Source: Escherichia phage UGJNEcP1 | Sequence record: OV754623 | Strand: one strand, 5' to 3' | DNA length: 64,000 nucleotides | Part shown: positions 1 to 64,000 of the stretch, one piece after another | Layout of the letters: every line of letters starts with the position of its first letter | Position numbering within the stretch: the stretch's first letter is position 1 | Made by a program: the position numbers and the translations under genes | The notes under the pieces: generated by a model | What the model was told of the DNA's origin: nothing | Database searches by the model: none | Seen by the model: only the letters and a program-made list of their open reading frames with translations

Positions 1-72
1 ACCAGTAGCACGTTGAGCGTGAGCGTTATCGATAAGACCTGCAAAGTATTCAATGTAATGTGAACGTGTCAT
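1..72 (-). CDS. hypothetical protein, N-terminal fragment (gene continues past window start)
   Basis: ATG at 70-72 (minus) with AGAGGAAAA Shine-Dalgarno and promoter-like element at 101-130; frame open to window edge. Confidence 0.4.
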   Translation of the reverse strand, partial: MTRSHYIEYFAGLIDNAHAQRATG

Positions 73-100
73 AATATTTTCCTCTCGTTAAGATAGATTC

Positions 101-130
101 ATTATACTCCAACCATCCTTGGTTGTAAAC
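101..130 (-). promoter_or_regulatory. early sigma70-type promoter (GTTTAC-18-TATAAT) with hairpin CAACCA/TGGTTG in spacer
   Basis: Minus-strand reading GTTTACaaccaaggatggttggagTATAAT; near-identical copy at 1121-1150. Confidence 0.6.
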
Positions 131-134
131 TGTT

Positions 135-1094
135 TTATGATTTTAATGCATTCATTGCATTAAAAAGTTTAGAATACTGCAACTGGAGATTCGTTACAAC
201 ACTTTGAGCATCACGAAGCTTAGCTTGTGCTTTGTCAAGTTCAACAGACAGTTGGTCCATAGTGGCCTTGATTTGATTGTAATGGTAATCTTCGGCCGGA
301 AGAAGGTCATTAGAAACATTTAGTTTTACTGCAGACAGTTTGCACACATTTGGCAAACCTTTAAACATTGATTTACCCGAAGTAGAATAAGCACTTAGGA
401 CTTCGGCCTGTTCAATTGGGGTCCCAGTAAGCGATGCTTCAAACGTTGCATTTTCCTTTTTAAGATTTTTATAATATTCAGAGTCTTTGTGCCACCATGG
501 CGCAGGAACCTTTTTACCAATAGATACACGAGCCTGGATAGCGATATTGCCCTTATTCTTGATAGGGTCGATAATATTAAGCTCACGAGAATAAATCGCT
601 TTAATCTGGTGGATATTATCACCTAAAACTTCCAACGCTTGGTGGAATACACGAGCAACGTTATCATTCTTAGGATTATATGTAAGAGTGAACTCGTTCT
701 CACTGATAACCATGATTTCTAACTTATCGTAAGTGTACTTAAGATGCTTCATGTTAATTGATTGAGGACGAATACGAGAAGCAATGGCCATCAGATTGTT
801 AAGGTTATTTCGGAACTGTTTAGCGAAATATTGTCCTTCACCGCCGATACAAAAATTACGAAGTTTCTGTTTGGCTAATAAACGGCTGAACTCACCATTT
901 TTAATGAACTCTTTAACGGGTGTGTTAGTAATGCATTCAAATTGAGTAAACATACGAGAATTAATCCCATAATATGAACAGATTTCCTCAATCTCTTCAG
1001 GAGTCTTTACAGGCATACGGATAGGATTAGGTCCTGGGGTATATGCGTTCGAGGTAAATTCTTTGATAAGTTCTCTACGTGTAATAAAAGCCAT
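135..1094 (-). CDS. hypothetical protein (319 aa) with C-terminal coiled-coil-like region
   Basis: Long ORF on the dominant coding strand; own upstream promoter-like repeat at 1121-1150; no family recognised. Confidence 0.6.
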   Translation of the reverse strand: MAFITRRELIKEFTSNAYTPGPNPIRMPVKTPEEIEEICSYYGINSRMFTQFECITNTPVKEFIKNGEFSRLLAKQKLRNFCIGGEGQYFAKQFRNNLNNLMAIASRIRPQSINMKHLKYTYDKLEIMVISENEFTLTYNPKNDNVARVFHQALEVLGDNIHQIKAIYSRELNIIDPIKNKGNIAIQARVSIGKKVPAPWWHKDSEYYKNLKKENATFEASLTGTPIEQAEVLSAYSTSGKSMFKGLPNVCKLSAVKLNVSNDLLPAEDYHYNQIKATMDQLSVELDKAQAKLRDAQSVVTNLQLQYSKLFNAMNALKS

Positions 1095-1120
1095 TTTATA
1101 TTCCTCATGTTGAAAAATTT

Positions 1121-1150
1121 ATTATACTCCAACCATCCTTGGTTGTACAT
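1121..1150 (-). promoter_or_regulatory. early promoter repeat copy (variant -35)
   Basis: 28-nt identity with 101-128. Confidence 0.5.
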
Positions 1151-2145
1151 CATTCCTTAAGAAGTTTTACTACTTGAATAAGATTAGCTCGTTCTGTTTT
1201 ATTTTTACCATTTAAGCCTGCTAATCGTGAGATTTCACCATCAGTCTGTTGAATAGTTACATTAAGTTCGTTAATCAAAGCTTCAAAGTATTTGATTTGC
1301 TCAGCATGTTTTGATTCAAATTTCTGAACCGGAATAACGTCTTGGTTTAGTTCATCAATAAGGTCTTTAAGAGCATCTTCTTGGTTGATATCATATTCAA
1401 CTTCTTTTATTTCTTCAACGAGCTCATCTTTATATCTAACGTCTTTTAGTCCTGGGGTCGGGCCTAAAATCTCTTCTTTAAGAGTACAAACATATCCAAT
1501 ACGATATCCAGTGCCGTCTCGCTTGATATCAACTTCGTCGATAAATCCACAATGTTTGAGGCCAGAGCCGATTAGGTCAAAATATCCTTGACGACGTCCT
1601 TCAAACGTTACACGAACTACTAAGACAGTTTTACCTGCAACCTTTTGAAGCTCACATTTATAAAAGTCAGTTGAACCTGAATAACGTGGATGAGTTTTAA
1701 AGTTCATCTGACGATCTAAGCCCATTTGTAAACGTGCTGATACGGCCAGAAAACGTGTTTGGTTCTCGTTAAGATGAGCAACAATCCATTTCAAAGGCAT
1801 TTTACCCTGTTCACGACCGAACAAATCAGTATGTCCTAGATTACGCAGGATGTTGTTAGAGTTAATCATCGACAGAACGTTAAGTTTATTCAGCGCGCTG
1901 AAGATTCCATCAGCCATTGATTTTCCGTAGCCTTTACACGCTTTAATAAGCGCTCGCGGTAGATTAGTATAGATTTCAGACGGCATATGAAAATCAAATT
2001 TACTAACCAGTAATTGATGAACTTGGATAGCAATTCGTTCATAATTAAGTGCTCTGCGATCATTATGGTCTTTAAACCACACTTTAATCTGTGAAGCACA
2101 TAAACCGTTAATTTCATGTTTTACCGCATCAGATGTAATGCTCAT
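1150..2145 (-). CDS. hypothetical protein (331 aa)
   Basis: Long ORF, compact spacing with neighbours; no family recognised. Confidence 0.6.
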   Translation of the reverse strand: MSITSDAVKHEINGLCASQIKVWFKDHNDRRALNYERIAIQVHQLLVSKFDFHMPSEIYTNLPRALIKACKGYGKSMADGIFSALNKLNVLSMINSNNILRNLGHTDLFGREQGKMPLKWIVAHLNENQTRFLAVSARLQMGLDRQMNFKTHPRYSGSTDFYKCELQKVAGKTVLVVRVTFEGRRQGYFDLIGSGLKHCGFIDEVDIKRDGTGYRIGYVCTLKEEILGPTPGLKDVRYKDELVEEIKEVEYDINQEDALKDLIDELNQDVIPVQKFESKHAEQIKYFEALINELNVTIQQTDGEISRLAGLNGKNKTERANLIQVVKLLKE

Positions 2146-2207
2146 AACTATTTCCTCAGATTGAATTGGAACTCAAAACCATTATAACCCGTCCTTGGGT
2201 AAAGCGT

Positions 2208-2735
2208 TTATGCGTGAACCGTCTTTAAACGTTCTTCAAATTTCCGAAGAGTACTAATACGTTCTGCTTTCTGTTTTGTATAGTTTGCAATACGTTCTGA
2301 AGTGAGAGCGTATCGTTCGTTTACTGATTCTTTCATGAAGTCAGGGATTTCACGAGAAGCTTTAATTTCATCAAACTTATCGAGTACTGCCTGGTCTTCA
2401 GCGATTAAATTTTCGTACATCTCGATATCTTTCTTGATAAACTCGATATCTTCCTGGGTTACTTTGGATAAACGAGATGCTTTATCCTTTTTGTACTGCT
2501 CGTTAGTTTCACGAGACCAGAATAATGTACGTTTTTTGTTAGTGTTTTTGTAGACTTCCACAATTCCAACTGAATCGATGATAACAATCCAATTCCAGCG
2601 AGATTTGAAAATCTGACCTCCGTCTACGGTAATCTCGTTACCATAAGCAACGTCATTAAAGAACTTGCTTTGTGCTTCAGATTTAAATTTACCGTCGTTA
2701 TAATTTACCAGGTTGAAAATATCTTTAGCGTTCAT
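2208..2735 (-). CDS. hypothetical protein (175 aa)
   Basis: ORF with GGAGG Shine-Dalgarno and PeSL-type promoter immediately upstream (2754-2791). Confidence 0.6.
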   Translation of the reverse strand: MNAKDIFNLVNYNDGKFKSEAQSKFFNDVAYGNEITVDGGQIFKSRWNWIVIIDSVGIVEVYKNTNKKRTLFWSRETNEQYKKDKASRLSKVTQEDIEFIKKDIEMYENLIAEDQAVLDKFDEIKASREIPDFMKESVNERYALTSERIANYTKQKAERISTLRKFEERLKTVHA

Positions 2736-2753
2736 GTTTTACCTCCAGTAGTT

Positions 2754-2791
2754 GATAGGTCTATAATAACATAATCATAGACCTTGTAAAC
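2754..2791 (-). promoter_or_regulatory. PeSL-type early promoter (GTTTAC-17-TATTAT) with stem AGGTCTAT/ATAGACCT
   Basis: Consensus hexamers and inverted repeat around the -10. Confidence 0.65.
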
Positions 2792-2793
2792 AA

Positions 2794-3081
2794 CTAAAAG
2801 AAACTTTTTTCGGTATTTTTTCCACTGAACCAAACAGACTTCGGGATTTTTTGTAATTTTTCAGATTTAAGTTTCTCTTCCTGTTCTTTCTTATATACAC
2901 CCTTGTCGTACTGGAGCATCTCTATGGCATTCTTTTGCAAATGATCTAAGGTAATTAAGGCTTTAGTTTTTCCTTTCAAGGAAGAGTCCTGGCGAACCTC
3001 CTCGCTATATTGCATTGTAGAACTAACCATACGATGAGCATAGAGTTCAACGGCGGCTTTAATTTTTTGCATAAAATCCAT
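2794..3081 (-). CDS. hypothetical protein (95 aa)
   Basis: ORF with AAGAGGA Shine-Dalgarno 7 nt upstream of ATG. Confidence 0.55.
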   Translation of the reverse strand: MDFMQKIKAAVELYAHRMVSSTMQYSEEVRQDSSLKGKTKALITLDHLQKNAIEMLQYDKGVYKKEQEEKLKSEKLQKIPKSVWFSGKNTEKSFF

Positions 3082-3219
3082 AACATATCCTCTTTGATTT
3101 GTACATCATTATTTTTAAATATTTCTATGCCCTCAGTAGGTTCCTGGTGTCCTTCTTTGAGGTAAGCCATATGATTATTCATCTTTATGGCTTTTGTTAC
3201 CTCAGAACTTCCTATAAGC

Positions 3220-4221
3220 TTATTTCAGTAAAGTTACTTCAGAGATTTCCTCCCAACCATCTTTATCAGTTGAAATAAAATCTGCTACATAAAGAGCCGT
3301 ACGTAATGATACATTGCGAAGACGAGATACGTTAGCCTTCATCCAGGACAATGCTTTATACGTTTCTGCATCCGTCAGACCACGTTTCTGCATCATGTCA
3401 GTAGATAATATTACATCTTCAACTCGAACCATAATCTCTTCATTAGAGTGTACTCCAAGATCGAGATACACTGAACGAGATACTAAAGCTTGAAGGTGTG
3501 GAGCAAGTTTAGAACCGCGTTCTAACTCTTTATCGATATCAACGTTTGTAATGAAAACGATAGTACCTTCAAACTCAAATTCTTTATCAATACCCTTATC
3601 CTCGAGATAAGATGACGCAGTGCTCCAACAAACTTTGCGTTTATCTCCGGTATCTAATGCTGCTTTAAGAAGGTTCAGGATGTCCATATCTGAGAATACG
3701 TCAACGTCATCGATTAAGAGAACGCTGTCTGCATCACGGTTGAGCCAAAGTTGTTCGTAAAGGCCAATGCCAGAGATTTTACCATTAATGCTTTTGTATT
3801 TGATGAAACCATTATCATTAGCATTATTAAGTGCTTTATCCAGAGAATACGTCTTACCAATACCAGCTGCACCTGAAATAATGAGTGAACGAATTTTGCC
3901 ATCGATAATGCCATTCGTCATCATGTTCATTACTTTAAAGCGTTTGTTGATACGAGTTTTCATATCTTCAGTGCTTTCAACAACTGCAACCGGTGATGTC
4001 TCAACTCCTTCCATTACGATGTCTGATTTGAAGACCCATACTCCACGTTCAGAACCATCAATCATAACGAAAATTTTACCATCACCTAAGTGGGAACATT
4101 CAGGATTAAGCTTTGCTGGGAACCAGGTCTTTGTGGCGACATAAGAACCAGAGATTTCGTTATTACGATAGATACCTTTTTTGATTTGAACGTTGAACAT
4201 TTTATTCTCCAATTTACTCAT
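3220..4221 (-). CDS. P-loop NTPase (Walker A GAAGIGKT, Walker B VLLIDDVD), AAA-like
   Basis: Walker A and B motifs read directly from the translation; promoter 4230-4267 upstream. Confidence 0.6.
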   Translation of the reverse strand: MSKLENKMFNVQIKKGIYRNNEISGSYVATKTWFPAKLNPECSHLGDGKIFVMIDGSERGVWVFKSDIVMEGVETSPVAVVESTEDMKTRINKRFKVMNMMTNGIIDGKIRSLIISGAAGIGKTYSLDKALNNANDNGFIKYKSINGKISGIGLYEQLWLNRDADSVLLIDDVDVFSDMDILNLLKAALDTGDKRKVCWSTASSYLEDKGIDKEFEFEGTIVFITNVDIDKELERGSKLAPHLQALVSRSVYLDLGVHSNEEIMVRVEDVILSTDMMQKRGLTDAETYKALSWMKANVSRLRNVSLRTALYVADFISTDKDGWEEISEVTLLK

Positions 4222-4229
4222 TTCGTTTC

Positions 4230-4267
4230 GATAGGTCTATAATAACATATCCTAAAAGCATGTACAC
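4230..4267 (-). promoter_or_regulatory. PeSL-type early promoter (variant -35)
   Basis: gataggtctataataacat... cassette shared with other copies. Confidence 0.5.
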
Positions 4268-4280
4268 TACTTTTTAAAAA

Positions 4281-4314
4281 TATTTTAACCCCCTAAAGGG
4301 ACCCGAAGGTCCCC
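4281..4314 (-). terminator. hairpin terminator (GGGACC-TTCG-GGTCCC)
   Basis: GC stem-loop downstream of 4319..4585; related copy at 22835-22858. Confidence 0.45.
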
Positions 4315-4318
4315 ACAT

Positions 4319-4585
4319 TTACTTATCGCACTTAGCAACATAATTAGGCATATCACAGAATACGGAGCGAGTAACTACTCGGCCCTTTGACCATGCTTCA
4401 GTTGCTTGTCCGGCCGTGCTATTAATATAGCTTGATTTAATGTTCTCAATACCCTGAGAATGTGATGCATTTACCGAACCATTGGAAGGCCCGGAAGACT
4501 GGTTACCACCATCTCCTGCACCTGTGTTAGCACCAACAGAGAATGCCATCATTACTGCGAATAAACCAATTACTAATTTTTTCAT
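4319..4585 (-). CDS. small secreted protein (88 aa, N-terminal signal peptide, C-terminal Cys pair)
   Basis: MKKLVIGLFAVMMAFSVGA hydrophobic leader; followed by hairpin terminator. Confidence 0.55.
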   Translation of the reverse strand: MKKLVIGLFAVMMAFSVGANTGAGDGGNQSSGPSNGSVNASHSQGIENIKSSYINSTAGQATEAWSKGRVVTRSVFCDMPNYVAKCDK

Positions 4586-4617
4586 ATTTACCTCAAGTTA
4601 AGGGGTTATTTATCTAC

Positions 4618-5607
4618 TTATTTATAGTAAGAATTATGATTTTCGAGATAGACTTGTTCAAGGAAGTCATCCCAGAAACTCATATCTACTTTTTGTTGCA
4701 TACCGTTCTTGGCAGCTTGTTCTGACGCATGTTCAACTTGGACAACGATATCTTCTAGGAATTCTTGTACAGTTTTAAACGTATGTTTACCAAGCTTAAC
4801 ATTGAGAATAAATGGAGCATCCTGAAGTGGGTAAACCAGGTCGCCGGTTTTGTAAATTTCCAATAATTGAAGTCCACCACGACATGCATGACTCAATGCT
4901 TTCCAGTCAATACCTTCGTTGGCTTCTGCCTTACGAGCACGTTCGCCATAGTTCTCTTCTAGTTTAACCAGGATGGCATTAAACTCTTTATTGGTTAACG
5001 TGTCTTGGAATTTACGGTCTAACAGATTATAGAATGTTTGCTTACCTGTTTTCTCGTTTTCGGTTTCAACCCATGAAGCAAATTCACCTACAGGCAGAAC
5101 ATTCTTCATATGTGATAAACGAATTACTGCACCGTTATCAAAGTATTGTCCCCATTCATTAGAACGTTTAAGGGCTTGACGAAGAACAGCCAGTCGAGAA
5201 CCCTTGACACCGTATTTAGAAGCTTGCTTACGGACATACCCTAAATAAGATTTCATGTTAGTGGTATAGAAACGAGACCTGTTATCTTGAATATACTTCC
5301 ATACATCAGGCAAATCAGATTTAACTACTAGACTTGGTGGAGTGTGAAGCATATCTAATGCGACGGTTTCACCATCTGCAGCTAGTTTAAAGAAATATTT
5401 GAGACTATACAACTCGTGGTCCACGTCGTCTTTTGTGTTCTTAGAAGATGTGTTATTCGTATTCTTGCTCATGTGTTCTTTAACGTTACCGGTCAAGATA
5501 TCACGAGCATGAGGGACATAAATTTCTTTAAAATCGACGTCAGATTCAGGAGTAGACGTTCCATAAAGGTGGCTACCAAAGTAGCCTTTCATAATTGTTT
5601 TCATCAT
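4618..5607 (-). CDS. predicted nucleotidyltransferase (pol-beta superfamily-like GS...D.D motif)
   Basis: N-terminal GSHLYGTSTPESDVDF matches the GS-x(9-13)-D-x-D nucleotidyltransferase signature. Confidence 0.55.
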   Translation of the reverse strand: MMKTIMKGYFGSHLYGTSTPESDVDFKEIYVPHARDILTGNVKEHMSKNTNNTSSKNTKDDVDHELYSLKYFFKLAADGETVALDMLHTPPSLVVKSDLPDVWKYIQDNRSRFYTTNMKSYLGYVRKQASKYGVKGSRLAVLRQALKRSNEWGQYFDNGAVIRLSHMKNVLPVGEFASWVETENEKTGKQTFYNLLDRKFQDTLTNKEFNAILVKLEENYGERARKAEANEGIDWKALSHACRGGLQLLEIYKTGDLVYPLQDAPFILNVKLGKHTFKTVQEFLEDIVVQVEHASEQAAKNGMQQKVDMSFWDDFLEQVYLENHNSYYK

Positions 5608-6077
5608 TTAGCCTTATATTCAAGAGTAGGACAGACTTTTTCTTTACGAGCTTTAAGGTATTCACCTATTAATGATTTCTTACGTTCAATAGGCTCAAGT
5701 CCATTTTTAATTCGTTCTTGGTTTTGTGCAATGAGCTCAATTTCTTTATAATATTTTCTGTCGTTATATTTGTCTAACAACCAAGACGGACCAATCACCA
5801 ACCCGGTAGCAATAAAAGCCATGACTGCTACCATTAAAATGCCTACACCAATTGAAGCTGGAACTAATGTCCATAGACTGCTAAAAACAAAGAATCTAGT
5901 TAAAATTTCCTGGCCAATGATTGTGACTGCTGCTAAAATCGCAAATCCAATAATTGAAGCAGCCAATACCGGGATTAACGTTTTCCAAAAATAAGCACAC
6001 AACGTTTTCGGACGATTCCATGTACTATTGAACGCGGCATAAATTTTAAAGTGCCAAGAGTTTTCATTGATAATCAT
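5604..6077 (-). CDS. multi-pass membrane protein (157 aa)
   Basis: Several hydrophobic helices; ATGA-type overlap with downstream nucleotidyltransferase gene. Confidence 0.55.
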   Translation of the reverse strand: MIINENSWHFKIYAAFNSTWNRPKTLCAYFWKTLIPVLAASIIGFAILAAVTIIGQEILTRFFVFSSLWTLVPASIGVGILMVAVMAFIATGLVIGPSWLLDKYNDRKYYKEIELIAQNQERIKNGLEPIERKKSLIGEYLKARKEKVCPTLEYKAK

Positions 6078-6086
6078 AATAATTCC

Positions 6087-6617
6087 TTATTTCAAAGTCG
6101 GGATAATAGAATCGAGATAAGCTTTAAGAGCAACTGCTTCATCTTTGTCTAATGTAATGATATGTTGACGAAGGTCGTCAATTTGGCGAATAACTACAAC
6201 ATCGCCGTCTTCATAAGAAGGATTAACGCTCAGGACTGTTGTATGGTCAGGGTTGTCCTGATTTGTAATAAAAGCATTACGACATTTAGCCCATTGAAGT
6301 TTGGCCTTTTTAGCTGTTTCAGATTCCATGAATTCTTTCACTTTAGTGACGAATGTTTTCCAATTATTAATAGAAAAACATTCGTCTTCTGTTTCGATAT
6401 TAACCCCACTATAAAGTCCGTGATAAAAACGAACTTGAAGGACTTCATCAATGTTAATTACAGATGCATGGCCTGGTGGATTGAGTTTCAAAATCTTGTC
6501 CAGTTCCATAGGAAGAATAGTAATAGCATCATCTTCTTGCGTCAGAACGTAAGCATAACCGCGTTTTTCAATACATAAATCACCAAACAATTCAGTTGTT
6601 TCAATTACAGTTTTCAT
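6087..6617 (-). CDS. hypothetical protein (~176 aa)
   Basis: Track ORF begins with TTG; first ATG at 6615-6617 (MKTVIETT) taken as start. Confidence 0.55.
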   Translation of the reverse strand: MKTVIETTELFGDLCIEKRGYAYVLTQEDDAITILPMELDKILKLNPPGHASVINIDEVLQVRFYHGLYSGVNIETEDECFSINNWKTFVTKVKEFMESETAKKAKLQWAKCRNAFITNQDNPDHTTVLSVNPSYEDGDVVVIRQIDDLRQHIITLDKDEAVALKAYLDSIIPTLK

Positions 6618-6618
6618 A

Positions 6619-6798
6619 TTATTCACCAATTAAAGTTTCAACAAAATTCACCAAAGCATTCTGGCAAGCGTCAACCTGATTTTCATAAAAGTCTCCGTTA
6701 TCATTTACCGCATTATAAGCTACATCATTCAAATCTGAATCGGCTTCACGTAAGTCACGGATAAGGTCCATCAATTTATTAGCTTGTTCACGGGTCAT
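6619..6798 (-). CDS. small hypothetical protein (59 aa), below the 60-aa ORF-track cutoff
   Basis: ATG overlapping the upstream stop (ATGA); acidic helical peptide MTREQANKLMDLIRDLREADSDL... Confidence 0.4.
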   Translation of the reverse strand: MTREQANKLMDLIRDLREADSDLNDVAYNAVNDNGDFYENQVDACQNALVNFVETLIGE

Positions 6799-6905
6799 TT
6801 TACCATACTCGTTTCAATAAGATTCACTATGCCGTTTACCATGTTATAAGTAAACATCGGATAATTGTATTGTACTACAACATAAGCGATAAGCAAAAGT
6901 TTCAT
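6795..6905 (-). CDS. small hydrophobic peptide (36 aa)
   Basis: ATG with GGAGAA Shine-Dalgarno just downstream of promoter 6925-6963; MKLLLIAYVVVQY...; ATGA overlap with next ORF. Confidence 0.35.
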   Translation of the reverse strand: MKLLLIAYVVVQYNYPMFTYNMVNGIVNLIETSMVK

Positions 6906-6924
6906 TTTGTTCTCCGTTTGTTTT

Positions 6925-6963
6925 GATAGGACTACTATAACATAGTCCTACCAAGATGTAAAC
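6925..6963 (-). promoter_or_regulatory. PeSL-type early promoter
   Basis: gataggactactataacatagtcctac cassette + GTTTAC. Confidence 0.6.
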
Positions 6964-7199
6964 TACCGATTGTGTTTTAAATGTTGATAAAGCTCTTCAA
7001 CTTGTTTAGGGTCCAAAACAATTAAGTCATTTTCTTGACGAAGATAAATCCATCCCTTATCCCCAGGGCCATTTTTACAAAACATCACCGTCGTCATATC
7101 GTCATCTTCAGCGCTTTCAGGTAAAAGTTCAAGTACACCGTCTTCAGATTTTCCAGTATAATCGTAAAGCATAATATCCTCACATAATCTCGTTAACAT
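6963..7199 (-). CDS. hypothetical protein (78 aa)
   Basis: ORF on coding strand, overlaps upstream gene end. Confidence 0.5.
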   Translation of the reverse strand: MLTRLCEDIMLYDYTGKSEDGVLELLPESAEDDDMTTVMFCKNGPGDKGWIYLRQENDLIVLDPKQVEELYQHLKHNR

Positions 7200-7359
7200 A
7201 CATTTGCAATTCGGTGTGGGCGTCAGCCATCTTTTTCATAGCTCTGTTAATGTCGATGTCTCCATCTTCGCAACCATGAGCATTTTCCCAATCAGATACC
7301 GCATTAGCGTACTCTTCAATCAAAAACATTAACTTAGAAATTTTTTCTTTACGTGTCAT
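7180..7359 (-). CDS. hypothetical small protein (~59 aa; start moved to MTRKEK)
   Basis: Promoter 7377-7416 lies inside the longer track ORF; GAGGAG Shine-Dalgarno precedes ATG at 7357-7359. Confidence 0.45.
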   Translation of the reverse strand: MTRKEKISKLMFLIEEYANAVSDWENAHGCEDGDIDINRAMKKMADAHTELQMYVNEIM

Positions 7360-7376
7360 AACGTTCTCCTCTAGTA

Positions 7377-7416
7377 AGTAAGGACTACTATAACACAACC
7401 TGAGGAGAAGTAAACT
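7377..7416 (-). promoter_or_regulatory. PeSL-type early promoter with SD-complementary spacer
   Basis: GTTTAC...TTATAGT; spacer CTCCTC complementary to downstream GAGGAG Shine-Dalgarno. Confidence 0.6.
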
Positions 7417-7426
7417 GCTAAATGCC

Positions 7427-7454
7427 AAAAAGCCCCAACCATAAGGAAGGGGCT
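7427..7454 (-). terminator. rho-independent terminator after rI
   Basis: AGCCCC...GGGGCT stem followed by TTTTTGG on minus strand. Confidence 0.6.
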
Positions 7455-7460
7455 AGTAAA

Positions 7461-7763
7461 TTAGATAGATGTAGGCTCTAATTTTATTTTCATGAACTCA
7501 GCAAATTGTCTGGCAGTTTTTATGCCTTGTTCATGACATTCAAATGCATCATCACAGGGGCTATTTTTGTAATGCTTTGCCATATACTTATAGAATTTTT
7601 CAGAATTCTCGACATTTTGAATTTCAAACAAAGTATATACGTTTTTAATCCCTGATTCCATAAAGTTATCAAAATATGGGTCGATATATGCAGTACCAAC
7701 GATAGGAGTTGTTGCTGCAAAAAACCCCAGCATCGCTATGACAGCTATCGCTCTTAAGGCCAT
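7461..7763 (-). CDS. rI: lysis-inhibition regulator rI (antiholin)
   Basis: N-terminal membrane anchor plus DPYFDNFMESGIKNVY and CDDAFEC segments matching T4 RI as recalled; sits next to tk as in T4. Confidence 0.8.
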   Translation of the reverse strand: MALRAIAVIAMLGFFAATTPIVGTAYIDPYFDNFMESGIKNVYTLFEIQNVENSEKFYKYMAKHYKNSPCDDAFECHEQGIKTARQFAEFMKIKLEPTSI

Positions 7764-7775
7764 ATAGGCCTCCTG

Positions 7776-7988
7776 TTAATTTTGGCCAGTATTTATTTTT
7801 CGCCTTTGGACGGCCTTAACATCTGTGAGGTATTTTTCCAGCTTGCGCTTGCGTGTATAATCAGCTTTAGAACCAGTTTGACGGATATCCTCGTTTAAAT
7901 GAGAAATAGAATGTCCTAATTCTCTTCGGATTTCATCCAATTGGGTTACAGTAAGATTACGAAGTTGTCTTTCGTTTAATTGCTGCAT
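7776..7988 (-). CDS. hypothetical protein (70 aa), rI-adjacent
   Basis: ORF between tk and rI. Confidence 0.5.
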
Positions 7989-8015
7989 ATATACCTCTTG
8001 GTTAGATATTAGTAT

Positions 8016-8597
8016 TTATAACAACCCTGTCAAATCATTCCAATGCTTCCGGCATAATGACACATATCTATCGGTATCACCAATTTCAATTTGACTGCCA
8101 TCTGTAATTGGAAGTCCGTCTTCCGTGACTCTAGCTACCATTGTGGCCTTTTTACCACAATGACAGACACCTTTAAGTTCAACAAGCTTATCGGCGATAG
8201 CCATTAATGCTTGAGAACCTTCAAATAGATTACCTTTAAAATCTGTTCGTAGTCCATATGCCATTACCGGCACATTGTATACGTCAACAATACGACTAAG
8301 TTGATACACCTTTTCAGTAGTTAAGAACTGAGCTTCGTCAACAAATACACAGTGAATATCCTTTTGTGCTGCAGCCCATTTATAGAATTCAAAGATATCC
8401 ATGTCTTTTGTAATTATATTGGCATCCTGACGAATACCAATACGAGAGACTATTTCACCTTTTGAATCACGAGTATCAATAGCCGGTTTAAGAACTAATA
8501 CACCCATGCCACGTTCTTTATAGTTATGTGCGGCAGTAAGTAATGAAGCAGACTTACCAGCGTTCATAGCGGCATAGGTAAAAATTAAACTAGCCAT
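8016..8597 (-). CDS. tk: thymidine kinase
   Basis: P-loop AMNAGKS, 193 aa, C-terminal Zn-ribbon Cys pairs (CHCGKK...C); strong recalled identity to T4 Tk. Confidence 0.9.
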   Translation of the reverse strand: MASLIFTYAAMNAGKSASLLTAAHNYKERGMGVLVLKPAIDTRDSKGEIVSRIGIRQDANIITKDMDIFEFYKWAAAQKDIHCVFVDEAQFLTTEKVYQLSRIVDVYNVPVMAYGLRTDFKGNLFEGSQALMAIADKLVELKGVCHCGKKATMVARVTEDGLPITDGSQIEIGDTDRYVSLCRKHWNDLTGLL

Positions 8598-8606
8598 AAG
8601 AGTCCC

Positions 8607-8789
8607 TTATAGTGAATTCACGTAGTCAATGAGTTCTTGTTCTTTCCTGTCAAATGATTCCATCAATGCTTGATATTCTTCATCTGTTAAAGGAGCATAT
8701 TCATCGTACGCATTGGTGGCTGCTTGCTCATCCAATAGGTCATGGATAAGTTCGAACAGTTTAGTTTTCTCTTCTTTAGTCAATTTCAT
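8607..8789 (-). CDS. hypothetical protein (60 aa)
   Basis: Small acidic ORF; ATGA overlap. Confidence 0.45.
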   Translation of the reverse strand: MKLTKEEKTKLFELIHDLLDEQAATNAYDEYAPLTDEEYQALMESFDRKEQELIDYVNSL

Positions 8790-9013
8790 TTAGGTTCACC
8801 TTCTTTAACGAAATCTGGGTAAGGGTAAAATCCTGAGTAAAACCCTTCACCTTTATGATTGCTACAACCTTTGTTCGAACAGTAACACCAATAATCAAAA
8901 TCACAAGCCATTTCGTCATTGCATAAAGCAAAAACTACAGGCCATTCGCATTTTTCGCATTTAGCACCTGTAAGAATTTTTGTTTGACTCATAGCCATGT
9001 CACCTTTAAGCAA
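8786..9013 (-). CDS. Cys-rich small protein (putative zinc-binding)
   Basis: CEKCEW...CNDEMAC...CYCSNKGC pattern. Confidence 0.5.
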   Translation of the reverse strand: MLKGDMAMSQTKILTGAKCEKCEWPVVFALCNDEMACDFDYWCYCSNKGCSNHKGEGFYSGFYPYPDFVKEGEPK

Positions 9014-9216
9014 TATTCTTCTACATGTTGTTTACGGCCTTTCTTATCAATAAAGGTATATTCAACGAATGTTCCGATGTAGTCTTTATCTACGTCATGT
9101 GGACTATTAATTGGACATTTGGTACGACAAATGCGTTCCCATTGACGAATAATTACTGCCTTATTCTTTGGATCATATGGATGTGGATAATGTATATTCA
9201 TAATAACGGTTCCCAA
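8989..9216 (-). CDS. hypothetical protein (75 aa)
   Basis: ORF on coding strand. Confidence 0.45.
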   Translation of the reverse strand: MGTVIMNIHYPHPYDPKNKAVIIRQWERICRTKCPINSPHDVDKDYIGTFVEYTFIDKKGRKQHVEEYCLKVTWL

Positions 9217-9695
9217 TCAACAATCACAATTTCCAGTTTAGTGGAATACGTATCTAAAATCTCTTCGATGACGTCCCAGTTTCCACCACCGATACCTGCA
9301 CCAATTCTTGGCATATAAATTACAGGCTTTGTTATCTTATTCTTTCCGAATTCATTTAATTCTGTTATACAATTCATTAAAGCAGAGTACTCAAAATTAG
9401 GTCCGGGCTCAAACTGCGTATAAAGATTAAAGCAATAAGCTTTATGGGTCTTAAAATATTTTTCATAAACCGAATAAGTCCCGAGTTTAGACTCGTCTCC
9501 GAATTCGGTTTGAAGTTTATCGGCTTCCAGAATTTTTGGATAAGCCTTTGCTAATTGTCCTGCCACACCGGCGCCCATTGTATGAAAACAATTACACCCA
9601 TGAGCAATATTATTACCTTTAGAAAACAGGGCGACAATATCGCCCTTGATATAGTTTTTAATCACTTGCTGCAAGTCCTCTAGTATAAGAGTCAA
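9198..9695 (-). CDS. macro-domain protein (ADP-ribose binding/processing fold)
   Basis: HGCNCFHTMGAGVAGQLAKAYP and IYMPRIGAGIGGGNW resemble the two glycine-rich loops of macro domains. Confidence 0.55.
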   Translation of the reverse strand: MTLILEDLQQVIKNYIKGDIVALFSKGNNIAHGCNCFHTMGAGVAGQLAKAYPKILEADKLQTEFGDESKLGTYSVYEKYFKTHKAYCFNLYTQFEPGPNFEYSALMNCITELNEFGKNKITKPVIYMPRIGAGIGGGNWDVIEEILDTYSTKLEIVIVDWEPLL

Positions 9696-10005
9696 CTAGA
9701 CGGTCCACCATAGAATTGCATGCTGCCTTATCTTTAGGTTCCGCCACCGAGCATTCTAATATTTGCCATTTTTTATAGTATCTTTTAATTAAGGTAGACG
9801 CCTTGAACCTACTAGACGCCCCATCTTTTTCTCCGTCTTTATACGCATATAACAATTTTTGTGAAAAATCTACTTTACACTCTTGACTTTTACCACAGTA
9901 ATCAGACGCCGTTCTGTTTGTATACTCCGTTACATCAGTATATGTAGTATTAGCAAGAGCGTTAAATGAAACCAAGCCAACTATTAAAGCCAACATTTTG
10001 GTCAT
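9658..10005 (-). CDS. secreted small protein (115 aa, signal peptide)
   Basis: MTKMLALIVGLVSFNALA leader. Confidence 0.5.
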   Translation of the reverse strand: MTKMLALIVGLVSFNALANTTYTDVTEYTNRTASDYCGKSQECKVDFSQKLLYAYKDGEKDGASSRFKASTLIKRYYKKWQILECSVAEPKDKAACNSMVDRLVDSYTRGLAASD

Positions 10006-10544
10006 TCTTTTATTTCCAGTAGTTTATTTGATTTAAGGTAATTAGCCTTTTCTAGGACTTCAGAAGCATATTTACTTCCAGCACTTGTCTTCCATCCCGC
10101 ATTATATGAGGATATAGCTTTTCTTATATCCCCGTTATGTATATTTAACCAATAAGAAAATTCGATATAAGCCCATCTGGCTGAATTAGACCGCTTAGAT
10201 AGCATTTTCTTAATTTGGGCATCAGTCATATTATAACCAAGCTGGTTAATTCTTGCCCTCATTGTTGGTAGATAATTTTGGAACATTCCATACGCATGGT
10301 GACCTTTCTTATCTTTAAGATTAATACCGGCAGATGATTCTTGCCATAGTATTGCGGCCATTATGTATCCAAGTCCTTTCTTATGCATATTTTCATGCGT
10401 TTTAAATTTTCCATCCTTAGAAAACTGTTCCCCAAACTGATAAGCATAATTCAAGTTATCGAGTTGGACATTACTAAAAGTATGCTCGGAGCTATGTGCT
10501 GATAATGAAAGAGCAAATAGACCAGCGAGTAGTGCTTTTCTCAT
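10002..10544 (-). CDS. secreted lytic transglycosylase-like protein (SLT-like)
   Basis: Signal peptide plus E-S...YGMFQ...YNAG spacing typical of SLT/lysozyme-like folds. Confidence 0.5.
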   Translation of the reverse strand: MRKALLAGLFALSLSAHSSEHTFSNVQLDNLNYAYQFGEQFSKDGKFKTHENMHKKGLGYIMAAILWQESSAGINLKDKKGHHAYGMFQNYLPTMRARINQLGYNMTDAQIKKMLSKRSNSARWAYIEFSYWLNIHNGDIRKAISSYNAGWKTSAGSKYASEVLEKANYLKSNKLLEIKE

Positions 10545-10552
10545 GTTTACCT

Positions 10553-11011
10553 CTAGATTTTAATCACTGCTTTAGAAGCTTTTCCTGGTAGTCGTTTATT
10601 GTTAATAATAGCCATTCTGCATTGAAGAGTCTTCATTTTGAATGCTGGATTTTCGCGACAAACTGTAAGTCCTAACCAAAGATTTCCATCAGTTATTTCT
10701 AAACGGCCTGGGCGATATTCGACACCTTCGACAAAATCTTCATCAACATCTGGACGTGCCGGCATTGATAAAAATTCTGCAACTTCTTTAACATGATTTT
10801 TTACTTTATGAAATAATTCAAAAACGTAATTCTCATCTATTTCTCTCTGGATGGCACGATCTAAGAGATGTTGAGAATACTTGATATGAAAGCCTGGTAG
10901 TCCAAGAGACTTTGCAGCATCTTTTATACTGGCATTTATTTTGCGGAACTCCGTTTCAAAGATTCGACGGAGTTTATTACGGCGGATAAAAACGTCTGAA
11001 TTGATAGTCAT
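10553..11011 (-). CDS. regB: RegB site-specific endoribonuclease
   Basis: 152 aa; MTINSDVFIRRNKLRR...GRLEITDGNLWLG...RLPGKASKAVIK matches T4 RegB as recalled. Confidence 0.8.
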   Translation of the reverse strand: MTINSDVFIRRNKLRRIFETEFRKINASIKDAAKSLGLPGFHIKYSQHLLDRAIQREIDENYVFELFHKVKNHVKEVAEFLSMPARPDVDEDFVEGVEYRPGRLEITDGNLWLGLTVCRENPAFKMKTLQCRMAIINNKRLPGKASKAVIKI

Positions 11012-11030
11012 TTTGATTTCTCCTCTAGTT

Positions 11031-11068
11031 GACAGGTCTATAGTAACACAACTAGAGGAGAAGTAAAC
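11031..11068 (-). promoter_or_regulatory. PeSL-type early promoter upstream of regB with SD-complementary spacer
   Basis: ACTAGAGGAG at 11051-11060 is the inverted repeat of the regB ribosome-binding region at 11021-11030. Confidence 0.6.
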
Positions 11069-11367
11069 TACTCTTTGAAAGGAATTAACTTTTTAACTGC
11101 TTTAGATACTTCGTCACGAACCTGGTGGAAGTTCTTGAGCTGTTCAAGGCGTTGTTCGTAATACGCAATCTCATCTTCTTCAAGACAATCGTCAGCGTCT
11201 TCTTTCAGATATGCCTTGTACTCATTAAAGAGGGCCCATAGGCGATTCTCAAAGTCATCAAGGCTTTGAATTTTCTTGTGCTTCGGAACAAGGCCAAAAG
11301 GATTGCTTTCAGTTATGCGTCGAGATGCTTCATAATGAGTTCCAAAGCCTGATAGGATTTGAGCCAT
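11068..11367 (-). CDS. hypothetical protein (~100 aa)
   Basis: ORF; start placed at MAQIL to give ATGA-type junction. Confidence 0.45.
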
Positions 11368-11612
11368 TAGTATTTTTCCTCTGGTTGAAATACCGCACGA
11401 CAAGCCCACATACTAGCTTCCTTTAGGCGTTCTTTAGCACAGTTCAATTGGGACAAAGCCGTCAGAGCTTCAGGAGTATTTGCTGATAATGCTTCTTCTG
11501 CCAGGGCGTCTAGAATAAGTCCTAAACGAACTTCGGCATCTTTAATAGCGTTCACTTTACCGATTTTATCATCGGTATGCGGCTTGTAGCCTTTAATATC
11601 TTCAATCGACAT
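11367..11612 (-). CDS. hypothetical protein (~81 aa)
   Basis: Internal Met start ([10 protein letters not shown]) avoids overlap with upstream ORF. Confidence 0.4.
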
Positions 11613-11826
11613 AAGGAATTTCCTCATCAGTGGCAAGGTCATATTCGACCAATTGGATAGGCTCATTAATACCATATCCACGTACAGTGATATCAGTTGT
11701 CGGATAGTTTCCAGTAATATCACCCATTCTAAATGCTTCAATGAATGATTGCTCGCCTGAGCAACTAAACCAGGCGGCAAAACATTTTAAAACATCTTCA
11801 GACCCTTCTATAATCAATTTAGCCAT
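11602..11826 (-). CDS. hypothetical protein (74 aa)
   Basis: ORF with ATGA overlap to the GrcA-like gene. Confidence 0.45.
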   Translation of the reverse strand: MAKLIIEGSEDVLKCFAAWFSCSGEQSFIEAFRMGDITGNYPTTDITVRGYGINEPIQLVEYDLATDEEIPYVD

Positions 11827-12188
11827 TATAGACTCTCAGTAAAGGTACGAGCGATAACGTCGCGCTGCTGTTCCGGAGTCAGAGAGTTAAAGCGAACTGC
11901 ATAACCGGATACACGGATGGTCAGCTGCGGATATTTTTCTGGATGCTTAACTGCATCTTCCAGAGTTTCGCGACGCAGAACGTTAACGTTCAGGTGTTGA
12001 CCACCTTCAATTTTAACTTTAGGTTGATGTTCAATTTCAATTTCACGGGCATTCAAACCGTAGAAAATTTCCGGGTCTACAATAGCGTCTTCTTTAAAAG
12101 TCTTAGAGACAATAATCCGGGCTTGAGTACCGTCTTCAAAATAAATAGTGCCTTTGTGTTCACCTTCAAGAATTTGATATGCTTTCAT
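11826..12188 (-). CDS. autonomous glycyl-radical cofactor (GrcA/YfiD-like)
   Basis: C-terminal [25 protein letters not shown] glycyl-radical motif; 3' half of the gene is markedly GC-richer than phage background. Confidence 0.8.
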
Positions 12189-12194
12189 ATAACC

Positions 12195-12503
12195 TCAATT
12201 AGAAAATAAATTTATCCAAGATTTTTCTTTAATCAAAAATGGGTCGGAATTAAACGCCATTAAACTTTGAGTGATTAATCCTTTAAATGGCCCATCAATA
12301 AATTCCATTTTGAAATGTGGAATACTAGTCATCAACCGTGCATTAGGAGCAGTACAAAGAACCTGCTGCCCTGCAAACGGTCCTTTAGTCAAACGATAAC
12401 GTTTAGGTTTAAAATGATAAATCTCGTAATTTTCTACAAGAGCCCTTTTATTGCATACTGGGCTGTTATAACAATACTCAAAAACTTCAATAGTGGTCAT
12501 CAT
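12195..12503 (-). CDS. hypothetical protein (~102 aa)
   Basis: ATG overlapping upstream stop (ATGATGA at 12497-12503). Confidence 0.45.
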   Translation of the reverse strand: MMTTIEVFEYCYNSPVCNKRALVENYEIYHFKPKRYRLTKGPFAGQQVLCTAPNARLMTSIPHFKMEFIDGPFKGLITQSLMAFNSDPFLIKEKSWINLFSN

Positions 12504-13039
12504 TGCATTCCAATCACAAAAAATTGAGGACGAGCAATACCACCGATGCAATATTTGCTTTTGCAACAGTGTTGGACTGTTTTAATATGGATGTCGTAAA
12601 TCTTATCCATATCAGGAGCTTTAATAGGCTCGTCAATTATGTACAGAATACGAGAAAGCGTTAATCCACGGAATTTATGTCCTTCATTACCAATAAAACT
12701 ACGGACAGAATCAGTAAATAAACGGAATCTAATATCATCGCTAGAATAACGAGAAAATTCTTTTTTAATGTTGCCAACAGAAATTTTAGCATAAGCTGAA
12801 GTATTAGAAAGAACAATAACTGTTCCACCATCATACAGCCAATTAACAGCAAAATTAGTTACTGCGGTCGATTTACCAGATTGCCTGCCGCCGTCTAAAC
12901 GAAGTGTACAGTACTGCTTGAGTACGTCTTCAAATGGTGGGGCATAACCGTTCTTACAAATTTCTTCTACTCTAGCATCAGAATGGTGTGTAAAAGCATT
13001 CATCAGGGATAGATAAGGTCCGGTTAAAAATGTTCTCAT
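12500..13039 (-). CDS. small P-loop NTPase (Walker A GGRQSGKST, Walker B ILYIIDEP)
   Basis: Motifs read from translation; preceded by an unusual GC-rich ~170-nt leader. Confidence 0.55.
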   Translation of the reverse strand: MRTFLTGPYLSLMNAFTHHSDARVEEICKNGYAPPFEDVLKQYCTLRLDGGRQSGKSTAVTNFAVNWLYDGGTVIVLSNTSAYAKISVGNIKKEFSRYSSDDIRFRLFTDSVRSFIGNEGHKFRGLTLSRILYIIDEPIKAPDMDKIYDIHIKTVQHCCKSKYCIGGIARPQFFVIGMQ

Positions 13040-13212
13040 TTAGTTTCTCTTTTAGGTTGGGCCATTCCGTGGCACATGTTAGGTCCTTCGACTCGCTATG
13101 TAAACCCATTACCGCACTTGGGCTCGACCTTATTACAGGTTGGAAAAGGTACATCACTCAGAGGACTCGACGTTCATGAGGAGAGGTTGCGTTTCCCTTT
13201 ATTAGGCAAGAA

Positions 13213-13542
13213 TTATACTCTAGGCTTTTGAGCTTGTTTGGTATTGGATTCCCATGCAGCTTTGGTAATTTTGTTAGCGGCATAACCAAAGGCACTAGAT
13301 AGAACACCTTTAGAGTTGAATACATCCAATCCAATAAGTACACCGGCTGTGTTAAATTTAGGAGCAAAGTACGCATTAGTTTTAGAAAGAGCTTTTTTCA
13401 ATTCAGGGTCTTGAACCAAACCATCAAAAACGCCTTTACTATTTACTTTATATGTTACTTTGGGATTTTTACCTTCTTCGATAGCAGCTTTCTGTTCCGC
13501 AGATAATGTAACTTCAGTGATAAACTCTTGATACGTTTTCAT
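13213..13542 (-). CDS. internal-protein-like (capsid-targeting leader MKTYQEFITE)
   Basis: N-terminus matches the T4 internal-protein capsid targeting sequence ending in the prohead-protease site I/L-x-E. Confidence 0.7.
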   Translation of the reverse strand: MKTYQEFITEVTLSAEQKAAIEEGKNPKVTYKVNSKGVFDGLVQDPELKKALSKTNAYFAPKFNTAGVLIGLDVFNSKGVLSSAFGYAANKITKAAWESNTKQAQKPRV

Positions 13543-13567
13543 TTTGTTCCTATTGTTTTAATTTATG

Positions 13568-13882
13568 TTATTCTTTAGGGAAGTTTTTAGAGTATGCATC
13601 ATAAAGTTTATTACCGATGCGACGGAAGACTTTAGCTGCAAAACGGTTTTCAGGGTTTTTAATCATGATTTGCATCATGTAAGTTCCTGCATCCGAAAGA
13701 GCTTCTTCATAGTACCCATTAATTTCTTTAAGGGTCCTACGTTTACCGCCAGGACCATCAACAGTAATTTTCCATTTACCTGTAGAAGTGCGGCTCGGTG
13801 GCTCAACTTGTTCAATCCAAATATAACCGCCTTCAACGCGTTGGTTGGCGGATTCTGCAATAAATTCTTTATACGTTTTCAT
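13568..13882 (-). CDS. internal-protein-like (capsid-targeting leader MKTYKEFIAE)
   Basis: Same N-terminal leader; promoter 13912-13941 upstream. Confidence 0.7.
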   Translation of the reverse strand: MKTYKEFIAESANQRVEGGYIWIEQVEPPSRTSTGKWKITVDGPGGKRRTLKEINGYYEEALSDAGTYMMQIMIKNPENRFAAKVFRRIGNKLYDAYSKNFPKE

Positions 13883-13911
13883 TTTTGTTTCCTTGTTTTT
13901 TTGATAGAGTA

Positions 13912-13941
13912 ATTATACCATATTAATACTTAAGCGTAAAC
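13912..13941 (-). promoter_or_regulatory. early promoter GTTTAC-18-TATAAT
   Basis: Consensus hexamers upstream of internal-protein-like gene. Confidence 0.6.
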
Positions 13942-13944
13942 AAT

Positions 13945-14061
13945 TTAAGCTTTACCGCCAGAAATAATTCCGAAGTTGTTAAAATCGTATCCAATATCGT
14001 CAACATCTACTTTAGGACCTTTGGCATCTGCTTCAATGATAAATTCTTGATACATTTTCAT
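13945..14061 (-). CDS. mini internal-protein-like peptide (38 aa; leader MKMYQEFIIE)
   Basis: ATG with AAGGAAAA Shine-Dalgarno; leader followed by 28-aa Gly-rich tail. Confidence 0.45.
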   Translation of the reverse strand: MKMYQEFIIEADAKGPKVDVDDIGYDFNNFGIISGGKA

Positions 14062-14067
14062 TTTTCC

Positions 14068-14481
14068 TTAGTAAATTGATTTACCATAGTATTTGTACCA
14101 AGTCGGACGTTGAGCAATTTTTTCATCTAAGCGTGCTTGACTTATCGCAATGGACGCTTCGGACGGGACATAATTATTACGAAATTCGGCAGGGATGTCG
14201 GAAATATCCTGGACTGTCGTGTCCTTGATTTTGAAACCACGTTTCAAACATTCAGCGATTAGCTCGATTTGTCGTAAACGTAAAAATTCGAGTTTGTCGT
14301 AAAAGAATGTTACGTGACCTGTGCCTAAGATAAATGTTGGAGAGATTTTAAAATCCTTTACACGTTTACCGTTTTGAACATGTTTACGGACTGCACCGAA
14401 TACACGAGGTAATTCACGATACTCAGCCATAAGATGTTGGTCGGTCAGTTCAGAAACAAGTGTTAAATTGATACGGGTCAT
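14068..14481 (-). CDS. denV: endonuclease V (pyrimidine-dimer DNA glycosylase)
   Basis: [12 protein letters not shown]...[17 protein letters not shown]...PTWYKYYGK closely matches T4 DenV as recalled. Confidence 0.9.
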
Positions 14482-14500
14482 AATTTCCTCCAAGTAGTTG

Positions 14501-14538
14501 ATGAATGTATAGTATCAAAACCCTTGGAGGAAGTAAAC
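14501..14538 (-). promoter_or_regulatory. PeSL-type early promoter upstream of denV with SD-complementary spacer
   Basis: CTTGGAGG at 14524-14531 complementary to the denV Shine-Dalgarno region CCTCCAAG at 14488-14495. Confidence 0.6.
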
Positions 14539-14539
14539 A

Positions 14540-14836
14540 CTATTTTTCTGAAGCGCCTGAAATATATTTTTCAAGACGTTGTTTCATCAGCGAACCGTTC
14601 TTAGCGATTTCTTCCGGTTTATCGCACATACGTAACAAGGCTTCAAGCTTAGCGATATCGCTGGTACGTTCAAATTTGCGAGTATCTATCTTACTAGCAA
14701 GTTCAGAAATACGTGCTAATAGACTTTCAGCTTCAACCAAAGCTGCACCTAGCTTAGTCGCAAATGTGTCAGTAGCTTCGTTAAGAATAGATTCTGATAA
14801 AAATTCACTATATGTTTTCATATATACGCTTTCCAA
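14540..14836 (-). CDS. internal protein (IPII/IPIII position; leader [10 protein letters not shown])
   Basis: Capsid-targeting leader; located between denV and e where T4 has ipII/ipIII. Confidence 0.7.
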
Positions 14837-15306
14837 GTTCCTGTTTTAAATGTTGAGATTACGCGTTTCGCGCGATTAGGTGTCTGACGATACCATTTAG
14901 ATTGGGCTAGATTTACTGCCGCTTCATCCCAACGTTTCTGTTGAAGCATACGAAGAGAATTAGTAAAACCGGCTACGCCTGATACACCCATTTGGAAGAC
15001 CATATTGACCAATGCACACCGACGAACTGCATCTAAAGAATCGTATACCGGTTTAAGTTTAGCATTACCCAAGATTCCACGAACGGCTTTATCAACGTCT
15101 TCATTAAATAGCTTTTCAGCCTCATCAAGGGTAATTGTACCGTTGCATTTACGACCGATCATTCTGTCAAGTTCAGCTTTAGCTACGGCTAAAGACGGGT
15201 TCTTTGTTACCAAATGGCCTATGCCAATCGTCCAAAAGCCTTCAGTGTCTTTGTATAAAGTCAGTCTAAGACCTTCGTCATTACGAAGCATTTCAAATAT
15301 ATTCAT
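14818..15306 (-). CDS. e: lysozyme (endolysin), T4 e type
   Basis: MNIFEMLR...DEGLRL..YKDTEG..TIGIGHL...[13 protein letters not shown], 162 aa; start placed at MNIFEML. Confidence 0.95.
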
Positions 15307-15331
15307 AATACCTCCCACGTTTATAGGAGGT
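15304..15331 (-). promoter_or_regulatory. hairpin sequestering the lysozyme e ribosome-binding site
   Basis: ACCTCC...GGAGGT inverted repeat spans the GGAGG Shine-Dalgarno and ATG of e. Confidence 0.5.
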
Positions 15332-15340
15332 ATTTATTAC

Positions 15341-15799
15341 TTATAGGAGGGTAGTGAGCACCTTATATAATGATTTGCCCATTACATATTCCCATTGAGA
15401 AGGTTTAATTAAAGCGAATGCATCAAATTCAGGAATCTGTCGTCCGTCTGGGAATGTATGATAGGAATTACAAACACTGTTTCTGAATTGCTCGTGCTCT
15501 ACAGGGATGGTATATTGGAACAGATGAATATTCTTATTGTCTGAGTAATGATGTTCACCTAGGTCTTTCAGGAAGGCAGGGTCATATTGTGTAAACCCAG
15601 TTTCTTCTTCACATTCGCGAATAGCGGCTTCAATAGGAGATTCACCAGGTTCGACACGTCCTTTAGGAATATCCCACCGATGAGCTAATGCACCTTTAGG
15701 ACGAGAACCAGTTACACGCCCCATGAATAATTCTTTATCTTCGGTAAGGAAAATAATACCGGCTGATAGTTCTTTCACTTTATTTTTCTTACTCATCAT
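15341..15799 (-). CDS. nudE: Nudix hydrolase
   Basis: Nudix box GRVEPGESPIEAAIRECEEETG; position adjacent to e. Confidence 0.85.
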   Translation of the reverse strand: MMSKKNKVKELSAGIIFLTEDKELFMGRVTGSRPKGALAHRWDIPKGRVEPGESPIEAAIRECEEETGFTQYDPAFLKDLGEHHYSDNKNIHLFQYTIPVEHEQFRNSVCNSYHTFPDGRQIPEFDAFALIKPSQWEYVMGKSLYKVLTTLL

Positions 15800-16025
15800 C
15801 TCGGTCCCATGATTTGGCCATTAATTCGGACATAAATTCTTCAATGCGCGTTTCTTTAGATGGACTTTCACTATTAGAGACCGCAAGTTTGTAATCTGCA
15901 ATAGGACGGAACAAATCAAGGTCCGTATTAAGGTCGTCTTTGATTTTTTCTTCTGACACATCTTTATCGTATGTGTACAGATAACTATCACATGATTCTG
16001 ATTTAATGTAAATTGCTATACTCAT
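15789..16025 (-). CDS. hypothetical acidic protein (~78 aa)
   Basis: ATGA junction with upstream gene. Confidence 0.45.
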   Translation of the reverse strand: MSIAIYIKSESCDSYLYTYDKDVSEEKIKDDLNTDLDLFRPIADYKLAVSNSESPSKETRIEEFMSELMAKSWDRDDE

Positions 16026-16513
16026 CTCAAATTCCTGCATTCGGTAATAAAACGTTCAACTTCATTATTCTTGGCCTTTATCCTGTCTTTACGTTCCTGT
16101 AAACTACTTTTAACAAGATTAATAATGATGGCGGCGGTACCGCCGCCAATGATGCCACCAACAACACTTATTATACTAGATGCTAATAAGATAGCAATAA
16201 TATCAACAAAACCGAAAGAACTCACCTTAGTACTAAAAAACCATACCGACGGTACAAATATAATCCATCCTGTTATCCATTGGCACTTATTGAAAAACTT
16301 TTCAAGCTCAGCTTGAGTTGTTCGTATTACTTCATCGATAGGTTGATATCCATTAATGTATCTGTTCACGATAATACCTGCTGGCTGGTCGATTTTAAAT
16401 TCTTGGCAAATATGTTTCACTAAATAGGATGGACAGGATGTCCAATCTACTGAATAGTATGAAATACCTTCATTGCCATCGTCTATATTAGACCAATATG
16501 TTTTGTTAATCAT
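16022..16513 (-). CDS. membrane protein with C-terminal ERFITECR motif
   Basis: Hydrophobic and Gly-rich helices (IIAILLASSIISVVGGIIGGG) plus shared C-terminal motif. Confidence 0.55.
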   Translation of the reverse strand: MINKTYWSNIDDGNEGISYYSVDWTSCPSYLVKHICQEFKIDQPAGIIVNRYINGYQPIDEVIRTTQAELEKFFNKCQWITGWIIFVPSVWFFSTKVSSFGFVDIIAILLASSIISVVGGIIGGGTAAIIINLVKSSLQERKDRIKAKNNEVERFITECRNLR

Positions 16514-17199
16514 TACCAGCCTTCCATAGGGAATTCCAGATAAACTTGGGCATTTACACGAATTTCATTGGTAATCTTTTTAACTCGGTCTGTATTACGA
16601 GATACACGTCCGAACCAACGCCATCCATTACTAATTGCACGAGAACCGGTGTGCCATGTTTGCCAATCAAACTGAAGAAGAGTACGGTCTGGAGCTTCCC
16701 ATTTCTCTAGTTCGCCTTTTTCGATTTTTTCGAGGACTTCTTTGTGCCACTGGCGATAGATAAGTTCGCCATCAGGAATCTGACTGAACTCTGCAGTTCC
16801 TGTTGCAAAATGAGTAGGACACACATCAGCGTTAACAAGACCAAGAATATGTTCAGAATGGTAACGAGGGTTGTCATAGTCAGGTTGTCCTGCAGTAATA
16901 AAGTGTTGACCAACCGGAATATCCGGGCGTGGTACATCGTCATGATGATATCCAGGAATAGCAGGGTACCAACCAGGCATCAGCATGTGGACTCGTGAAT
17001 CAAATACAACTTGATCGTTATTCCAATCATCAGGCAAGTTCATAATGAAAGAGCGAGTAATAGGACCGCCGTTATTATAAGCAAATTCTAAACTACAGTT
17101 GAAGAACATAGGCTCGTTTTTAATCTGGTCGTTTTTAATCGCATGAGCAAAACCACCTACTGCACGAGCTTGACTATTAAACACTTTAGAACTATTCAT
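16513..17199 (-). CDS. hypothetical protein (228 aa), possible H-x-D...H metal-binding enzyme
   Basis: YHHDDV and distal His residues; assignment tentative. Confidence 0.5.
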   Translation of the reverse strand: MNSSKVFNSQARAVGGFAHAIKNDQIKNEPMFFNCSLEFAYNNGGPITRSFIMNLPDDWNNDQVVFDSRVHMLMPGWYPAIPGYHHDDVPRPDIPVGQHFITAGQPDYDNPRYHSEHILGLVNADVCPTHFATGTAEFSQIPDGELIYRQWHKEVLEKIEKGELEKWEAPDRTLLQFDWQTWHTGSRAISNGWRWFGRVSRNTDRVKKITNEIRVNAQVYLEFPMEGW

Positions 17200-17200
17200 A

Positions 17201-17506
17201 TTATTTTCCTCGACATTCTTTAATGAAATTTTCTAGATTGGTAGATTCAATAGCTTTTTTACGAGCTTCTGCGTGTTCTTCTTCGGACAATTTACGTTTA
17301 TAATTGACCCAGACATTATGGTCGAAACCAGACGTGGCATATAATAACAAAGCTCCAACGAATAGCAAAAATGGTGATAAAAATATACAACCAGGAACAC
17401 CATCCATACTGTAAGCCTTTTGTAATACTGCAACAGAAAGAGTTGCGTAAAAAGGTGATGCAAGTATTGTTAAAAGACCAATTCGATTGGTTTCTGTTAA
17501 TTTCAT
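17201..17506 (-). CDS. small 2-TM membrane protein with C-terminal ENFIKECR motif
   Basis: Two hydrophobic segments then charged tail ending LENFIKECRGK. Confidence 0.55.
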   Translation of the reverse strand: MKLTETNRIGLLTILASPFYATLSVAVLQKAYSMDGVPGCIFLSPFLLFVGALLLYATSGFDHNVWVNYKRKLSEEEHAEARKKAIESTNLENFIKECRGK

Positions 17507-17527
17507 AATATTCTCCTCATGTTTTAA

Positions 17528-17564
17528 TAGGACTACTATAACATAGTCCTATCAGTTTGTACAC
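17528..17564 (-). promoter_or_regulatory. PeSL-type early promoter (variant -35)
   Basis: taggactactataacatagtcctatc hairpin cassette. Confidence 0.5.
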
Positions 17565-17783
17565 TTATTTTGACATTTCTTCGATGTCACGACGATACCC
17601 ATCACGAACTTCACGAAGAGCTTCAAGGCCACACATAGGCTCGATACCAGTAATGTGAACTTGATTAATCTGATACTCTACATCTTCTAACTGAGCGAAA
17701 ACATAACGACGTTCCGCTGCACAACCAGGTTTAGCTTTGCCGAAACGTTTATTCAAAGTAGTCATTTTTATATCTCCATTCAC
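17565..17783 (-). CDS. hypothetical protein (72 aa or shorter)
   Basis: ORF downstream of promoter 17795-17833. Confidence 0.45.
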   Translation of the reverse strand: MNGDIKMTTLNKRFGKAKPGCAAERRYVFAQLEDVEYQINQVHITGIEPMCGLEALREVRDGYRRDIEEMSK

Positions 17784-17794
17784 TCATTTGTTTT

Positions 17795-17833
17795 GATAGG
17801 TCTATAGTATCAACAACTACAGACCTTGTAAAC
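17795..17833 (-). promoter_or_regulatory. PeSL-type early promoter
   Basis: gataggtctatagtatc... + GTTTAC. Confidence 0.6.
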
Positions 17834-17845
17834 TGTTTTGTGAAA

Positions 17846-18802
17846 TTATTTGAAAGGTTTTACCATATGAAAGTTTTGTTTGAAACGCTTGACGTAATCG
17901 TCATGTCCTAAGCTTTGGTACATACTTACTACTTTGCTATAATTTTCCCAAGCGAACTCACGGAACCATCCTGATGTGATTGATGTACAGACCTTTTCAA
18001 GGGCCATCATAAAACTATCACGCGGATGGATTTTAAAGTCATTAGGAATCTGTGAACGTTCAAGAGCTAATACACAAGCTTCTTCATATACACCGGCTAA
18101 TTTAACCATTTCTGGTAATGATTCGAACTTCTCGCGTGAGGTCATGACTTCTGAGCCTTCTTTCATATAAAACTTATAAGCAGGCTGGTCAGTTAGTGCA
18201 ATGGCTTCATGGATAGTATCATGGTCATACGTATAGATGTCGTCTTTAAAGAATGCATTTTTAGTTGTGTCGAGAACCGGATGTGAGTAGTTCAGCACTT
18301 CTTTCTGGCGTTTCAGCATAATTTCAGTAAGTTCATCGTTCAGTGTAACACCTTTACCACGAAGATACTGAATATGGTTCATAGTCTTTAAAAAGAATGG
18401 ATTATTTTTCTTGAAACGATGAGACATCTTAATTGCAAGACATATCTCAGGAGTTGCCCAGTAAAACCCAGTCAAACGATCTTTAGTCAAATTTTTCTTG
18501 GTGTATTTTAAAAGGTCATAAGAAGACGTGAAATCTTCAGGAGTGAGTTCACCGACTAATTCACGGACATTAGTGATTGCCGGAACAATATATGCTTCAA
18601 AATGAGTTTCGCGTCCATTATGGAAGCATTTGAAAACTTGGACATCAGGGTTATCTTGGTGAACATATACACCCATCATTTGATTTTTGAATGCATTCCA
18701 AGAACCTTGGTCCGCAATAAAGTCCCAATCGCTATTTTTGATAGCGCTAGAATCAATAAGACCATGATAGTGAAGTGCACGAGAACCAATAACTAACATC
18801 AT
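17846..18802 (-). CDS. hypothetical protein (318 aa)
   Basis: Long ORF, no family recognised. Confidence 0.6.
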   Translation of the reverse strand: MMLVIGSRALHYHGLIDSSAIKNSDWDFIADQGSWNAFKNQMMGVYVHQDNPDVQVFKCFHNGRETHFEAYIVPAITNVRELVGELTPEDFTSSYDLLKYTKKNLTKDRLTGFYWATPEICLAIKMSHRFKKNNPFFLKTMNHIQYLRGKGVTLNDELTEIMLKRQKEVLNYSHPVLDTTKNAFFKDDIYTYDHDTIHEAIALTDQPAYKFYMKEGSEVMTSREKFESLPEMVKLAGVYEEACVLALERSQIPNDFKIHPRDSFMMALEKVCTSITSGWFREFAWENYSKVVSMYQSLGHDDYVKRFKQNFHMVKPFK

Positions 18803-18830
18803 AATATTTTCCTCGGATTAATTCATTAAC

Positions 18831-19082
18831 TTAAATTTCACGACATGCGATATCATATTCATCCCAGAGGTCATCATGTGAAGCCTCTACCAATGGAACG
18901 ATTGCACCGTTTATGTCTTCATTATAAGGGCAAATTGTACAGTGCGCATCTTCGAATCGGATGCCTTTGTGTTCAGATTTTTTATAACGCATATCGAATA
19001 TCTTTGCAAACTTTTCACGAGTAATAGTTTTAGCAACTACTTCGGTTCCGATACTTTCGTAATAAATCATTGTGGACTCCAT
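18831..19082 (-). CDS. hypothetical protein (83 aa)
   Basis: ORF directly downstream of promoter 19090-19128. Confidence 0.5.
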   Translation of the reverse strand: MESTMIYYESIGTEVVAKTITREKFAKIFDMRYKKSEHKGIRFEDAHCTICPYNEDINGAIVPLVEASHDDLWDEYDIACREI

Positions 19083-19089
19083 TTAATTT

Positions 19090-19128
19090 GATAGGACTAC
19101 TATAACATAGCCCTATCTTGTTGTAAAC
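19090..19128 (-). promoter_or_regulatory. PeSL-type early promoter
   Basis: gataggactactataacatagccctatc + GTTTAC. Confidence 0.6.
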
Positions 19129-19132
19129 TGTT

Positions 19133-19330
19133 TTAGCAAGAATAACTAGATGATACCCAGCCTTGAACAGTAATACTATTATTTGATAACGAGATTGCGT
19201 CCTGGAGATTCAGACCTGCGTTATCTTCAATCCACAATGTAACTTCTTCACGCTCTTCGGTTGCAATCTGGAACAGGTTTTCCAGAGCAGCTACTGCCGT
19301 ACGTACAGCACAATCTAATTCACGGGACAT
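19133..19330 (-). CDS. small protein, WVSSSxxC family member 3 (65 aa)
   Basis: Ends ...QGWVSSSYSC-stop; paralog of the two upstream genes. Confidence 0.55.
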   Translation of the reverse strand: MSRELDCAVRTAVAALENLFQIATEEREEVTLWIEDNAGLNLQDAISLSNNSITVQGWVSSSYSC

Positions 19331-19339
19331 ATGGTTTCC

Positions 19340-19612
19340 TTAGCAAGTGTGAGAAGATGCGACCCAACCACCAGTTTCGAGGCTCAGGTTGTAGTCATAT
19401 TGGTAAACGTCAGCCCATTCAGCATAGCCGTTTTTTGTACAACGTTCAAGATCGGCTTTAAGATGTCCGGGCGAATGATAGGTTCCACCCATACCATAAG
19501 CTGGATACAAGTCGAATGTTGTGTTTTGTTTATCAGCAATTTCTTTGGCAGCCTCAATAGCTGCATAGATTTTTGCTACAGCTTCAGCCAGTTCGGTTTG
19601 TTCTTTAGACAT
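19340..19612 (-). CDS. small protein, WVSSSxxC family member 2 (90 aa)
   Basis: Ends ...GGWVASSHTC-stop. Confidence 0.55.
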   Translation of the reverse strand: MSKEQTELAEAVAKIYAAIEAAKEIADKQNTTFDLYPAYGMGGTYHSPGHLKADLERCTKNGYAEWADVYQYDYNLSLETGGWVASSHTC

Positions 19613-19621
19613 AATGATTCC

Positions 19622-19927
19622 TTAGCACAACGCAGAAGACGAAACCCAAGCACCTTCAGTAATAACGTATCCATTACCTTCACGCTTAACATCGCCGCCA
19701 TTATTTTCAATTTCATCTTTCATCCACTGGGATACGATTTCACCCTTAGGATAATAAGTACGACCGCTACCATAATCACCTACAGAAAACGATACTGCAT
19801 ATTGGTCTGCGATCTTTGTTGCTTCTTCTTCGATACGTTCAGCTTGATTTAGAAGTTTATAAATTGCATCTGAAGCGGATTTGGCATCATTAAATTCTGG
19901 TACTTTAATTTCGATAATCTTACTCAT
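19622..19927 (-). CDS. small protein, WVSSSxxC family member 1 (101 aa)
   Basis: Ends ...GAWVSSSALC-stop; shares KIAD and YG.G.TY segments with member 2. Confidence 0.55.
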   Translation of the reverse strand: MSKIIEIKVPEFNDAKSASDAIYKLLNQAERIEEEATKIADQYAVSFSVGDYGSGRTYYPKGEIVSQWMKDEIENNGGDVKREGNGYVITEGAWVSSSALC

Positions 19928-20283
19928 TTTCTACATTCCTTAATAAAGTTTTCGATTGTTTCATTTTCACGTCTAGCTAAGAGTTCATTATAACTAATCA
20001 TTTGAGAAGCGTAAACCTTTTTATTTTTCTTGTTATGGTTTATAAAATCGTAGTAAAAATAGACTACAGTACAAAATGATGCGATGGATGCAAAGGCTTG
20101 GGTATACCGTAAGTCCTGCCATTGGTCTGTGAATCCACCGGTGTTCCCTATAAATCCTAACACAACGCCGTCAATAAGAAATCCAACTAATCCAAAGGCA
20201 AATCCCATGCCAATACTCATAATAAAAATTAAAATGTTCTCACCAAGAGAAGGCCGTACAGTTAAGAGTTGAGGCTTTTGCAT
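19924..20283 (-). CDS. membrane protein with C-terminal ENFIKECRK motif
   Basis: Multiple hydrophobic helices; ATGA overlap with downstream gene. Confidence 0.55.
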   Translation of the reverse strand: MQKPQLLTVRPSLGENILIFIMSIGMGFAFGLVGFLIDGVVLGFIGNTGGFTDQWQDLRYTQAFASIASFCTVVYFYYDFINHNKKNKKVYASQMISYNELLARRENETIENFIKECRK

Positions 20284-20657
20284 CTTATTTCCTTAACGAA
20301 TTCCATAGCTTCTTCATATTCATACTTTTTAACAGCTTCATCATACTGAGCTTGAGCTTTTGCGCACTGAACTTTCCATTCACGAACTCGAGCTCTGTGA
20401 TGACGGCCTTGGTGCCAATATCCTACCCAATTAATAGGCATTAATAAAAACGGTACAATAAGTGGTGCGACGAACATTAATGAAAACGCGGCAACAGACG
20501 ATATAACTTTATTGTAATCTAAAACAGCTCCTATAATCATAAAGATTAAAAATGCTAAAGCTAAAATAGGGCCAAATAGTACTTCATTTGGGATTAATTT
20601 ACGCTTGTATTCATATGCCCAGGGCTTACTTGGCATGTATAGGGTTGGCTTTGACAT
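20262..20657 (-). CDS. 2-TM membrane protein with related C-terminus (EFVKEIRC)
   Basis: Start placed at MSKPTLY (ATG 20655-20657) to avoid overlap with upstream gene. Confidence 0.5.
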   Translation of the reverse strand: MSKPTLYMPSKPWAYEYKRKLIPNEVLFGPILALAFLIFMIIGAVLDYNKVISSVAAFSLMFVAPLIVPFLLMPINWVGYWHQGRHHRARVREWKVQCAKAQAQYDEAVKKYEYEEAMEFVKEIRCKSLNS

Positions 20658-21249
20658 ATTCTCTACATTCCATAATAAATTGCTCAAGGATTAAATTGTT
20701 AGTGAAATTAGGACTAACAACCATGGTTTCATAAAGCGCATCAATAGCACTTAAAGCATCAACTCTTTTAAGCAAAGGCTTGCCTTCATACATAGTTTCA
20801 GAATCGACGATTAACGTAAAGTAATATTTTTTATTATCGACTAGAACTTCAGTATCGATATAAAACATGTTAGACCTCAGAAGCTTATCTCTAAAACCAT
20901 AATAATCTTCTGAACGTTCGCTGATATATTCCCATTCAGTGTTTAAACAACAAACAGACCACGTAGGAGCAACGAAATTAGTGAATCTAATATCATGATC
21001 TGCAACTAGTTTAGCAATAGCTCCGATATCATGAATCATAATACCCGGGGCTAATAAAGATTTTCTGCTATGGCTAGCCGTTTTCTCAGTAGTCTCATAA
21101 GAAGACGACCAGTACCATTTACGTCCAGTTGCAACATATCGTAATGAATCAACTAAAGACGTAGGTGGATTTACCTTATCTCGGAACTCTTCGAACATTG
21201 AGTCAATATCATTATTTTGGTTTCGCATGTTAACTCCTTTATTATCCAA
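20626..21249 (-). CDS. hypothetical soluble protein (207 aa) with C-terminal EQFIMECRE motif
   Basis: ORF; motif near C-terminus. Confidence 0.55.
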   Translation of the reverse strand: MDNKGVNMRNQNNDIDSMFEEFRDKVNPPTSLVDSLRYVATGRKWYWSSSYETTEKTASHSRKSLLAPGIMIHDIGAIAKLVADHDIRFTNFVAPTWSVCCLNTEWEYISERSEDYYGFRDKLLRSNMFYIDTEVLVDNKKYYFTLIVDSETMYEGKPLLKRVDALSAIDALYETMVVSPNFTNNLILEQFIMECREYVKANPIHAK

Positions 21250-21277
21250 AAGGAGGACCGGAGTCCTCCGTATTATT

Positions 21278-21886
21278 TTATTTCAAAGAGTTAATATATT
21301 CTTGTACATCAGCAGAAGTGGTTTCGACACCGGCTGGAGTGCCATTGAACGTTTCAACACGAGTCAGAGTGTCTTCGATATCAACCTTAGTTAGTGCAGC
21401 AATTTCAATCACATCATCGGCCGTAGAGATACCAAGAGCATTAGCTGCTCGAGTTTCACGAATGTATTCGAGTTTGATTGCCAGATTCTGACGAGCATCA
21501 TCAAGTTCAACCACCTTACGAGCAATTTCAATTCGCATAGCGGCATACCCGTCAGCTTTTGTATTAAGTTGTTCGGCAGTTCGACGATACAGAAGACCAA
21601 GCTTAGCATGCATGGTAACATCTTGTCCTTCAGCCAGGAGCTTACGAATTTCACGTTCCTTAGAAGCGGCTTGCTTATTCTTTTCAATAACAAGTTCGCG
21701 AATACGTTTTTCTTCATTAATAGATTTAACAGAAGCCGTTTTTAGTTCTTTGATTTGGGTAATCAACTTATCTGCAGCTGCGTTATACTGTTCTTCGACA
21801 GTCAGATTTTTAGCCATAGCAGTACCCAGTTTAGTGCGGATGAATTCAACAAGTTTCTTCAGTGTGTTCATATTATTACCTTTCAA
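21278..21886 (-). CDS. coiled-coil protein (202 aa)
   Basis: Heptad-rich sequence; no confident family. Confidence 0.5.
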
Positions 21887-21941
21887 TTGGTGGTTTATTA
21901 TCCAACGAGAGCATTATACTCTGCTCTCAAGAGTTTGTAAA

Positions 21942-22169
21942 TTATTTTTTAATCAAATTGACATAAAACTTGGCGTCTTCGGGGTGCATGCCTTCGCAGT
22001 ATTCTTCAACCATGAACTTCTTAATAGCTTCATAAGGACCGCTCAGATTAAGCTCAGTTGTCCAGAACTTGGAATCTTGGGCCGAATCAATACGAACTTC
22101 AGGGTGACGGTTGCGAATAACTTCTTCGGTGTATTCATAATCAACGACATCAATACTAACTTTAGCCAT
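21942..22169 (-). CDS. hypothetical protein (75 aa)
   Basis: ORF downstream of promoter 22194-22227. Confidence 0.5.
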   Translation of the reverse strand: MAKVSIDVVDYEYTEEVIRNRHPEVRIDSAQDSKFWTTELNLSGPYEAIKKFMVEEYCEGMHPEDAKFYVNLIKK

Positions 22170-22193
22170 TTTATATTCCTCTTGATTTGATGT

Positions 22194-22227
22194 GATTACT
22201 ATAACATAAACTTACTTAGATGTAAAT
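22194..22227 (-). promoter_or_regulatory. early promoter-like element (-35 ATTTAC)
   Basis: TATAGT-type -10 and near-consensus -35. Confidence 0.45.
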
Positions 22228-22380
22228 TATTTCAACGTCACCTTTAGCCGCTTTATAACCTTCAGCCCAAGATACAACAGAGTTTTTATCCGAGGATTCA
22301 AATTCAGGCATTGGACTTTCACCAATATTCACACAGTATGTTTCTTCATTTTCATCGAACCAAATAATTAAAGTAGTCAT
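22216..22380 (-). CDS. small hypothetical protein (54 aa), not in ORF track
   Basis: ATG at 22378-22380 behind a promoter/leader cassette near-identical to the one at 58621-58680. Confidence 0.4.
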   Translation of the reverse strand: MTTLIIWFDENEETYCVNIGESPMPEFESSDKNSVVSWAEGYKAAKGDVEIIYI

Positions 22381-22401
22381 TTTGTTTACTCCACTGTAGT
22401 T

Positions 22402-22440
22402 GATAAGTCTATAGTATCACCGTCCTTGGTGCTTGTACAT
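22402..22440 (-). promoter_or_regulatory. PeSL-type early promoter/leader cassette (copy A)
   Basis: Near-identical over ~40 nt to 58621-58660. Confidence 0.55.
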
Positions 22441-22448
22441 CATTATTT

Positions 22449-22754
22449 TTAATTTTTCCAACTTAACAACTTGTAGTGTCCTTCATTCATACGTGGTTTA
22501 TCCCAAGAAATACTAATATATGATTCGTTGTCAATAGAAGTCGCCGGGTTTTTCTCTACCGTAAGACCTTCACTTTCCAGCCATTCAATAGTATTTGCGC
22601 ATAAATCAGAAGAACACCTCATCGGGAACCGGCAAGATTTTTCACCTTTAGCTGCAGTGTTATACATCTTTTCTAAAATACGCTTTTGCACGTTTTTAAA
22701 AATAGTTTCAGCAGATTCTTCAGATTTTTTATTCAGTTCAGTGTAAAGACTCAT
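22449..22754 (-). CDS. hypothetical protein (101 aa)
   Basis: ORF downstream of promoter 22776-22811. Confidence 0.5.
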   Translation of the reverse strand: MSLYTELNKKSEESAETIFKNVQKRILEKMYNTAAKGEKSCRFPMRCSSDLCANTIEWLESEGLTVEKNPATSIDNESYISISWDKPRMNEGHYKLLSWKN

Positions 22755-22775
22755 AATATTTTCCTCATGTTTTTA

Positions 22776-22811
22776 TAGGTCTATAGTAACACATCTAGGG
22801 AAGAAGTAAAC
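22776..22811 (-). promoter_or_regulatory. PeSL-type early promoter
   Basis: ataggtctatagtaacac... + GTTTAC. Confidence 0.6.
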
Positions 22812-22834
22812 AACTTTTTCAGTAAGTTATAGAC

Positions 22835-22858
22835 CCCCTAAAGGGGACCGAAGTCCCC
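22835..22858 (-). terminator. hairpin terminator (GGGGAC-TTCG-GTCCCC)
   Basis: GC stem-loop downstream of 22864..23490. Confidence 0.45.
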
Positions 22859-22863
22859 ATTCT

Positions 22864-23490
22864 TTACTTACGAGTTTTTGCATACTGAGCAGCGTCAGCA
22901 GCCAAACGACCTGCCTGACGAAGTTTTTCTTTAATCGCATCGTGAAGTGGTTGAGTATACTTCAAACCTTCGATAGTCAAATAAAGACGATAAAGGTCTG
23001 GGGTATCAAGGTTGTTGATATGTTGGCCATTACGAAGACTGTTGAATTCACGAACGAGTGAAGATGTATCGGATTCAATATCACGAACAAGCGAAGATAG
23101 TTGTTTATATTTTTTTTCCAGGCTAGAAGTATCAAACTTAAGAGAAGGAGCTTTAGGAGTTGCTTTTACTTCCGGCTTAGGCTCAGGTTTTGCTATTGCT
23201 TTAGGGGTCGCAGGTTTAGGAACGGTAGGAGCAGGTTTTACTTTAGGCGAACCCGATTTAGCAGAAACACCGCCACTAACAATATCTTTGAATGCTTTAG
23301 AAGCTCTGTAATATTCTTTTTGGCTGGAAGTGTCGATACCATACATGGCTTGAACGTTTTTGAAAAACTCTGTACTAGTTTTTGTACCAGAAATAGCATC
23401 GTAAGCAGCTTGCCATTTCTCTTTTGTCATACGTACACCGGCTTCGGTGATTACTTCCGTTTCGGCTAAAAATTCATTAAAAGTATACAT
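22864..23490 (-). CDS. internal-protein-like (leader MYTFNEFLAE; Lys/Pro/Ala-rich linker)
   Basis: Capsid-targeting-like leader; late promoter TATAAATA at 23527-23534 (minus) upstream. Confidence 0.6.
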   Translation of the reverse strand: MYTFNEFLAETEVITEAGVRMTKEKWQAAYDAISGTKTSTEFFKNVQAMYGIDTSSQKEYYRASKAFKDIVSGGVSAKSGSPKVKPAPTVPKPATPKAIAKPEPKPEVKATPKAPSLKFDTSSLEKKYKQLSSLVRDIESDTSSLVREFNSLRNGQHINNLDTPDLYRLYLTIEGLKYTQPLHDAIKEKLRQAGRLAADAAQYAKTRK

Positions 23491-23526
23491 TGATGGTCCT
23501 TAGAAAGTAGGTTTATTGTTTACTAT

Positions 23527-23534
23527 ATTTATAC
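23527..23534 (-). promoter_or_regulatory. late promoter TATAAATA
   Basis: Exact late-promoter octamer on minus strand upstream of internal-protein-like gene, just after a terminator. Confidence 0.55.
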
Positions 23535-23563
23535 AAAAAAGCCCCAACCTTTCGGAAGGGGCT
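23535..23563 (-). terminator. rho-independent terminator
   Basis: AGCCCC...GGGGCT stem + TTTTTTG on minus strand; same stem family as 7427-7454. Confidence 0.6.
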
Positions 23564-23606
23564 ATATACCTTGTCGGGGTTTCCACCTACTAAGGCAAGT
23601 GTTTGT

Positions 23607-23698
23607 ACGAAACGCCGGGATTCGAACCCGGTTATTAAGCAGTTGACGCTACTCAATATTTTTAAAAGGCCATATCTTGACCATATCCGAACGTTCCG
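23607..23698 (-). ncRNA. tRNA-like element / possible stable RNA (T-arm GGTTCGAATCC with 7-bp acceptor-like stem)
   Basis: Minus-strand CCGGGTTCGAATCCCGG T-arm and complementary CGGAACG/CGTTTCG ends, but ~92 nt and no clean anticodon arm. Confidence 0.3.
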
Positions 23699-23866
23699 TC
23701 AAAAACGCTACTCGGCTTACGGCAAAGATATTTCCTCGAATCGATAATTCTGTGCGCCGTTTCTGCTGTGATGTAAGGGGATATTAACAAATCATAAAGA
23801 TTTATTAAGACCAGTCCTTACTCAGGGAACATCAGTCCGACGACTTGCCGGTAGCGACCCGGCTTC

Positions 23867-24211
23867 TTATTTTGGCATATCATCAATTTGTTCTCTACGT
23901 CTACGCCATAGATTAATTACTTCATCAACACATTCAGCATTTGGTATATGACGACAATAGTATAGTGATTCGCGTTTCTGGAACCGATGTTGTAATGGGA
24001 TTTCGTTTAAAAGGTCTTTACGGTCAAAGTATTCAAAACTAGTTAACCCAGAACGGTTTTTAATGAACTTCCAATGACCAAATTCATTTTGAACATAGAC
24101 GTAATCGGCATGCTGATACAGCGAATTAATTAACCTATCGGAAATAACTGTTTCACGTTCGTTAAAATAAAACGTTAAATCATGAACTACCAGATAAACA
24201 TTGCCTTTCAT
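23867..24211 (-). CDS. hypothetical protein (114 aa)
   Basis: Start moved to ATG 24209-24211 (GAGGAAAA Shine-Dalgarno); longer track ORF would overlap tRNA-Arg. Confidence 0.55.
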   Translation of the reverse strand: MKGNVYLVVHDLTFYFNERETVISDRLINSLYQHADYVYVQNEFGHWKFIKNRSGLTSFEYFDRKDLLNEIPLQHRFQKRESLYYCRHIPNAECVDEVINLWRRRREQIDDMPK

Positions 24212-24229
24212 ATTTTCCTCACTTAAAGT

Positions 24230-24306
<77 letters not shown>

Positions 24307-24309
24307 GAT

Positions 24310-24384
24310 TGGTGACCCTGGCTGGTTTCGATCCAGCTACCTATCAGTTATGAGCTGACAGCTCTCCCATTGAGCTACAGGGCC
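24310..24384 (-). tRNA. tRNA with CAU anticodon (Ile-lysidine type or Met), CCA encoded
   Basis: Acceptor GGCCCTG/CAGGGTC, D-stem GCTC/GAGC, anticodon loop CTCATAA, T-stem GCTGG/CCAGC; 3 nt from tRNA-Arg. Confidence 0.75.
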
Positions 24385-24463
24385 TAAATAACTTTCTATT
24401 ATGAAAGGCACTTTAGAGCACCTTTGGTAATAGAGGGTATGAATTAATAATAACACATAATTC

Positions 24464-24979
24464 TTAAAGCAAATCAATCATTTTAACAGTCGGCAAAACA
24501 ATTTCTTCTTCAATATAAGCGAATTCAACACGTTCAACTACACGCAAGAAATCATAGTCGTAGTATTCAGAAGCATAGCCAAGAATATCAATAAGGCCTT
24601 GGGATATCTCATCGCCTTTCACAAAGAACAGGTCGAATACACGCGATTCGTCTTCTTCAGATTTATTACCAAGGTCGACTTCAATATCAAAGACCTTTTT
24701 AATGAATTCTGGATAAAGCTGGTCTGAGAACAGTCCTTCAACCAAGTATTCATAGATTAAAAGCGAGCAATCACTGAATGGTGTATTACCACAGTAACGT
24801 TCAGCTTTAGTGCTAGAATGACGACTCTTAAATTTCTTCAAGAGATATTTAAACTGTTGGAGCTCATGCTCTTCCACTTCAAACAATGTTTTGGTTTTAT
24901 AGTTGTCACCATCATTTTCATAGGTAGTGACATCAATTACGTAACCCTTAGGAATTGTACTGCCTAAACAAATATTCAT
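24464..24979 (-). CDS. hypothetical acidic protein (171 aa)
   Basis: ORF upstream of tRNA pair; no GIY-YIG or HNH motifs seen. Confidence 0.55.
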   Translation of the reverse strand: MNICLGSTIPKGYVIDVTTYENDGDNYKTKTLFEVEEHELQQFKYLLKKFKSRHSSTKAERYCGNTPFSDCSLLIYEYLVEGLFSDQLYPEFIKKVFDIEVDLGNKSEEDESRVFDLFFVKGDEISQGLIDILGYASEYYDYDFLRVVERVEFAYIEEEIVLPTVKMIDLL

Positions 24980-24983
24980 TTAC

Positions 24984-25274
24984 TCACCGTACCATATTAA
25001 TGTAATTATATTCAATGCAACGTAATTTCAAAGGATTCTTGAAAATATCATATTCAAGAGGACCTTTTTCTGTTTCAATAAAGAAATCAAAGTTCACACT
25101 ATTAAATTTGCGGTCTTCCCAAAGTAATTTAACCTGTGAAGATGAACGGTCGATGTAAACCTTTTCAACTTCAAAGTGGGTCAAAATACCATAGTAATCG
25201 ACTAGTGCTTTAGCTGCAGCTCGGTCGCTTTCATATCCATTCTCAACGGATTTTACCTTAGCATAAAGAATCAT
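24984..25274 (-). CDS. hypothetical protein (96 aa)
   Basis: ORF, ATGA overlap. Confidence 0.5.
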   Translation of the reverse strand: MILYAKVKSVENGYESDRAAAKALVDYYGILTHFEVEKVYIDRSSSQVKLLWEDRKFNSVNFDFFIETEKGPLEYDIFKNPLKLRCIEYNYINMVR

Positions 25275-25651
25275 GAATGTTCCACCATTTCAAAGGTATG
25301 AGCATCAACAATATGATACCAGTCAAAATTTTCTTCTGCGTTTTTATAAATTTCGCGAAGAGCCTCAACAGTTTTTCCTGTAGCAACAAGGTCGTCAATA
25401 CCACCAAGAGGATAACAGTCATAACCAGCAAACAGAAGGAAATTAATAGTTTCTGTAGGTTCTGGATGCAGAACTCCGTTATCGTCTACCACTTCAAAGA
25501 AAGTGTAAGAAGGAGTACAAGTTTTAATCCAGGCCCATGCTTGAGCTGCTGAATCAAATGGATTACGGAATAAACGACAATCCGGGTCTTTAGAAGGATT
25601 TGCTTCAAAATCAGCATATACGTGATATTTCATTTTACTCACCTTTTGCAA
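25271..25651 (-). CDS. hypothetical protein (126 aa)
   Basis: ORF on coding strand. Confidence 0.5.
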   Translation of the reverse strand: MQKVSKMKYHVYADFEANPSKDPDCRLFRNPFDSAAQAWAWIKTCTPSYTFFEVVDDNGVLHPEPTETINFLLFAGYDCYPLGGIDDLVATGKTVEALREIYKNAEENFDWYHIVDAHTFEMVEHS

Positions 25652-25832
25652 TTTTATCCATAACGATAGCGATTAAGCCGATTAGAAATGCTACTACCAA
25701 TGAGATAGAGTTTTCAGTTGTTGTCAGTAGTCCACAAATGAATCCTACAAACATCGAAAAACTAAAAGCCATTGAAGCAATTACTACAGCAACATTACGA
25801 ATCAGTTCAGCGCGTTTCATTTTATTCTCCAT
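25635..25832 (-). CDS. small membrane protein (65 aa)
   Basis: Two hydrophobic helices; promoter 25848-25886 upstream. Confidence 0.5.
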   Translation of the reverse strand: MENKMKRAELIRNVAVVIASMAFSFSMFVGFICGLLTTTENSISLVVAFLIGLIAIVMDKIAKGE

Positions 25833-25847
25833 TTACTCATTTGTTTT

Positions 25848-25886
25848 GATAGGACTACTATAATATAATCCTATCAGCATGTAAAC
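25848..25886 (-). promoter_or_regulatory. PeSL-type early promoter
   Basis: gataggactactataatataatcctatc hairpin + GTTTAC. Confidence 0.6.
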
Positions 25887-25888
25887 TA

Positions 25889-26152
25889 TTAAATACCAGC
25901 TTCGCGTTTAACATAATCGACGTAAGCTTGGATAGCTTTCTTGCTGGTAATTTTTACCTGGCCACGTCCATTGCCTTCTTTAGAGTTTTTCTTAACAACT
26001 ACATTACCATCTTTAACACCCCATACATGGACGTAAGTACCGATGTTTCGGTCGTAGAACATTGCATGGTCGTTGTTGTAAGAGAATGATTCGTAGTTCT
26101 CTGTCAGAGTAGAAGATTGAGATTCGGCGATAAATTCTTTATAGGTTTTCAT
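25889..26152 (-). CDS. ipI: internal protein I-like (leader MKTYKEFIAE)
   Basis: Capsid-targeting leader; located next to 57B as ipI is in T4; promoter 26178-26216 upstream. Confidence 0.65.
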   Translation of the reverse strand: MKTYKEFIAESQSSTLTENYESFSYNNDHAMFYDRNIGTYVHVWGVKDGNVVVKKNSKEGNGRGQVKITSKKAIQAYVDYVKREAGI

Positions 26153-26177
26153 TTTATTTCCTTGAGGTTGTTTATTT

Positions 26178-26216
26178 GATAGGATGATAGTAACACACCA
26201 TCATCCTTATGTAAAC
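26178..26216 (-). promoter_or_regulatory. PeSL-type early promoter upstream of ipI-like gene
   Basis: Stem AGGATGAT/ATCATCCT flanking -10; GTTTAC -35. Confidence 0.6.
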
Positions 26217-26229
26217 TGTTTTGTGAAAA

Positions 26230-26915
<686 letters not shown>

Positions 26916-26919
26916 TTTA

Positions 26920-27654
26920 TTACCTTAAGATTGTTTCAATTTTAGAATAAAGCTCTTCTAAAGAGCCGTCGTTTGTAATAACTAAATCGCCTTCTTCAAT
27001 AGGCAACCCAGCTTCTGTAATATGTTTATCGGTGGATTCCGTACCAGAGCGAACCACATGAATAACTGTAGCACCCATCGCTCTAGCGGTTTCCATTTCA
27101 TGGACTTGACGTGTATCGGTTACGACATAGTAATCGAAATCACTTCCAATATAATCCATATAGTTTAATGCAAAAAGTTTAACCCAATACATACGGTCAA
27201 ATAAATTAACGACAACATCCGTACCGAGGGCTTGCATAAGACGGCGGATTGACCATGTGTCGTTGATATTATTTATAGCTTCACGCAGAGCTTCATATGG
27301 TTTAATATCTAGATACGAATATCCACCTTCTAACGATGATAATACTTTAACATTATTAATTGGTAAATATTGACTTTGCAAATAAATTAGCGCTTCTTCC
27401 AATAATTCAATAACATCCAACTTATTGATATTTAATGGTGTTTCACGGTCATATCCAACGCCTTCAAAGTATTCATATTTCAACTCAGTGAATACATCAG
27501 GATTTTCAGCATGTTTACGTCCCCAGGCTATTGCTAAAGCGTCTTTAATCGGATATGCTAATTGGTATTTTACGGATTTAAAGTTTGAATTGATGTAATC
27601 AGCAGTAGTGTCTTTACCACTACGTTTGATGCCACTTAAAAAGATTAGCTCCAT
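26920..27654 (-). CDS. 1: deoxynucleoside monophosphate kinase (gp1)
   Basis: N-terminal P-loop FLSGIKRSGKDT; 244 aa; ...RLMQALGTD...MYWVKLFA matches T4 gp1. Confidence 0.9.
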   Translation of the reverse strand: MELIFLSGIKRSGKDTTADYINSNFKSVKYQLAYPIKDALAIAWGRKHAENPDVFTELKYEYFEGVGYDRETPLNINKLDVIELLEEALIYLQSQYLPINNVKVLSSLEGGYSYLDIKPYEALREAINNINDTWSIRRLMQALGTDVVVNLFDRMYWVKLFALNYMDYIGSDFDYYVVTDTRQVHEMETARAMGATVIHVVRSGTESTDKHITEAGLPIEEGDLVITNDGSLEELYSKIETILR

Positions 27655-27707
27655 AGGTTTTCCTCATATAATTTATGAGTGATTATAACATACGGAGCTA
27701 GAAGCGA

Positions 27708-28298
27708 TTAACGCAAGGAAGGGTGTCTAGAAATGGATTTAGATTCGACCGCTTGACGTGGTTGTTGAGATACAATGACTTCACCATCCTTTTCTATCGT
27801 CATATACGCGTAATGAATAGTTGCTACGCAAGTAACGGCAGGGTCAGAATCTTCAGTGTAACTAAATTCAATTTCGCTCAGATCGGAAATCCATGGTTTA
27901 TAGAAATTTGCCGTCAAAACTACTTCGGTCTTATTGTTGTTTAAAATGTGCAAAGTAACAAACTCAGGACCATCGGAGTGGGCCGTATTATGTCCGGTTA
28001 TATAGTTATTAGTGCTGAGCATCCATTTATACATGTTCATCCAGGACGTCATGTCTTCATCAACTATAAATCGTACAACAAAAGGGTCATATTCAAATGT
28101 GGTGCCTGCACGCATTGCACGTCCTAACCCCATTGTGCCTGTAACAGTTTCAACAACAGGAATTCTCACGCCCGGCAATGGAGCCGTTTGGGCATTGAGC
28201 ACAAAACCTGAAGTTCGTGTACTATCTGGGATATCCACAACAAAGTTTGTTATATTTGTTTGGTTAAAAATCTGTCTCGCTGGACGAGTCATAAGCAC
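27708..28298 (-). CDS. 3: tail completion / sheath stabiliser protein (gp3)
   Basis: Position between genes 1 and 2; track ORF 196 aa (T4 gp3 recalled as ~176 aa, so start may be downstream). Confidence 0.7.
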   Translation of the reverse strand: MLMTRPARQIFNQTNITNFVVDIPDSTRTSGFVLNAQTAPLPGVRIPVVETVTGTMGLGRAMRAGTTFEYDPFVVRFIVDEDMTSWMNMYKWMLSTNNYITGHNTAHSDGPEFVTLHILNNNKTEVVLTANFYKPWISDLSEIEFSYTEDSDPAVTCVATIHYAYMTIEKDGEVIVSQQPRQAVESKSISRHPSLR

Positions 28299-28394
28299 CT
28301 CAAAAACGCTTTAATAAAAATGCAGTATAATGGTTTTAGGTCTCTTCCATTAATCCGGTTCAACAGAATATCAGACGAACGGAAGAGAATAGAA

Positions 28395-29216
28395 TTAAGA
28401 TTTCCAAACAGTATTCGCAGAGAAACGTTTTCCTTTTGACATAAACTGCTGAGTAGGTAACATGATTATGTTAGCCCAGTCTTTAGGAGCTATTTCTGTT
28501 ATTGTTCCTCTAATGTGGCCTGGCAGGTATGCTTTAATCATTTTGTCAGCACCTTGAAATCCTTTCACCTTGCTCCAGTCTATCTTCAACTTTGTGTTAT
28601 TAGTAATAGTAGTTGTGCTAGCATATTGCTTCAGCAATTCTTCAAGAAACTGTTGTCGTGCTTTAGGTGGGATATAGTGCAAGTTTAACCCATACATCAA
28701 ATTATGTTTACCTAATCCTAAATAAATAATCAAAGGATATCTGTCCCAATACGGCAGAGTATCTTTATGTTTAGCATCATACACGTAAGTATAAATTTTG
28801 CCTGGCGTAGGCTTGACTACTTTATGACCTTTTACACTTTTCTTAATTGTTTCAACAAACCACTTAGATGATTTGTTGTTTACTGCTGCACCTTCATTTC
28901 TAATCTTTTCTCGTATTGAACTGCGAAACGAGTTTATCATCAGAAGCTGGCGTTCTTGCTTATTGAGTTTATTTTTAGGTTTAGATTCAAGCGTTTCAAT
29001 TTTCTGTGCAGTCTTAATAGATGATGCATATCTAGACATTGCCGATGTAAACGACGAGTATTTTATTCCTTTTGATTCTGCAAATGCTTTTGCAGTGATT
29101 CCTTTCTCTTTAGCTTTCTTGTATTCTAATCCTATCTCAATCCATTTTCTTTCATTCACAGACTGAGCAATCTTAGGGGCTTGTACCCCTTCAGATATAA
29201 CTTGGAATATGCTCAT
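28395..29216 (-). CDS. 2: DNA end-protector protein (gp2)
   Basis: 273 aa, position and size as T4 gp2. Confidence 0.75.
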
Positions 29217-29218
29217 AA

Positions 29219-29671
29219 TTACCCCTTGTATCCGAGTTTTCTAAGACCATCTTCGGTTAGAACTCGAAATTTTATATTTCTCTTTTCAGCAACAGCTGAG
29301 GCAGCTTTCCATTTGTCACAGTTCACAGACCACACGTATATTTCATTCATATAACGTTTCTTAGCCGCAGTTGTAAGATTCACCGGTTTAATAGGTGGTT
29401 GAGTTTCTTTCTTTGGTTTTATTTCTACAAAAAACTCTTGTCCTGATGCATCTTTCATCCATATGTCCATATAGTATCGACGTTTCTTACCTTCAGCATT
29501 ACAAAAATATGGAATTACTGCTGTTTCACTACCCCATGCAATAATTTCTGGATTTTTATCCAGCCATTCGAAAAAGAATTTTTCCCAGTTTGAACGATAC
29601 GTTATTTTGGTATGGTCTCCACGGTATTTTTTTAAATTTTTTGGGACCCATTTACCAGAGTAGGCCATGTT
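29219..29671 (-). CDS. 4: head completion protein (gp4)
   Basis: Start at [11 protein letters not shown] (matches recalled T4 gp4 N-terminus) rather than the longer track ORF. Confidence 0.8.
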
Positions 29672-29679
29672 GTCCTCCT

Positions 29680-29687
29680 TATAAATA
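29680..29687 (+). promoter_or_regulatory. late promoter TATAAATA (gene 53)
   Basis: Exact octamer ~45 nt upstream of gene 53. Confidence 0.6.
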
Positions 29688-29729
29688 GTATTATTATTTA
29701 TACCAATTTCATATTGGAAGGAGACTATC

Positions 29730-30305
29730 TTGTTATTTACATTCTTCGACCCAATAGGATATAGTGCTAAAACAGTTGATAAGAATGCACCTACTATTCC
29801 TATGACAGACATATTTCGTAACTATAAAGAGTACTTTAAGCGTGTTGCTGCCAATTATAGATTACGTTCTTATTATATTAAAGGCTCTCCGCGTCCTGAA
29901 GAATTAGCAAACATAATTTATGGAAACCCACAATTATACTGGGTTCTTTTGATGTGTAATGATAACTATGATCCGTATTACGGTTGGATTACATCTCAGG
30001 AAGCAGCGTATCAAGCTTCTATTCAGAAATATGCAAATGCCGGCGGCGACCAAATTCTTTACCATATTAATGAAAATCGTGAGAAATTTTACAATTTAGT
30101 TTCATATCCGGACGAGCCTTTAGTGTGGTATGATAAAGGTGATGAAGCTCGTAAGTATCCGCAATATAAAGGACCTTTAGCTGCAGTAGATACTTATGAA
30201 GCGGCAGTATTAGATAATGAAAAACTTCGTAAAATAAAAATTGTTGCAAAAGAAGATATAAACTCGTTTATCACAGATTTGATTCGTGAGATGGAGATTG
30301 CATAA
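29730..30305 (+). CDS. 53: baseplate wedge protein gp53
   Basis: MLFTFFDP... matches T4 gp53; apparent TTG start 7 nt after GGAGG; late promoter TATAAATA at 29680-29687. Confidence 0.85.
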   Translation: MLFTFFDPIGYSAKTVDKNAPTIPMTDIFRNYKEYFKRVAANYRLRSYYIKGSPRPEELANIIYGNPQLYWVLLMCNDNYDPYYGWITSQEAAYQASIQKYANAGGDQILYHINENREKFYNLVSYPDEPLVWYDKGDEARKYPQYKGPLAAVDTYEAAVLDNEKLRKIKIVAKEDINSFITDLIREMEIA

Positions 30306-32038
30306 TGGAAATGATTAGCAGTAGCCTTAATTGGTTCGTGGGTGTTGTCGAGGACAGAATGGACCCATTAAAACAAGGGCGAGTTCGAGTTCGAGTCGTT
30401 GGTCTTCATCCGGCACAGAGAGCACAAGGTGATGTACAAGGTATTCCTACAGAAAAACTTCCATGGATGACTGTTATTCAACCTATTACGTCTGCATCAA
30501 TGTCAGGTATTGGTGGTTCTGTTACAGGTCCTGTTGAAGGAACTCGAGTATATGGTCATTTCTTAGACAAATGGAAAACAAACGGGATTGTACTTGGTAC
30601 ATATGGCGGAATTGTACGTGAAAAGCCTAATAGACTTGAAGGTTTTTCAGACCCGACAGGCCAGTATCCGCGACGTTTAGGTAATGATACAAACGTATTA
30701 AACCAAGGTGGTGAAGCTGGTTATTATTCGAACTCTAACGTAATTCAAGATAACAACTTGGATTATGGTATAAACCCAGATGATACAGATTTAGCAAATA
30801 TTCCAGAAGATGATGACCCTAATTTTACAATAACAGAAATGTTACGTCGTGACGAAGGTCTTCGTGATAAAGTGTATTGGGACCATCTCGGGTATCCTAC
30901 AGTAGGTATTGGACACCTTATCGTAATGGAAAAGACCCGAGATATGTCTCGAATTAATAAATTGTTATCTGATCAAGTAGGGCGTGAAGTAACAGGAAAT
31001 CCCGGGTCTATTACATTAGAAGAAGCAACAGCGTTATTTGAGAAAGACCTTGCTAAGATGCAAAAAGACATTCGTTCTAATTCTAAAGTAGGTCCTGTTT
31101 ATGCTAAAATGAACAGGTCTCGTCAAATGGCATTAGAAAACATGTGCTTCCAAATGGGTGTTGGTGGTGTAGCAAAATTCAATACTATGCTTAAAGCAAT
31201 GGCCACAGGCGATTGGAAAACTGCATACAAATCTGGACGCGATTCATTATGGTTCCAACAGACTAAAGGACGCGCTTCACGTGTAACAACAATTATTTTA
31301 ACAGGTAACATGGAATCATACGGTGTTCCTGTTAAAACACCTCCTTCACCAGGAGTTGGTGCCGATTTAGTTACTAGAAATACCGATCCAGAAGACCCGG
31401 CCGGTCCTCCTGTTCCATTAGATTCACGCATCCTTTTTAAAGAACCGGAATCAAGTTATCGTGGTGAGTACCCATATGTTCATGCTATGGAAACAGAAAG
31501 TGGTCATATTCAAGAATTCGATGATACTCCAGGTAATGAACGTTATCGCTTAGTTCATCCAACAGGGTCATATGAGGAAGTTTCTCCGTCCGGGCGACGT
31601 ACTCGTAAAACTGTAGAAGACCTTTTTGACATCACTAATGGTGATGGGAACTTCTTGATTTCTGGCGATAAGCTTGTTAACGTTGGTGCTAATGAAATAT
31701 ATTATAACATGGCAGACCGCCTCCATCAAATAGACGGCAATGACACAATCTTTATTCGTGGTAACCAATCTAAAACTGTTGAAGGCGATGGAACTCTTTA
31801 CGTTAAGGGCAATATCAAAATAGTTGTTGACGGAAATGCAGATATTCTTGTTAAAGGTGATGCTAAAACTCAGGTCGAAGGGAATCATGATTACACCGTC
31901 AACGGAAACGTTAAATGGACTGTTAATGGTAATGTTGATATGACTGTTGCCGGTGATTGGGCAGAAACAATGTCTACAATGAGCTCAGTAGCTTCAGGAC
32001 AATACACTGTTGACGGATCTCGTATTGATATTGGGTAA
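30305..32038 (+). CDS. 5: baseplate hub subunit and tail lysozyme gp5
   Basis: 577 aa; internal lysozyme segment DEGLRDKVYWDHLGYPTVGIGHL; C-terminal beta-helix VxGxxxxx repeats. Confidence 0.95.
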   Translation: MEMISSSLNWFVGVVEDRMDPLKQGRVRVRVVGLHPAQRAQGDVQGIPTEKLPWMTVIQPITSASMSGIGGSVTGPVEGTRVYGHFLDKWKTNGIVLGTYGGIVREKPNRLEGFSDPTGQYPRRLGNDTNVLNQGGEAGYYSNSNVIQDNNLDYGINPDDTDLANIPEDDDPNFTITEMLRRDEGLRDKVYWDHLGYPTVGIGHLIVMEKTRDMSRINKLLSDQVGREVTGNPGSITLEEATALFEKDLAKMQKDIRSNSKVGPVYAKMNRSRQMALENMCFQMGVGGVAKFNTMLKAMATGDWKTAYKSGRDSLWFQQTKGRASRVTTIILTGNMESYGVPVKTPPSPGVGADLVTRNTDPEDPAGPPVPLDSRILFKEPESSYRGEYPYVHAMETESGHIQEFDDTPGNERYRLVHPTGSYEEVSPSGRRTRKTVEDLFDITNGDGNFLISGDKLVNVGANEIYYNMADRLHQIDGNDTIFIRGNQSKTVEGDGTLYVKGNIKIVVDGNADILVKGDAKTQVEGNHDYTVNGNVKWTVNGNVDMTVAGDWAETMSTMSSVASGQYTVDGSRIDIG

Positions 32039-32041
32039 TAT

Positions 32042-32557
32042 ATGGCACAAATACTTCCTTTAAATACCGACTTAGGAGAAGACATGGAAGGGGCGTCTAT
32101 TGACGTCCTTTTTACTCCACAGTTAGAAACAACCGAAACTTTAGTGTCAATAAATATAACAGATTATGAACCGACACAAGGCATTACGGTAGATGGTAAT
32201 CGTTTATATGGAACATATGAAAGTGTGTTTAGCTTTTCTTCAGACGCATTGAAATACCGATTAAATGATGATTTTGAAACCGCATCTTCATGGGATGATT
32301 TACCAAAAGATGAGTCTACACAGTTATATTTGTGGAGAGCTCCTCAGAATCTTCGTAAAGTGTTTAGTTATACGGTTGAAATGATTTATAACTACCAAGA
32401 AGAAAGTTCATCAGGCGGTTCTAGAAGTGACTCTGGTACAGAACCTCCACCGGCTCCAGTACAAAAAACTCTTACTAAGGTTTATACAAAAACTATAGTA
32501 GGAAATTGGAGCAAATGGGCTCATCAATTACGAAACTATGTTTATGTGAGGCCGTGA
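32042..32557 (+). CDS. 5.1: gp5.1-like protein
   Basis: 171-aa ORF between genes 5 and 5.4. Confidence 0.7.
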
Positions 32558-32559
32558 AA

Positions 32560-32853
32560 ATGTCTGGCTTAAGTTACGACAAGTGCGTTACAGCAGGTCA
32601 TGAAGCATGGCCTCCTACTGTAATAAATGCTTCCCAATCTAAAGTGTTCACCGGCGGTATTCCTGTTCTTGTGGCAGGAGACCAAATAACACCTCATACA
32701 GAAATTAAAAAACCATACGAGACTCATGGAGGTGTTACTGAACCTCGTACATCTAAAGTATACGTCACCGGTAAAAAGGCCGTTCAAATGGCTGACCCAA
32801 TTTCATGCGGGGATACTGTTTCTCAGGCCTCGTCAAAAGTCTTTATAAAATAG
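32560..32853 (+). CDS. 5.4: PAAR-repeat spike tip protein gp5.4
   Basis: 97 aa from MSGLSYDKC; PAAR-like fold position. Confidence 0.75.
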
Positions 32854-32861
32854 GAATTAAA

Positions 32862-34835
32862 ATGGCAAACACTCCTGTAAATTATCAATTAACCCGAACA
32901 GCGAATGCTATTCCCGAGATTTTTATCGGGGGCACATTTGCCGAAATCAAACAGAACATTATCGAATGGCTTAATGGGCAGAATGAATTTCTTGATTATG
33001 ATTTTGAAGGTTCGCGTTTAAACGTATTGTGTGACCTTTTAGCATATAACACTCTTTACATCCAACAGTTCAGTAATAGTGCAGTGTATGAAAGTTTTAT
33101 GCGTACTGCAAACTTGCGTAGTTCTGTTGTACAAGCGGCTCAAGATAACGGATATCTGCCTTCATCTAAATCAGCAGCACAAACAGAAATTATGCTCACA
33201 TGTACAGATGCATTAAATAGAAACTATATCACCATTCCACGTGGCACTCGTTTCTTAGCATACGCCAAAGATACTTCTGTTAACCCGTATAACTTTGTTT
33301 CTACTGAAGATGTCATTGTAGTTAAAGACAAAAATAACCAATATTTTCCACGTCTTCGATTAGCTCAAGGACGTATTGTTCGCACTGAATTAACATTTGA
33401 TAGATTAAAACCTATCATTATTCGTGATAAGAATATTGACCGTAATTTGGTTAAGTTGTATGTTGACGGAGCAGAATGGATTAACTGGACTCGTAAGTCG
33501 ATGGTTCACGCTGGTTCTACGTCAACAATCTATTATATGCGTGAAACAGTTGATGGGAACACCGAATTTTATTTTGGTGAAGGCGAAATCTCTATTAACA
33601 CGTCAGAAGGTGCGTTAACATCTAACTATATTGGTGGCCTTAAACCTGTTCAGGGTTCTAAAATCGTAATTGAGTATATTTCTACTAATGGCGCAGATGC
33701 TAACGGTGCTGTAGGATTTTCTTATGCTGATACATTAGCTAATATCACGGTAATCGATATTAACGAGAACCCTAGCAATAACCCAGACTTTGTTGGGGCT
33801 GATGGTGGTGGTGACCCTGAAGATATTGAACGTATCCGCGAATTAGGCACAATTAAACGCGAAACTCAACAACGTTGTGTAACCGCTTCCGACTATGACA
33901 CATTCGTCTCTGAGCGGTTTGGTTCTATTATTCAAGCGGTTCAAACATTCACAGATTCATCTAAACCAGGGTACGCATATATTGCTGCTAAGCCTAAATC
34001 TGGATTGTATTTGACTTCTGTTCAACGTGATGATATCAAAAACTATTTGAATGATTATAATTTAGGGACTATTACACCTGTTGTTATTTCGCCTGATTAT
34101 TTGTTTATCAAAATGAATATCAAAGTTACATACGCGTTGAATAAACTCCAAGAATCAGAACAATATCTTGAAGGGCAAATTATTAATAAAATTGACCGAT
34201 ATTATATTGAAGATGTAGAAATTTTTAACTCATCGTTTGCAAAATCTAAAATGCTAACTTATGTCGATGATGCAGATATTTCTATTATTGGTTCTTCAGC
34301 TACTATTCAAATGGTTCGCGAAGTACAAAACTTCTATAAAACGCCTGAGGCCGGTATTAAATACAATAATCAGATTAAAGATAGATCGATGGAATCTAAT
34401 ATATTCTCGTTTGATTCGCACAGACCTAATCCAGAAAATGCAAACGAAACTATTAAATACGGTGTTCGCATAGTATCTTCTGACCGTAATGACCGTGGCA
34501 TAGGTCAAGTTATTATTGGTCCATTTGCAGACGGTGATGTTGTTGAAAACGAAAATATACAACCTTATACAGGTAATGATTTTAATAAACTTACTGTTAC
34601 TGACGGACGAAACAAATACTATTCAATTGGTGAAGTGAATTATCCTGCCGATTCGATTTATTGGAACATTGCTAAAATTGACCTCACTTCGGATCGTTTT
34701 GAAGTTCAAACAATTGAACTTTATTCCGACCCTGCAGATGATATTATTTTTACAAAGGATGGTTCTTTAATCGTATTCGAAAATGACTTACGTCCTCAGT
34801 ACTTAACTATAGATTTGGAGCCTATTTCACAATGA
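32862..34835 (+). CDS. 6: baseplate wedge protein gp6
   Basis: Start at MANTPVNYQ; ~657 aa; gene order. Confidence 0.9.
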   Translation: MANTPVNYQLTRTANAIPEIFIGGTFAEIKQNIIEWLNGQNEFLDYDFEGSRLNVLCDLLAYNTLYIQQFSNSAVYESFMRTANLRSSVVQAAQDNGYLPSSKSAAQTEIMLTCTDALNRNYITIPRGTRFLAYAKDTSVNPYNFVSTEDVIVVKDKNNQYFPRLRLAQGRIVRTELTFDRLKPIIIRDKNIDRNLVKLYVDGAEWINWTRKSMVHAGSTSTIYYMRETVDGNTEFYFGEGEISINTSEGALTSNYIGGLKPVQGSKIVIEYISTNGADANGAVGFSYADTLANITVIDINENPSNNPDFVGADGGGDPEDIERIRELGTIKRETQQRCVTASDYDTFVSERFGSIIQAVQTFTDSSKPGYAYIAAKPKSGLYLTSVQRDDIKNYLNDYNLGTITPVVISPDYLFIKMNIKVTYALNKLQESEQYLEGQIINKIDRYYIEDVEIFNSSFAKSKMLTYVDDADISIIGSSATIQMVREVQNFYKTPEAGIKYNNQIKDRSMESNIFSFDSHRPNPENANETIKYGVRIVSSDRNDRGIGQVIIGPFADGDVVENENIQPYTGNDFNKLTVTDGRNKYYSIGEVNYPADSIYWNIAKIDLTSDRFEVQTIELYSDPADDIIFTKDGSLIVFENDLRPQYLTIDLEPISQ

Positions 34836-37800
34836 CAGTAAAAGCGCCAGCAGTCACAAGTCTCAGAATATCCAAGTTGTCCGCTAACCAAGTTCAAATA
34901 CGCTGGGATGACGTTGGTGCTAATTTCTACTATTTCGTAGAAATCGCTGAGACTAAAACGGCAGATGGGGGAATAATTCCCCCTGCCAGCTACAGATGGA
35001 TAAATTTAGGATATACTCCTGATAGCAACTGGTTCGAAAGTAGCTTAGACCCATTAACTTCTTATATTATTCGTGTATCAACTGCCGCTGAAGGCTTCGA
35101 GAGATCTGATTGGGTATATACCGAAATATTTGAATCATTTCAGACTAACGCGTATACATTTCAACATATGATTGAAATGCAATTGGCTAACACTTTTATT
35201 AGAGAAAAATTTACAAATAACAACATGGCTTATGTCGATTTTAATAACGACACTATAATGGCAGCTCTAATGAATGAATCGTTCCAATTTAGCCCTGCTT
35301 ATGCGGATATTTCATCTATTAAAAATTTCATTATTGGCGAAAATGAGTATCATGAAATTCAAGGTTCGATTCAACAGGTGTGTCATGATATAAACCGTGT
35401 TTATTTGATGGAATCTGAAGGAATTCTTTATTTGTTTGAACGGTATCAGCCTGTGGTTAAAGTCTCTAATGATAAGGGACAAACCTGGAAATCGGTTAAA
35501 TTGTTTAATGACCGTGTAGGGTACCCTGTATCAAGAACAGTGTATTACCAGACAGATTACACCACGTATGTTCTTGGGTATGATAAATTATTTTACGGCC
35601 GTAAATCAACTGACGTTCGTTGGTCTGCTGATGATGTGAGATTTAGTTCTCAAGATATAACATTTGCTAAAATTGGTGACCAGTTAAATTTAGGATTTGA
35701 TGTAGAAATATTTGGTAACTATGCATCATTACCTGCTAACGTATCACGTATTGCAGAAGCTATCGTTTGCAATGACGATTATGTATATGTTGCTGCTCGA
35801 GATAAAGTTCGTTTTATTAAAACTAGTAATGCCCCTATTGATTCAGACCCGTTATCTCCGACATATTCCGAACGTTTGTTTGAACAAGAAACATTTAACA
35901 TCACAGGTAACCCTAAAGCAGTTTGCTATAAAATGGATTCTGTCGGTGGTAAAATATTTGCACTGATTATCGGTGAAGTTGTTAATCTTAATGACGACCC
36001 GAGGACCACTCCTATTGTTGATTCTGCTGATAAGGGTGTTTACGTTCTAGACCATGATGCTGGCACATTTAAACGTGTGTTTGGTAATACTGAAGAAGAA
36101 CGCCGTCGTATTGAACCTGGGTACACTAGTATGTCTACTGACGGTGTTGAGTTATCTATTTCATCTAGTAATTTTAAATTTTTAGAATCAGATATTGTTG
36201 ATGACCCAAAAACACAAGTCAAGTACGGTTTAATCGGTGCTGTTAAATATGAGTATCCTCGAGAATGGTTGGCTGATAAACATTATCATATGATGGCATT
36301 TATTTCAACTGAAGACTCTCAATGGGAATCATTCACTCCTCAACCGATGGAATACTATGCTGAGCCGTTCTTTAGTTATTCTAGAAAGTCTGGTACTAGA
36401 TGTTGGATTAATAACTCAGACAAGGCCGTTGTAATTTATTCTGATTTACTTTACACTAAGGTTATTGAGAATCATCCACTTAGTTCTTCGGACCGTGAAG
36501 TTCATGAATATTGGAAGGACGGTGACTGTACAATAGTGATGCCTAACGTAGATTTCACCGGATTTAAAAAATATGCATCCGGCATGATTTTCTATAAAGC
36601 ATCAGGTGAGATTATTTCTTATTATGATTTTAGTTATCGTGTTAGAGATAATGTTTCTATAATTTGGAAGCCTACTAATATATTCTTAACAGCATCGTTA
36701 CAAAACCAAGAAAAAGATATCACATGGACTCCTGTGGAAGAGAATGGTATTGCGGATCCAGATTTACGTCCATTGCTCACTACAATGATGCCGGAGTCTT
36801 ATCTTTTAGATAATACAAACTTCGAAGCATTCTGCGAGGCTTATATTCAGTATCTTTCTGACGGCTATGGGACCCATTATAACAACCTTTTAAATCTTAT
36901 TAAAAATCAATATCCGCGCGAAGAACATGCGTGGGAATATTTATGGTCTGAGATTTATAAACGAAACATTTACTTAAACGCTGAAAAACGTGATTTAGTG
37001 GCTCGTTTCTTTGAATCAAGAAGTTATGACTTCTATTCAACTAAAGGAACTGAAGCATCATATAAATTCTTGTTTAAAGTGCTTTATAACGAAGATGTTG
37101 AAATTGAAATTGAATCTAGTTCCGGGACCGAATATGATATCATCATTGAATCTGATTCGTTGACAGAAGATTTGGTCGGTCAAACAATATACACCGCTAC
37201 AGGACGTTGTAATGTGACGTATATCGAGAGAAGTTACTCTAAAGGTAAATTACAATGGACCGTAACAATTCACAACCTCTTAGGTCGTTTAATCCAAGGA
37301 CAGGAAGTTAAAGCTGAAAGACTCCCTGGTTTTGAAGGTGAAATTGTTCGTGGTATTAAAGGTAAAGAGCTTTCTCAGAACAACATCGATTACATAAATC
37401 GTGGTAGAGCATACTACGTAATGAAGATTAAATCTAAACTTCCATCATCTCGTTGGAAATCAGACGTATTACGTTTTGTTCATCCGGTTGGATTTGGATT
37501 TATCGCAATTACCCTTCTCACAATGTTTATTAACACCGGATTAACACTTAAACATGTTGAAACCATTATTAATAAATATAAAAACTATAAGTGGGATTCT
37601 GGATTACCGACTAAATATGCAGACCGAGTGGCTAAATTAGACCCACAAGGAAATGTTGAGTTTGACCCTATTACAGGTAAAGCGATATATGAAATAGGCC
37701 CTATGGCTGGTCAAGATTATCCATTGCCTGAAGATTATAACGCTGAAAACAATAACTCCATATTTCAAGGTCAACTTCCATCGGAACGACGTAAACTGAT

Positions 37801-37930
37801 GAGCCCATTATTTGATGCGTCCGGAACAACATTCTCTAGATTTAGAGATTTGGTTGAACAACGGTTAATCGATAATGTAGGAAATCCAAGAGACCCCGTG
37901 AATCCACCACAGGTTAAATTAGATGAATGA
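34832..37930 (+). CDS. 7: baseplate wedge protein gp7
   Basis: 1032 aa, same length as T4 gp7; ATGA overlap with gene 6. Confidence 0.9.
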   Translation: MTVKAPAVTSLRISKLSANQVQIRWDDVGANFYYFVEIAETKTADGGIIPPASYRWINLGYTPDSNWFESSLDPLTSYIIRVSTAAEGFERSDWVYTEIFESFQTNAYTFQHMIEMQLANTFIREKFTNNNMAYVDFNNDTIMAALMNESFQFSPAYADISSIKNFIIGENEYHEIQGSIQQVCHDINRVYLMESEGILYLFERYQPVVKVSNDKGQTWKSVKLFNDRVGYPVSRTVYYQTDYTTYVLGYDKLFYGRKSTDVRWSADDVRFSSQDITFAKIGDQLNLGFDVEIFGNYASLPANVSRIAEAIVCNDDYVYVAARDKVRFIKTSNAPIDSDPLSPTYSERLFEQETFNITGNPKAVCYKMDSVGGKIFALIIGEVVNLNDDPRTTPIVDSADKGVYVLDHDAGTFKRVFGNTEEERRRIEPGYTSMSTDGVELSISSSNFKFLESDIVDDPKTQVKYGLIGAVKYEYPREWLADKHYHMMAFISTEDSQWESFTPQPMEYYAEPFFSYSRKSGTRCWINNSDKAVVIYSDLLYTKVIENHPLSSSDREVHEYWKDGDCTIVMPNVDFTGFKKYASGMIFYKASGEIISYYDFSYRVRDNVSIIWKPTNIFLTASLQNQEKDITWTPVEENGIADPDLRPLLTTMMPESYLLDNTNFEAFCEAYIQYLSDGYGTHYNNLLNLIKNQYPREEHAWEYLWSEIYKRNIYLNAEKRDLVARFFESRSYDFYSTKGTEASYKFLFKVLYNEDVEIEIESSSGTEYDIIIESDSLTEDLVGQTIYTATGRCNVTYIERSYSKGKLQWTVTIHNLLGRLIQGQEVKAERLPGFEGEIVRGIKGKELSQNNIDYINRGRAYYVMKIKSKLPSSRWKSDVLRFVHPVGFGFIAITLLTMFINTGLTLKHVETIINKYKNYKWDSGLPTKYADRVAKLDPQGNVEFDPITGKAIYEIGPMAGQDYPLPEDYNAENNNSIFQGQLPSERRKLMSPLFDASGTTFSRFRDLVEQRLIDNVGNPRDPVNPPQVKLDE

Positions 37931-38927
37931 TTCAAGTGTTATCTATCGTGCAATAGTTACATCAAAATTTAGAACAGAGAAAATGCTGAATTTTTATAAT
38001 TCAGTTGGGGATGGAGATGATAAGAACTCCATTTATATTACGTTTGGACGTTCAGAGCCTTGGGCGTCAAATGAAAATGAGGTGGGCTTCGCCCCACCTT
38101 ATCCTACAGATTCTGTTCTTGGTGTTACTGATATGTGGACCCATATGATGGGCACCGTTAAAGTTTTACCTTCAATGTTAGATTCTGTTATTCCTAGACG
38201 TGATTGGGGAGATGTGCGATATCCAGACCCTTACACGTTTAGAATTAACGATATAGTCGCATGTAATACTGCTCCGTACAACGCGACAGAAGTTGGAGCT
38301 GGTTGGTTAATTTACCGTTGTTTAGATGTCCCTGACGTAGGGCTCTGTTCAATAGAATCTTTAGATAATAAAGATGAATGTCTTAAATTAGGTGGTAAAT
38401 GGACCCCGTCTGTTCGTTCTATGTCTCCTCCTGAAGGCAGAGGCGATGCTAATGGGGTTATCGAAACTGGTGATGGATATATTTGGGAATATCTTTATGA
38501 GATTCCTGCCGATGTGTCAATTAACCGTTGCACTAATGAATATCTTGTAGTTCCATGGCCGGAAGAAATTAAAGAAGACCCCACCCGTTGGGGATATGAA
38601 AATAACTTAACTTGGCAACAAGATGACTACGGCTTGATTTACCGTGTTAAAGCCAATACGATGCGGTTTAAAGCATATTTTGATTCCGTTTATTTCCCTG
38701 AGGCAGCTTTGCCTGGTAACAAGGGGTTTAGACAGATATCAATTATCGCAAACCCATTAGAAGCTAAGAAAAATCCAAATGACCCTAATGTTAAAGCAGA
38801 AAAGGATTATTACGACCCTAGAGACCTGCAACGTCATTCCGGTGAAATGATTTATATGGAAAACCGACCACCTGTTATTATGGCAATGGACCAAACAGAA
38901 GAAATTAACATTTTGTTTATGTTTTAA
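37923..38927 (+). CDS. 8: baseplate wedge protein gp8
   Basis: 334 aa as in T4. Confidence 0.9.
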   Translation: MNDSSVIYRAIVTSKFRTEKMLNFYNSVGDGDDKNSIYITFGRSEPWASNENEVGFAPPYPTDSVLGVTDMWTHMMGTVKVLPSMLDSVIPRRDWGDVRYPDPYTFRINDIVACNTAPYNATEVGAGWLIYRCLDVPDVGLCSIESLDNKDECLKLGGKWTPSVRSMSPPEGRGDANGVIETGDGYIWEYLYEIPADVSINRCTNEYLVVPWPEEIKEDPTRWGYENNLTWQQDDYGLIYRVKANTMRFKAYFDSVYFPEAALPGNKGFRQISIIANPLEAKKNPNDPNVKAEKDYYDPRDLQRHSGEMIYMENRPPVIMAMDQTEEINILFMF

Positions 38928-38930
38928 TTA

Positions 38931-38956
38931 GGGAGCCTTCGGGCTCCCATTTTTGT
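38931..38956 (+). terminator. rho-independent terminator after gene 8
   Basis: GGGAGCC-TTCG-GGCTCCC followed by ATTTTTG. Confidence 0.75.
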
Positions 38957-38959
38957 GTC

Positions 38960-38967
38960 TATAAATA
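38960..38967 (+). promoter_or_regulatory. late promoter TATAAATA (gene 9)
   Basis: Exact octamer between genes 8 and 9. Confidence 0.65.
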
Positions 38968-38999
38968 GAATATAATATCGGACAACAAAAGGCAGAATT

Positions 39000-39872
39000 A
39001 TGGCATTTTTTAAGCAAACTCCTAAACAATTAATCGATACCGGCGAAATTGGTAATGCCTCAACAGGTGATATCTTATTCGACGGTGGTAATAAAATAAA
39101 TGACGATATCAACGCTATTTACAATGCATTTGGCGATCAACGTAAAATGGCCGTAGCAGATGGAACCGGACCTACAGGTCAAACTATTCATGCAACAGGT
39201 TATTATCAAAAAGGAAAGGCGGTCGATTATCAAACTCCTATTAAACCAGGCACTATGCATGATATTGATGCTTCTGATGGTGGTGTGATTGTTATTATTG
39301 ACCGTCCTGAATTAGGTGACTCTGTAGAATTCATAAACTCTAATGGGTCTATTTCTGTTAACAATCCTTTAAGTATCCAAGTAACTGATGGTTCAATTAA
39401 AGGTGTTCTTAATAATCTTGTTATTTCCACCCCTTATACCCATGTTGTTCTTCGTTGTGTTGAAATTAATGGGCCAACTTCAGTATGGAATTATTCTACT
39501 GATAGCATGTTTGGGCAGAAAGAATCTCCTGTCGATGGAACTTGGAGTCTTACAGGAAACACAGTTTCTATTCCTCTGTTTTATCGCACAGATTATAACA
39601 TGGCTAAATTGCTTGTTACATGTCAATCCGCCGACGGTAGAAAAATAAAAACATGCGAAATAAATATTCTAATAGATACAATTAACTCAGAAGTTCTTTC
39701 TACCGAATTTGCAGTAATGCGAGTTGGTAATGTAGATGAAACCGACGAGATTGCTAATATTAGCTTTAGTATTATTAACAACTTTGCTACTATGACGATT
39801 ACATCCGATATTATTGGATTACGTTCGGCAGTTAAAATTATCTCAACTCAGAAAATTGGGGTCGCTCAATAA
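39000..39872 (+). CDS. 9: baseplate wedge / long tail fibre attachment protein gp9
   Basis: 290 aa; late promoter and terminator upstream. Confidence 0.9.
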   Translation: MAFFKQTPKQLIDTGEIGNASTGDILFDGGNKINDDINAIYNAFGDQRKMAVADGTGPTGQTIHATGYYQKGKAVDYQTPIKPGTMHDIDASDGGVIVIIDRPELGDSVEFINSNGSISVNNPLSIQVTDGSIKGVLNNLVISTPYTHVVLRCVEINGPTSVWNYSTDSMFGQKESPVDGTWSLTGNTVSIPLFYRTDYNMAKLLVTCQSADGRKIKTCEINILIDTINSEVLSTEFAVMRVGNVDETDEIANISFSIINNFATMTITSDIIGLRSAVKIISTQKIGVAQ

Positions 39873-41677
39873 TGAAACAAAATATTAAAATTGGTAACGT
39901 CGTTGATGACGGACAAGGCGATTACCTTCGTCGAGGTGGTGAAAAAATAAATGAGAACTTTGACGAAATCTATTATGAATTAGGTGATGGTGAAGTTCCT
40001 TATGCCGCTGGCGCATGGAAGACTTATGATGCTGCTGATGGTCTTAATCTTAAGGCTGCTTGGGGTAAATCTTATGCAATTAATACTACTTCTGGACGAG
40101 TTTCAGTAAATCTTCCTAAAGGGACAATTGCAGACTATAATAAAGTTATTCGTGCTCGTGACGTATTTGCAACTTGGAACATTAACCCTGTTACTTTAAT
40201 TCCGGCAAACGGAGACACGATTAAAGGTTCTTCATCTCCGGTAGAAATTAACGTTCAGTTCTCTGATTTAGAATTAGTTTATTGTGCTCCTGGACGTTGG
40301 GAATACATCAAGAACAAACAAATTGATAAAATAGTTAGCTCTGACATTAGTAATGTTGCTCGTAGAGAATATCTGGTTGAAACCCAAGGTCAGACCGATT
40401 TTATGGATGTTTTTAACGGGACCTCTTATAACGTTAACAACATTCGCGTAAAACATCGTGGCAACGAATTGTATTATGGCGATGTATTCAGTGATAATAG
40501 TGATTTTGGTTCACCAGGCGATAATCCTGGTGAACTGGTTGCACTTGATGGATTTAATATTAGATTACGCCAACCATGTAATGTTGGGGACACTGTACAA
40601 ATTGAGACATTCCTAGATGGTGTTTCTCAGTGGCGTAGTTCATATACTCGTCGCCAAGTTCGCATTTTAGATAGTAAATTGACTGCTAAAAAGTCTATTG
40701 ACGGAAGTATTTACGTCACTGATTTGAGTACGTTCAGGTCTATTCCATTTACAGCATTTGGTATTAATCCTACAGAACCACCTAACCCGAATTCATTAGA
40801 AGTTCGCTTCAATGGTATTCTCCAAGAATTAGCTGGTACTGTTGGAACTCCTACTTTCCGTTGTGAAGGTGTGGATGCTGATTCTGAAGAGTCATGCGCT
40901 AATCTCGGTGGGACATGGACCCAATCGTATACAGATTATGCGATTGAATATACTGATAATATCCCTAGCGCAATTCTGTTTGACCGTCAATTTGAAGACC
41001 AAGACATTATTACCATCACATGGTTTAATAACGATTTAGGAACTCTTCTTGAAATGGAAGAAATTCTTGATGTCGCTGATGAGAAATATGTTTCTCAAGG
41101 GTCTAACATTGAAATTACTGGTGACGTTGCATTAACCGATTTCGATAAAATTGGATGGCCTAATGTAGAACCTGTTCCTAAGTATGAACGTGAATTCTCG
41201 ACTATCTCAGCAATATTTGACACAATTTATCCTGTCGGGACTATTTACGAAAATGCGGTTAACCCTAATAATCCGGCCACTTATTTAGGTTTTGGTTCGT
41301 GGAAAATTTGGGGACAAGGCAAAGTATTAGCAGGTTGGAATGATGACGCGTCGGATCCTAATTTTGCATTAAATAATAATGACCTCGACGTCAATAATAA
41401 CCCTACTCATACCGCAGGTGGTACCGTTGGTGTAACATCCATCACATTAGAAAATGCTGATTTACCAGCTACACAAACCGATGAAAAGGTTCTTATTTCT
41501 GATGATAATGGTACAGTAATTATAGGCGGTTGCCAATACGACCCGGATGAAGAAGGTCCTATTTACACTAAATATCGTGAAGACTATGCAAAGACTAACG
41601 GATCTCATGTTCCAGCACGTTCTATAACTAATATTCAGCCATCTATAACTGTATACCGTTGGGTAAGGATTGCATAA
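39872..41677 (+). CDS. 10: baseplate wedge / tail pin protein gp10
   Basis: 601 aa; order. Confidence 0.9.
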
Positions 41678-42336
41678 TGACTGTACTTAATACAAAGGCG
41701 GGAGTTATTTCCCGTCATGCTGATTTTTTGAATTACAGAAAAAATCCGGCTCAAATTGATGTTTTAAACAACCAAGCTGTAGGTTCCGTGACTATTTCTC
41801 AGTTAGCTCGCGGTTTTTATGATGCTAACGTAGAATCTGCAATAAATGATGTCCATAATATGGCACGAGCCGATATTGGTACTGTTGTCACAAACACTTC
41901 AGGCATATCGCCTGAAGGTACAGCACAAGTTGATTATTGGACTTTTTCCGGTGATGTTCTCGACGATACTTTGGACACTGGAACGCCAGTCGTTATTAAC
42001 GTATTTGGACTTGCTGTTAAAGCAACAATCGGTATGACTGATAACGAATTAACGGCACAAGTTCGTATAGCTTTACAAGAAGCCATTGCTAATCAAATCG
42101 CTATTTCTTCTTATAAAGACCATCCGTCTGAAGGTAATAAACTTCAGGTGACATATTTAGATAACCAACGTCATGTGTTGCCGACATATGCTTCGTTTGG
42201 TGTAACAATTTCGCAAGAAATTTTGTCTGAAGCAAAATCCGGATACGGAACATGGAATTTATTGGGTGCCCAAACGGTTACTCTTGATAACCATGATACT
42301 CCTACCGTTTTCTACCACTTTGTGAGAGCCTCATGA
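41677..42336 (+). CDS. 11: baseplate wedge / short tail fibre attachment protein gp11
   Basis: 219 aa from MTVLNT (TAATG junction). Confidence 0.9.
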
Positions 42337-43916
42337 GTAATAACAATACATACCAACACGTTTCAAACGAATCCATTTACGTTGAATTCGACCCTACGGG
42401 GTCGAATTTTCCAGATACAGTCACTAATGTCCAAGCCGCATTAGCTGCCATTTCTCCTTCAGGTGTTAATGGCGTACCGGAAGCAACAACTACTACACCA
42501 GGAATTATTCAAATAGCTACTCCACAAGAAGTTATTGATGGATTAGATAATAGTAAAGCTGTTACTCCGGCATCACTGAATGCTCGTCTACAATATCCTA
42601 ATGCATCCGAAACTCAATATGGCTTAACTCGTTATGCTACTGAAGATGAAGCAGTAACAGGAACTATTGACGATGCATCGATTACTCCGCTTAAATTGAA
42701 TCAAAAAATAGACGATGTATTTCAGACAAAAGTGTCAACAGAAGCAACAAATGGTGTAATTAAAATTTCAACTTCTGCTGCGGCATTAGCCGGTTCTGAT
42801 GATACGACGGCAATGACTCCGTTAAAAACGCAACAATTAGCAATTAAACTTATTTCGCAAATTGCTCCAAATAATAGTGACGCCACCGAATCTATTACCG
42901 GTGTTGTTCGTTTGGCTACAGTTGCTCAAGCGCAACAAGGCACCCTACGTGAAGGCTATGCAATTTCACCTTATACCTTTATGAATTCAGTAGCATCAGA
43001 AACTAATAAAGGTGTCGTTAAACTAGGGACACAGACTGAAGTAAATAGTAACAACTCTTCAGCTGTAGTGACCGGCGCAACATTAAACGGACGTGGTGCT
43101 ACAACTTCTTTACGTGGAGTTGTTCGTTTAACTACACAAGCGGGTAGCCAATCAGGAGGTGATGGTTCTTCTGCCCTTGCTTGGAATGCTGATGTTATCC
43201 ACCAACGAGGCGGACAAACTATTAATGGCACGCTTCGCATTAATAATACGTTGACGGTTGGTTCTGGTGGCGCTAATATAACGGGTAATGTCAATATGAC
43301 CGGTGGTTATATTCAAGGCAATCGTATTGTGACTCAAAATGAATTAGACCGAATTCTTCCAGTTGGCGCTATTACAATGTGGGCTGCAGATAGTTTACCG
43401 AGTTCTGACTGGCGCTTCTGTCACGGTGGGACCGTTTCTGCTTCAGAATGTCCGGTATATGCTTCCAGAATTGGGACACGATATGGTGGTAGTTCTTCTA
43501 ACCCAGGCTTGCCTGATATGCGTGGATTATTTGTTCGTGGCTCAGGTCGTGGCTCTCACTTAACAAATCCAAATGTTAATGGTAATGACCAGTTTGGTAA
43601 GCCTAGATTAGGTGTAGGTTGTACTGGTGGATATGTTGGTGAAGTACAGAAACAACAGATGTCTTATCATAAACACGCTGGCGGATTTGGTGAGCATGAT
43701 GATTCTGGAGCATTCGGTAATACCCGTAGATCAAATTTTGTTGGTACACGTAAAGGACTTGACTGGGATAACCGTTCATACTTCACCAATGACGGATATG
43801 AAATTGACCCGGCATCACAACGAAATTCCAAATATACATTAAATCGTCCTGAATTAATTGGAAATGAAACACGCCCATGGAACATTTCTTTAAACTATAT
43901 CATTAAGGTAAAATAA
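42333..43916 (+). CDS. 12: short tail fibre protein gp12
   Basis: 527 aa as in T4. Confidence 0.9.
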
Positions 43917-45364
43917 TGGCTGATATAACTCTGGTAGATTTACCATATGTTGACGGCCCGCCAGACGCGGGTCAGAGTCGTATTGAATGGATTAAAAACG
44001 ATGAAGAAATAACAGGTGCTGACACAAAATACGGTTCTGAAGGTGTAATGAACCGTCCTATTGTTGAAGTTCAACGTAACGTAGAAGCGTTAGATGTTAA
44101 TATTAAAACTATAGCATCTTCTTTGAATACGGCCAATGAAGATATCAAAGTTATTCAAGGTATTTTAGATGTTTCCGGGGATGTTGATGCTCTTGCACAG
44201 ATAGGCCAGAACACCCAAGATATTGATGTCATTAAAGTCACAGTTCAAACCCATGCCAGTGAATTGAATGATTTGAATGAACATATTGATGCGAATACTG
44301 ATGATATTGGTGTTTATAATCAGGAAACAGATTCAGTTTATAGAACGGTTCGTAACGACCTGCTTTGGATTAAAAATGAATTAGGACAATATACTGGTCA
44401 AGATATTAATGGGGTTCCTACTCCAGGAAATGATAGTACTGGTATGAAACGCCGTATTATGACTAATAGCTCTGTAATTGTTGACCATGGTGTTCGTTTA
44501 ACCGATTTAGAAACTAAATTTGCTGATTCTGACGTCGGCTCTTTAACTATTGAAGTTGAACACTTGCGCGAAGAAATGGGACCTCGTACTTCTTTCACTA
44601 CTCCAGTGTTTAGTCGTCTTTCCGGTATTGATTTAACTTTGTCACGTCAAAATGCTGACTTGGACGGCATTAAACAGTCTATTGGATATCCTAATACGAC
44701 TTCTATTATTACTACCACTAATGCAAATAGTTCAGCAATAAACGACATTAATCTTGAGCTCAATCAATCTGGTGGTATTAAACCTCGTTTGACTACGGTA
44801 GAAACTGCCATTGGCTCTGATGATTTGCCTACTACAATCCAAGGACGTATTAAACTCAATACTGATGCTATCGGAGCATTGAACACTGTTGTCGGCTCTG
44901 ATTCTTCGTCAGGACTGCGTTTTAATGTGTCATGGCTAAATAACGTAGTTGGTGTTGACGCTTCAGGTGGGAAACCGGAACCAGACGGCTCTTTGCTTTA
45001 TCGTACTCGAGAGCTTGAAGGAACTATCAGTGGGATGAGTAATGACATTCAGAACATTCAAACTGATGTTGGGACTAATAGCACAGGAATTAAGGGTTCT
45101 GTAAACACATTAAATACTCTTATAAATGGCACCAACCCAAATGGTTCGACTGTTGAAGAACGCGGTATATTGCCTACAGTTAAAAGTCATGATACGACAA
45201 TTAATGGTTTAACTTCTAGAATTGCTACTCTTGAAACTGATTTAGCCGCTGCAGAAGCTGAAATCCAAACTCTTAAGGAAGCTGGATATATTGAAGATGC
45301 TCCTTCAGACGGTAAATTCTATGTTCGCAAAGATGGTGCATGGGTTGAACTTCCTACAGCTTAA
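43916..45364 (+). CDS. wac: fibritin (whisker antigen control)
   Basis: 482-aa coiled-coil protein with foldon-like C-terminus GYIEDAPSDGKFYVRKDGAWVELP. Confidence 0.9.
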   Translation: MADITLVDLPYVDGPPDAGQSRIEWIKNDEEITGADTKYGSEGVMNRPIVEVQRNVEALDVNIKTIASSLNTANEDIKVIQGILDVSGDVDALAQIGQNTQDIDVIKVTVQTHASELNDLNEHIDANTDDIGVYNQETDSVYRTVRNDLLWIKNELGQYTGQDINGVPTPGNDSTGMKRRIMTNSSVIVDHGVRLTDLETKFADSDVGSLTIEVEHLREEMGPRTSFTTPVFSRLSGIDLTLSRQNADLDGIKQSIGYPNTTSIITTTNANSSAINDINLELNQSGGIKPRLTTVETAIGSDDLPTTIQGRIKLNTDAIGALNTVVGSDSSSGLRFNVSWLNNVVGVDASGGKPEPDGSLLYRTRELEGTISGMSNDIQNIQTDVGTNSTGIKGSVNTLNTLINGTNPNGSTVEERGILPTVKSHDTTINGLTSRIATLETDLAAAEAEIQTLKEAGYIEDAPSDGKFYVRKDGAWVELPTA

Positions 45365-45396
45365 TGAAAAGGGCCTTCGGGCCCTAAAGGATTTAT

Positions 45397-46323
45397 ATGT
45401 CAGGTTATAATGCACAAAACCCTAAAGAATTAAAGGACGTAATATTACGTCGTTTAGGCGCTCCTATTGTAAATGTTGAATTAACTACAGACCAAATTTA
45501 TGATTGTATTTCACGAGCGTTAGAACTTTATGGCGAATACCATTTTGACGGGTTGAATAAAGGTTTCCATGTATTTTTTGTTGATGACGAAGAAAAATAC
45601 CGTCACGGCGTATTTGATATGCGTGGTTCTAACGTATTTGCCGTAACAAGAATTATAAGAACAAATGTTGGCTCTATTACTTCAATGGATGGTAATGCAA
45701 CTTATCCATGGTTCACCGATTTCCTTTTAGGAATGGCTGGTGTTTCAGGTGGTATGGGTAGTAATTGTGGTAAATTCTACGGTCCGAATGCTTTTGGCGC
45801 TGACCTCGGGTATTATTCTCAATTAGTATCTTATATGGGTATGCTTCAAGATATGATTGCTCCTCTTCCAGATTTTTGGTTTAACTCTGCAAACGAGCAA
45901 TTAAAAGTAATGGGTAACTTTAGACAGAAAGATGTCATTATCGTTGAATCGTATGTTCGCTCTTATATCGAGACCCATAAGATGGTAGGAAATACAGTAG
46001 GGTATGGTCAGGTAGGTCCTCGTGATTCATGGTCTATTTCTGAACGTTATGATAATCCAGACCATAATTTGGTCGGACGTCGAGTTGGTGAAGATCCTGC
46101 AACTAAACAAGGCGCATATAACAACCGCTGGGTTAAAGATTATGCGACTGCATTAGCTAAAGAGCTTAATGGACAAATTCTTGCTAAACATCAAGGTATG
46201 ATGTTACCGGGTGGCGTCACTGTTGATGGTGTTCGATTAATTGAAGAAGCTCGTTTAGAGAAAGAAGCTTTACGAGAAGAGTCATATTTACTGGACCCTC
46301 CTGCAGGTATTTTGGTAGGTTAA
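45397..46323 (+). CDS. 13: head completion / neck protein gp13
   Basis: 308 aa; order. Confidence 0.9.
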
Positions 46324-46324
46324 T

Positions 46325-47089
46325 ATGGCAACTTATGATAAAAATCTTTTCGCCAAACTAGAAAATCGTGGTGGGTATTCTCAGACAAATGAAACCGAAA
46401 TCCTCAACCCATTTGTCAATTTTAATAATTATGAGAATAGTCAGACATTAGCCGATGTTCTAGTGGCAGAAAGCATACAGATGCGCGGTATTGAATGTTT
46501 TTATGTTCCACGTGAATATGTTGCCGTGGACCTTATCTTTGGCGAGGACCTTAAAAATAAATTTACTAAAGCATGGAAATTTGCTGCATATCTGAACTCT
46601 TTTGAAGGTTATGAAGGAGCGAAATCGTTCTTCAGCAACTTCGGAATGCAAGTTCAAGACGAAGTTACATTATCTATTAACCCGGGTCTTTTCAAACACC
46701 AGGTCAACAATCAGGAGCCCAAGGAAGGTGATTTAATATACTTCCCAATGGATAACAGTTTGTTTGAGATTAACTGGGTTGAACCATATGACCCATTCTA
46801 TCAAGTAGGTAAAAATGCGATTCGTAAAATTACTGCAGGCAAGTTTATTTACTCTGGCGAAGAAATCAATCCGGTGCTTCAGAAAAATGAAGGTATCAAT
46901 ATACCTGAATTTAGTGACTTGGAACTTAACCCTGTTAGAAATCTTGACGGTATCCATGACATTAATATCGATGAATATTCTGAAGTTGAGCAAATCAATT
47001 CAGAGGCAAGTGAATACGTTGAGCCGTATGTAGTAGTTAACAACCGTGGTAGACAAAATTCACCATTTGACGATGGGTTTATGAATTAA
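46325..47089 (+). CDS. 14: neck protein gp14
   Basis: 254 aa; order. Confidence 0.9.
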
Positions 47090-47138
47090 TAAATAGATAA
47101 GATAAAGCAAACACCGGTCGAAAGGCCGGTTAGGAGAA

Positions 47139-47963
47139 ATGATGTTTGGCTATTTTTACAACTCGTCGTTCAGGCGATATATCACAATGATGGGCGATTT
47201 GTTTTCAAATATCCAAGTTAACCGTCAATTGTCTACAGGCAATAAATTAATTAGAGTTCCTATTACGTATGCATCTAAAGAGCACTTTATGATGAAACTT
47301 AATAAATGGACCTCTATAAACTCACAAGAAGATGCGGCTAAAGTCGAAACTATTCTACCACGTATAAATCTCCAAATGGTGGATTTCGTTTATAACCCAA
47401 CGTTTAAAACGAATATATTGAATAACTCTCTTTTGAGTAAATCGACTAAGGATATTGTAGACCAATACAACCCATCACCAATTAAAATGATTTTTGAACT
47501 GAGCATCTTTACTCGTTATGAAGATGATATGTTCCAAATCGTTGAGCAAATTATTCCATATTTTCAGCCGCATTTTAATACGACTATGATTGAGCAATAT
47601 GGGCAGGATATTCCGTTTGAAAGGGATATTAAAGTCGTATGGATGGCAGCAGCAATGGATGAACAAATAGACGGTGATAATTTATCTCGTCGACGTTTAG
47701 AGTGGTCATTAACATTTGAAGTAAATGGATGGATGTATCCTCCGGTAGGCGCAGCTGAAGGCCTTATTAAAACGACTTATCTTGATTTTCATGCTAACGA
47801 ACGAGACCTTCAAACAGCCGCCAGTGTTTTTGAATCAGTTGATACAGAAATTAAACCGAGAGACGTTGAAGCACAAGATTGGAATGGCGAAGTTGAACAA
47901 ACTTATACTCATGATATTCCAATCCCGACTCCACCAACCCCTCCTGGTCCTAGAAAACAATAA
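47139..47963 (+). CDS. 15: tail sheath stabiliser / completion protein gp15
   Basis: MFGYFYNSSFRRY... matches T4 gp15. Confidence 0.9.
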   Translation: MMFGYFYNSSFRRYITMMGDLFSNIQVNRQLSTGNKLIRVPITYASKEHFMMKLNKWTSINSQEDAAKVETILPRINLQMVDFVYNPTFKTNILNNSLLSKSTKDIVDQYNPSPIKMIFELSIFTRYEDDMFQIVEQIIPYFQPHFNTTMIEQYGQDIPFERDIKVVWMAAAMDEQIDGDNLSRRRLEWSLTFEVNGWMYPPVGAAEGLIKTTYLDFHANERDLQTAASVFESVDTEIKPRDVEAQDWNGEVEQTYTHDIPIPTPPTPPGPRKQ

Positions 47964-50292
<2,329 letters not shown>

Positions 50293-50319
50293 AAATAAAG
50301 CAAATTAAGAGGAATTAAA

Positions 50320-52302
50320 ATGGCACTTCTCTCTCCGGGCGTTGAGCTCAAAGAAACTACCGTACAGAGTACTGTAGTTAATAACTCCACTGGTACTGCT
50401 GCCCTGGCTGGAAAATTCCAATGGGGACCTGCATTCCAGATTAAACAAATCACTGATGAAGTTGCATTGGTTGATATGTTTGGTACTCCTAATACAGATA
50501 CAGCAGATTATTTCATGTCTGCTATGAACTTCCTTCAATATGGTAATGACCTTCGTGTTGTACGCGCAGTTGATCGTGATACTGCTAAGAACTCATCTCC
50601 TGTAGCAGGCAATATTGAATTCACAATCTCTGCTGCTGGTAGTAACTATGCAGTCGGTGATAAAATTATCGTTAAGTATTTGACCGAAACTGTTGAAGCA
50701 GATGGTTATGTCACTTCAGTTGATGTCGATGGTAAAATTCTTAACATTTATATCCCAACCGGTAAAATTATTGCTCGTGCAAAAGAAATTAATGAATATC
50801 CGGCATTGGGTTCTAACTGGACCGCCGAAGTTGCCAGTTCTTCTTCTGGACTCTCTGGCGTTATTACAATTGGTTCTATCGTAACCGATTCGGGTATTCT
50901 GTTAACTGAAGTTGAAACTTCTGAAGAAGCTATTACTTCTCTAACTTTCCAAGAATCTATTAAAAAATATGGTGTCCCAGGCGTAGTTGCTCTTTATCCT
51001 GGTGAACTTGGCGACCAGCTCGAAATTGAAATCGTATCTAAAGCAGACTACGACAAAGGTGCTTCAGCCCAGTTAAAAATTTATCCTGATGGTGGTACTC
51101 GTGCATCTACTGCTAAAGCAATATTTGGGTATGGCCCACAAACTGATGACCAATATGCAATTATCGTTCGTCGTAACGATGCTGTAGTTCAGAGCGTAAT
51201 TCTTTCTACTAAACGCGGTGAACGCGATATTTATGGTAGTAATATCTTTATTGATGATTTCTTTGCTAAAGGCGCAAGCAATTATATTTTCGCTACTGCA
51301 CAAGGTTGGCCAAAAGGTTTCTCTGGCGTAATCAAACTGGGTGGTGGCTTATCATCCAATGAAACGGTTGACGCTGGTGATTTAATGGAAGCTTGGGATT
51401 TGTTTGCTGACCGCGAATCTGTTAATGCGCAGTTGTTTATTGCAGGTTCTTGTGCAGGTGAATCTTTAGAAGTTGCTTCTACAGTTCAGAAACATGTTGT
51501 AGCAATTGGTGATTCTCGCCAAGATTGCTTGGTTCTTTGCTCACCGCCACGTGCAACTATAGTCGGTATTCCTGTTAATCGTGCAGTTGATAATCTGGTT
51601 GATTGGCGTACTGCGTCAGGAACTTACACTGATAATAACTTTAATGTAAGTTCTACTTATGCCGCTATTGACGGTAACTATAAATATCAATATGATAAAT
51701 ATAATGATGTGAATCGTTGGGTTCCGTTAGCTGCTGATATCGCCGGTCTTTGTGCTCGCACAGACAATATTTCTCAGCCTTGGATGTCTCCTGCTGGTTA
51801 TAATCGTGGACAAATTCTTAACGTTATTAAGCTTGCAATTGAAACTCGTCAACCACAGCGTGATCGTTTGTATCAGGAAGCTATTAACCCTGTTACTGGT
51901 ACCGGTGGTGATGGGTATGTTCTGTACGGTGATAAAACTGCCACTTCTGTTCCTTCACCATTTGACCGTATTAACGTTCGTCGTTTGTTCAATATGGTTA
52001 AAACGAACATTGGTTCAGCATCCAAATATCGTCTGTTTGAATTGAACAACGCATTTACCCGTTCTTCTTTCCGTACAGAGACTTCTCAATATCTACAGGG
52101 TATTAAAGCTCTCGGTGGTGTATATAACTTTAAAGTTGTTTGTGATACTACCAATAACACCCCAGCAGTTATCGACCGTAATGAATTTGTAGCTACTTTC
52201 TACTTACAACCTGCCCGCTCGATAAATTATATTACGTTGAACTTTGTAGCAACAGCAACTGGTGCCGATTTCGACGAACTGATTGGTGCTGTAGGTGGTT
52301 AA
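50320..52302 (+). CDS. 18: tail sheath protein gp18
   Basis: 660 aa; late promoter at 50285-50292. Confidence 0.95.
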   Translation: MALLSPGVELKETTVQSTVVNNSTGTAALAGKFQWGPAFQIKQITDEVALVDMFGTPNTDTADYFMSAMNFLQYGNDLRVVRAVDRDTAKNSSPVAGNIEFTISAAGSNYAVGDKIIVKYLTETVEADGYVTSVDVDGKILNIYIPTGKIIARAKEINEYPALGSNWTAEVASSSSGLSGVITIGSIVTDSGILLTEVETSEEAITSLTFQESIKKYGVPGVVALYPGELGDQLEIEIVSKADYDKGASAQLKIYPDGGTRASTAKAIFGYGPQTDDQYAIIVRRNDAVVQSVILSTKRGERDIYGSNIFIDDFFAKGASNYIFATAQGWPKGFSGVIKLGGGLSSNETVDAGDLMEAWDLFADRESVNAQLFIAGSCAGESLEVASTVQKHVVAIGDSRQDCLVLCSPPRATIVGIPVNRAVDNLVDWRTASGTYTDNNFNVSSTYAAIDGNYKYQYDKYNDVNRWVPLAADIAGLCARTDNISQPWMSPAGYNRGQILNVIKLAIETRQPQRDRLYQEAINPVTGTGGDGYVLYGDKTATSVPSPFDRINVRRLFNMVKTNIGSASKYRLFELNNAFTRSSFRTETSQYLQGIKALGGVYNFKVVCDTTNNTPAVIDRNEFVATFYLQPARSINYITLNFVATATGADFDELIGAVGG

Positions 52303-52316
52303 TAAGACGCCTGATG

Positions 52317-52334
52317 GGCTATTTCGGTAGCCCA
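52317..52334 (+). terminator. hairpin after gene 18
   Basis: GGGCTA-TTTCGG-TAGCCC stem-loop; weak U-tract. Confidence 0.45.
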
Positions 52335-52342
52335 TATAAATA
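52335..52342 (+). promoter_or_regulatory. late promoter TATAAATA (gene 19)
   Basis: Exact octamer after gene 18 terminator hairpin. Confidence 0.65.
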
Positions 52343-52414
52343 TACTATATCGTTTAAAAATTAATTCTATGGGCATCAGGTTAATCCTAAGCCCATATTA
52401 CTACAGAGGCTAAT

Positions 52415-52906
52415 ATGTTTGTAGATGACGTAACTCGTGCCTTCGAATCAGGTGATTTCGCTCGCCCTAACCTGTTCGAAGTAGAAATCTCTTATCTTGG
52501 GCAAAACTTTAGCTTCCAGTGTCGTGCTACGGCTCTTCCTGCTGCTATCGTTGAAAAGGTTCCTGTTTCTTATATGAACCGTAAAATTAACGTGGCCGGT
52601 GATCGTACATTCGATGATTGGACTATTACAGTAATGAACGATGATGCTCATAGCATTCGTCAGAAATTTGTTGATTGGCAAGGTATTGCAGCAGGACAAG
52701 GTAATGAAATTACCGGTGGTAAACCTGCTGAATATAAAAAGACTGCTATCGTTCGTCAATTTGCTCGTGATGCTAAAACGGTCACTAAAGAAGTTGAAAT
52801 TGTCGGCTTGTGGCCTACTAACGTTGGCGAAGTATCTCTTGACTGGGACAGCAATAACGAGATTGAAACGTTCGAAGTAACTCTTGCTCTTGATTGGTGG
52901 GAATAA
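52415..52906 (+). CDS. 19: tail tube protein gp19
   Basis: 163 aa; late promoter at 52335-52342. Confidence 0.95.
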   Translation: MFVDDVTRAFESGDFARPNLFEVEISYLGQNFSFQCRATALPAAIVEKVPVSYMNRKINVAGDRTFDDWTITVMNDDAHSIRQKFVDWQGIAAGQGNEITGGKPAEYKKTAIVRQFARDAKTVTKEVEIVGLWPTNVGEVSLDWDSNNEIETFEVTLALDWWE

Positions 52907-52954
52907 TCTGGTTGGGGAGAAATCCCCAGCTTCCCGTGATGACGGAGAAGTCCA

Positions 52955-52962
52955 TATAAATA
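52955..52962 (+). promoter_or_regulatory. late promoter TATAAATA (gene 20)
   Basis: Exact octamer ~30 nt upstream of gene 20. Confidence 0.65.
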
Positions 52963-52990
52963 TAACTATAATTCCCATTCGGAGAATACA

Positions 52991-54562
52991 ATGAAATTTA
53001 ATATCTTAAGTTTGTTTGCTCCATGGGCAAAAATGGACGAACGTGATTACAAAGACCAAGAAAAAGAAAATTTAGAATCTATCACCACACCAAAATTAGA
53101 CGATGGTGCTAAAGAATACGAAGTATCTGAAAATGAAGCACAGCAAACATATAATGCTATGTTTCAGAGAATGTTTGGTAGTCAAGAACCAGGGCTCAAA
53201 TCAACCCGTGAATTAATCGATACGTATCGAAATTTGATGACGAACTATGAAGTGGATAATGCAGTCTCTGAAATAGTTTCCGATGCTATCGTATATGAAG
53301 ATGATACAGAAGTCGTTTCTATAAATTTAGACAACACAAAATTTAGTCCAAATATAAAATCAATGATGTTGGATGAATTTAACGAAGTGTTGAATCATTT
53401 ATCTTTCCAACGTAAAGGTTCAGACCATTTTAGGCGTTGGTATGTAGATTCTCGAATTTTCTTCCATAAAATTATTGACCCTAAACGCCCTAAAGAAGGT
53501 ATTAAAGAGCTTCGTCGTTTAGACCCACGCCAAGTTCAATATGTCCGTGAAGTTATTACAACCACTGAAGCCGGTGTTAAAATAGTCAAGGGTTATAAAG
53601 AATATTTCATTTATGACACATCACACGAATCTTATGCTTGTGATGGTCGCATATATGAAGCTGGCACAAAAATAAAAATCCCTAAAGCCGCGATTGTTTA
53701 TGCCCATTCTGGTTTAGTTGATTGTTGTGGTAAAAATATCATTGGTTATTTGCATCGGGCTATTAAGCCGGCGAACCAATTAAAACTTCTTGAAGATGCC
53801 GTCGTAATTTATCGTATTACTCGTGCTCCTGATCGTCGTGTATGGTACGTTGATACAGGTAATATGCCTTCAAGAAAAGCAGCAGAACATATGCAGCATG
53901 TTATGAATACGATGAAAAACCGTATTGCATATGATGCTACTACAGGCAAGATTAAAAACCAGCAGCATATTATGTCGATGACCGAAGATTATTGGTTACA
54001 ACGACGTGATGGTAAAGCAGTAACAGAAGTTGACACATTACCAGGTGCGGATAATACTGGAAATATGGAAGATGTACGTTGGTTCCGTAATGCGCTTTAT
54101 ATGGCTTTACGTATTCCTATTACCCGTATTCCAAGTGACCAAGGTGGTATACAGTTTGATGCTGGTACTTCTATTACACGAGATGAATTGTCGTTTGGTA
54201 AATTTATTCGTGAGCTGCAACATAAATTTGAAGAGATATTCCTAGACCCGCTTAAAACTAATTTAATTCTTAAAGGAATTATTACAGAAGATGAGTGGAA
54301 TGATGAAATAAATAATATTAAGATAAAATTTCATCGGGATAGTTATTTCTCGGAATTAAAGGATGCTGAGATTCTGGAGCGTCGCATTAATATGCTTCAG
54401 ATGGCCGAACCATTTATTGGTAAATATATTTCTCACAGAACAGCTATGAAAGATATTCTTCAGATGTCTGACGAGGAAATTGAACAAGAGGCTAAGCAAA
54501 TTGAAGAAGAGTCGAAAGAGGCTCGTTTCCAAGACCCCGACCAAGAACAAGAGGATTTTTAA
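52991..54562 (+). CDS. 20: portal vertex protein gp20
   Basis: 523 aa; late promoter at 52955-52962. Confidence 0.95.
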
Positions 54563-54795
54563 TGGACGATTTAATTCAAGCTATTAAATCAAACGACCTC
54601 GTTGCTACTCGAAAGTTTTTTGAAAGTGCAATGGCAGAAAAAACGGTTCGTTTGATTGAAGCACGCAAAGCAGAAATCGCTTCTCAATTTTTAATTGAAG
54701 GCGAAGAACCTGAAGAAGAAAAGAAAGCTAAAGCTTCGGAAGACGACGCTGATGAAGGCGATGACGACGAAGACGAAGATGAGGACGATGAATAA
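54562..54795 (+). CDS. 67: prohead core protein gp67
   Basis: 77 aa with acidic C-terminal tail. Confidence 0.85.
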
Positions 54796-55220
54796 TGTAT
54801 CTTATCCCTGAATCTTATGAATTGGTACTCGAAAATGTCGAAGCACTTATTCCTGAAGCACAGGGCCGAATCGATGCATTGTCTTCTGCTCTCGATATTG
54901 ACGATATAAATACTATTATCGAGAACATGCTTGAAACTGAAACGGATTTAGCTGTTGCAATGGCTTCCATTATTAATGAAGAACAGTTAAATGAGTTTAT
55001 CGTTAAACATGTTTCTTCACGTGGTGAAGTCACCCGCACTAAAGACCGTAAAACTCGTGAACGTAACGCGTTCCAAACAACTGGTCTTTCTAAAGCAAAA
55101 CGTAGACAAATCGCTCGTAAGGTCGTTAAAGCTAAAAAAGCTAACCCTTCAGGCCAAGTTAAAGGCTTGCGTAAGCGTAAAAAGGCTCTTAAACGTCGTA
55201 AAGCATTAGGATTAAGCTAA
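54795..55220 (+). CDS. 68: prohead core protein gp68
   Basis: 141 aa, basic C-terminus. Confidence 0.85.
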
Positions 55221-55861
55221 TGAATAAACCCGAGTTACTTATTGAAACTTGGGGTCAACCCGGTGAGATTATTGATGGCGTTCCAATGTTGGAATCTCAT
55301 GATGGAAAAGATTCTGGCTTAAAACCAGGGCTTTATATAGAAGGTATTTTTCTTCAGGCAGAGGTTGTTAACCGAAATAAACGTTTATATCCTAAACGCG
55401 TTTTGGAAAAAGCAGTAAGTGACTATATTAAAGAACAAGTCGCAACCAAACAAGCCCTTGGAGAATTAAACCATCCACCTCGTGCAAATGTTGACCCTAT
55501 GCAAGCCGCTATCATTATTGAAGATATGTGGTGGAAAGGAAACGATGTATATGGACGTGCTAGAATTATTGAAGGCGACCATGGTCCCGGCGATAAATTA
55601 GCTGCTAATATACGAGCTGGTTGGATTCCAGGTGTTTCCTCTCGTGGTCTTGGTTCTTTAACCGACACCAATAAAGGGTACCGTATCGTGAACGAAGGAT
55701 TTAAATTAACCGTCGGCGTAGATGCCGTATGGGGACCTTCTGCTCCAGATGCTTGGGTTACTCCTAAACAAATATCAGAATCAGAAAATTCGGTGGAAAC
55801 CACCAAAAACAGTGCTGATGAAGCATTTAAAGCTCTCGCAGAGAGTTTAAAAGCATTATAA
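55220..55861 (+). CDS. 21: prohead core scaffold and protease gp21
   Basis: 213 aa; order. Confidence 0.9.
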   Translation: MNKPELLIETWGQPGEIIDGVPMLESHDGKDSGLKPGLYIEGIFLQAEVVNRNKRLYPKRVLEKAVSDYIKEQVATKQALGELNHPPRANVDPMQAAIIIEDMWWKGNDVYGRARIIEGDHGPGDKLAANIRAGWIPGVSSRGLGSLTDTNKGYRIVNEGFKLTVGVDAVWGPSAPDAWVTPKQISESENSVETTKNSADEAFKALAESLKAL

Positions 55862-55864
55862 ATA
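55857..55864 (+). promoter_or_regulatory. late promoter TATAAATA (gene 22)
   Basis: Exact octamer overlapping gene 21 stop. Confidence 0.6.
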
Positions 55865-55894
55865 ATAATGTAATCTAAACCACAGGACACTAAA

Positions 55895-56707
55895 ATGATC
55901 AAAGAACAACTTTTGAAAGAAGCTCAGAACATCGAGACTTCAGTTGCTCTTAATAGTGTTTTCGAATCAGTAGAACTGTCTCCGGACGTTAAAGCTAATT
56001 TCAGCACTGTATTCGAAGCCACCGTTAAGCAGGAAGCAGTCAAACTGGCTGAATCTCATATCAAAGCCATCGCCGAAAAGGCCGAAGAAGAAGTTGAAAA
56101 GGCTAAAGAAGATGCTGAAGAGAAAGCTGATAAAAAATTGGCTGAACAAGCTTCTAAATTCCTAGACCATCTTGCAAAAGAATGGCTCGCAGAAAACCAA
56201 ATCGCAGTTGATAAAGGCATTAAAGCTGATTTGTTCGAATCCATGCTTGGTGGTCTGAAAGAACTGTTTGTTGAACATAACGTTGTTGTTCCAGAAGAAT
56301 CTGTAGATGTTGTAGCAGAAATGGAAGAAGAGCTGGCCGAACATAAAGAAGAAACCGCTCGTTTGTTCGAAGAAGTTACCAAACGTGATGCATATATCAA
56401 TTACGTTCAGCGTGAAACCGCTATTAATGAAAGCGTAAAAGACCTGACTGAATCTCAGAAAGAAAAAGTTATTGGCCTGGTTGAAGGTATGGATTATTCT
56501 GACGCATTTGGTACTAAGTTAACTGCTATTGTAGAAATGGTTAAAGGTTCTACTAAAGAAGAAGCCGCTATTACCGAAAGTATAAATACAGTTGACAATG
56601 ACGCTGCCGGTCTTAATTTTGTTGCCGAAGCAGTTGACACTACCACAACTCAGGTAGAACAGAATTCTAATGTAAGTTTATATGCGAAAGTCGCATCTCG
56701 TTTCTAA
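55895..56707 (+). CDS. 22: prohead core scaffold protein gp22
   Basis: 270-aa acidic coiled-coil protein; late promoter at 55857-55864. Confidence 0.9.
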   Translation: MIKEQLLKEAQNIETSVALNSVFESVELSPDVKANFSTVFEATVKQEAVKLAESHIKAIAEKAEEEVEKAKEDAEEKADKKLAEQASKFLDHLAKEWLAENQIAVDKGIKADLFESMLGGLKELFVEHNVVVPEESVDVVAEMEEELAEHKEETARLFEEVTKRDAYINYVQRETAINESVKDLTESQKEKVIGLVEGMDYSDAFGTKLTAIVEMVKGSTKEEAAITESINTVDNDAAGLNFVAEAVDTTTTQVEQNSNVSLYAKVASRF

Positions 56708-56724
56708 TTTAAAGGTTAACACAA

Positions 56725-58293
56725 ATGACTACTATCAAAACTAAAGCTCAGCTCGTAGACAAATGGAAAGAACTGCTGGAAGGTGAAGGCCTGCCGGAAA
56801 TCGCTAATAGCAAGCAGGCTATTATCGCTAAAATCTTCGAAAACCAGGAAAAAGATTTCGAAGTATCCCCTGAATATAAAGACGAGAAAATCGCTCAGGC
56901 ATTTGGTTCTTTCTTGACCGAAGCTGAAATTGGTGGTGACCATGGTTATAATGCTCAGAACATCGCAGCAGGTCAAACCTCTGGTGCAGTAACCCAGATT
57001 GGGCCAGCAGTTATGGGTATGGTTCGTCGTGCTATTCCTAATCTGATCGCTTTTGGTATTTGTGGTGTTCAGCCTATGAACAGCCCTACCGGTCAGGTAT
57101 TTGCTCTCCGTGCAGTATATGGTAAAGACCCTATCGCTGCTGGCGCTAAAGAAGCTTTCCATCCGATGTATGCCCCAGACGCGATGTTCTCTGGTCAGGG
57201 TGCTGCTAAGAAATTCCCAGCTCTGGCTGCTGACACTACTACTGTTGTAGGTGATATCTATACTCACTTCTTCCAAGAAACTGGTACTGTATATCTGCAA
57301 GCTTCTGCTATCGTAACACTTGATTCTGGTGCAACTGATGCAGCTAAATTAGATGCAGAAGTTAAGAAACAAATGGAAGCTGGTGCACTAGTAGAAATCG
57401 CTGAAGGTATGGCTACTTCTATCGCTGAACTCCAGGAAGGTTTCAACGGTTCTACCGATAACCCATGGAATGAAATGGGCTTCCGTATCGATAAACAAGT
57501 TATCGAAGCTAAATCTCGCCAGCTGAAAGCTGCTTACTCTATCGAATTGGCACAAGACCTCCGTGCAGTACACGGTATGGATGCTGATGCTGAACTGAGC
57601 GGTATTCTGGCTACAGAAATTATGCTAGAAATCAACCGTGAAGTTGTTGATTGGATTAACTACTCAGCACAGGTTGGTAAATCTGGTATGACCCTGACTC
57701 CGGGTTCTAAAGCTGGTGTATTTGACTTCCAAGACCCGATTGATATCCGTGGTGCTCGTTGGGCCGGTGAAAGCTTTAAATCTCTGTTGTTCCAGATTGA
57801 TAAAGAAGCAGTTGAAATTGCTCGTCAAACCGGTCGTGGTGAAGGTAACTTCATTATCGCTTCCCGTAACGTAGTTAACGTACTGGCTTCAGTTGATACT
57901 GGTATTTCTTACGCTGCACAGGGTCTGGCTTCTGGTTTTAATACCGACACTACTAAGTCTGTATTTGCCGGTGTACTTGGTGGTAAATACCGCGTATACA
58001 TCGACCAGTATGCTAAACAGGATTACTTCACCGTTGGTTACAAAGGCGCTAACGAAATGGATGCAGGTATTTACTATGCTCCTTACGTTGCACTTACCCC
58101 ACTGCGTGGTTCCGATCCTAAGAACTTCCAGCCGGTAATGGGCTTTAAAACTCGTTACGGTATCGGTGTTAACCCGTTTGCTGAAAGTTCCCTGCAGGCT
58201 CCAGGTGCTCGCATCCAGTCCGGTATGCCGTCTATCCTGAACAGCCTTGGTAAGAACGCTTACTTTAGACGCGTCTACGTTAAAGGAATTTAA
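56725..58293 (+). CDS. 23: major capsid protein gp23
   Basis: 522 aa; near-identical to T4 gp23 as recalled (AQLVDKWKELLEGEGLPEIANSKQAIIAKIFENQEKDF...). Confidence 0.97.
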   Translation: MTTIKTKAQLVDKWKELLEGEGLPEIANSKQAIIAKIFENQEKDFEVSPEYKDEKIAQAFGSFLTEAEIGGDHGYNAQNIAAGQTSGAVTQIGPAVMGMVRRAIPNLIAFGICGVQPMNSPTGQVFALRAVYGKDPIAAGAKEAFHPMYAPDAMFSGQGAAKKFPALAADTTTVVGDIYTHFFQETGTVYLQASAIVTLDSGATDAAKLDAEVKKQMEAGALVEIAEGMATSIAELQEGFNGSTDNPWNEMGFRIDKQVIEAKSRQLKAAYSIELAQDLRAVHGMDADAELSGILATEIMLEINREVVDWINYSAQVGKSGMTLTPGSKAGVFDFQDPIDIRGARWAGESFKSLLFQIDKEAVEIARQTGRGEGNFIIASRNVVNVLASVDTGISYAAQGLASGFNTDTTKSVFAGVLGGKYRVYIDQYAKQDYFTVGYKGANEMDAGIYYAPYVALTPLRGSDPKNFQPVMGFKTRYGIGVNPFAESSLQAPGARIQSGMPSILNSLGKNAYFRRVYVKGI

Positions 58294-58332
58294 TGCTTTA
58301 ACGTTAAAATACATAACCTTATGGGAGACTTC

Positions 58333-58358
58333 GGTCTCCCATTTTTGGTTTTATTTCT
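58333..58358 (+). terminator. rho-independent terminator after gene 23
   Basis: GGGAGAC-TTCG-GTCTCCC followed by ATTTTTGGTTTT. Confidence 0.8.
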
Positions 58359-58620
58359 GTGCAATTTCGATGTAAGTTTTCAAAATATTTTGCCAATTAG
58401 GCATACCTTCTTGGACATATGCCGGAGAACCGTCTTTGTTTTTGAATGACGCAAGTTTATCAGTGGCCCAATAACCTTTAGCTCGAGCTTCAGAATCAAC
58501 TTTCATCCATACTTTGTTGAAGGCATTACCATTAACTTTTGCACCATATTTTTCTACTAACTTAACTGCTTCAGCTTCCAGAACTTTTAAAGTATCTCGT
58601 AAGAAACGTGCTTTAGTCAT
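58351..58620 (-). CDS. hypothetical protein (89 aa) inserted between genes 23 and 24
   Basis: Minus-strand ORF with its own early-type promoter/leader cassette (58621-58680). Confidence 0.55.
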   Translation of the reverse strand: MTKARFLRDTLKVLEAEAVKLVEKYGAKVNGNAFNKVWMKVDSEARAKGYWATDKLASFKNKDGSPAYVQEGMPNWQNILKTYIEIAQK

Positions 58621-58641
58621 TTTGTTTACTCCTCTGTAGTT

Positions 58642-58680
58642 GATAAGTTTATAGTATCACATACCAAATACGTTGTAAAC
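58642..58680 (-). promoter_or_regulatory. PeSL-type early promoter/leader cassette (copy B) inside the late region
   Basis: GTTTAC -35; leader identical to copy at 22381-22420. Confidence 0.6.
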
Positions 58681-58686
58681 AATCTT

Positions 58687-58694
58687 TATAAATA
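58687..58694 (+). promoter_or_regulatory. late promoter TATAAATA (gene 24)
   Basis: Exact octamer ~28 nt upstream of gene 24. Confidence 0.65.
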
Positions 58695-58721
58695 ATCTAT
58701 ATCACATAAGGAAAAAATGCA

Positions 58722-60005
58722 ATGAGTAAAATCCAAAAATTATTGCGTGAATCTACAACGTCTACTAGCAACTCAATTGGTCGCCCAAATCTCGTTGCTT
58801 TGACTCGCGCTACGACTAAATTAATATATTCTGACATTGTAGCAACACAAAGAACTAATCAACCTGTTGCTGCTTTTTATGGTATCAAATATCTTAACCC
58901 AGATAATGAATTCACATTTAAAACTGGTGCTACTTATGCGGGTGAAGTTGGATATGTAGACCGAGAAAAAATTACTGAGCTCACAGAAGAATCAAAAGTC
59001 ACACTAAATAAAGGTGATTTTTTCAAATATAATAATATCGTCTATAAGGTGTTAGAAGATACACCATTTGCAGATATTCAAGAAAGTGATCTAGAATTAG
59101 CTCTTCAGATTGCAGTCGTTCATTTAAAGGTACGGTTATTTTCAGATGCAGCGGTAACAAGCAAATTTGAAAGCTCTGATAGCGAAATTTCTGATGCAAG
59201 ATTCCAGATTAATAAATGGCAAACTTCAGTCAAATCTCGTAAACTTAAAACTGGTCTCACTGTTGAATTAGCGCAAGATTTGGAAGCGAATGGATTTGAT
59301 GCCCCTAACTTCTTAGAGGATTTGCTTGCTACTGAAATGGCTGATGAAATTAATAAAGATATTCTTCAGTCTTTAATTACTGTATCGAAACGTTATAAAG
59401 TTACTGGAATTACTGACACCGGATTTATTGACTTGAGTTATGCATCAGCTCCAGAAGCAGGTCGTTCATTATATCGAATGGTGTGTGAAATGGTATCACA
59501 CATTCAAAAAGAAACAACTTATACTGCAACGTTTTGTGTAGCCTCAGCTCGTGCAGCTGCTATTCTTGCTGCTTCCGGTTGGTTAAAACATAAGCCAGAA
59601 GATGACAAGTATCTTTCACAAAATGCTTATGGATTCTTGGCAAATGGATTACCTCTTTACTGCGATACCAACAGCCCGTTAGATTATGTTATTGTGGGTG
59701 TTGTAGAAAATCTCGGCGAAAAAGAAATTGTAGGGTCCATCTTTTATGCTCCATACACTGAAGGAGTAGATTTAGACGACCCGGAACATGTCGGTGCATT
59801 TAAAGTTGTAGTTGATCCAGAAAGCTTGCAACCGTCTATCGGATTATTGGTTAGATACGCTTTATCAGCAAATCCTTACACAGTAGCAAAAGACGAAAAA
59901 GAAGCGAGAATAATTGATGGTGGGGACATGGATAAAATGGCAGGACGTTCAGACTTGTCTGTTTTACTCGGTGTTAAATTGCCTAAAATTATTATAGATG
60001 AATAA
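58722..60005 (+). CDS. 24: capsid vertex protein gp24
   Basis: 427 aa gp23 paralog; late promoter at 58687-58694. Confidence 0.95.
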   Translation: MSKIQKLLRESTTSTSNSIGRPNLVALTRATTKLIYSDIVATQRTNQPVAAFYGIKYLNPDNEFTFKTGATYAGEVGYVDREKITELTEESKVTLNKGDFFKYNNIVYKVLEDTPFADIQESDLELALQIAVVHLKVRLFSDAAVTSKFESSDSEISDARFQINKWQTSVKSRKLKTGLTVELAQDLEANGFDAPNFLEDLLATEMADEINKDILQSLITVSKRYKVTGITDTGFIDLSYASAPEAGRSLYRMVCEMVSHIQKETTYTATFCVASARAAAILAASGWLKHKPEDDKYLSQNAYGFLANGLPLYCDTNSPLDYVIVGVVENLGEKEIVGSIFYAPYTEGVDLDDPEHVGAFKVVVDPESLQPSIGLLVRYALSANPYTVAKDEKEARIIDGGDMDKMAGRSDLSVLLGVKLPKIIIDE

Positions 60006-60006
60006 A

Positions 60007-60036
60007 CAAAAAAGGGACCTTACGGTCCCTTTTTTC
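60007..60036. terminator. bidirectional rho-independent terminator between convergent gene 24 and rnlB
   Basis: AAAAAAGGGACC-TTAC-GGTCCCTTTTTTC, A/T tracts on both sides. Confidence 0.85.
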
Positions 60037-60037
60037 G

Positions 60038-61045
60038 TTATGATACTAATTCAATCCATGCAGGACGCAGAACATCTTGCACCATTCGGACTAATTCTTT
60101 CTTAACAAGATTCGGATTATCAGATGATGTTAATACAATACCTTCACGAGAAGTTTCTTCCAGAATATCTTGAACAGTCAATCCCATCACTTTGCCAAAA
60201 TCTTTTGGCGTTACAGTCCCAATCTTAGAAATAACATTATTAACACGATTTAATGTAACATAACAAGCTAGAACATCAAGCAAGTTTTTGTCAATTTCGG
60301 TTAATGGAACCTGAGTTTTAATAGGCTTATCAGACTTTTTCTTTTCACTGAATTTAGAGTTCTTGCACTTAATAGCTACACGAGTACCGTTTGGCAGCCA
60401 TTTAGGGAAACAAGGCTTCAGAACATAACCTTCTGCCGTATTATCGCCAATAACATTAGCATCAAATACACAATTATTTGCTTCTACAAGGTCTTCTGAC
60501 GCAGTAGCATTATAAGCGGCTAAGACAGAATCAAGGTCGTTTGGAATCATGATAAGAGCATCAAATGTGCCACGACCAAGCATTGGTGCCGTTTTAAAAC
60601 CAAATTCATTACAGAAATCTTGCATTTCGTAATCGCTCATGTAATAAGTATCACCGCTTTCCGCGTTTATGATGATATCGAACACATAGAAATCTTTTTC
60701 ACCGTAGTCAACACCTTTCTGAATTCCACCACCAGCGAATTCACCAAAGACTTGATATGTCACCGGCACTGAAGTTGAAATACTGTCCATGACTTCTTGA
60801 ACGGCTTTAATAGCTTTATCATACTTCTTGAGTACGATTTCATAGCCATAAAAATCTTCTGCTGGAAGAATAGGGCCTGTGCGCTTGGCGCATGTGACGT
60901 TGTCACGTTCAATTATTAACGAGAAGTTGGTCCCATGGATTTTCTCACGTGCTACCCAAACACCAGTAGTCAAACCATTAGTGTAGAGTTTTTCAATAAA
61001 CTTAGAGTTGTAGTGGTTTTCAAGACTGCTGTATTTCTTAAACAT
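60038..61045 (-). CDS. rnlB: RNA ligase 2
   Basis: Ligase motif I KIHGTNF; 335 aa. Confidence 0.85.
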
Positions 61046-61164
61046 AAATCACCATTATAAATAATAATATCAAAATAATTAGCAGAGACTCTGTCTCTGA
61101 CCAGATGTTTAATTTGAATGGATAGAACCTAGATTCATTATACCATCAAAAATTGTAAAGCATA

Positions 61165-61416
61165 TTAGAACTTGATTTCTATCCAATGACCATCACGCTG
61201 GTCGTGATTAATTTTGTACTGAAAGCCGTTATCACGAAGCCATTGACCAACTTGTTCAGTTATAGTTAAATCGTTCTTTGACGGGTAGTACGTGAATTGT
61301 GTCTGGCCTTTGTCAGCGGCTTTCTCTGCCATCACAGAGAAGTTAGTAATAAAATCACTCAACAAATTAGCTTTAGTGGCCAGTGCCCTTTCTCTTAATT
61401 CCTGTGCAAAACTCAT
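61165..61416 (-). CDS. hypothetical protein (83 aa; T4 24.3 position)
   Basis: ORF between rnlB and hoc. Confidence 0.5.
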   Translation of the reverse strand: MSFAQELRERALATKANLLSDFITNFSVMAEKAADKGQTQFTYYPSKNDLTITEQVGQWLRDNGFQYKINHDQRDGHWIEIKF

Positions 61417-61613
61417 TTCTTCACCTTTTTGTTAATCAAACGTTTACGGTATACAACTTTTTCTTTTGCTTTAAACTTTGACCGAGCTGTCTCGGCTTTA
61501 GTCCATAGTAATCCAACTTCTTTAGGTTGTAAACCGATTTTTTGAGCAATTTCTACGAATGAAAATCCCGCCTCATGTAATGTATAAACTTCAACTTCAG
61601 CTCTCATAATCAA
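61413..61613 (-). CDS. small helix-turn-helix protein (66 aa; T4 24.2 position)
   Basis: GFSFVEIAQKIGLQPKEV resembles sigma-70 region-4-type HTH. Confidence 0.5.
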   Translation of the reverse strand: MIMRAEVEVYTLHEAGFSFVEIAQKIGLQPKEVGLLWTKAETARSKFKAKEKVVYRKRLINKKVKK

Positions 61614-61675
61614 TCCCGTATTATTTGGTTTGTGCCATTATATACATCAATCTCAAGTTGTGTTTTGTATGCTTT

Positions 61676-61704
61676 AAAAACGAAGAAAGGGGCCGAAGCC
61701 CCTT
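61676..61704 (-). terminator. rho-independent terminator after hoc
   Basis: GGGGC-TTCG-GCCCC then TTTCTTCGTTTTT on minus strand. Confidence 0.65.
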
Positions 61705-61708
61705 ACGA

Positions 61709-63124
61709 TTATGGATATGTATAGATGATACCAGTTTCCAAAGCAGTTTTATGGATGATGTATCCATTACGTGATTCTTGAACATCAACTTCCGGATAGT
61801 CTTTCATCATCTTCTGAAGAGTGTAACGATGCAGGTAGTATTTACTATCTGGATCTTCAGTTTTCCAATCTTTACCTTCTTCAGTCATTTTTTGGATTTC
61901 ATCCATAACCCACCAACCGCACCAGATGTAAGCTGAAGTACGATGTGGAAGAGGATGAACATAAGGTAGTTCACCTTCTGGTTCAATTGGAGTCCGTTCA
62001 GCAATAACAACTTCAGCGGTTGAACTAATTGTCTTTGAAGTATAATTATCTTTAGTTAATACTGCTTCAACTTTAATTGTATGAGTACCCGCTGAGGAGG
62101 TATCAATACTGTAAGTATTAGTAGAATTACTTTCTGCTACGTTGTCTTTCTTCCAAGAATACACAATATTAGTATCACCTGGAGCACCAGTAACAGATGC
62201 CGTTAAAGTTGCAGTTCCACCAACAGTAGTATTAACTGATGGCGGAGATAAAGAAATGGTGGCACTATTAAATGTCGCATTATTAGTTACTACTGTTGCT
62301 TCTGCTGAAATTTCTTTTGTAACATAATTTGTTGCAGAAACAGATACTGTGCATTTAAGAGTTTTACTTCCGACCTCGGTTGGAGTGAATTTATACGTAG
62401 CAGAAGTTGCATCTGGAATATTACTGTCATCCATTGACCACTGGAATGATGTAGTAGCACCTGAAGGTGCACCAGAGACATTTGCAGTTAAAGTAATAGG
62501 AACACCAAAGACCGTAGTCGGAGACTCAGGCGTAATTTTTAGTGTTGAAGAATTAGCCTTTTTATTTACAGTCAAAGAAACCGCTGATGATTCTACTGTT
62601 TTATCAACGTAATCAGATGCAGTCACTGTGACAGAACAAGTTATAGACTTAGTTCCTTCGGATGTTGGTGTATATTCAAAGGTTGATTGTTTTTGACCGT
62701 CAACAGCGTCCCCGTCAACTTTCCATGTATAAGCAATATCAGCACCACTAGGTTGATTGCTTACATTAGCAGTGAATGTTGTTGCTGTTCCAATTTCTAC
62801 TGCCGCCGGAGAAGCCGGAGTAACAGCGATGGTAGAATTATTTTCTTTCTTATTAACAGTGATAGTTGTTGACGCTTCAGCTATTTCTGGATCTCCTGCG
62901 GAAAGTGTATTAGTTGCAACCACTTTAATTTTTTTTGTTCCTGCTGGAGAAGCAAGAGTATAATCCATTGTAGCAGCCGTAGAATCCTGTGATATATCAT
63001 CTACAGTCCAGACGTATGTAATAGTACCATCTGGAGTTTCACCTGCAGGTGTAGCAGTGAATGTTTGTGAACCTCCAATAACCCCTGTAGGAGTTAAAGG
63101 AGACAACGTGACAGTGAATGCCAT
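61709..63124 (-). CDS. hoc: highly immunogenic outer capsid protein Hoc with four Ig-like repeats
   Basis: Four ~95-aa repeats (recurring VNKK.N.ST...TP.SP linkers) plus C-terminal capsid-binding domain; 471 aa. Confidence 0.85.
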   Translation of the reverse strand: MAFTVTLSPLTPTGVIGGSQTFTATPAGETPDGTITYVWTVDDISQDSTAATMDYTLASPAGTKKIKVVATNTLSAGDPEIAEASTTITVNKKENNSTIAVTPASPAAVEIGTATTFTANVSNQPSGADIAYTWKVDGDAVDGQKQSTFEYTPTSEGTKSITCSVTVTASDYVDKTVESSAVSLTVNKKANSSTLKITPESPTTVFGVPITLTANVSGAPSGATTSFQWSMDDSNIPDATSATYKFTPTEVGSKTLKCTVSVSATNYVTKEISAEATVVTNNATFNSATISLSPPSVNTTVGGTATLTASVTGAPGDTNIVYSWKKDNVAESNSTNTYSIDTSSAGTHTIKVEAVLTKDNYTSKTISSTAEVVIAERTPIEPEGELPYVHPLPHRTSAYIWCGWWVMDEIQKMTEEGKDWKTEDPDSKYYLHRYTLQKMMKDYPEVDVQESRNGYIIHKTALETGIIYTYP

Positions 63125-63133
63125 AAGTTATCC

Positions 63134-63802
63134 TTATTTTAATGTTACGAAAGAAGAATTACGAGTTTCACGAATTAGAACTGATCCATCGCGATTAATA
63201 TAATAAATTAAGCTAAATAATGTTTGGTGAGCAGAAGCGTGCACAAAACTGGTTGGGCGAGATTTCCAATCTGGGGTTTCGGCTATCCATTGATAAATCC
63301 ACCAAGGAACAGTAACATATCCTGGGCCTTTGCCTAATTTAATGAGTGTAGGACTAAAATTTTCAGGCAGAACAAATTTTACTTCTTTATTTACCTCTGT
63401 CTCAGGCTCTTTTTCAGATTCAACAACCTGAGTAATTGCTTCTTCGAATTTATCATGGTCGAATTCTTTTTCTTGTTCGACAACTTCCAATACTTCAACT
63501 TGTTCTGTTGGAGAATCAAACAACAGAATAGCTTCTTCTTTAACTTCTTCGTTGGTGAAATTAACACCATCCACATCATCTGCGGCAGTAATTAAATCGG
63601 CGATAGATAATCCATCAGTTTCAGGTAATGGTTCATCAGCCAGTGCGTTAAGAGCTTCTTCGATATCAATAACAATATTATCGAATGATTTTGTTTTCTT
63701 AACACTAATGCCAAATTGTTTCGCATATTCGAACAGTTTAGCTTTGGCTTCCTTTTTATCAGAAAGAGCACGTAACTCTTCAATATAGTCTTTATCGATC
63801 AT
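63134..63802 (-). CDS. inh: Inh-like inhibitor of prohead protease
   Basis: 222-aa acidic protein in the hoc-adjacent position. Confidence 0.65.
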   Translation of the reverse strand: MIDKDYIEELRALSDKKEAKAKLFEYAKQFGISVKKTKSFDNIVIDIEEALNALADEPLPETDGLSIADLITAADDVDGVNFTNEEVKEEAILLFDSPTEQVEVLEVVEQEKEFDHDKFEEAITQVVESEKEPETEVNKEVKFVLPENFSPTLIKLGKGPGYVTVPWWIYQWIAETPDWKSRPTSFVHASAHQTLFSLIYYINRDGSVLIRETRNSSFVTLK

Positions 63803-63815
63803 GATATTTCCTCAT

Positions 63816-63823
63816 TATAAATA
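63816..63823 (+). promoter_or_regulatory. late promoter TATAAATA (uvsW)
   Basis: Exact octamer ~30 nt upstream of uvsW ATG. Confidence 0.6.
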
Positions 63824-63852
63824 TAACTATATTTATTACATGGTAATTTGAC

Positions 63853-64000
63853 ATGACTGACATTAAAGTACATTTTTATGATTTTAGTCACGTGCGCATT
63901 GAATGCGACGAAAGTACGTTTTACGAACTTCGTGACTTTTTTAGCTTTGAAGCTGACGGGTATAAATTTAACCCAAAATATCGCTATGGGCAATGGGATG
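63853..64000 (+). CDS. uvsW: UvsW helicase, N-terminal fragment (continues past window end)
   Basis: MTDIKVHFYDFSHVRIECDESTFYELRDFFSFEADGYKF matches recalled T4 UvsW N-terminus; late promoter at 63816-63823. Confidence 0.65.
   Translation, partial: MTDIKVHFYDFSHVRIECDESTFYELRDFFSFEADGYKFNPKYRYGQWD

Follow-up and report, generated by a model that had tools for sequence, protein, structure and literature searches.

The start of the window, by which is meant the whole 64,000-nt stretch of DNA from Escherichia phage UGJNEcP1, a T4-like Mosigvirus, that was analysed, carries two large ORFs and the truncated 5' end of a third gene, all on the minus strand and separated by intergenic regions in which a promoter-like element is repeated. 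This element resembles the promoter-early stem-loop cassette elements (PeSLs) of T4-type phages (Arbiol 2010, PMC2839356; Comeau 2014, PMC4122927). The location of the features is given in Table 1.

Table 1. Genes and putative regulatory elements at the start of the window, with the parts of each element listed in reading order.
Feature	Position	Strand	Description
nrdC.3 homologue, 5' end, cut by the window edge	1-72	-	ATG 72-70; served by copy A
PeSL-type intergenic element (putative), copy A	73-134	-	Precedes nrdC.3; nrdC.5 stop codon 137-135 (just beyond the span), -35 TTTACA 129-124, hairpin CAACCA-AGGA-TGGTTG 125-110, GGAG, -10 TATAAT 106-101, Shine-Dalgarno GAGAGG, nrdC.3 ATG
27-nt exact core, copy A	101-127	-	TACAACCAAGGATGGTTGGAGTATAAT; 2 matches against 0 expected
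Divergent NrdC.5 homologue (DUF7235), 319 aa, probable cassette cargo	135-1094	-	Pfam and BLASTP
PeSL-type intergenic element (putative), copy B	1095-1149	-	Precedes nrdC.5; nrdC.6 stop TGA 1152-1150 (just beyond the span) abutting -35 TGTACA 1149-1144, hairpin 1145-1130, GGAG, -10 TATAAT 1126-1121, Shine-Dalgarno GAGGAA, nrdC.5 ATG
27-nt exact core, copy B	1121-1147	-	Same exact-repeat search
Divergent NrdC.6 homologue, 331 aa	1150-2145	-	Upstream of the cassette; outside the pair of identical repeats
Third, degenerate relative of the element	~2181-2203	-	Upstream of nrdC.6; TTTACCCAAGGACGGGTTATAAT

Both complete ORFs lie where the original prediction had placed them, but its statement that their products match no family proved wrong. 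The 319-aa product matches Pfam PF23882 (DUF7235) with E=3.2e-120 and 401.6 bits for a cut-off of 30, the match spanning its residues 15-318 and positions 1-307 of the 307 of the profile; T4 NrdC.5 matches the same family with E=5e-126 and 420.6 bits. The two proteins share 25% identity by BLASTP (E=2e-11), the 319-aa ORF also falls in phrog_2351 (NrdC.5 family), and its RB69 orthologue bears the name NrdC.5. Close relatives are few: a whole-library phmmer search with the 319-aa query (1.84 billion representatives) returned only two, of Mosigvirus type, and a profile search only members of Mosigvirus and Dhaka type. The 331-aa product is 30-34% identical to the products of T4-type nrdC.6 genes in tblastn (81-100% query cover, E down to 3e-26), belongs to phrog_2257 (E=2e-125) and, in precomputed assignments, to PF26899 (NrdC.6 family), and is encoded downstream of nrdC.8, as is NrdC.6. 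For the truncated gene, the full-length orthologue in phage NBG1 encodes a phrog_1435 member of 316 aa that shares 59% identity with T4 NrdC.3. The original prediction had set against itself the case that both large proteins were conserved T4 proteins of known function, and this turned out to be roughly half true: both are conserved T4 nrdC.x proteins, and a phenotype has been published for the nrdC.5 family alone (PMC9391042).

The 319-aa and 331-aa proteins show no similarity to each other by BLASTP. When shallow alignments were compared using hhalign, NrdC.3 and NrdC.4 appeared as paralogues (probability 97%, E=1e-10) and NrdC.4 and NrdC.5 were weakly related (E=0.003), while no signal was obtained between NrdC.6 and NrdC.3 to NrdC.5. 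NrdC.3 to NrdC.6 are of similar length, all begin with M-x-TR and all have a helix at the C-terminus. AlphaFold2 models of the 319-aa and 331-aa proteins were poor, with mean pLDDT of 44.2 and 47.7, respectively; the only part of the 319-aa model above a pLDDT of 65 is a coiled-coil-like helix at residues 267-318 (H267-318), in agreement with the C-terminal coiled-coil-like region noticed originally. Sequence searches of the PDB and a PADLOC search gave nothing significant.

The two copies of the element are identical over 27 nt and not over 28 nt as was first reported; the string then quoted has 29 nt and corresponds to copy B, from which copy A differs at the second base (tc vs tt). The identity extends to 36 nt at 92% (92-127 and 1112-1147). 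A search of the 64 kb allowing up to three mismatches found these two copies only, for 0.00 expected from 100 shuffles, and the pair is not a chance occurrence. On the minus strand, each copy holds a -35, a CAACCA/TGGTTG hairpin and a -10, and the copies precede the 319-aa ORF (copy B) and the truncated gene (copy A), all of which had been correctly described. The claim that both large genes stand behind these repeats has to be corrected, however, since the 331-aa gene follows the third, degenerate element instead. In both copies, -35 and -10 are separated by the 17-nt spacer ACCAAGGATGGTTGGAG, which is filled by the 6-bp stem and its AGGA loop, and the match to the sigma-70 consensus is 11/12 for copy A (TTTACA-17-TATAAT) and 10/12 for copy B (TGTACA-17-TATAAT). 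The intergenic gaps measure only 62 and 55 nt and contain nothing else besides the element. Copies A and B are thus best read as early (sigma-70) promoters of T-even phages that belong to the PeSL type, with predicted promoter activity, and the anatomy agrees with the earlier proposal that each repeat combines a promoter and a hairpin and would give a single gene its own early promoter. The site orthologous to copy A in phage NBG1 was labelled "promoter" by its depositors. The third element has a weak ACCC/GGGT hairpin and a spacer too short for TTTACC to act as its -35; it is orthologous to the T4 element found between nrdC.8 and nrdC.7. Within the 64-kb window, the AGGA-hairpin family is confined to 3-4 of ca. 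14 early-promoter-like sites.

Comparison with other phages shows that the segment between the repeats is variably present. The 319-aa gene is carried by ca. 132 phage records, while a segment of 1,020 bp, corresponding to 101-1120, is gone from the cassette-less relatives. A synthetic junction of 780 nt, in which the NBG1 flanks were joined via one repeat copy, was matched in one piece (780/780 nt, 96-99% identity) by ca. 20 Mosigvirus records; as a control, the procedure was repeated with another pair of promoter repeats (20 nt), for which 0 contiguous junction matches were obtained. Junctions were read in seven cassette-less genomes (G2469, AV110, p000v, F2, AV115, WFK and ESCO47) and all seven consist of the left flank of copy B, the core and the right flank of copy A. 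That of ESCO47 is a distinct hybrid whose 5' arm is of Mosigvirus type and whose 3' arm is of Dhaka type. The reciprocal hybrid, with the left flank of copy A, the core and the right flank of copy B, occurs upstream of nrdC.5 in phage moha, where the copy A flank includes ca. 26 nt of the nrdC.5 3' end, 25 of them identical; such a junction is of the type expected from an excised circle or from a tandem duplication. Both states occur within a single species, to which G2469 (without the gene) and NBG1 (with the gene) belong, they are intermixed in the trees of both flanking genes, and, of the leader sequence downstream of copy A, three haplotypes are each found with and without the cassette. 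Because the trees of the flanking genes conflict with each other, independent gains and losses cannot be counted, and a single old event followed by recombination could still be the source of the polymorphism. More broadly, the nrdC region varies between T4, Mosigvirus and Dhaka-like loci; a search of viral contigs with NrdC.8 supplied 8 loci only.

Taken together, these data make it probable that the PeSL-type promoter repeats render nrdC.5 an exchangeable, self-promoted accessory cassette of the nrdC hyperplastic region of Mosigvirus. Copy B would supply the nrdC.5-like gene, and copy A nrdC.3, with an early promoter of its own. Since the copies are identical direct repeats, homologous recombination between them, 1,020 bp apart, would delete the nrdC.5 module, the reverse reaction could insert it from a circle or a co-infecting genome, and the neighbouring genes would stay correctly promoted after either loss or gain. 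The mechanism of recombination, general and homologous or targeted, and the role of the hairpin are inferred from sequence. The evidence for a cassette covers nrdC.5 and not the 331-aa gene, so that the original proposal of independently promoted accessory cassettes holds for the first of the two genes (ca. 132 records with it and ca. 20 without, with breakpoints in the repeat) and fails for the second. This way of shuffling accessory genes has already been described in T4-like phages, of which the present case is a clear natural example.

The hairpin itself, CAACCA/AGGA/TGGTTG at 110-125 and 1130-1145, has an MFE of -6.9 kcal/mol and is a weak fold when compared to shuffled sequences (z = -1.65); the stems of the elements range only from -5 to -8 kcal/mol. 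Its conservation was assessed on 11 variants from Mosigvirus, T4-type and Dhaka-like loci, which keep the AGGA loop but differ in their stems (CAACCA, CATCCA, AGCCA, CCACA, ATACCA, ACCCA, CACC). In this set, 84.8% of the cells are paired, for 63.4% in shuffles, four of the six stem pairs vary on both sides, and the covariation score of 0.494, for 0.116 in shuffles, was reached by 0/500 of these and approached by none of the slid controls (≤0.136). Compensatory changes in the stem with the loop maintained indicate that the hairpin is under selection for pairing. A stem which is weakened or broken, as found in the ESCO47 hybrid element and in copy B of locus L005, indicates that the hairpin is not indispensable. 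Because the GT-rich 3' arm overlaps the GT-rich stretch located 5' of -12 in T4 early promoters (PMC1524935), some of the conservation may reflect promoter consensus and not structure. In five of the 11 variants the loop-closing pair is A·C on the sense strand, equivalent to G·U on the opposite strand. A reading of the element as an intrinsic (Rho-independent) terminator was rejected on the basis of sequence: the stem is weak, the sequence after it, GAGUAUAAU, has no U tract, and a terminator scan called neither copy. It is therefore doubtful whether the part of the PeSL definition that calls for a terminator or attenuator applies here. Rfam covariance models gave no match with E≤1 in positions 1-6000 of the window. 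A scan of viral contigs with the element pattern was also set aside, as it gave few loci, one of which (L014) was a chance match in the coding region of an unrelated phage.

What the hairpin does may be seen in several ways. It is possible, though we lean against it, that it acts mainly at the RNA level, as a 3'-end stabiliser, as a weak attenuator or by presenting the unpaired GGAG behind it to the RegB endoribonuclease; in read-through transcripts it would stand directly after the upstream stop, and recombination would be a by-product of sequence identity. Such a role is compatible with an exchangeable nrdC.5 cassette and touches only the function of the hairpin. Selection for pairing, as seen in the compensatory stem changes, is in its favour, and so is the composition of the long form of the element, in which GGAG and then A/U-rich GGAGUAUAAUG/AAA come after the hairpin, a partial match to the strong intergenic RegB site GG*AGRAYARAA; RegB requires that GGA be unpaired (PMC3014915). 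In RB49, moreover, the stem-loops of PeSLs were put forward as attenuators and tested as such (PMC2839356). Against it stand the low strength of the stem and the lack of a U tract; short elements exist without GGAG (in T4 upstream of nrdC.4 and nrdC.7, in Mosigvirus upstream of nrdC.6), and the A·C loop-closing pair makes it ambiguous which strand is the relevant one. It is unlikely, on the other hand, that the AGGA hairpin is the recognition site of a dedicated phage nuclease or recombinase carrying out targeted, integron-like exchange, or that it is a specific recognition element, and not a passive patch of homology, to which some phage factor binds or at which it cuts (such as a structure-specific nuclease or, on the RNA, RegB/S1). 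The conserved loop and closing bases on covarying stems would fit this idea, as would the crossovers inside the 27-nt core in 7/7 junctions read and the ESCO47 arms of two types, which look as if the loop had been the point of exchange; Arbiol et al. speculated on a recombination protein that binds the stem-loop (PMC2839356). Yet the element has no recombinase associated with it as a candidate, crossovers in an identical core cannot be placed, the hairpin family occupies few of the early-promoter-like sites of the window (see above), and T4-type recombination needs only short homology, so that the 27-nt repeat accounts for the junctions. Were such a factor to exist, T-even phages would own an integron-like means of targeted exchange, by which counter-defence genes with their own promoters are swapped at fixed positions of the nrdC island.

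Two further explanations concern the repeats and the polymorphism themselves. The repeats could be remnants of a tandem duplication of paralogous genes together with their promoter, their identity being incidental and without a tie to gene flux, as might be suggested by the paralogy of NrdC.3 and NrdC.4, by its weak extension to NrdC.5, by the overall resemblance of the four proteins in length and at both termini, and by the presence of the T4 element upstream of both nrdC.3 and nrdC.4. As a full explanation this is largely contradicted by the data and we regard it as very unlikely: 27 nt are identical in Mosigvirus although no similarity can be detected between the genes that follow, nrdC.5 and nrdC.3, and the presence/absence polymorphism falls at the repeat. 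The T4 copies, for their part, have diverged in the stem, which suggests that the identity seen in Mosigvirus reflects recent homogenisation or exchange. Assemblers can be misled by direct repeats, and cassette-less genomes might then be artefacts of a collapse at the repeat; this is hardly credible for a repeat of 27 nt, far below read length, when ca. 20 genomes, sequenced in various laboratories and countries, have the same junction and when ESCO47 displays a hybrid sequence of its own.

The cargo of the exchangeable cassette points to a role in the interaction with the host. T4 nrdC.5 overcomes the Dsr1 (SIR2) defence and restores infection of Dsr1-carrying cells (Srikant, Guegler & Laub 2022, PMC9391042), and gp49.2, a neighbour in the region, inhibits OLD (PMC13096335), which makes of this region an anti-defence neighbourhood. 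Since the 319-aa protein belongs to the NrdC.5/DUF7235 family, the cassette most likely represents a host-range or counter-defence module, anti-defence activity being predicted for a homologue that is 25% identical to the T4 protein. Natural isolates of one genus, and even of one species, thus show both of the products expected from PeSL exchange, namely a site that lacks the gene and carries a hybrid element, and the reciprocal junction, for a gene whose family includes a known counter-defence member. The idea that short promoter/hairpin repeats serve as joints for the gain and loss of host-range genes in T4-like phages is supported by this case. NBG1 and G2469 offer a ready near-isogenic pair, with and without the gene, to probe what the divergent NrdC.5 counters, and the covarying AGGA-loop hairpin common to Mosigvirus, T4 and Dhaka-like phages provides a small lead on the role of the PeSL stem-loop.

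When compared to T4 NrdC.5, the present protein matches the same Pfam family over its full length (3e-120 here, 5e-126 for T4), is encoded at the same place after nrdC.6 in an early-gene context and ends in a long C-terminal helix. It differs by its low identity, and the Dsr1 phenotype belongs to the T4 gene; in addition, T4 has no promoter element between nrdC.6 and nrdC.5, whereas the Mosigvirus gene is bracketed by two. T4 early promoters are composed of GTTTAC at -36 to -31, a GT-rich stretch 5' of -12 and TATAAT (Nolan et al. 2006, PMC1524935), and in RB69, a Mosigvirus, 57 such promoters were predicted, many of them before single accessory ORFs (PMC1524935). Copies A and B fit this description by their -35, their spacing, the GT-rich region ahead of the -10 and the -10 itself, but the consensus includes neither an A/C-rich 5' arm pairing with the GT-rich stretch nor compensatory changes. 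Integrons and their attC cassettes are reminiscent of the present arrangement in that single, promoter-adjacent gene cassettes are associated with imperfect hairpin-forming repeats and excision as circles has been proposed. The likeness is one of analogy only, since an integrase and a common attI site are both lacking here, each cassette would be self-promoted, and general homologous recombination would explain the exchange.

The closest parallel is found in the PeSLs, no description of which was found for Mosigvirus or RB69 in the literature searched. PeSL stems are of the Gn-loop-Cn type in RB49/phi1 and of the AGNA-loop-TCNT type in PST, where they lie upstream of the promoter; the present stem, in contrast, is weak, contains A/T pairs, bears a conserved AGGA loop and is not followed by a U tract, so that its terminator activity is doubtful, and the two are likened on sequence grounds. 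Nevertheless, the succession of stop codon, -35, stem-loop, -10, Shine-Dalgarno and ATG is the same, with an early promoter of ca. 17-nt spacing that fits the T4/PST PeSL consensus TTTACW-N17-TAYWAT (PMC4122927) and with the stem-loop between -35 and -10, one of the two commonest PeSL layouts (PMC2839356). As for PeSLs, direct repeats located in a hyperplastic region surround a single accessory ORF, which relatives have gained or lost with indel breakpoints inside the element, leaving a hybrid element at the junction, and the reciprocal, circle-type junction is present as well.

The near-identical promoter/hairpin repeats of the original prediction are real: an exact 27-nt identity, which stretches to 36 nt at 92%, links copy A, located before the truncated nrdC.3, to copy B, located before the 319-aa ORF. 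A search allowing up to 3 mismatches returned 2 matches in 64 kb and 0 in 100 shuffles. On the coding strand, copy A reads GTTTACAACCAAGGATGGTTGGAGTATAAT and copy B ATGTACAACCAAGGATGGTTGGAGTATAAT, both with a -35 (TTTACA or TGTACA), a TATAAT -10 and a 17-nt spacer that is filled by the hairpin CAACCA-AGGA-TGGTTG. In transcription order, copy A follows the stop codon of the 319-aa ORF and precedes the start of the truncated gene; copy B follows the stop codon of the 331-aa ORF and comes before the 319-aa ORF begins. A third, degenerate version found ahead of the 331-aa gene (TTTACCCAAGGACGGGTTATAAT) has a weak stem and a spacer too short for its -35.

Over its first 3 kb, the window shares 100% identity with Escherichia phage UGJNEcP2, and many Mosigvirus genomes match this part at 97-98%. 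Gene names and order, as listed in the table, were assigned against the annotated records of T4 and of NBG1, a Mosigvirus phage bearing nrdC.5; all genes of the region are on the minus strand. T4 nrdC.4 and nrdC.7 are missing from the Mosigvirus. T4 has no gene at the place of the 88-aa ORF, the N-terminal segment of which (MKKLVIGLFAVMMAFSVGANT...) is signal-peptide-like. In a T4-type IMG/VR contig (2974742932; L006, 8948-9980), nrdC.4 is split in two ORFs of 193 and 158 aa, apparently a frameshift or pseudogene, and nrdC.3 is nearer the Mosigvirus type (75%) than T4's. In GenBank records of many phages, the nrdC.2 to nrdC.11 ORFs are all called "thioredoxin"; no thioredoxin family match was found among the nrdC-region proteins examined here, and these labels look like annotation carry-over from the nrdC.x gene names.

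Genes, promoter elements and hairpins of the nrdC region and related elements
Feature	Position	Strand	Description
nrdC.11			first in transcription order; 329 aa, RlaP-type nucleotidyltransferase
88-aa ORF	4319-4585	-	second, between nrdC.11 and nrdC.10
nrdC.10			third; 333 aa, AAA-like
nrdC.9			fourth; 95 aa
nrdC.8			fifth; 175 aa
331-aa ORF	1150-2145	-	sixth, after nrdC.8
319-aa ORF	135-1094	-	seventh, after 331-aa ORF
nrdC.3			last in transcription order; cut by window start
Copy A	101-127		identical to copy B
Copy B	1121-1147		identical to copy A
Degenerate element	about 2181-2203		ahead of 331-aa gene
Second early-promoter repeat pair	2754-2773, 4230-4249 (sites 2754-2810, 4230-4286)	-	20 nt identical, GATAGGTCTATAATAACATA plus strand
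Early-promoter-like site	22411-22439	-	TGTACAAGCACCAAGGACGGTGATACTAT; same CCAAGGACGG core, complementary CACC/GGTG stem
G+C-rich hairpin and T run	4287-4303	-	GGGGACCTTCGGGTCCC...TTAAAATATTTTT
Hairpin, T4, upstream of nrdC.3			stem AGCCA/TGGCT
Hairpin, T4, upstream of nrdC.4			stem CCACA/TGTGG
Hairpin, T4, upstream of nrdC.7			stem ATACCA/TGGTAT
Hairpin, Dhaka-like contigs, upstream of nrdC.4-like gene			stem CATCCA/TGGATG
Hairpin, window, upstream of nrdC.6			stem ACCCA/(C/T)GGGT
Hairpin, window	22439-22411		stem CACC/GGTG

The two proteins had been thought to match no family, which proved wrong. The 319-aa protein gives a full-length match to Pfam DUF7235 (E=3.2e-120), the family that T4 NrdC.5 also matches (E=5e-126); the two proteins are 25% identical (E=2e-11), and the RB69 orthologue carries the name NrdC.5. 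The 331-aa protein is a relative of NrdC.6 (30-34% identity to T4-type NrdC.6; phrog_2257). For the truncated gene, which is nrdC.3, the full-length orthologue in NBG1 is 59% identical to T4 NrdC.3. With hhalign, NrdC.3 and NrdC.4 are paralogous (97%, E=1e-10), NrdC.4 and NrdC.5 give a weak signal only and NrdC.6 gives no paralogy signal. Predicted structures of the 319-aa and 331-aa proteins are of low confidence (pLDDT 44 and 48), with moderate model confidence limited to the C-terminal helix of the former, and no match was found in PDB, PADLOC or Rfam. In phage EP32a (L019, 1935-2765), the nrdC.5 homologue encodes only 276 aa (831 nt versus 960 nt) and aligns to the window gene over the first 659 nt only. 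In T4, nrdC.5 belongs to the early genes, and expressing it rescues a deletion mutant's infection of cells with Dsr1 of ECOR17 (PMC9391042); the nearby gp49.2 is an OLD inhibitor (PMC13096335). The region therefore behaves like a counter-defence neighbourhood, and any target named for the divergent Mosigvirus NrdC.5 would be putative.

The idea of accessory cassettes stood for the 319-aa gene, on the grounds of its presence or absence and of junctions that fall within the repeat. This gene is present in 132 records (tblastn). A 780-nt synthetic query fusing the NBG1 flanks via one repeat copy was matched without a break over all 780 nt by about 20 Mosigvirus records (96-99% identity), and cassette-bearing genomes matched half of it only. 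In ESCO47, nrdC.3 directly follows nrdC.6 with a single element between. All seven cassette-less genomes read (ESCO47, G2469, AV110, p000v, F2, AV115 and WFK) have the copy B left flank (TGA-TGTAC), the core and the copy A right flank leading into nrdC.3, exactly as a crossover inside the core would produce. The reciprocal hybrid occurs upstream of nrdC.5 in phage moha, where about 26 nt of the nrdC.5 3' end (25 identical) are followed by the left flank of copy A, then the core, then the right flank of copy B; a tandem duplication or an excised circle would have such a junction. Between nrdC.6 and this hybrid element, moha has an inserted ORF encoding a strongly hydrophobic membrane protein of 66 aa (L026, 999-1199), another case of insertion at this joint.

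G2469 and NBG1, without and with nrdC.5 respectively, have the same species assignment; both cassette states are mixed in neighbour-joining trees of nrdC.6 and nrdC.3, and the leader downstream of copy A comes in three variants, each found with and without the cassette. This mixing points either to recurrent events or to free recombination about the site; the events are not countable because the two trees conflict. In ESCO47 (L004, 3501-4478), the nrdC.6 protein is 68% identical to other Mosigvirus copies and nrdC.3 96%, and this sharp change in divergence coincides with the promoter element.

The second repeat pair, upstream of nrdC.8 and nrdC.10, flanks nrdC.9-nrdC.10, and an 8-bp hairpin (AGGTCTAT/ATAGACCT) overlaps the -10 of its first copy. 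As a control, its synthetic deletion junction had a contiguous match in no record, and no phage lacking the bracketed nrdC.9-nrdC.10 was found in this way. The early-promoter-like site is separated from the nrdC copies by about 21 kb; the ORF downstream of it starts near 22378.

In the related elements, the AGGA loop is invariant and stem differences are compensatory. Across 11 variants, collected on a CCAAGGA(T/C)GG core, 84.8% of cells were paired versus 63.4% in shuffles, and the covariation score was 0.494, a value reached by 0/500 shuffles, versus 0.116 in shuffles; sliding the partner by 1-3 columns gave at most 0.136. Two-sided change affects 4 of the 6 stem pairs, and the covarying pairs are the outer three, which gathering the variants on that core did not pre-select. 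Taken singly, the hairpins are of low stability (-4.9 to -8.4 kcal/mol; z from 0.06 to -2.1) and lack a U tract after the stem, so that a reading as intrinsic terminators is unconvincing. Unlike these weak hairpins, the G+C-rich hairpin that comes right after the 88-aa ORF and shortly before a promoter (4266-4239) forms with this promoter a classical terminator-plus-promoter arrangement. The long form of the repeat hairpin has unpaired GGAG and A/U-rich sequence 3' of the stem, a partial match to the strong RegB site GG*AGRAYARAA. On read-through transcripts, the hairpin may possibly serve in RNA processing or in 3' stabilisation. The ESCO47 hybrid combines a Mosigvirus-type 5' arm with a Dhaka-type 3' arm and has lost folding; the hairpin, whatever its putative role, is therefore dispensable, at least there.

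The literature searched gave no description of a Mosigvirus instance of this element, of a clean natural nrdC.5 polymorphism with both recombinant junctions or of the covarying AGGA-loop hairpin family. Promoter-early stem-loop (PeSL) elements, first described in RB49/phi1 and afterwards in T4/PST and KVP40/nt-1, share with the window repeats the succession of stop codon, -35, stem-loop, -10, Shine-Dalgarno sequence and ATG, a stem-loop between -35 and -10 being one of the two commonest PeSL layouts. The repeat promoter agrees with the T4/PST consensus TTTACW-N17-TAYWAT and also fits the T4 early consensus, with GTTTAC and a GT-rich run ahead of -12 (PMC1524935). ORFs flanked by PeSLs have been proposed, and partly shown, to be deleted, inserted or replaced by recombination of neighbouring elements with formation of mini-circles; the window repeats would likewise be active as promoters and give rise to circles. 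The feature is a PeSL-type early promoter/hairpin repeat pair around an exchangeable nrdC.5-family gene in the Mosigvirus nrdC hyperplastic region, of a kind already known twice over, from PeSLs and from NrdC.5 counter-defence.

Follow-up and report, generated by a model that had tools for sequence, protein, structure and literature searches.

A T4 nrdC.11-type RlaP nucleotidyltransferase and a membrane-protein family recurring in phage RNA-repair neighbourhoods in Escherichia phage UGJNEcP1

The locus lies within a 64,000-nucleotide stretch of Escherichia phage UGJNEcP1 DNA (OV754623; hereafter the window) and contains three minus-strand ORFs, all confirmed by an ORF check at the positions assigned to them in an earlier note on this DNA (Table 1). 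Each ORF matches a phage protein family, namely phrog_944 for the membrane protein (5.8e-53), phrog_388 for the nucleotidyltransferase (NTase; 1.4e-125) and phrog_2243 for the 88-aa protein (1e-37), and protein-level relatives are present in 1204, 1567 and 102 phage records, respectively. These matches and relatives identify the three ORFs as genuine genes rather than chance ORFs. The region is 100% identical to that of UGJNEcP2, another Escherichia phage (Mosigvirus).

Table 1. Genes and sequence features at the locus (window coordinates)
Feature	Position	Strand	Basis
Membrane-protein gene, 157 aa	5604-6077	minus	ORF and phrog_944 match
Nucleotidyltransferase (NTase) gene, 329 aa	4618-5607	minus	ORF, phrog_388 and PF10127
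Secreted-protein gene (predicted Sec signal peptide), 88 aa	4319-4585	minus	ORF and phrog_2243
ATGA start/stop overlap, membrane gene/NTase	5604-5607	minus	Direct sequence reading
GAGG Shine-Dalgarno of the 88-aa gene	4591-4594	minus	Direct sequence reading
GGGACC-UUCG-GGUCCC hairpin, a few nt past the 88-aa stop	4297-4314	minus	Fold
y05I (PF24449/PF24448), upstream flank of the trio	6087-6629		
phrog_1250 gene, NrdC.10-like ATPase, downstream flank	3220-4221		

At the first junction (minus strand, ...GCTAAATGATGAAAACA...), the TGA stop of the membrane gene (5606-5604) and the first ATG of the NTase gene (5607-5605) together form the ATGA overlap. The GenBank start of the NTase is the second ATG (5604-5602), giving a 328-aa product and a 1-nt overlap. 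Overlaps of 1-11 nt occur at 13 of the 31 gene junctions in the annotated 14 kb surrounding the locus, so the ATGA overlap is routine in the UGJNEcP1 genome and nothing special; the translational coupling proposed earlier is borne out as a sequence overlap and loses its special significance. The 88-aa ORF starts 32 nt past the NTase stop and, having its own Shine-Dalgarno sequence, would initiate translation independently. Promoter-like matches in the region show no excess (18 versus 20.7 in shuffles). The hairpin downstream of the 88-aa gene, with a folding energy of -13.9 kcal/mol that is not significantly stabler than shuffles (z only -1.2), overlaps a terminator-like site and is probably a transcript end or stabiliser.

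The 88-aa protein displays the features of a typical Sec signal peptide, as previously suggested, composed of MKK, a 16-residue hydrophobic core and SVGA|N, beyond which lie a linker rich in G, S and N and a two-Cys C-terminal segment. It has no Pfam or PDB match, and NCBIfam and PADLOC returned no significant match for any of the three proteins. The phage records carrying the 88-aa gene are mostly Mosigvirus, and the gene occurs in just 2 of 79 NTase loci; it is an unrelated lineage-specific insert and not part of a module with its neighbours.

The NTase shares 78% identity over its full length with T4 NrdC.11 (NP_049709), and in T4 the nrdC.11 gene maps between nrdC.10 and mobD/mobD.1, in an order matching the UGJNEcP1 locus. 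By sequence and position, the 329-aa gene is the Mosigvirus (RB69-group) ortholog of T4 nrdC.11. The protein matches PF10127 (RlaP) with 48.4 bits (gathering score 23; E 1.3e-12) over residues 7-138 only, aligning with just the N-terminal half of the profile (positions 23-145 of 249). Precomputed PF10127 assignments are present on all listed NTase homologs, phrog_388 is annotated as 'nucleotidyltransferase', and 3160 cluster representatives match at E<=1e-3, over the full length. The gene is widely misannotated as 'thioredoxin'.

The NTase motif GSHLYGTSTPESDVDF spans residues 11-26 and contains G11, S12, D23 and D25, all invariant in the alignment. D61, D63 and D85 are likewise invariant in 74 sequences, one of them presumably supplying the third active-site carboxylate, as is a DWKxxSHAxR motif; K236, H240 and R243, located within the helical domain, are also invariant. 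The GS...DxD active site is thus conserved, and the enzyme is presumably active.

An AlphaFold2 model computed from a 74-sequence alignment (pLDDT 88.5) comprises an N-terminal alpha/beta NTase domain and a C-terminal helical domain of ~200 residues starting at about residue 100; a single-sequence run that yielded an all-helix model (pLDDT 42.5) was discarded. All significant PDB fold neighbours of the model are Pol-beta NTases, and the predicted fold is that of a Pol-beta superfamily nucleotidyltransferase, which agrees with the GS...DxD nucleotidyltransferase called in the earlier note. The closest solved structure in the compared set, which did not include the PfRlaP crystal structure, is the DNA-synthesising HalB, while cGAS, DncV and CdnE are not among the top PDB fold matches. 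PDB sequence and profile searches with the NTase returned nothing meaningful. The role of the protein, previously called unknown, is indicated by its orthology with nrdC.11 and its membership of the RlaP family (PMC12776372, PMC7824862). The NTase belongs to a family that is already described and is largely ordinary: it corresponds to a named T4-group gene and the family's activity has lately been described, so it adds nothing categorically new.

The three genes are neither one machine nor a conserved trio. In T4, a homing endonuclease gene, mobD, occupies the position of the membrane gene, so the membrane protein would be dispensable for the NTase. Among 79 related loci, the membrane gene directly adjoins the NTase gene in 12, ten of them with the same -4 overlap and the remaining two with overlaps of 1 and 34 nt, and it is absent within 4 kb in 31. 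Conversely, 48 of 75 membrane-gene loci have no NTase within 3.5 kb. Most Klebsiella/Enterobacter-type T4-likes carry unrelated ORFs between the two genes. Hydrophobic ORFs flank the NTase in 22-29% of cases against a 14% background, a ~2-fold enrichment that is phylogenetically confounded and that we set aside as too weak a sign of a membrane-linked mechanism.

Hydropathy of the 157-aa protein reveals two hydrophobic blocks (about residues 29-60 and about residues 62-102) and a basic stretch at either end, from which it is most likely an inner-membrane protein with two transmembrane helices and both termini in the cytoplasm; the earlier description as 'multi-TM' is acceptable, with two helices the probable number. 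The family signature consists of an N-terminal SWHxxL...LCxYFW and a C-terminal YIKAKKxKxCPxIEF segment, within which C27, Y29, K147 and C149 are invariant in the alignment. Pfam, NCBIfam and PDB searches gave no match for the protein. The idea that it is T4 NrdC.7 ('predicted membrane protein') in a new position was ruled out (BLASTP E 0.15 over 15 residues), and no membrane-family homolog was seen in the two T4 stretches checked, 44-62 kb and 100-150 kb.

Outside the T4-like synteny, RNA-repair enzymes of different families are repeatedly direct neighbours of this family. In Pakpunavirus, it lies beside an Rnl1-type ligase, accompanied by a phosphoesterase and an AAA_33 kinase; in Aeromonas T4-likes, it lies beside a PF09414 ligase, with RlaP elsewhere in the genome; and its direct neighbours also include HAD_PNKP and HAD_SAK_2. 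In a related metagenomic phage, Rnl2, Rnl1, the membrane protein, an AAA_33 kinase and RlaP follow one another, with other genes between the membrane protein and the kinase, within 3.5 kb. Among 142 neighbour representatives, the top Pfam families are HAD_SAK_2, RNA_ligase, DHFR_1 and GmrSD_N, tied at three members each, and ICP1 and several other membrane-family contexts lack any RNA-repair gene. The 157-aa family recurs in RNA-repair neighbourhoods of unrelated phages and is not an obligatory NTase partner. This is what survives, in a weaker and different form, of the proposed membrane partnership, and the repeated presence of the family inside RNA-repair clusters suggests that the protein may serve an RNA-repair pathway as a loosely linked accessory.

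Repair of tRNA in the face of anticodon nucleases has its classic model in the T-even phages: T4 Pnkp leaves a 3'-OH and Rnl1 joins this 3'-OH to a 5'-P. UGJNEcP1 encodes both Pnkp and Rnl1, with pseT and rnlA located ~85 kb from the NTase gene. The characterised Pseudomonas RlaP enzymes are Mn2+-preferring and add one or two NMPs to RNA 3'-OH ends, DNA and protein not being substrates; they favour cleaved-tRNA mimics and restore the aminoacylation of nucleotide-lacking tRNA, and a positively charged RNA-binding cleft has been described in PfRlaP (PMC12776372). The same study lists T4 NrdC.11 in RlaP cluster 5. A part for the family in RNA repair was predicted as early as 2016, and biochemical characterisation followed in 2025 (PMC12776372, PMC7824862). 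In jumbo phages, the distribution of RlaP parallels that of RNA ligases (PMC7824862), and the T4 stretch from nrdC.11 to mobD.3 can be deleted (PMC9825161).

On this analogy with the Pseudomonas enzymes, RNA is most likely the substrate of the NTase, and a functional link to Pnkp and Rnl1 is inferred. We propose, with slightly better than even confidence, that the NTase acts ahead of Pnkp and Rnl1, both encoded by the phage, to restore nucleotides on cleaved tRNA. In a template-independent reaction, the enzyme would extend the 3'-OH end of broken RNA by one or two NMPs, chiefly on the 5' halves left by anticodon-loop cleavage of tRNAs, replacing the nucleotide trimmed by host RloC-type anticodon nucleases. 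Pnkp would remove the 2',3'-cyclic phosphate to produce the 3'-OH needed by RlaP, RlaP would put back the missing nucleotide, and Rnl1, a 5'-P/3'-OH ligase, would seal the tRNA. The gene would then be a non-essential early-region counter-defence gene, not one for a nucleotide-signalling enzyme. Genome context outside the T4-likes is mixed: in one locus (L067), an AAA_33 kinase gene overlaps the NTase start, and other neighbours include helicase, primase, DNA polymerase, dNMP kinase and PRPP synthetase genes. The phage function of NrdC.11 is still only predicted, and it bears on whether nucleotide-excising ribotoxins are countered in phages by putting the lost nucleotide back.

Other targets and partnerships were weighed against this proposal. 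The nucleotide-signalling or nucleotide-modifying module of the earlier note would be a pair, Hailong-like or other, in which an oligo- or cyclic-nucleotide made by the NTase gates the upstream membrane protein or mimics a host signal and so disarms a membrane effector. Such a pair is highly improbable given its facultative co-occurrence, with mobD in place of the membrane gene in T4 and the many split or unpaired loci counted above. Moreover, the NTase profile has no sequence similarity to HalB, the membrane-family profile resembles neither HalA nor any PDB chain (E<=10), and the extra helical domain and the RlaP profile match set the NTase apart. The CD-NTase profile check suggested earlier gave no PADLOC match at E<=0.1 and no SMODS or CD-NTase Pfam match. 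We also consider it improbable, if less so, that the NTase has a target other than RNA ends, either a host protein undergoing AMPylation or NMPylation (DrrA/GlnE-like, or MntA-like against a HEPN RNase toxin) or a small molecule (kanamycin-nucleotidyltransferase-like). The sequence profile assigns the protein to RlaP rather than to any of these families, the characterised RlaPs labelled neither proteins nor DNA (PMC12776372), and K236, H240 and R243 fit the RNA-binding cleft of PfRlaP. The MNT family check likewise argued against membership: the MntA profile NF047752 aligned with the GS loop only and reached 12.9 bits where the cut-off is 60, no HEPN Pfam match was found in ORFs neighbouring the NTase, and the NTase has 329 aa versus about 100-140 aa for MNT proteins.

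A more serious contender, though one we doubt, is that the membrane protein has no functional tie to the NTase or to RNA repair, its position reflecting inherited T4-like gene order and the piling up of small membrane genes in hyperplastic early regions. The unrelated ORFs that split the pair in many lineages, the presence of mobD instead in T4, the mere ~2-fold enrichment of hydrophobic ORFs beside the NTase, the contexts such as ICP1 that lack RNA-repair genes and the commonness of gene overlaps all fit such an account. Against it, outside T4-like synteny, the membrane family repeatedly adjoins RNA-repair enzymes of different families. The opposite extreme, that this widespread and undescribed family is a dedicated accessory of RNA-repair modules (RlaP, Rnl1, Rnl2-type ligases and Pnkp-type kinase/phosphatase), is offered tentatively and is on balance unlikely. 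Among other possible roles, it might tether repair enzymes to the inner membrane or activate them there, or it might sense or block membrane-translocated tRNase toxins, and if the family is such a dedicated accessory, the pairing with NrdC.11 at the UGJNEcP1 locus would be one case of this link. The occurrence of one membrane family beside five RNA-repair enzyme families in unrelated phages appears to be undescribed in the literature searched, and singles out the 157-aa family as a concrete candidate for a component still missing from RNA-repair pathways.

Hailong is a bacterial defence system, whereas the UGJNEcP1 pair is facultative and lies in a phage; neither protein is related by sequence to HalA or HalB, sizes and domain content differ, and the 157-aa family lacks the obligatory co-encoding that characterises the tetrameric HalA channel. 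Kanamycin ANT(4')/3c18-type NTases and MNT-HEPN systems act on small molecules or proteins, and the UGJNEcP1 NTase belongs to none of their profiles. T4 nrdC.11, in contrast, shares with the UGJNEcP1 gene its strand, its early region and its position between an NrdC.10-like ATPase and a MobD.1/y05I-like gene, differing in that the upstream gene in T4 encodes the HNH homing endonuclease mobD and that no 88-aa gene separates nrdC.11 from nrdC.10. The RlaP enzymes of Pseudomonas fluorescens and P. aeruginosa have in common with the phage NTase their Pfam membership, a three-carboxylate Pol-beta site and, as predicted by the model, the two-domain layout of NTase and helical domains. Unlike them, the phage NTase matches the N-terminal half of the Pfam profile only, lies outside any RtcB/RtcA operon, with its presumed ligase Rnl1 (a 5'-P ligase) encoded at a distance, and falls into a sequence-similarity cluster separate from the characterised enzymes, so its specificity could differ. 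Although nrdC.11 is not clustered with the Pnkp and Rnl1 genes in Tevenvirinae, the T4 Pnkp-Rnl1 tRNA repair that counters the PrrC anticodon nuclease has both of its enzymes in the same phage group, and its chemistry is compatible with a putative RlaP step.

Three consecutive minus-strand ORFs, encoding a 157-aa membrane protein, a 329-aa nucleotidyltransferase (NTase) and an 88-aa predicted secreted protein, occupy 4319-6077 of the window, as an earlier note described. Escherichia phage UGJNEcP2 (Mosigvirus, RB69 group, Tevenvirinae) matches this stretch at 100% identity. At the first junction, GCTAAATGATGAAAACA on the minus strand, the TGA stop of the membrane gene lies over the first NTase ATG (ATGA); the second in-frame ATG, chosen by the GenBank annotators, gives a 1-nt overlap. 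The NTase stop is separated by 32 nt from the start of the 88-aa gene, which has its own GAGG ahead and a GGGACC-UUCG-GGUCCC hairpin at its 3' side. By hydropathy, the membrane protein has two hydrophobic blocks and basic termini, and the 88-aa protein carries a classical predicted signal peptide composed of MKK, a hydrophobic core and SVGA/N. Between this UUCG-tetraloop hairpin and the NrdC.10-like gene come a MotA-box-like ATGCTTTTA and a TATTAT -10 element; together they point, at consensus level only, to a boundary between transcripts and to a middle promoter.

Features of the window and of loci fetched around relatives of the NTase or of the membrane protein (L-numbers)
Feature	Position or loci	Strand	Basis
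Membrane protein gene, 157 aa	5604-6077	-	ORF
NTase gene, 329 aa	4618-5607	-	ORF
88-aa protein gene	4319-4585	-	ORF
Hairpin, MotA-box-like and -10 elements	4239-4314	-	
NrdC.10-like ATPase gene	3220-4221	-	
MobD.1/y05I-like gene	6087-6629	-	
RNA-repair-adjacent phrog_944 (membrane-family) genes	window 5604-6077; L084, L085/L086, L091/L093/L120/L128, L132, L133, L140, L153/L157/L158, L165/L166		
Downstream hydrophobic slot	L010-L045, L081 (about 5008-5450, locus coordinates); L037/L075, L043/L048, L044/L049/L050/L053		
ORF overlapping NTase start, RB43/RB16-like phages	L046, L047, L051, L052, L055, L070 (ends about 4004-4007)		
Membrane-family gene with 292-317-aa protein downstream	L117, L121, L163, L164, L167		

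The NTase belongs to a family that is already known and recognised, RlaP, in which T4 NrdC.11 is named (cluster 5; PMC12776372); the fold proposed in the earlier note stands, and its view that the gene has no known role does not. Residues 7-138 match Pfam PF10127 (RlaP) at 48.4 bits against a threshold of 23, phrog_388 is matched at 1e-125, and most of the 3160 cluster representatives that an exhaustive search returned at E≤1e-3 are full-length matches. The equivalent T4 position is nrdC.11, annotated 'nucleotidyltransferase', whose product is 78% identical to the window protein; its flanks, nrdC.10 (AAA-type ATPase) and mobD/mobD.1 (y05I-like protein), have window counterparts for nrdC.10 and mobD.1. 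Two alignments of diverse members (55 and 74 sequences) reveal invariant G11, S12, G16, S22, D23, D25, D61, D63 and D85, with a likewise invariant C-terminal motif, D234-W-K236...S239-H240-A-x-R243. The AF2 model from the 74-sequence alignment (pLDDT 88.5) has an alpha/beta NTase core at the N terminus and a helical domain at the C terminus, along with a small beta insert. Many GenBank and UniRef records name the protein 'thioredoxin', a widespread misannotation apparently propagated from the gene name nrdC.11; one names an ortholog 'putative HNH homing endonuclease'.

The predicted role of RlaP is to put back nucleotides that cleaved RNAs have lost, ahead of ligation, and its distribution in jumbo phages mirrors that of RNA ligases (PMC7824862). 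Two Pseudomonas RlaPs characterised in a 2025 preprint extend RNA 3'-OH ends by one or two NMPs or dNMPs, with DNA and protein not serving as substrates; their preferred substrate is the 5' half of a nicked tRNA mimic and their preferred metal Mn2+, and they partially rescue aminoacylation of a tRNA lacking one anticodon-loop nucleotide (PMC12776372). The family has been proposed as an antidote to nucleotide-excising ribotoxins such as RloC (PMC12776372). The same phage also encodes Pnkp and Rnl1, as does T4. Pnkp would produce a 3'-OH on cleaved RNA, the RlaP-family NTase would extend that 3'-OH, and Rnl1 would join it to the 5'-P; the chemistry is compatible with such a pathway, in which the NTase may hold the middle place. 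By analogy, its most likely job is to restore nucleotides to cleaved tRNA when the phage repairs RNA. T4 tolerates an nrdC.11-mobD.3 deletion (PMC9825161), as expected of a conditional counter-defence gene.

To the earlier note, the NTase and its membrane partner, followed by the secreted peptide, suggested a nucleotide-signalling or nucleotide-modifying module. The three genes are not one module: in 79 loci encoding NTase relatives, whose ORFs were searched with iterated HMMs, the pairing is facultative and the peptide lineage-specific. A membrane-protein homolog lies within 4 kb upstream of the NTase at 48 of the 79 loci; the two genes directly abut at only 12, which belong to Mosig-, Tequatro- and Dhaka-like phages. 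In T4-likes of the Klebsiella, Enterobacter, Cronobacter and Citrobacter types, one or two unrelated soluble ORFs separate the two genes, one of them overlapping the NTase start by ATGA; the overlapping upstream ORF in RB43/RB16-like phages probably encodes a ProQ-C-terminal-like protein, and the slot in T4 and RB9 holds the homing endonuclease mobD, listed in the literature as an insertion between nrdC.11 and mobD.1. In some phages, therefore, the NTase clearly has no need of the membrane protein, which is at most a facultative accessory. The ATGA overlap says little, because 13 of the 31 gene junctions in the surrounding 14 kb show start/stop overlap. Relatives of the NTase, the membrane protein and the 88-aa protein occur in 1567, 1204 and 102 phage records, respectively; with homologs at 2 of the 79 loci, the peptide represents an unrelated insert specific to its lineage.

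The 88-aa secreted protein's place directly after the NTase is taken in other T4-like lineages by small hydrophobic proteins of at least four unrelated kinds, among them a two-TM family of 78-93 aa whose genes often show an ATGA overlap; hydrophobic ORFs are enriched beside the NTase by only about 2-fold. The overlapping ORFs of RB43/RB16-like phages look by eye like one conserved family, and the single copy scanned (L046) matches Phage_ProQ_C_like (PF24203, 1.2e-13), a predicted RNA-chaperone-related domain translationally coupled to RlaP. The NrdC.10-like P-loop ATPase (phrog_1250; weak AAA_22, AAA_16, nSTAND3 and HTH_37 matches) is encoded no more than 4 kb from the NTase at 37 of 79 loci. 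The gene next upstream of the membrane gene, 9 nt away, encodes a putative transcription factor of the MobD.1/y05I type (PF24449 and PF24448) and keeps that position in many T4-like loci.

The membrane family (phrog_944) is marked by SWHxxL...LCxYFW on the N-terminal side and YIKAKKxKxCPxIEF on the C-terminal side of a hydrophobic core that varies, with C27, Y29, K147 and C149 invariant, and has no relatives in Pfam, NCBIfam or PDB. Identity with T4 NrdC.7 was rejected. The family extends to phages unrelated to T4 (ICP1, Pakpunavirus). Among 75 loci centred on it, 27 have the NTase within 3.5 kb and the other 48 are flanked repeatedly by other RNA-repair families. These flanks include an Rnl1-type ligase then an AAA_33 kinase in Pakpunavirus, with a metallophosphoesterase upstream; a PF09414/PHA02142 RNA ligase at four Aeromonas T4-like loci, RlaP being kept elsewhere in the genome; a Pnkp-type HAD phosphatase; HAD_SAK_2 'Swiss-army-knife RNA repair' phosphatases directly upstream at three loci; and Rnl2-type ligases two genes away. 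HAD_SAK_2, RNA_ligase, DHFR_1 and GmrSD_N top the 142 neighbour representatives with three members each. In an independent sample of exact-protein look-ups, RlaP lies near the membrane gene in four of seven cases, one showing the cluster Rnl2 - Rnl1 - membrane protein - Thy1 - ... - AAA_33 kinase - RlaP.

Across unrelated phages, phrog_944 genes sit directly beside five RNA-repair families (RlaP, Rnl1-type ligase, PF09414 ligase, HAD_PNKP and HAD_SAK_2), often with AAA_33 kinases nearby. RNA-repair genes are absent near the membrane gene in ICP1 and in loci flanked by GmrSD_N and a 305-aa protein. In another phage group, a GmrSD_N-domain protein lies upstream of the membrane-family gene (L163, L167), and the conserved 292-317-aa protein downstream has no Pfam match. 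That this family is functionally linked to RNA repair is possible though rather doubtful, a lead and not a result. We found no description of the five-family adjacency in the literature consulted, and nothing but this recurrent neighbourhood adds to what that literature contains.

Sequence-profile similarity to HalB or HalA of the Hailong anti-phage system was detected for neither the NTase nor the membrane protein. In contrast to Hailong, the NTase here carries an additional large helical domain, and its pairing with the membrane protein is facultative.

Follow-up and report, generated by a model that had tools for sequence, protein, structure and literature searches.

Anti-Shine-Dalgarno sequences in the spacers of a subclass of T4-type early promoters may silence translation of read-through RNA

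The window analysed here is a 64-kb stretch of Escherichia phage UGJNEcP1 DNA (record OV754623), from a Mosigvirus, an RB69-like T4-type phage. The genes of its accessory region are mostly small ORFs of unknown function, and the genes, cassettes, arms and hairpins described in detail below lie on the minus strand. The gene for the site-specific RNA endonuclease RegB (10553..11011; 152 aa, 76% identity to T4 RegB) is preceded by a pattern match to an early promoter (11040..11068), with a -35 box GTTTAC at 11068-11063, a 17-nt spacer at 11062-11046, and a -10 box TACTAT at 11045-11040. In T4, the promoter of the regB orthologue has been described as a typical early one (PMC3014915) and, from this and the consensus match, the promoter in the window is probably active. 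Reading the spacer sequence, we found an anti-Shine-Dalgarno (anti-SD) arm, TTCTCCTCTAGTTG (11049..11062), that pairs exactly over 14 bp with CAACTAGAGGAGAA (11018..11031), which contains the GGAG Shine-Dalgarno (SD) of regB (ATG at 11011-11009). Because this 5' arm lies inside the promoter spacer, it is upstream of any start from the regB promoter. The gene for endonuclease V, denV (14068..14481; 137 aa, 91% identity to T4 DenV), has a similar arrangement. Its predicted early promoter (14509..14538) matches the pattern with GTTTAC at 14538-14533, an 18-nt spacer at 14532-14515, and TACTAT at 14514-14509. The sequence and the predicted fold place an anti-SD arm, TTCCTCCAAG (14523..14532), in the spacer, and it pairs exactly over 10 bp with the SD-containing CTTGGAGGAA (14485..14494) ahead of the ATG at 14481-14479. 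An internal head protein gene (14540-14821) lies directly upstream of denV, and its stop codon abuts the denV -35 box.

A third cassette (7387..7415) precedes a 59-aa MobD.2a/MobD.3-like ORF (7180-7359; ATG at 7359). It has a -35 box GTTTAC at 7415-7410, a spacer at 7409-7393, and a -10 box TATAGT at 7392-7387, and TTCTCCTC within its spacer (7409-7402) can pair over 8 bp with the SD-containing GAGGAGAA (7364..7371). The isolated hairpin had a z-score of -1.45, which is not significant alone, and the long RNA did not form the 8-bp SD pairing in its minimum-energy fold. Directly upstream, the sequence contains an intrinsic-terminator-like hairpin (7427..7454), in which AGCCCC and GGGGCT are separated by 12 nt and followed by TTTT. 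This hairpin is in the minimum-energy fold, is kept in relatives with a varying loop, and should limit read-through into the third cassette. The cassettes at 7415 and 11068 have the 5' half GTTTACTTCTCCTC...GTTGTGTTA in common, and at the sequence level the third resembles a partial paralogue of the one before regB.

An initial sequence-only reading had counted at least 18 minus-strand copies of the promoter across the accessory region. The pattern GTTTAC-N16-19-TANNNT has 18 matches in the window, of which the minus strand carries 16, compared to 4.06 +/- 2.31 on both strands of shuffled sequences. When one -35 mismatch was tolerated and an SD, an ATG and an ORF were needed downstream, we counted 17 minus-strand cassettes, plus two close to the window ends at 130 and 61534. 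The figure of about 18 holds across the whole 64 kb, but 7361-14538 contains only four cassettes (7415, 11068, 13941 and 14538). The inverted repeat said to accompany these promoters was borne out: when up to 3 mismatches were tolerated, its motif (reverse complement TGTTATAGTAGNCCTATC) had 8 matches, every one of them minus-strand, where 0.2 were expected. The 25 nt upstream of the cassette promoters are 52-88% A+T.

Pairing with the SD is a property of a minority of these promoters. In 8 of the 17 cassettes, a 9-12-bp hairpin joins the spacer to the stretch from +1 to +10 that follows the -10 box, leaving the SD free. In the example at 6934..6963, the spacer sequence GGTAGGACT pairs with AGTCCTATC right after the -10 box; the others are at 2791, 17564, 17833, 19128, 21942, 25886 and 26216. 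Hairpins of 9-14 bp across the -10 box are found in these eight and in the regB and denV cassettes. Promoter/RBS duplexes of -14 kcal/mol or better were obtained for 3 of the 16 promoters scored in the window and for 6 of the 31 scored in T4 (ndd.4, alc, alt.-3, denV, regB and nrdC.8), whereas non-cognate pairs reached this energy in 2.9% and 1.5% of cases, respectively. The duplex energies distribute bimodally, indicating that the SD-pairing promoters are a separate class. This class makes up about one in five early promoters and is not general to all of the ~18 cassettes. The proposal that the logic of the T4 lysozyme gene e had been generalised over ~18 cassettes in this phage was therefore not upheld: only 3 of the 16 scored promoters pair with the RBS, eight others leave the SD free, and this class is just as frequent in T4.

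To ask how often such helices arise by chance, we compared the RBS of 145 candidate starts in the window with the next 63 nt on the upstream side. Perfect helices of 10 bp or more were found twice, exactly at regB and denV, compared to 0.1 expected; helices of exactly 8 bp were also found twice, compared to 1.55 expected. As isolated hairpins, the structures reached -21.4 kcal/mol (z = -5.2) for regB and -18.9 kcal/mol (z = -5.5) for denV. The helix counts and z-scores indicate that the regB and denV copies are well beyond chance and that the third copy, by itself, is not. The claim that the spacers of three copies are exactly complementary to the SD stands for all three as a matter of sequence (14, 10 and 8 bp), with the 8-bp copy within chance. 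In predicted folds of read-through RNA, the SD-sequestering hairpin was the minimum-energy structure at both genes, with a mean SD unpaired probability of 0.19 for regB and 0.12 for denV. In RNAs begun at the genes' own promoters, these values rose to 0.52 and 0.64. The predicted sequestration of the RBS on read-through RNA and its release on own-promoter RNA is thus supported by folding at regB and denV, and is weak for the copy at 7377-7416.

We compared 39 regB loci and 34 denV loci from T4-type phages. In T4 itself, the regB arms (TTTTCCTCTTGAC/GTTAAGAGGAGAA) and the denV arms (TCTCCTGTAG/CTACAGGAGA) have the same arrangement as in the window with other sequences. The 39 regB loci have ~10 distinct arm classes, and through these ~10 arm sequences the 3' arm remains on the SD, without the drift to the +1 region seen in other cassettes. 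Among the distinct sequences, duplexes of -15 kcal/mol or better were predicted for 28 of 31 at regB and 16 of 27 at denV, and cognate arms paired better on average than non-cognate arms (regB, -18.4 versus -12.1; denV, -13.1 versus -9.9). In an anchored alignment, both sides had changed in 12 of 15 pairs. The covariation score was 0.311, compared to 0.150 +/- 0.018 for shuffled controls (0 of 500 reached 0.311) and 0.06-0.11 when the partner was slid. This compensatory change supports the sequestration claim. The non-Watson-Crick pairs within the helices, 5 G-U versus 3 A-C, do not discriminate between selection on the RNA and on the DNA. Conservation is incomplete: the spacer complement is missing in regB lineages L030-32 and L035-36 and in 11 of the 27 distinct denV sequences, indicating that it is dispensable. 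In regB lineages L015-19 and L037-38, the main stem is of the common type and no more than 5 bp of pairing cover the SD, and in some denV lineages the anti-SD is located right after the -10 box instead of in the spacer.

Based on these data, we somewhat favor a model in which a subclass of T4-type early promoters controls translation through an SD-sequestering hairpin on read-through RNA. At regB and denV, the anti-SD and the complement to 4-8 flanking bases sit in the first 10-14 nt of the -35/-10 spacer. An RNA from an upstream promoter would have both arms, and the resulting 10-14-bp helix would bury the RBS and leave the gene untranslated. An RNA from the gene's own promoter would start downstream of the -10 box, lack the 5' arm, and have a free RBS. 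The terminator scan found no terminator between the upstream ORF and the regB or denV promoter, and the stop codons of both upstream ORFs abut the -35 box; read-through is therefore expected. We infer that the net effect would be to tie RegB and DenV synthesis to the short firing period of their own sigma-70 early promoters and to insulate it from later read-through, for example by late transcripts of the internal head protein gene upstream of denV. The untranslated gene may also invite Rho-dependent polarity and, at regB, the hairpin would keep RegB from cutting the GGAG of long RNAs. Against the model, a ribosome that ends translation at the upstream stop codon, 5-13 nt ahead of the 5' arm, could unwind part of the helix.

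The stem-loop over the -10 box may instead have a general role to which SD inclusion is secondary, because in 8 of the 17 cassettes a hairpin just as good leaves the SD out. The sequence-only reading had likened these elements to promoter-early-stem-loop (PeSL) cassettes, and they do match that description. Under this explanation, which we regard as unlikely, all of the stem-loops would attenuate or terminate upstream transcription, or stabilise or process upstream mRNA 3' ends, and the position of the regB and denV 3' arms on the SD would be incidental. The regB lineages with mainly common-type stems fit this idea, a terminator or attenuator function has been proposed, and one RB49 stem-loop strongly lowered lacZ expression (PMC2839356). 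However, the hairpins have no U-tract and the terminator scan found no terminator at the three sites; moreover, retention of the regB 3' arm on the SD through so many arm sequences and the bimodal duplex energies argue for a separate class. Somewhat less probable still is that the hairpin acts on RNA for another purpose, either shielding GGAG from RegB on polycistronic RNA or coupling translation to the upstream ORF. Upstream stop codons are found 0-8 nt ahead of the -35 box in nearly all regB and denV loci, as coupling would predict. Judging by its footprint, a terminating ribosome would cover only the first few nucleotides of a 10-14-bp helix, and the T4 e hairpin, which is similarly near an upstream stop codon, nevertheless lowers translation ~100-fold (PMC3014915). 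As for shielding, the GGAG of T4 denV is RegB-resistant in vivo through its 3' sequence and not through structure (PMC1702504), and shielding therefore cannot account for denV.

It is also improbable that the repeats are DNA-level features, namely substrates for recombinational shuffling of PeSL modules, cruciforms or elements of promoter architecture, with SD complementarity a by-product of assembly. PeSLs are documented recombination sites (PMC2839356), the 5' half common to the cassettes at 7415 and 11068 suggests exchange, and the T4 denV cassette with arms TCTCCTGTAG/CTACAGGAGA stands before regB in lineages L022-27. Yet recombination requires homology between cassettes and not self-complementarity, and the arms diverge between lineages while remaining complementary inside each cassette. 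Furthermore, T4 regB retains two G-U pairs, whose counterparts on the opposite strand would be A-C mismatches. Finally, it is very hard to sustain that the pyrimidine-rich spacers match the purine-rich SDs by chance. Chance could account for the third copy, whose 8-bp match (7402-7409 with 7364-7371) is within expectation, but for regB and denV it is refuted by perfect helices of 14 and 10 bp, z-scores near -5 and covariation across phages.

Sequestration of the SD on read-through RNA has precedents. Control by a promoter inside a hairpin has been established experimentally for T4 e, soc, 49 and I-TevI (PMC3014915, PMC2988022), and I-TevII, I-TevIII, segB and Aeh1 mobE are further examples. 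In these systems, as in our model, a helix hides the SD and/or the AUG on RNA from a distal promoter, and the transcript from the proximal promoter, which lacks the 5' arm, is translated. The window e gene, our positive control, shows the same arrangement, with an RBS hairpin AATACCTCCTAT/GTGGGAGGTATT (15307..15334) that has a late-promoter-like TATAAAC in and beside its loop and the ATG at 15306. The regB and denV hairpins are more stable than the e hairpins of the window phage (-16.3 kcal/mol) and T4 (-13.3 kcal/mol). In the known cases the internal promoter is late (gp55-dependent, TATAAATA) and translation is delayed until late, and the genes that reviews from 2010 give for this mechanism are all late (PMC2988022, PMC3014915). 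At regB and denV, by contrast, the promoter is of the sigma-70 early type, the genes are early, the anti-SD is in the spacer, and the expected effect is reversed, restricting translation to the immediate-early period. The sequences and predicted folds suggest that SD-pairing early promoters are a conserved variant of this known control, one that T4 shares.

Like the cassettes described here, PeSLs recur in intergenic positions (Arbiol et al. 2010; Comeau et al. 2014). Behind an AT-rich upstream region, each has a strong sigma-70-like promoter with a stem-loop that lies between its -35 and -10 boxes or overlaps them, and its 3' end carries the SD and ATG of a small gene. Both papers interpret the stem-loops as terminators or attenuators and also as sites of recombination; in neither is the stem said to pair with the RBS (the words "ribosome" and "translation" have 0 occurrences). 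The same SD is the target of regB autoregulation, in which RegB cleaves the GGAG of its own gene, a feature conserved among T4-related phages (PMC3014915). That control relies on a trans-acting nuclease and an open SD, whereas the hairpin is a cis element that would hide GGAG on read-through RNA only. The stems in the window (GATAGGACT/AGTCCTATC, or anti-SD) are unlike the G(n)/C(n) stems of the RB49 and phi1 PeSLs. Valerie et al. reportedly noted in 1986 potential stem-loops before T4 ipIII, ipII, denV and orf61.9, without the promoter-versus-read-through logic or comparative evidence; orf61.9 is regB, and these stem-loops probably correspond to the T4 inverted repeats analysed here.

Gene regulation has long been studied with T4 as a reference system. 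If the hairpins work as predicted, they would explain how individual early genes, among them the one for the tightly controlled RegB nuclease, are limited to the first minutes of infection although transcription across them continues, would tie the widespread PeSL cassettes to translation control, and would help explain discrepancies between transcript and protein timing in T4 omics data. More tentatively, the anti-SD spacers, present in about one-fifth of T4-type early promoters, could be a conserved "promoter-autonomy" device that permits translation only from a gene's own immediate-early promoter and keeps it silent on read-through, middle and late RNAs, with regB also hidden from RegB. At ~60 nt, such a compact device might be used in synthetic biology to make a gene answer to one of several promoters. 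Were this reading true, temporal control in the best-studied phage family would have a further, general layer that had so far gone uncatalogued.

The genes around the three cassettes at issue lie on the minus strand throughout and in the same order as in T4: lysozyme e, an internal-head-protein gene (14540-14821), denV (14068-14481), small ORFs followed by vs.8 to vs.3, regB (10553-11011), vs.1, vs, tk.4 to tk (tk, 8016-8597), rI.1 and rI, and an ORF of 59 amino acids resembling MobD.2a/3 (7180-7359). Positions 7000-15000 match Escherichia phage UGJNEcP2 at 100% identity and many Mosigvirus (RB69/JS09-like) genomes at ~98%. T4 GenBank records have no regulatory or stem-loop annotation for the corresponding region, and an Rfam scan of 6800-15600 (E up to 1) returned zero matches. 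Between a small ORF and vs.8, a G+C-richer, ORF-free stretch of 181 nt (13036-13216, minus strand) has similar counterparts in over 1000 phage records, some of which annotate it as coding. Its structure is not unusual (z +1.7), it has no Rfam match, and it may represent the decayed remnant of the 5' portion of vs.8, which is 40 codons longer in T4 than in the window.

The early-promoter pattern GTTTAC-N16-19-TANNNT matched 18 times in the window, with 16 matches on the minus strand, compared to 4.06 +/- 2.31 in shuffled sequences. When one -35 mismatch was allowed and a Shine-Dalgarno (SD) sequence, ATG and ORF were required downstream, we counted 17 minus-strand cassettes and two more at the window ends. 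The sequence-only reading had reported at least 18 copies across the accessory region; a number of about 18 holds for the whole 64-kb window, and only four cassettes lie in 7361-14538. The inverted-repeat motif that it reported (TGTTATAGTAGNCCTATC, minus strand) was indeed present in 8 copies against 0.2 expected. Cassettes whose spacer does not complement the SD mostly carry a different hairpin, formed by GATAGGACT or AAGGTCT in the spacer and AGTCCTATC or AGACCT within +1 to +10 counted from the end of the -10 box; SD accessibility is unchanged by it. At 2735-2810 (minus strand), a long hairpin masks part of the SD (probability of being unpaired, 0.30). At promoter 58680 (58620-58688, minus strand), TTGTTTAC, composed of the -35 box and the two bases 5' of it, complements GTAAACAA (8 bp) between the SD and ATG of the downstream gene; the minimum-energy fold contains this pairing, which alters SD accessibility only modestly (0.46 vs 0.67).

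Direct reading of the sequence bore out the claim that three promoter spacers carry the exact complement of the SD region of their own gene. The arms are TTCTCCTCTAGTTG / CAACTAGAGGAGAA at regB (promoter 11068; 14 bp), TTCCTCCAAG / CTTGGAGGAA at denV (promoter 14538; 10 bp) and TTCTCCTC / GAGGAGAA at the 59-aa ORF (promoter 7415; 8 bp), and in all three copies the 5' arm begins immediately 3' of the -35 hexamer. Of the 145 candidate starts that we surveyed in the window, those of regB and denV had the two longest helices between a ribosome-binding site (RBS) and upstream sequence. Two helices reached 10 bp or more, compared to 0.1 expected, and an 8-bp helix is within chance (1.55 expected). 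Three copies had been proposed; two are strong and that of the 59-aa ORF is weak. Upstream stop codons adjoin the -35 boxes of regB and denV, and our scan found no terminator-like site at or before either cassette.

RNA folding distinguished the same two genes. Long RNAs had 40 nt of upstream RNA added and short RNAs began 7 nt past the -10 box. The SD helix was present in the minimum-energy folds of the long regB and denV RNAs, with mean SD unpaired probabilities of 0.19 and 0.12, respectively, compared to 0.52 and 0.64 in RNAs from their own promoters. The folds predict the proposed burial of the SD on read-through RNA for regB and denV; for the third copy, the long RNA folded without the SD pairing at minimum energy. 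The isolated hairpins had energies of -21.4 kcal/mol (regB; z -5.2), -18.9 (denV; z -5.5) and -13.0 (third copy; z -1.45). As a positive control, we used the lysozyme e RBS hairpin (AATACCTCCTAT..GTGGGAGGTATT, 15307-15334, minus strand), which scored -16.3 kcal/mol in the window and -13.3 in T4; the T4 structure reportedly reduces the synthesis of lysozyme 100-fold (PMC3014915). The e hairpin is accompanied by late-promoter-like TATAAAC/TATAAGT boxes. The ORF tool gave GTG 15318 as the start of e, which we rejected in favor of ATG 15306.

The third cassette lies directly downstream of an intrinsic-terminator-like hairpin (AGCCCC...GGGGCTTTTT, 7427-7454, minus strand) that follows rI and is kept in relatives, in which loop changes from TTAT to GAAA preserve the stem. 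Close relatives of the 59-aa ORF occur in Mosigviruses only, and because both arms are invariant there, the comparative test failed for this copy. The 47-51% identical T4-group homologue (mobD.2a/mobD.3 region) has no promoter before it.

In T4, regB and denV are arranged likewise with different arm sequences (TTTTCCTCTTGAC / GTTAAGAGGAGAA, 13 bp including two G-U, and TCTCCTGTAG / CTACAGGAGA, respectively). We compared 39 regB and 34 T4-like denV loci from IMG/VR. The regB loci fall into about ten arm classes, among them ATCTCCTTTTAGT / ACTAAAAGGAGAT, ATCCTCATTTG / CAAATGAGGAT, TTTCTCCTCTTTATG / CATAAAGAGGAGAAA and CCTCCTTT / AAAGGAGG. Promoter/leader duplexes of -15 kcal/mol or lower were found in 28/31 distinct regB and 16/27 distinct denV sequences, and mean energies were lower for cognate than for non-cognate pairs (regB, -18.4 vs -12.1; denV, -13.1 vs -9.9). 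MAFFT and RNAalifold yielded no consensus structure from unanchored regB upstream sequences because the arms change register between lineages; in place of that alignment, arms were anchored on the SD/anti-SD core. Both sides changed in 12 of 15 pairs (52 cells). Among these sequences, which share descent, the covariation score was 0.311 compared to 0.150 +/- 0.018 in shuffled sets (0/500 reached it) and 0.06-0.11 with slid partners. Anchoring biases the score towards the four core columns, and we therefore rely on the slid controls and on the flanking columns; most double changes fall outside the SD core.

Some of these fetched loci depart from the arrangement. The spacer complement is absent from regB loci L030-32 and L035-36, and in L015-19 and L037-38 the SD pairing is only 5 bp and lies outside the commoner-type stem. 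Several denV lineages (L052, L059-L062, L064-L067) carry the anti-SD (GTCCTCC, GTCTTCC or AGCCTT; partner GGAGGAC or GGAGGCT) directly after the -10 box and not in the spacer, a position that would probably still be upstream of the transcription start. The GTTTACATCTCCTGTAG...CTACAGGAGA cassette precedes regB in L022-L027 and L040 and denV in T4, which suggests the transfer of entire promoter-RBS cassettes from one gene to another, in line with proposals for promoter-early stem-loops (PeSLs).

The logic had been presented as apparently generalized in this phage. We scored the duplex of the -35 box and spacer against the last 18 nt plus ATG, with a cut-off of -14 kcal/mol. It was reached by 3/16 window promoters vs 2.9% of non-cognate pairs and, across the whole T4 genome, by 6/31 promoters (ndd.4, alc, alt.-3, denV, regB and nrdC.8) vs 1.5%. 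Since duplex energies are bimodal and other cassettes have other hairpins, these counts define a distinct minority class that this phage and T4 have in common. The other T4 members, at 166807 (ndd.4), 136336 (alc), 123093 (alt.-3) and 53943 (nrdC.8), have duplexes between -15 and -22 kcal/mol; those of alc and alt.-3 belong to cassettes that are nearly identical in sequence, and promoter 8218 (motB.2) possibly has a further such spacer. Before gene 4 (head closure, 29219-29668), at 29669-29730 (minus strand), the late-promoter consensus TATAAATA is flanked by GTCTCCTT and AAGGAGGAC (8 bp, one G-U). In addition, TATAAAT is complementary to ATTTATA, which adjoins the SD. Gene 4 may therefore be another case of a late promoter within a hairpin.

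The best-supported account of regB and denV is the proposed sequestration mechanism limited to the anti-SD promoter class; it is plausible and conserved for these two genes and is not shared by every cassette. In RNA that reads through from upstream, the anti-SD of the spacer would pair with the SD and block initiation, and the cassette's own transcript would lack the anti-SD by construction. Both genes would be silent on RNA coming from upstream, including, for denV, transcripts of the internal-head-protein gene and of e. RegB and DenV synthesis would be restricted to the period of their own early-promoter activity; it takes only a few minutes for early promoters to be shut off (PMC3014915).

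PeSL stems have been read as terminators or attenuators and as recombination sites, in papers that are silent on ribosome binding and on translation (PMC2839356, PMC4122927). A generic role of this kind is unlikely here; the three hairpins have no U-tract and gave zero scan matches, and their sequence thus does not support termination. Where a cistron is not translated, its RNA becomes accessible to Rho (PMC2988021), a plausible secondary effect by which the hairpin would also fit the attenuator proposal. It is more doubtful still that the helix acts on RNA for another purpose, either translational coupling or shielding from RegB. RegB is inhibited by secondary structure, and concealment of GGAG by the regB helix is a plausible secondary effect; at denV, shielding is ruled out as the main role because it is the sequence of the T4 denV GGAG site that makes it resistant to RegB (PMC1702504). 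A DNA-level role of the inverted repeat seems slightly less probable again; G-U and A-C mismatches, counted to tell selection on RNA from selection on DNA, numbered 5 vs 3, which favors neither.

T4 reviews describe RBS hairpins for e, soc, 49, and I-TevI and related homing-endonuclease genes, and one states that all genes so regulated are late (PMC2988022). By contrast, the regB and denV version has an early promoter. In the searchable literature, we came across no account of anti-SD hairpins at early promoters; older publications may contain one. Valerie et al. (1986) reportedly remarked on potential stem-loops before T4 ipIII, ipII, denV and orf61.9, the last of which is regB. Relative to the searchable literature, in which they do not appear, the early-promoter logic and its covariation are new; the sequence feature itself is old and is present in T4. 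The finding is neither a property of every cassette nor a peculiarity of phage UGJNEcP1.

Follow-up and report, generated by a model that had tools for sequence, protein, structure and literature searches.

What does the small glycine-rich protein encoded between tk and regB of Escherichia phage UGJNEcP1 (OV754623) do, and could it serve the phage against a defence of its host? The question was raised by an earlier note on the 64,000-nucleotide stretch of DNA analyzed here (hereafter, the window), which placed a macrodomain protein at 9198-9695 in the tk-regB interval. This open reading frame (ORF) exists: it lies on the minus strand, counts 165 aa from a TTG codon, and contains both of the peptides quoted in the note, HGCNCFHTMGAGVAGQLAKAYP and IYMPRIGAGIGGGNW. 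It stands in an operon context, among the same-strand genes that run unbroken from tk to regB (Table 1). The window belongs to an RB69-like T-even phage of the genus Mosigvirus and differs from Escherichia phage UGJNEcP2 (OV877511) by one mismatch in 49,663 bases. The latter record annotates the gene as a CDS at 9198..9665 with the label ‘phosphatase’, and the same gene appears in other records as ‘macro domain protein’, ‘Poa1p-like family protein’, or ‘hypothetical protein’.

The end of the gene at 9198 was placed correctly in the earlier note, and its sole error concerns the start, which should be 9665 instead of 9695. Translation most likely begins with the GTG codon at 9665, giving a product of 155 aa, because this codon occupies the position of the T4 tk.4 ATG, the alignment with other, more distant homologues begins at residue 11 of the 165-aa ORF, and the stretch 9666..9695 lies within the vs coding sequence. 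This upstream extension is probably excluded from the macrodomain protein, and the 165-aa, TTG-initiated ORF was dropped in favour of the GTG start, position 9695 being only the mechanical limit of the frame. The GAGGA motif ahead of the GTG is a putative ribosome-binding site, and in T4 the tk.4 ATG is also preceded by GAGGA at a similar distance. At the other end of the gene, the ATGA shared with the tk.3-like neighbour suggests that the two genes may be translationally coupled. A promoter scan of 7900..13400 returned 15 sites, with 17 expected by chance.

Table 1. The macrodomain gene of the window, its predicted functional residues, and its genomic surroundings.
Feature	Position	Strand	Basis and remarks
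Predicted macrodomain CDS, identified as T4 tk.4/adfM ortholog	9198..9665	-	155 aa plus stop; annotation, Pfam Macro, AlphaFold2 model
GTG, most likely start codon	9663..9665	-	Gapless M1-to-M1 alignment with T4 Tk.4; equals T4 tk.4 ATG position
GAGGA, Shine-Dalgarno-like motif	9676..9680	-	Read from the sequence; 10 nt spacing to GTG
In-frame upstream extension of the 165-aa ORF	9666..9695	-	Within vs coding sequence
ATGA overlap	9198..9201	-	tk.4 stop TGA shares bases with the start codon (ATG) of the tk.3-like neighbour
tk.3-like gene, downstream neighbour	8989..9201	-	DUF7202 match; annotation
vs (valyl-tRNA synthetase modifier), upstream neighbour	9658..10005	-	Annotation and ORF list; final 8 nt overlap the macrodomain gene start
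Thymidine kinase, tk	8016..8597	-	ORF list, annotation
regB	10553..11011	-	ORF list, annotation
Glycine-rich loop 1, predicted ADP-ribose-binding loop, residues 30-36 (MGAGVAG)	9558..9578	-	Aligns with TARG1 MGAGIA and DarG MGKGVA
Conserved H22 and N25, just upstream of loop 1	9591..9602	-	Codon positions
Glycine-rich loop 2, predicted diphosphate-binding loop, residues 119-130 (PRIGAGIGGGNW)	9276..9311	-	Aligns with SCO6735, BT1257, and TARG1 loops
T83-Q84, Gln in the catalytic-Lys column	9414..9419	-	Profile-to-TARG1 alignment and MAFFT alignment; codons from the sequence

Sequence profiles and structure prediction agree on the fold of the encoded protein. A search against Pfam Macro, which the earlier note had suggested as a check together with structure prediction, matched PF01661 at 29 bits (E=1.1e-6; profile positions 2-117 of 118), above the gathering cutoff of 22 bits. 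Searching the PDB with the protein sequence retrieved BT1257 (3e-11) and yeast Poa1p (1e-8), and also SCO6735, TARG1, and DarG. A profile of 66 homologues matched BT1257 at 2e-17, TARG1 at 1e-16, SCO6735 at 6e-15, Mycobacterium tuberculosis (Mtb) DarG at 2e-13, and Poa1p at 9e-13. The AlphaFold2 model, built with the 66-homologue alignment, reached a pLDDT of 95.7 and a pTM of 0.91 and displays, together with its Foldseek matches, the three-layer alpha/beta/alpha arrangement of macrodomains. Among the matches listed by Foldseek against the PDB, all were macrodomains or macrodomain-based designs, with TM-scores of up to 0.80, and those at the top were TARG1 (5.8e-10), Poa1p (2.1e-9), BT1257, DarG, and SCO6735, all of the TARG1/ALC1-like class. 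The best structural matches, human TARG1 (OARD1, PDB 4j5r) and yeast Poa1p (PDB 6lfq), each share about 24% identity with the window protein. With these matches to solved macrodomains, the macro fold claimed in the earlier note is established for the window protein, and the tk.4 product is identified, from profile and model, as a macrodomain protein.

The two glycine-rich loops are located where the earlier note had placed them, and both (MGAGVAG and PRIGAGIGGG) match the pocket loops of the solved macrodomains TARG1, DarG, BT1257, and SCO6735. Residues G31, G33, and A35 of loop 1 are invariant or near-invariant among the 66 homologues, as are P119, I121, G122, and G124 of loop 2, the latter four without exception. 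The counterparts of loop 2 read LPRIGCGLAGGTW in SCO6735, MPRIGCGLAGGKW in BT1257, and MPRIGCGLDRLQW in TARG1. ADP-ribose is predicted to bind, most likely, in the cleft formed by these two loops.

The comparison with phage T4 gives this macrodomain protein a name and a probable task. It is identical to T4 Tk.4 (NP_049723) at 131 of 155 positions (85%), with no gaps (E=1e-104), and the two phages share the gene order tk, three small ORFs (tk.1-tk.3 in T4), tk.4, vs, vs.1, and regB. In both, the gene fills the slot that separates tk.3 from vs and has the same orientation as these neighbours. Orthology and synteny are thereby established, and on these comparisons the window gene is the tk.4 ortholog, that is, the Mosigvirus copy of a gene that T4 carries in the sister genus Tequatrovirus, with conserved residues including N25 and Q84 in common. 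The two versions differ by 24 substitutions, by the start codon (ATG in T4, GTG in the window), and by the length of the overlap with vs (4 nt and 8 nt, respectively). The T4 record still describes tk.4, in a legacy note, as ‘phosphatase; contains A1pp phosphatase motif’.

The gene is thus already known as T4 Tk.4/AdfM, and it is an ordinary conserved counter-defence gene. According to a November 2025 preprint (bioRxiv 10.1101/2025.11.20.689424), tk.4 was the single significant hit when a T4 transposon library (HIDEN-SEQ) was grown on a DarTG2-expressing host, the gene being non-essential on plain K-12 and its depletion specific to DarTG2. A clean T4 tk.4 knockout was sensitive to DarTG2, and this evidence is genetic and concerns T4 only. 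The DarTG2 assays required special conditions (30 °C, M9 glucose). The gene was named adfM, ‘anti-DarT factor macrodomain’, by its authors, who proposed that the protein removes ADP-ribose from DNA. Because the knockout of this 85%-identical, syntenic ortholog is DarTG2-sensitive, the most likely job of the window protein would be to remove the ADP-ribose added by DarT2 to thymidines of the phage DNA. The T4 genetics therefore lend support to the idea in the earlier note that a host defence based on ADP-ribosylation is reversed. Other phage anti-DarT factors are also described, such as AdfN (T4 gene 30.3, NADAR), a separate companion enzyme that counters DarTG1/DarT1 and not DarTG2, and AdfA and AdfB, which are described as small DarT-neutralising proteins and not as enzymes. 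The window gene would illustrate how a T-even phage can undo the ADP-ribosylation of its DNA by DarT2, beside the action of AdfN against DarT1.

The antitoxin of DarTG2 itself, DarG (Thermus aquaticus and M. tuberculosis; PDB 5m31, 5m3i), shares the macrodomain fold of the window protein. The substrate proposed for the two is alike, ADP-ribose linked to thymidine in single-stranded DNA, and both counter DarT2, in the case of AdfM according to the T4 genetics. However, filing the window protein as DarG was ruled out by its score, a missing C-terminal domain, a missing catalytic lysine, and the lack of a DarT neighbour. It scored 32.6 bits with the DarG equivalog model NCBIfam NF048014, whose cutoff is 250, and 34 bits with the PADLOC DarG model, compared with 133 bits for the AdfM of phage PhiKZ. 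The C-terminal DarT-binding domain of DarG is absent from this 155-aa protein, which matches model positions 4-146 of 338. The catalytic lysine (K80 in Taq DarG) is also absent, with Gln84 in its column. In the 64-kb window, tblastn with a single DarT2 query, which very divergent DarTs could escape, gave no match at E<=1.

The PhiKZ protein in question, gp104, has also been called AdfM (Cell Rep 2026, PMC13309987) and is likewise a stand-alone phage macrodomain that counters DarTG2. However, its BLASTP match to the window protein is a local one of 23 residues only. It is genuinely of the DarG type, matching Mtb DarG at E=9e-25, and keeps the catalytic lysine in an ‘FPTK’ motif, whereas the window protein has a Gln. 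Neither the close sequence relation nor the catalytic lysine that would mark a PhiKZ-type AdfM was found in the window protein. The name AdfM, given by two unrelated papers, is thus one name for two distantly related lineages. Assignment to PHROGs did not help to discriminate, as phrog_335 takes Tk.4, Adpp (a related phage phosphatase considered below), and PhiKZ AdfM alike. The acidity of the macrodomain protein (pI 5.6) was considered as an argument against DNA binding and dropped, since PhiKZ AdfM, whose action on DNA is proven, has an even lower pI (5.05).

The substitution in the lysine column bears directly on the chemistry to be expected. Q84 aligns with K84 of TARG1 and K80 of DarG, both in an HMM alignment to TARG1 and when TARG1, PhiKZ gp104, and two DarG macrodomains were aligned with MAFFT; in the PhiKZ protein, the column holds the Lys of the FPTK motif. 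The Thr before this column is shared. This Gln is conserved in 66 of 66 profile homologues, in 120 of 120 listed database homologues, and in all of the 80 bacterial homologues retrieved from genomes. The second residue of the TARG1 catalytic dyad, D125, corresponds to G126, and the dyad K84, D125 accordingly reads Q84, G126 in the window protein. Of 119 aligned homologues, 118 have N25, which is also near-invariant in the 66-sequence alignment. The residues of the active site are in this way established for the window protein.

A comparable active site is found in SCO6735 of Streptomyces coelicolor (PDB 5e3b), a stand-alone TARG1/ALC1-class macrodomain that hydrolyses thymidine-linked ADP-ribose on DNA (PMC9411070). 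Its likeness to the window protein extends over the fold (Foldseek E=2.3e-6, TM 0.70-0.73) and the profile match (E=6e-15), and includes a Gln where DarG has K80 and TARG1 has K84, an Asn that is conserved (N27, N25 in the window protein), and a PRIGxGxxGG loop. SCO6735 is reported to be without the DarG/TARG1 catalytic residues and to have Gln85 at the equivalent position; the Q85A and Q85E substitutions abolish the hydrolysis of thymidine-linked ADP-ribose and N27S nearly abolishes it, and the proposed mechanism is water-mediated, with Gln85, held by Asn27, positioning the distal ribose (PMC9411070). In the window protein, N25, G122, and G124 correspond to N27, G126, and G128 of SCO6735, the phosphate-loop part by direct alignment to 5e3b. 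The equivalence of Q84 and Q85 holds by transitivity, combining our own alignment to TARG1 K84 with the published structural equivalence (PMC9411070); a query with the C-terminal half of the window protein aligned with 5e3b over the glycine loop only, with the Q85 region outside the alignment. The two proteins differ in that they share about 22% identity and that one is a cellular and the other a phage protein. In addition, the DNA-contacting Lys34 of SCO6735 may be without a counterpart, to judge from an indirect comparison in which GAG of the window protein stands opposite GKG of DarG and BT1257. Because Q84 stands in the lysine column and N25, G122, and G124 match, we expect SCO6735-type, lysine-independent chemistry for the window protein, and the active site of the T-even AdfM reads as a Gln-type site like that of SCO6735, not as a DarG-like one.

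Taken together, the product of the window gene is likely to be the AdfM of Mosigvirus, a stand-alone macrodomain enzyme of 155 aa that would reverse the thymidine ADP-ribosylation of phage DNA by DarT2. Located within the same-strand run that includes tk, vs, and regB, the gene would be expressed before replication, as in T4. Host DarT2 would ADP-ribosylate thymidines of single-stranded phage DNA, and the cleft between the two glycine-rich loops of AdfM would most likely take up the DNA-linked ADP-ribose. The enzyme would then hydrolyse the C1''-N3(thymine) bond, yielding normal DNA and free ADP-ribose, and replication could go on. There being no catalytic lysine, Gln84, held by Asn25, would take its place in a Gln-positioned, water-mediated route such as that proposed for SCO6735. 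A precedent for this activity is PhiKZ gp104, which strips DarT2-added ADP-ribose from DNA in vitro (PMC13309987), and thymidine-linked ADP-ribose is also cleaved by TARG1 (PMC8501950). For the Tk.4-type family, we infer that ADP-ribose is removed from DNA enzymatically. Several observations count against this reading, namely that the window protein has neither the catalytic Lys found in DarG and TARG1 nor the Asp125 of TARG1, that its scores with DarG models are 33-34 bits against 133 for PhiKZ AdfM, and that a 37%-identical protein, Adpp of Vibrio phage Gary, is a proven ADP-ribose-1''-phosphate (ADPR-1''P) phosphatase, and that Tk.4 bears the ‘A1pp phosphatase motif’ label in the T4 record.

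Protection by AdfM need not be purely hydrolytic, because catalytically dead SCO6735 (Q85A), DarG (K80A), and TARG1 (K84A) inhibit DarT in vitro, SCO6735 most strongly (PMC9411070). That protection is mainly non-catalytic, with the DarT2 toxin bound or inhibited or the ADP-ribosylated sites shielded, would also have a parallel in AdfA and AdfB, which neutralise the DarT toxin and are not described as enzymes. However, phage and bacterial homologues alike conserve the entire ADP-ribose pocket and the Gln84/Asn25 pair with no or almost no variation, and the 80 bacterial homologues examined are without a DarT2 neighbour, a pattern that fits conserved catalysis and not the binding of one toxin. 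The DarT-binding C-terminal domain of DarG is, moreover, missing from the window protein, and we regard a mainly non-catalytic role as very improbable.

Hydrolysis could, in turn, be directed at other ADP-ribose marks. The relatives of the window protein are promiscuous: SCO6735 also strips ADP-ribose from PARP1 (PMC9411070), and uracil-linked ADP-ribose on RNA is removed by SCO6735, TARG1, and DarG (PMC13036486). The window protein might then reverse or tune modification by Alt, ModA, and ModB, the transferases of the phage itself, or remove marks such as Glu/Asp-linked ADP-ribose on proteins or uracil-linked ADP-ribose on RNA, with the reversal of DarT2 as a side activity. However, in the T4 transposon screen, tk.4 is dispensable on plain K-12, and its depletion is seen with DarTG2 specifically (bioRxiv 10.1101/2025.11.20.689424). 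The tuning of the phage's own ADP-ribosyltransferases, another proposal of the earlier note, finds no support in the present findings, and this group of roles is the least probable of those considered, a marginal candidate at best. The T4 transferases modify arginine, and no TARG1-class macrodomain is known to cleave arginine-linked ADP-ribose, both of which count against a role in reversing Alt or Mod.

A substrate other than DNA, as in the option of the earlier note that ADP-ribose-derived defence signals are degraded, is suggested more specifically by Adpp and is possible. This protein of Vibrio phage Gary (KNV71_gp137) converts ADPR-1''P to ADP-ribose (ADPR) in vitro and is required against aRES; in the NARP1-AP pathway, it lets NARP1 overcome this defence (bioRxiv 10.64898/2026.01.28.702374, January 2026 preprint). 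It belongs to the same sequence family as the window protein, with 37% identity (E=3e-23), the conserved Gln, and the motifs HxCNCF, MGxG, YxQ, and IGxGxxGG in common. Poa1p is, in addition, among the nearest solved relatives of the window protein, both by sequence (1e-8) and by fold, and the legacy ‘A1pp phosphatase motif’ note on the T4 record points the same way. The window protein could thus be chiefly an ADPR-1''P phosphatase like Adpp or Poa1p, acting on a small molecule (for example, the product of an aRES/RES-type NAD+ phosphorylase) and not on DNA. The proven substrate of Adpp is a small molecule. However, Adpp operates in an Adps-Adpp-Namat operon, flanked by Adps and Namat, whereas tk.3 and vs flank the window gene. 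No Adps or Namat was found in the 64-kb window, either by tblastn (no match at E<=1) or in the annotation, and tblastn for these NARP genes and for DarT alike found none. With neither Adps nor Namat in the window, production of ADPR would not lead back to NAD+. The phenotype of the T4 ortholog, at 85% identity, is specific to DarTG2 (bioRxiv 10.1101/2025.11.20.689424). The two proteins also differ beside the Gln: the YTQ of the window protein, found in 116 of 120 listed close homologues, is replaced in Adpp by YGQ with an insert of 7 residues. Because Adps and Namat are missing from the window and the ortholog has a DarTG2 phenotype, we treat dephosphorylation as a rival explanation or a secondary activity, and consider it unlikely as the chief function.

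The proposed reaction of AdfM on DNA and the phosphatase reaction may nevertheless be related. A second activity, as ADPR-1''P phosphatase, is possible for the window protein by analogy with Adpp, and a shared or dual activity would be chemically plausible because each of the two would remove a leaving group attached to C1'' of the distal ribose. The Thr or Gly before the Gln and the 7-residue insert may tune the preference for one substrate or the other.

Bacterial relatives indicate where such proteins may have come from. Identity is 35-45% for the 80 bacterial homologues. Around these 80 loci, tblastn with a single DarT2 query gave chance-level matches only (E>=1.1), and clustering of their neighbours revealed no conserved partner, only lineage-specific housekeeping genes. 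An origin as an ‘orphan antitoxin’ was rejected, there being no significant DarT2 match beside the 80 homologues with this one query. The bacterial homologues look like stand-alone enzymes, as SCO6735 is, and not like antitoxins. It can be proposed, tentatively and with more doubt than confidence, that the T-even AdfM and Adpp form one family of lysine-less, Gln-type ADP-ribose C1''-hydrolases, that the window protein is bifunctional, acting on thymine-N3-linked ADP-ribose on DNA and on ADPR-1''P, and that the family was recruited from stand-alone bacterial ‘guardian’ macrodomains (BT1257/SCO6735-like) that were never linked to DarT, and not from DarG.

To the known T4 gene, the present analysis adds a corrected start, an active site of the Gln type, a distinction between this protein and both DarG and PhiKZ AdfM, and the link to Adpp. 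Macrodomains are common in myoviruses (41%; PMC9503650), and among 50,697 phage records, tblastn found relatives of the window protein in about 2,800. Sorting these relatives into those acting on DNA and those acting on NAD+-breakdown products would improve the prediction of host range on hosts with DarTG, RES, or other NAD+-based defences. One such relative, the homologue in Vibrio phage VF16, which is 84% identical to Adpp, sits between genes annotated as ‘ribose-phosphate pyrophosphokinase’ and ‘nicotinamide phosphoribosyltransferase’, that is, in a NARP1 operon. The numbers of phage records matched by tblastn were similar with the two queries, at 2801 for the window protein and 2714 for the VF16 homologue.

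Homologues of the macrodomain protein were found within operons of the NARP1-AP type (Adps-macro-Namat) in Vibrio phages VF16 and Gary, the Gary homologue being the published ADPR-1''-phosphate phosphatase Adpp (bioRxiv 10.64898/2026.01.28.702374). Five of the bacterial loci that were fetched, represented by that of Ruegeria arenilitoris (L061), carry an ORF upstream of the gene for the macrodomain homologue, and its product looks like a putative NADAR domain, judging from the motif FSNF...W.TVEHFFQAQKF read by eye. If this assignment is correct, a guanine-ADPr hydrolase would be paired with a thymine-ADPr hydrolase in these bacterial loci, an arrangement that would mirror the phage pair of AdfN (NADAR, T4 gene 30.3) and AdfM (macrodomain, T4 Tk.4). 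Matches to the macrodomain with 28% identity on 235-kb plasmids of Bacillus thuringiensis (H83-H90) are located inside genes annotated as "SLOG family protein", a hint of fusions between macro and SLOG domains such as have been discussed in connection with the processing of ADP-ribose signals. Within the window itself, the Nudix hydrolase gene adjoining the endolysin gene is presumably, by its position, the counterpart of T4 e.1, which encodes NudE. The T4 enzyme hydrolyses ADP-ribose, and the window Nudix hydrolase could clear the free ADP-ribose set loose by the macrodomain.

Diversity was also observed in tk.4 among T-even phages, as a second allele class (protein P0007; phage matches H32-H35) is approximately 58% identical to the window protein. 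Residues 1-47 are 85% identical (40/47), and identity past residue 47 ranges from 25 to 75% by segment (50/108 overall). The conservation of the N-terminal 47 residues beside a divergent remainder suggests either that the gene is a mosaic or a recombinant, or that its C-terminal two thirds have been under diversifying selection. Counted from its 5' end, the macrodomain gene carries at 20-38 nt a terminator-like hairpin whose sequence is identical in T4 tk.4. The conserved KGDIVALF codons may give rise to this hairpin incidentally, or it may have a regulatory or attenuating function between vs and tk.4.

Features of the window and of the homologue loci (L061, L083 and L085)
Feature	Position	Strand or source	Description
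DUF7235 protein	135-1094	minus	
Protein without Pfam match	1150-2145	minus	
Protein without Pfam match	2208-2735	minus	
326-aa protein	3220-4200	minus	weakly AAA-like
RlaP-family nucleotidyltransferase	4618-5604	minus	RNA-repair Pol-beta-type
Terminator-like hairpin	9628-9646	minus	8-bp stem, 5 G-C pairs, 3-nt loop, T-rich run after
vs.1-position ORF	10002-10544	minus	180 aa
Nudix hydrolase	15341-15799	minus	Pfam NUDIX, 5e-16
ORF upstream of macrodomain homologue	L061:5444-5995	Ruegeria arenilitoris	ends 5 bases before homologue
Adps-macro-Namat operon	L083:3135-6152	Vibrio phage VF16	
Adps-macro-Namat operon	L085:2129-5159	Vibrio phage Gary	

Upstream of rI, a minus-strand block (135-5604) holds poorly annotated genes, among them the first five in the table. 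The ORF at the vs.1 position, which returned no match in a Pfam search at E<=0.001, is kept by T4 at the same place, between vs and regB.
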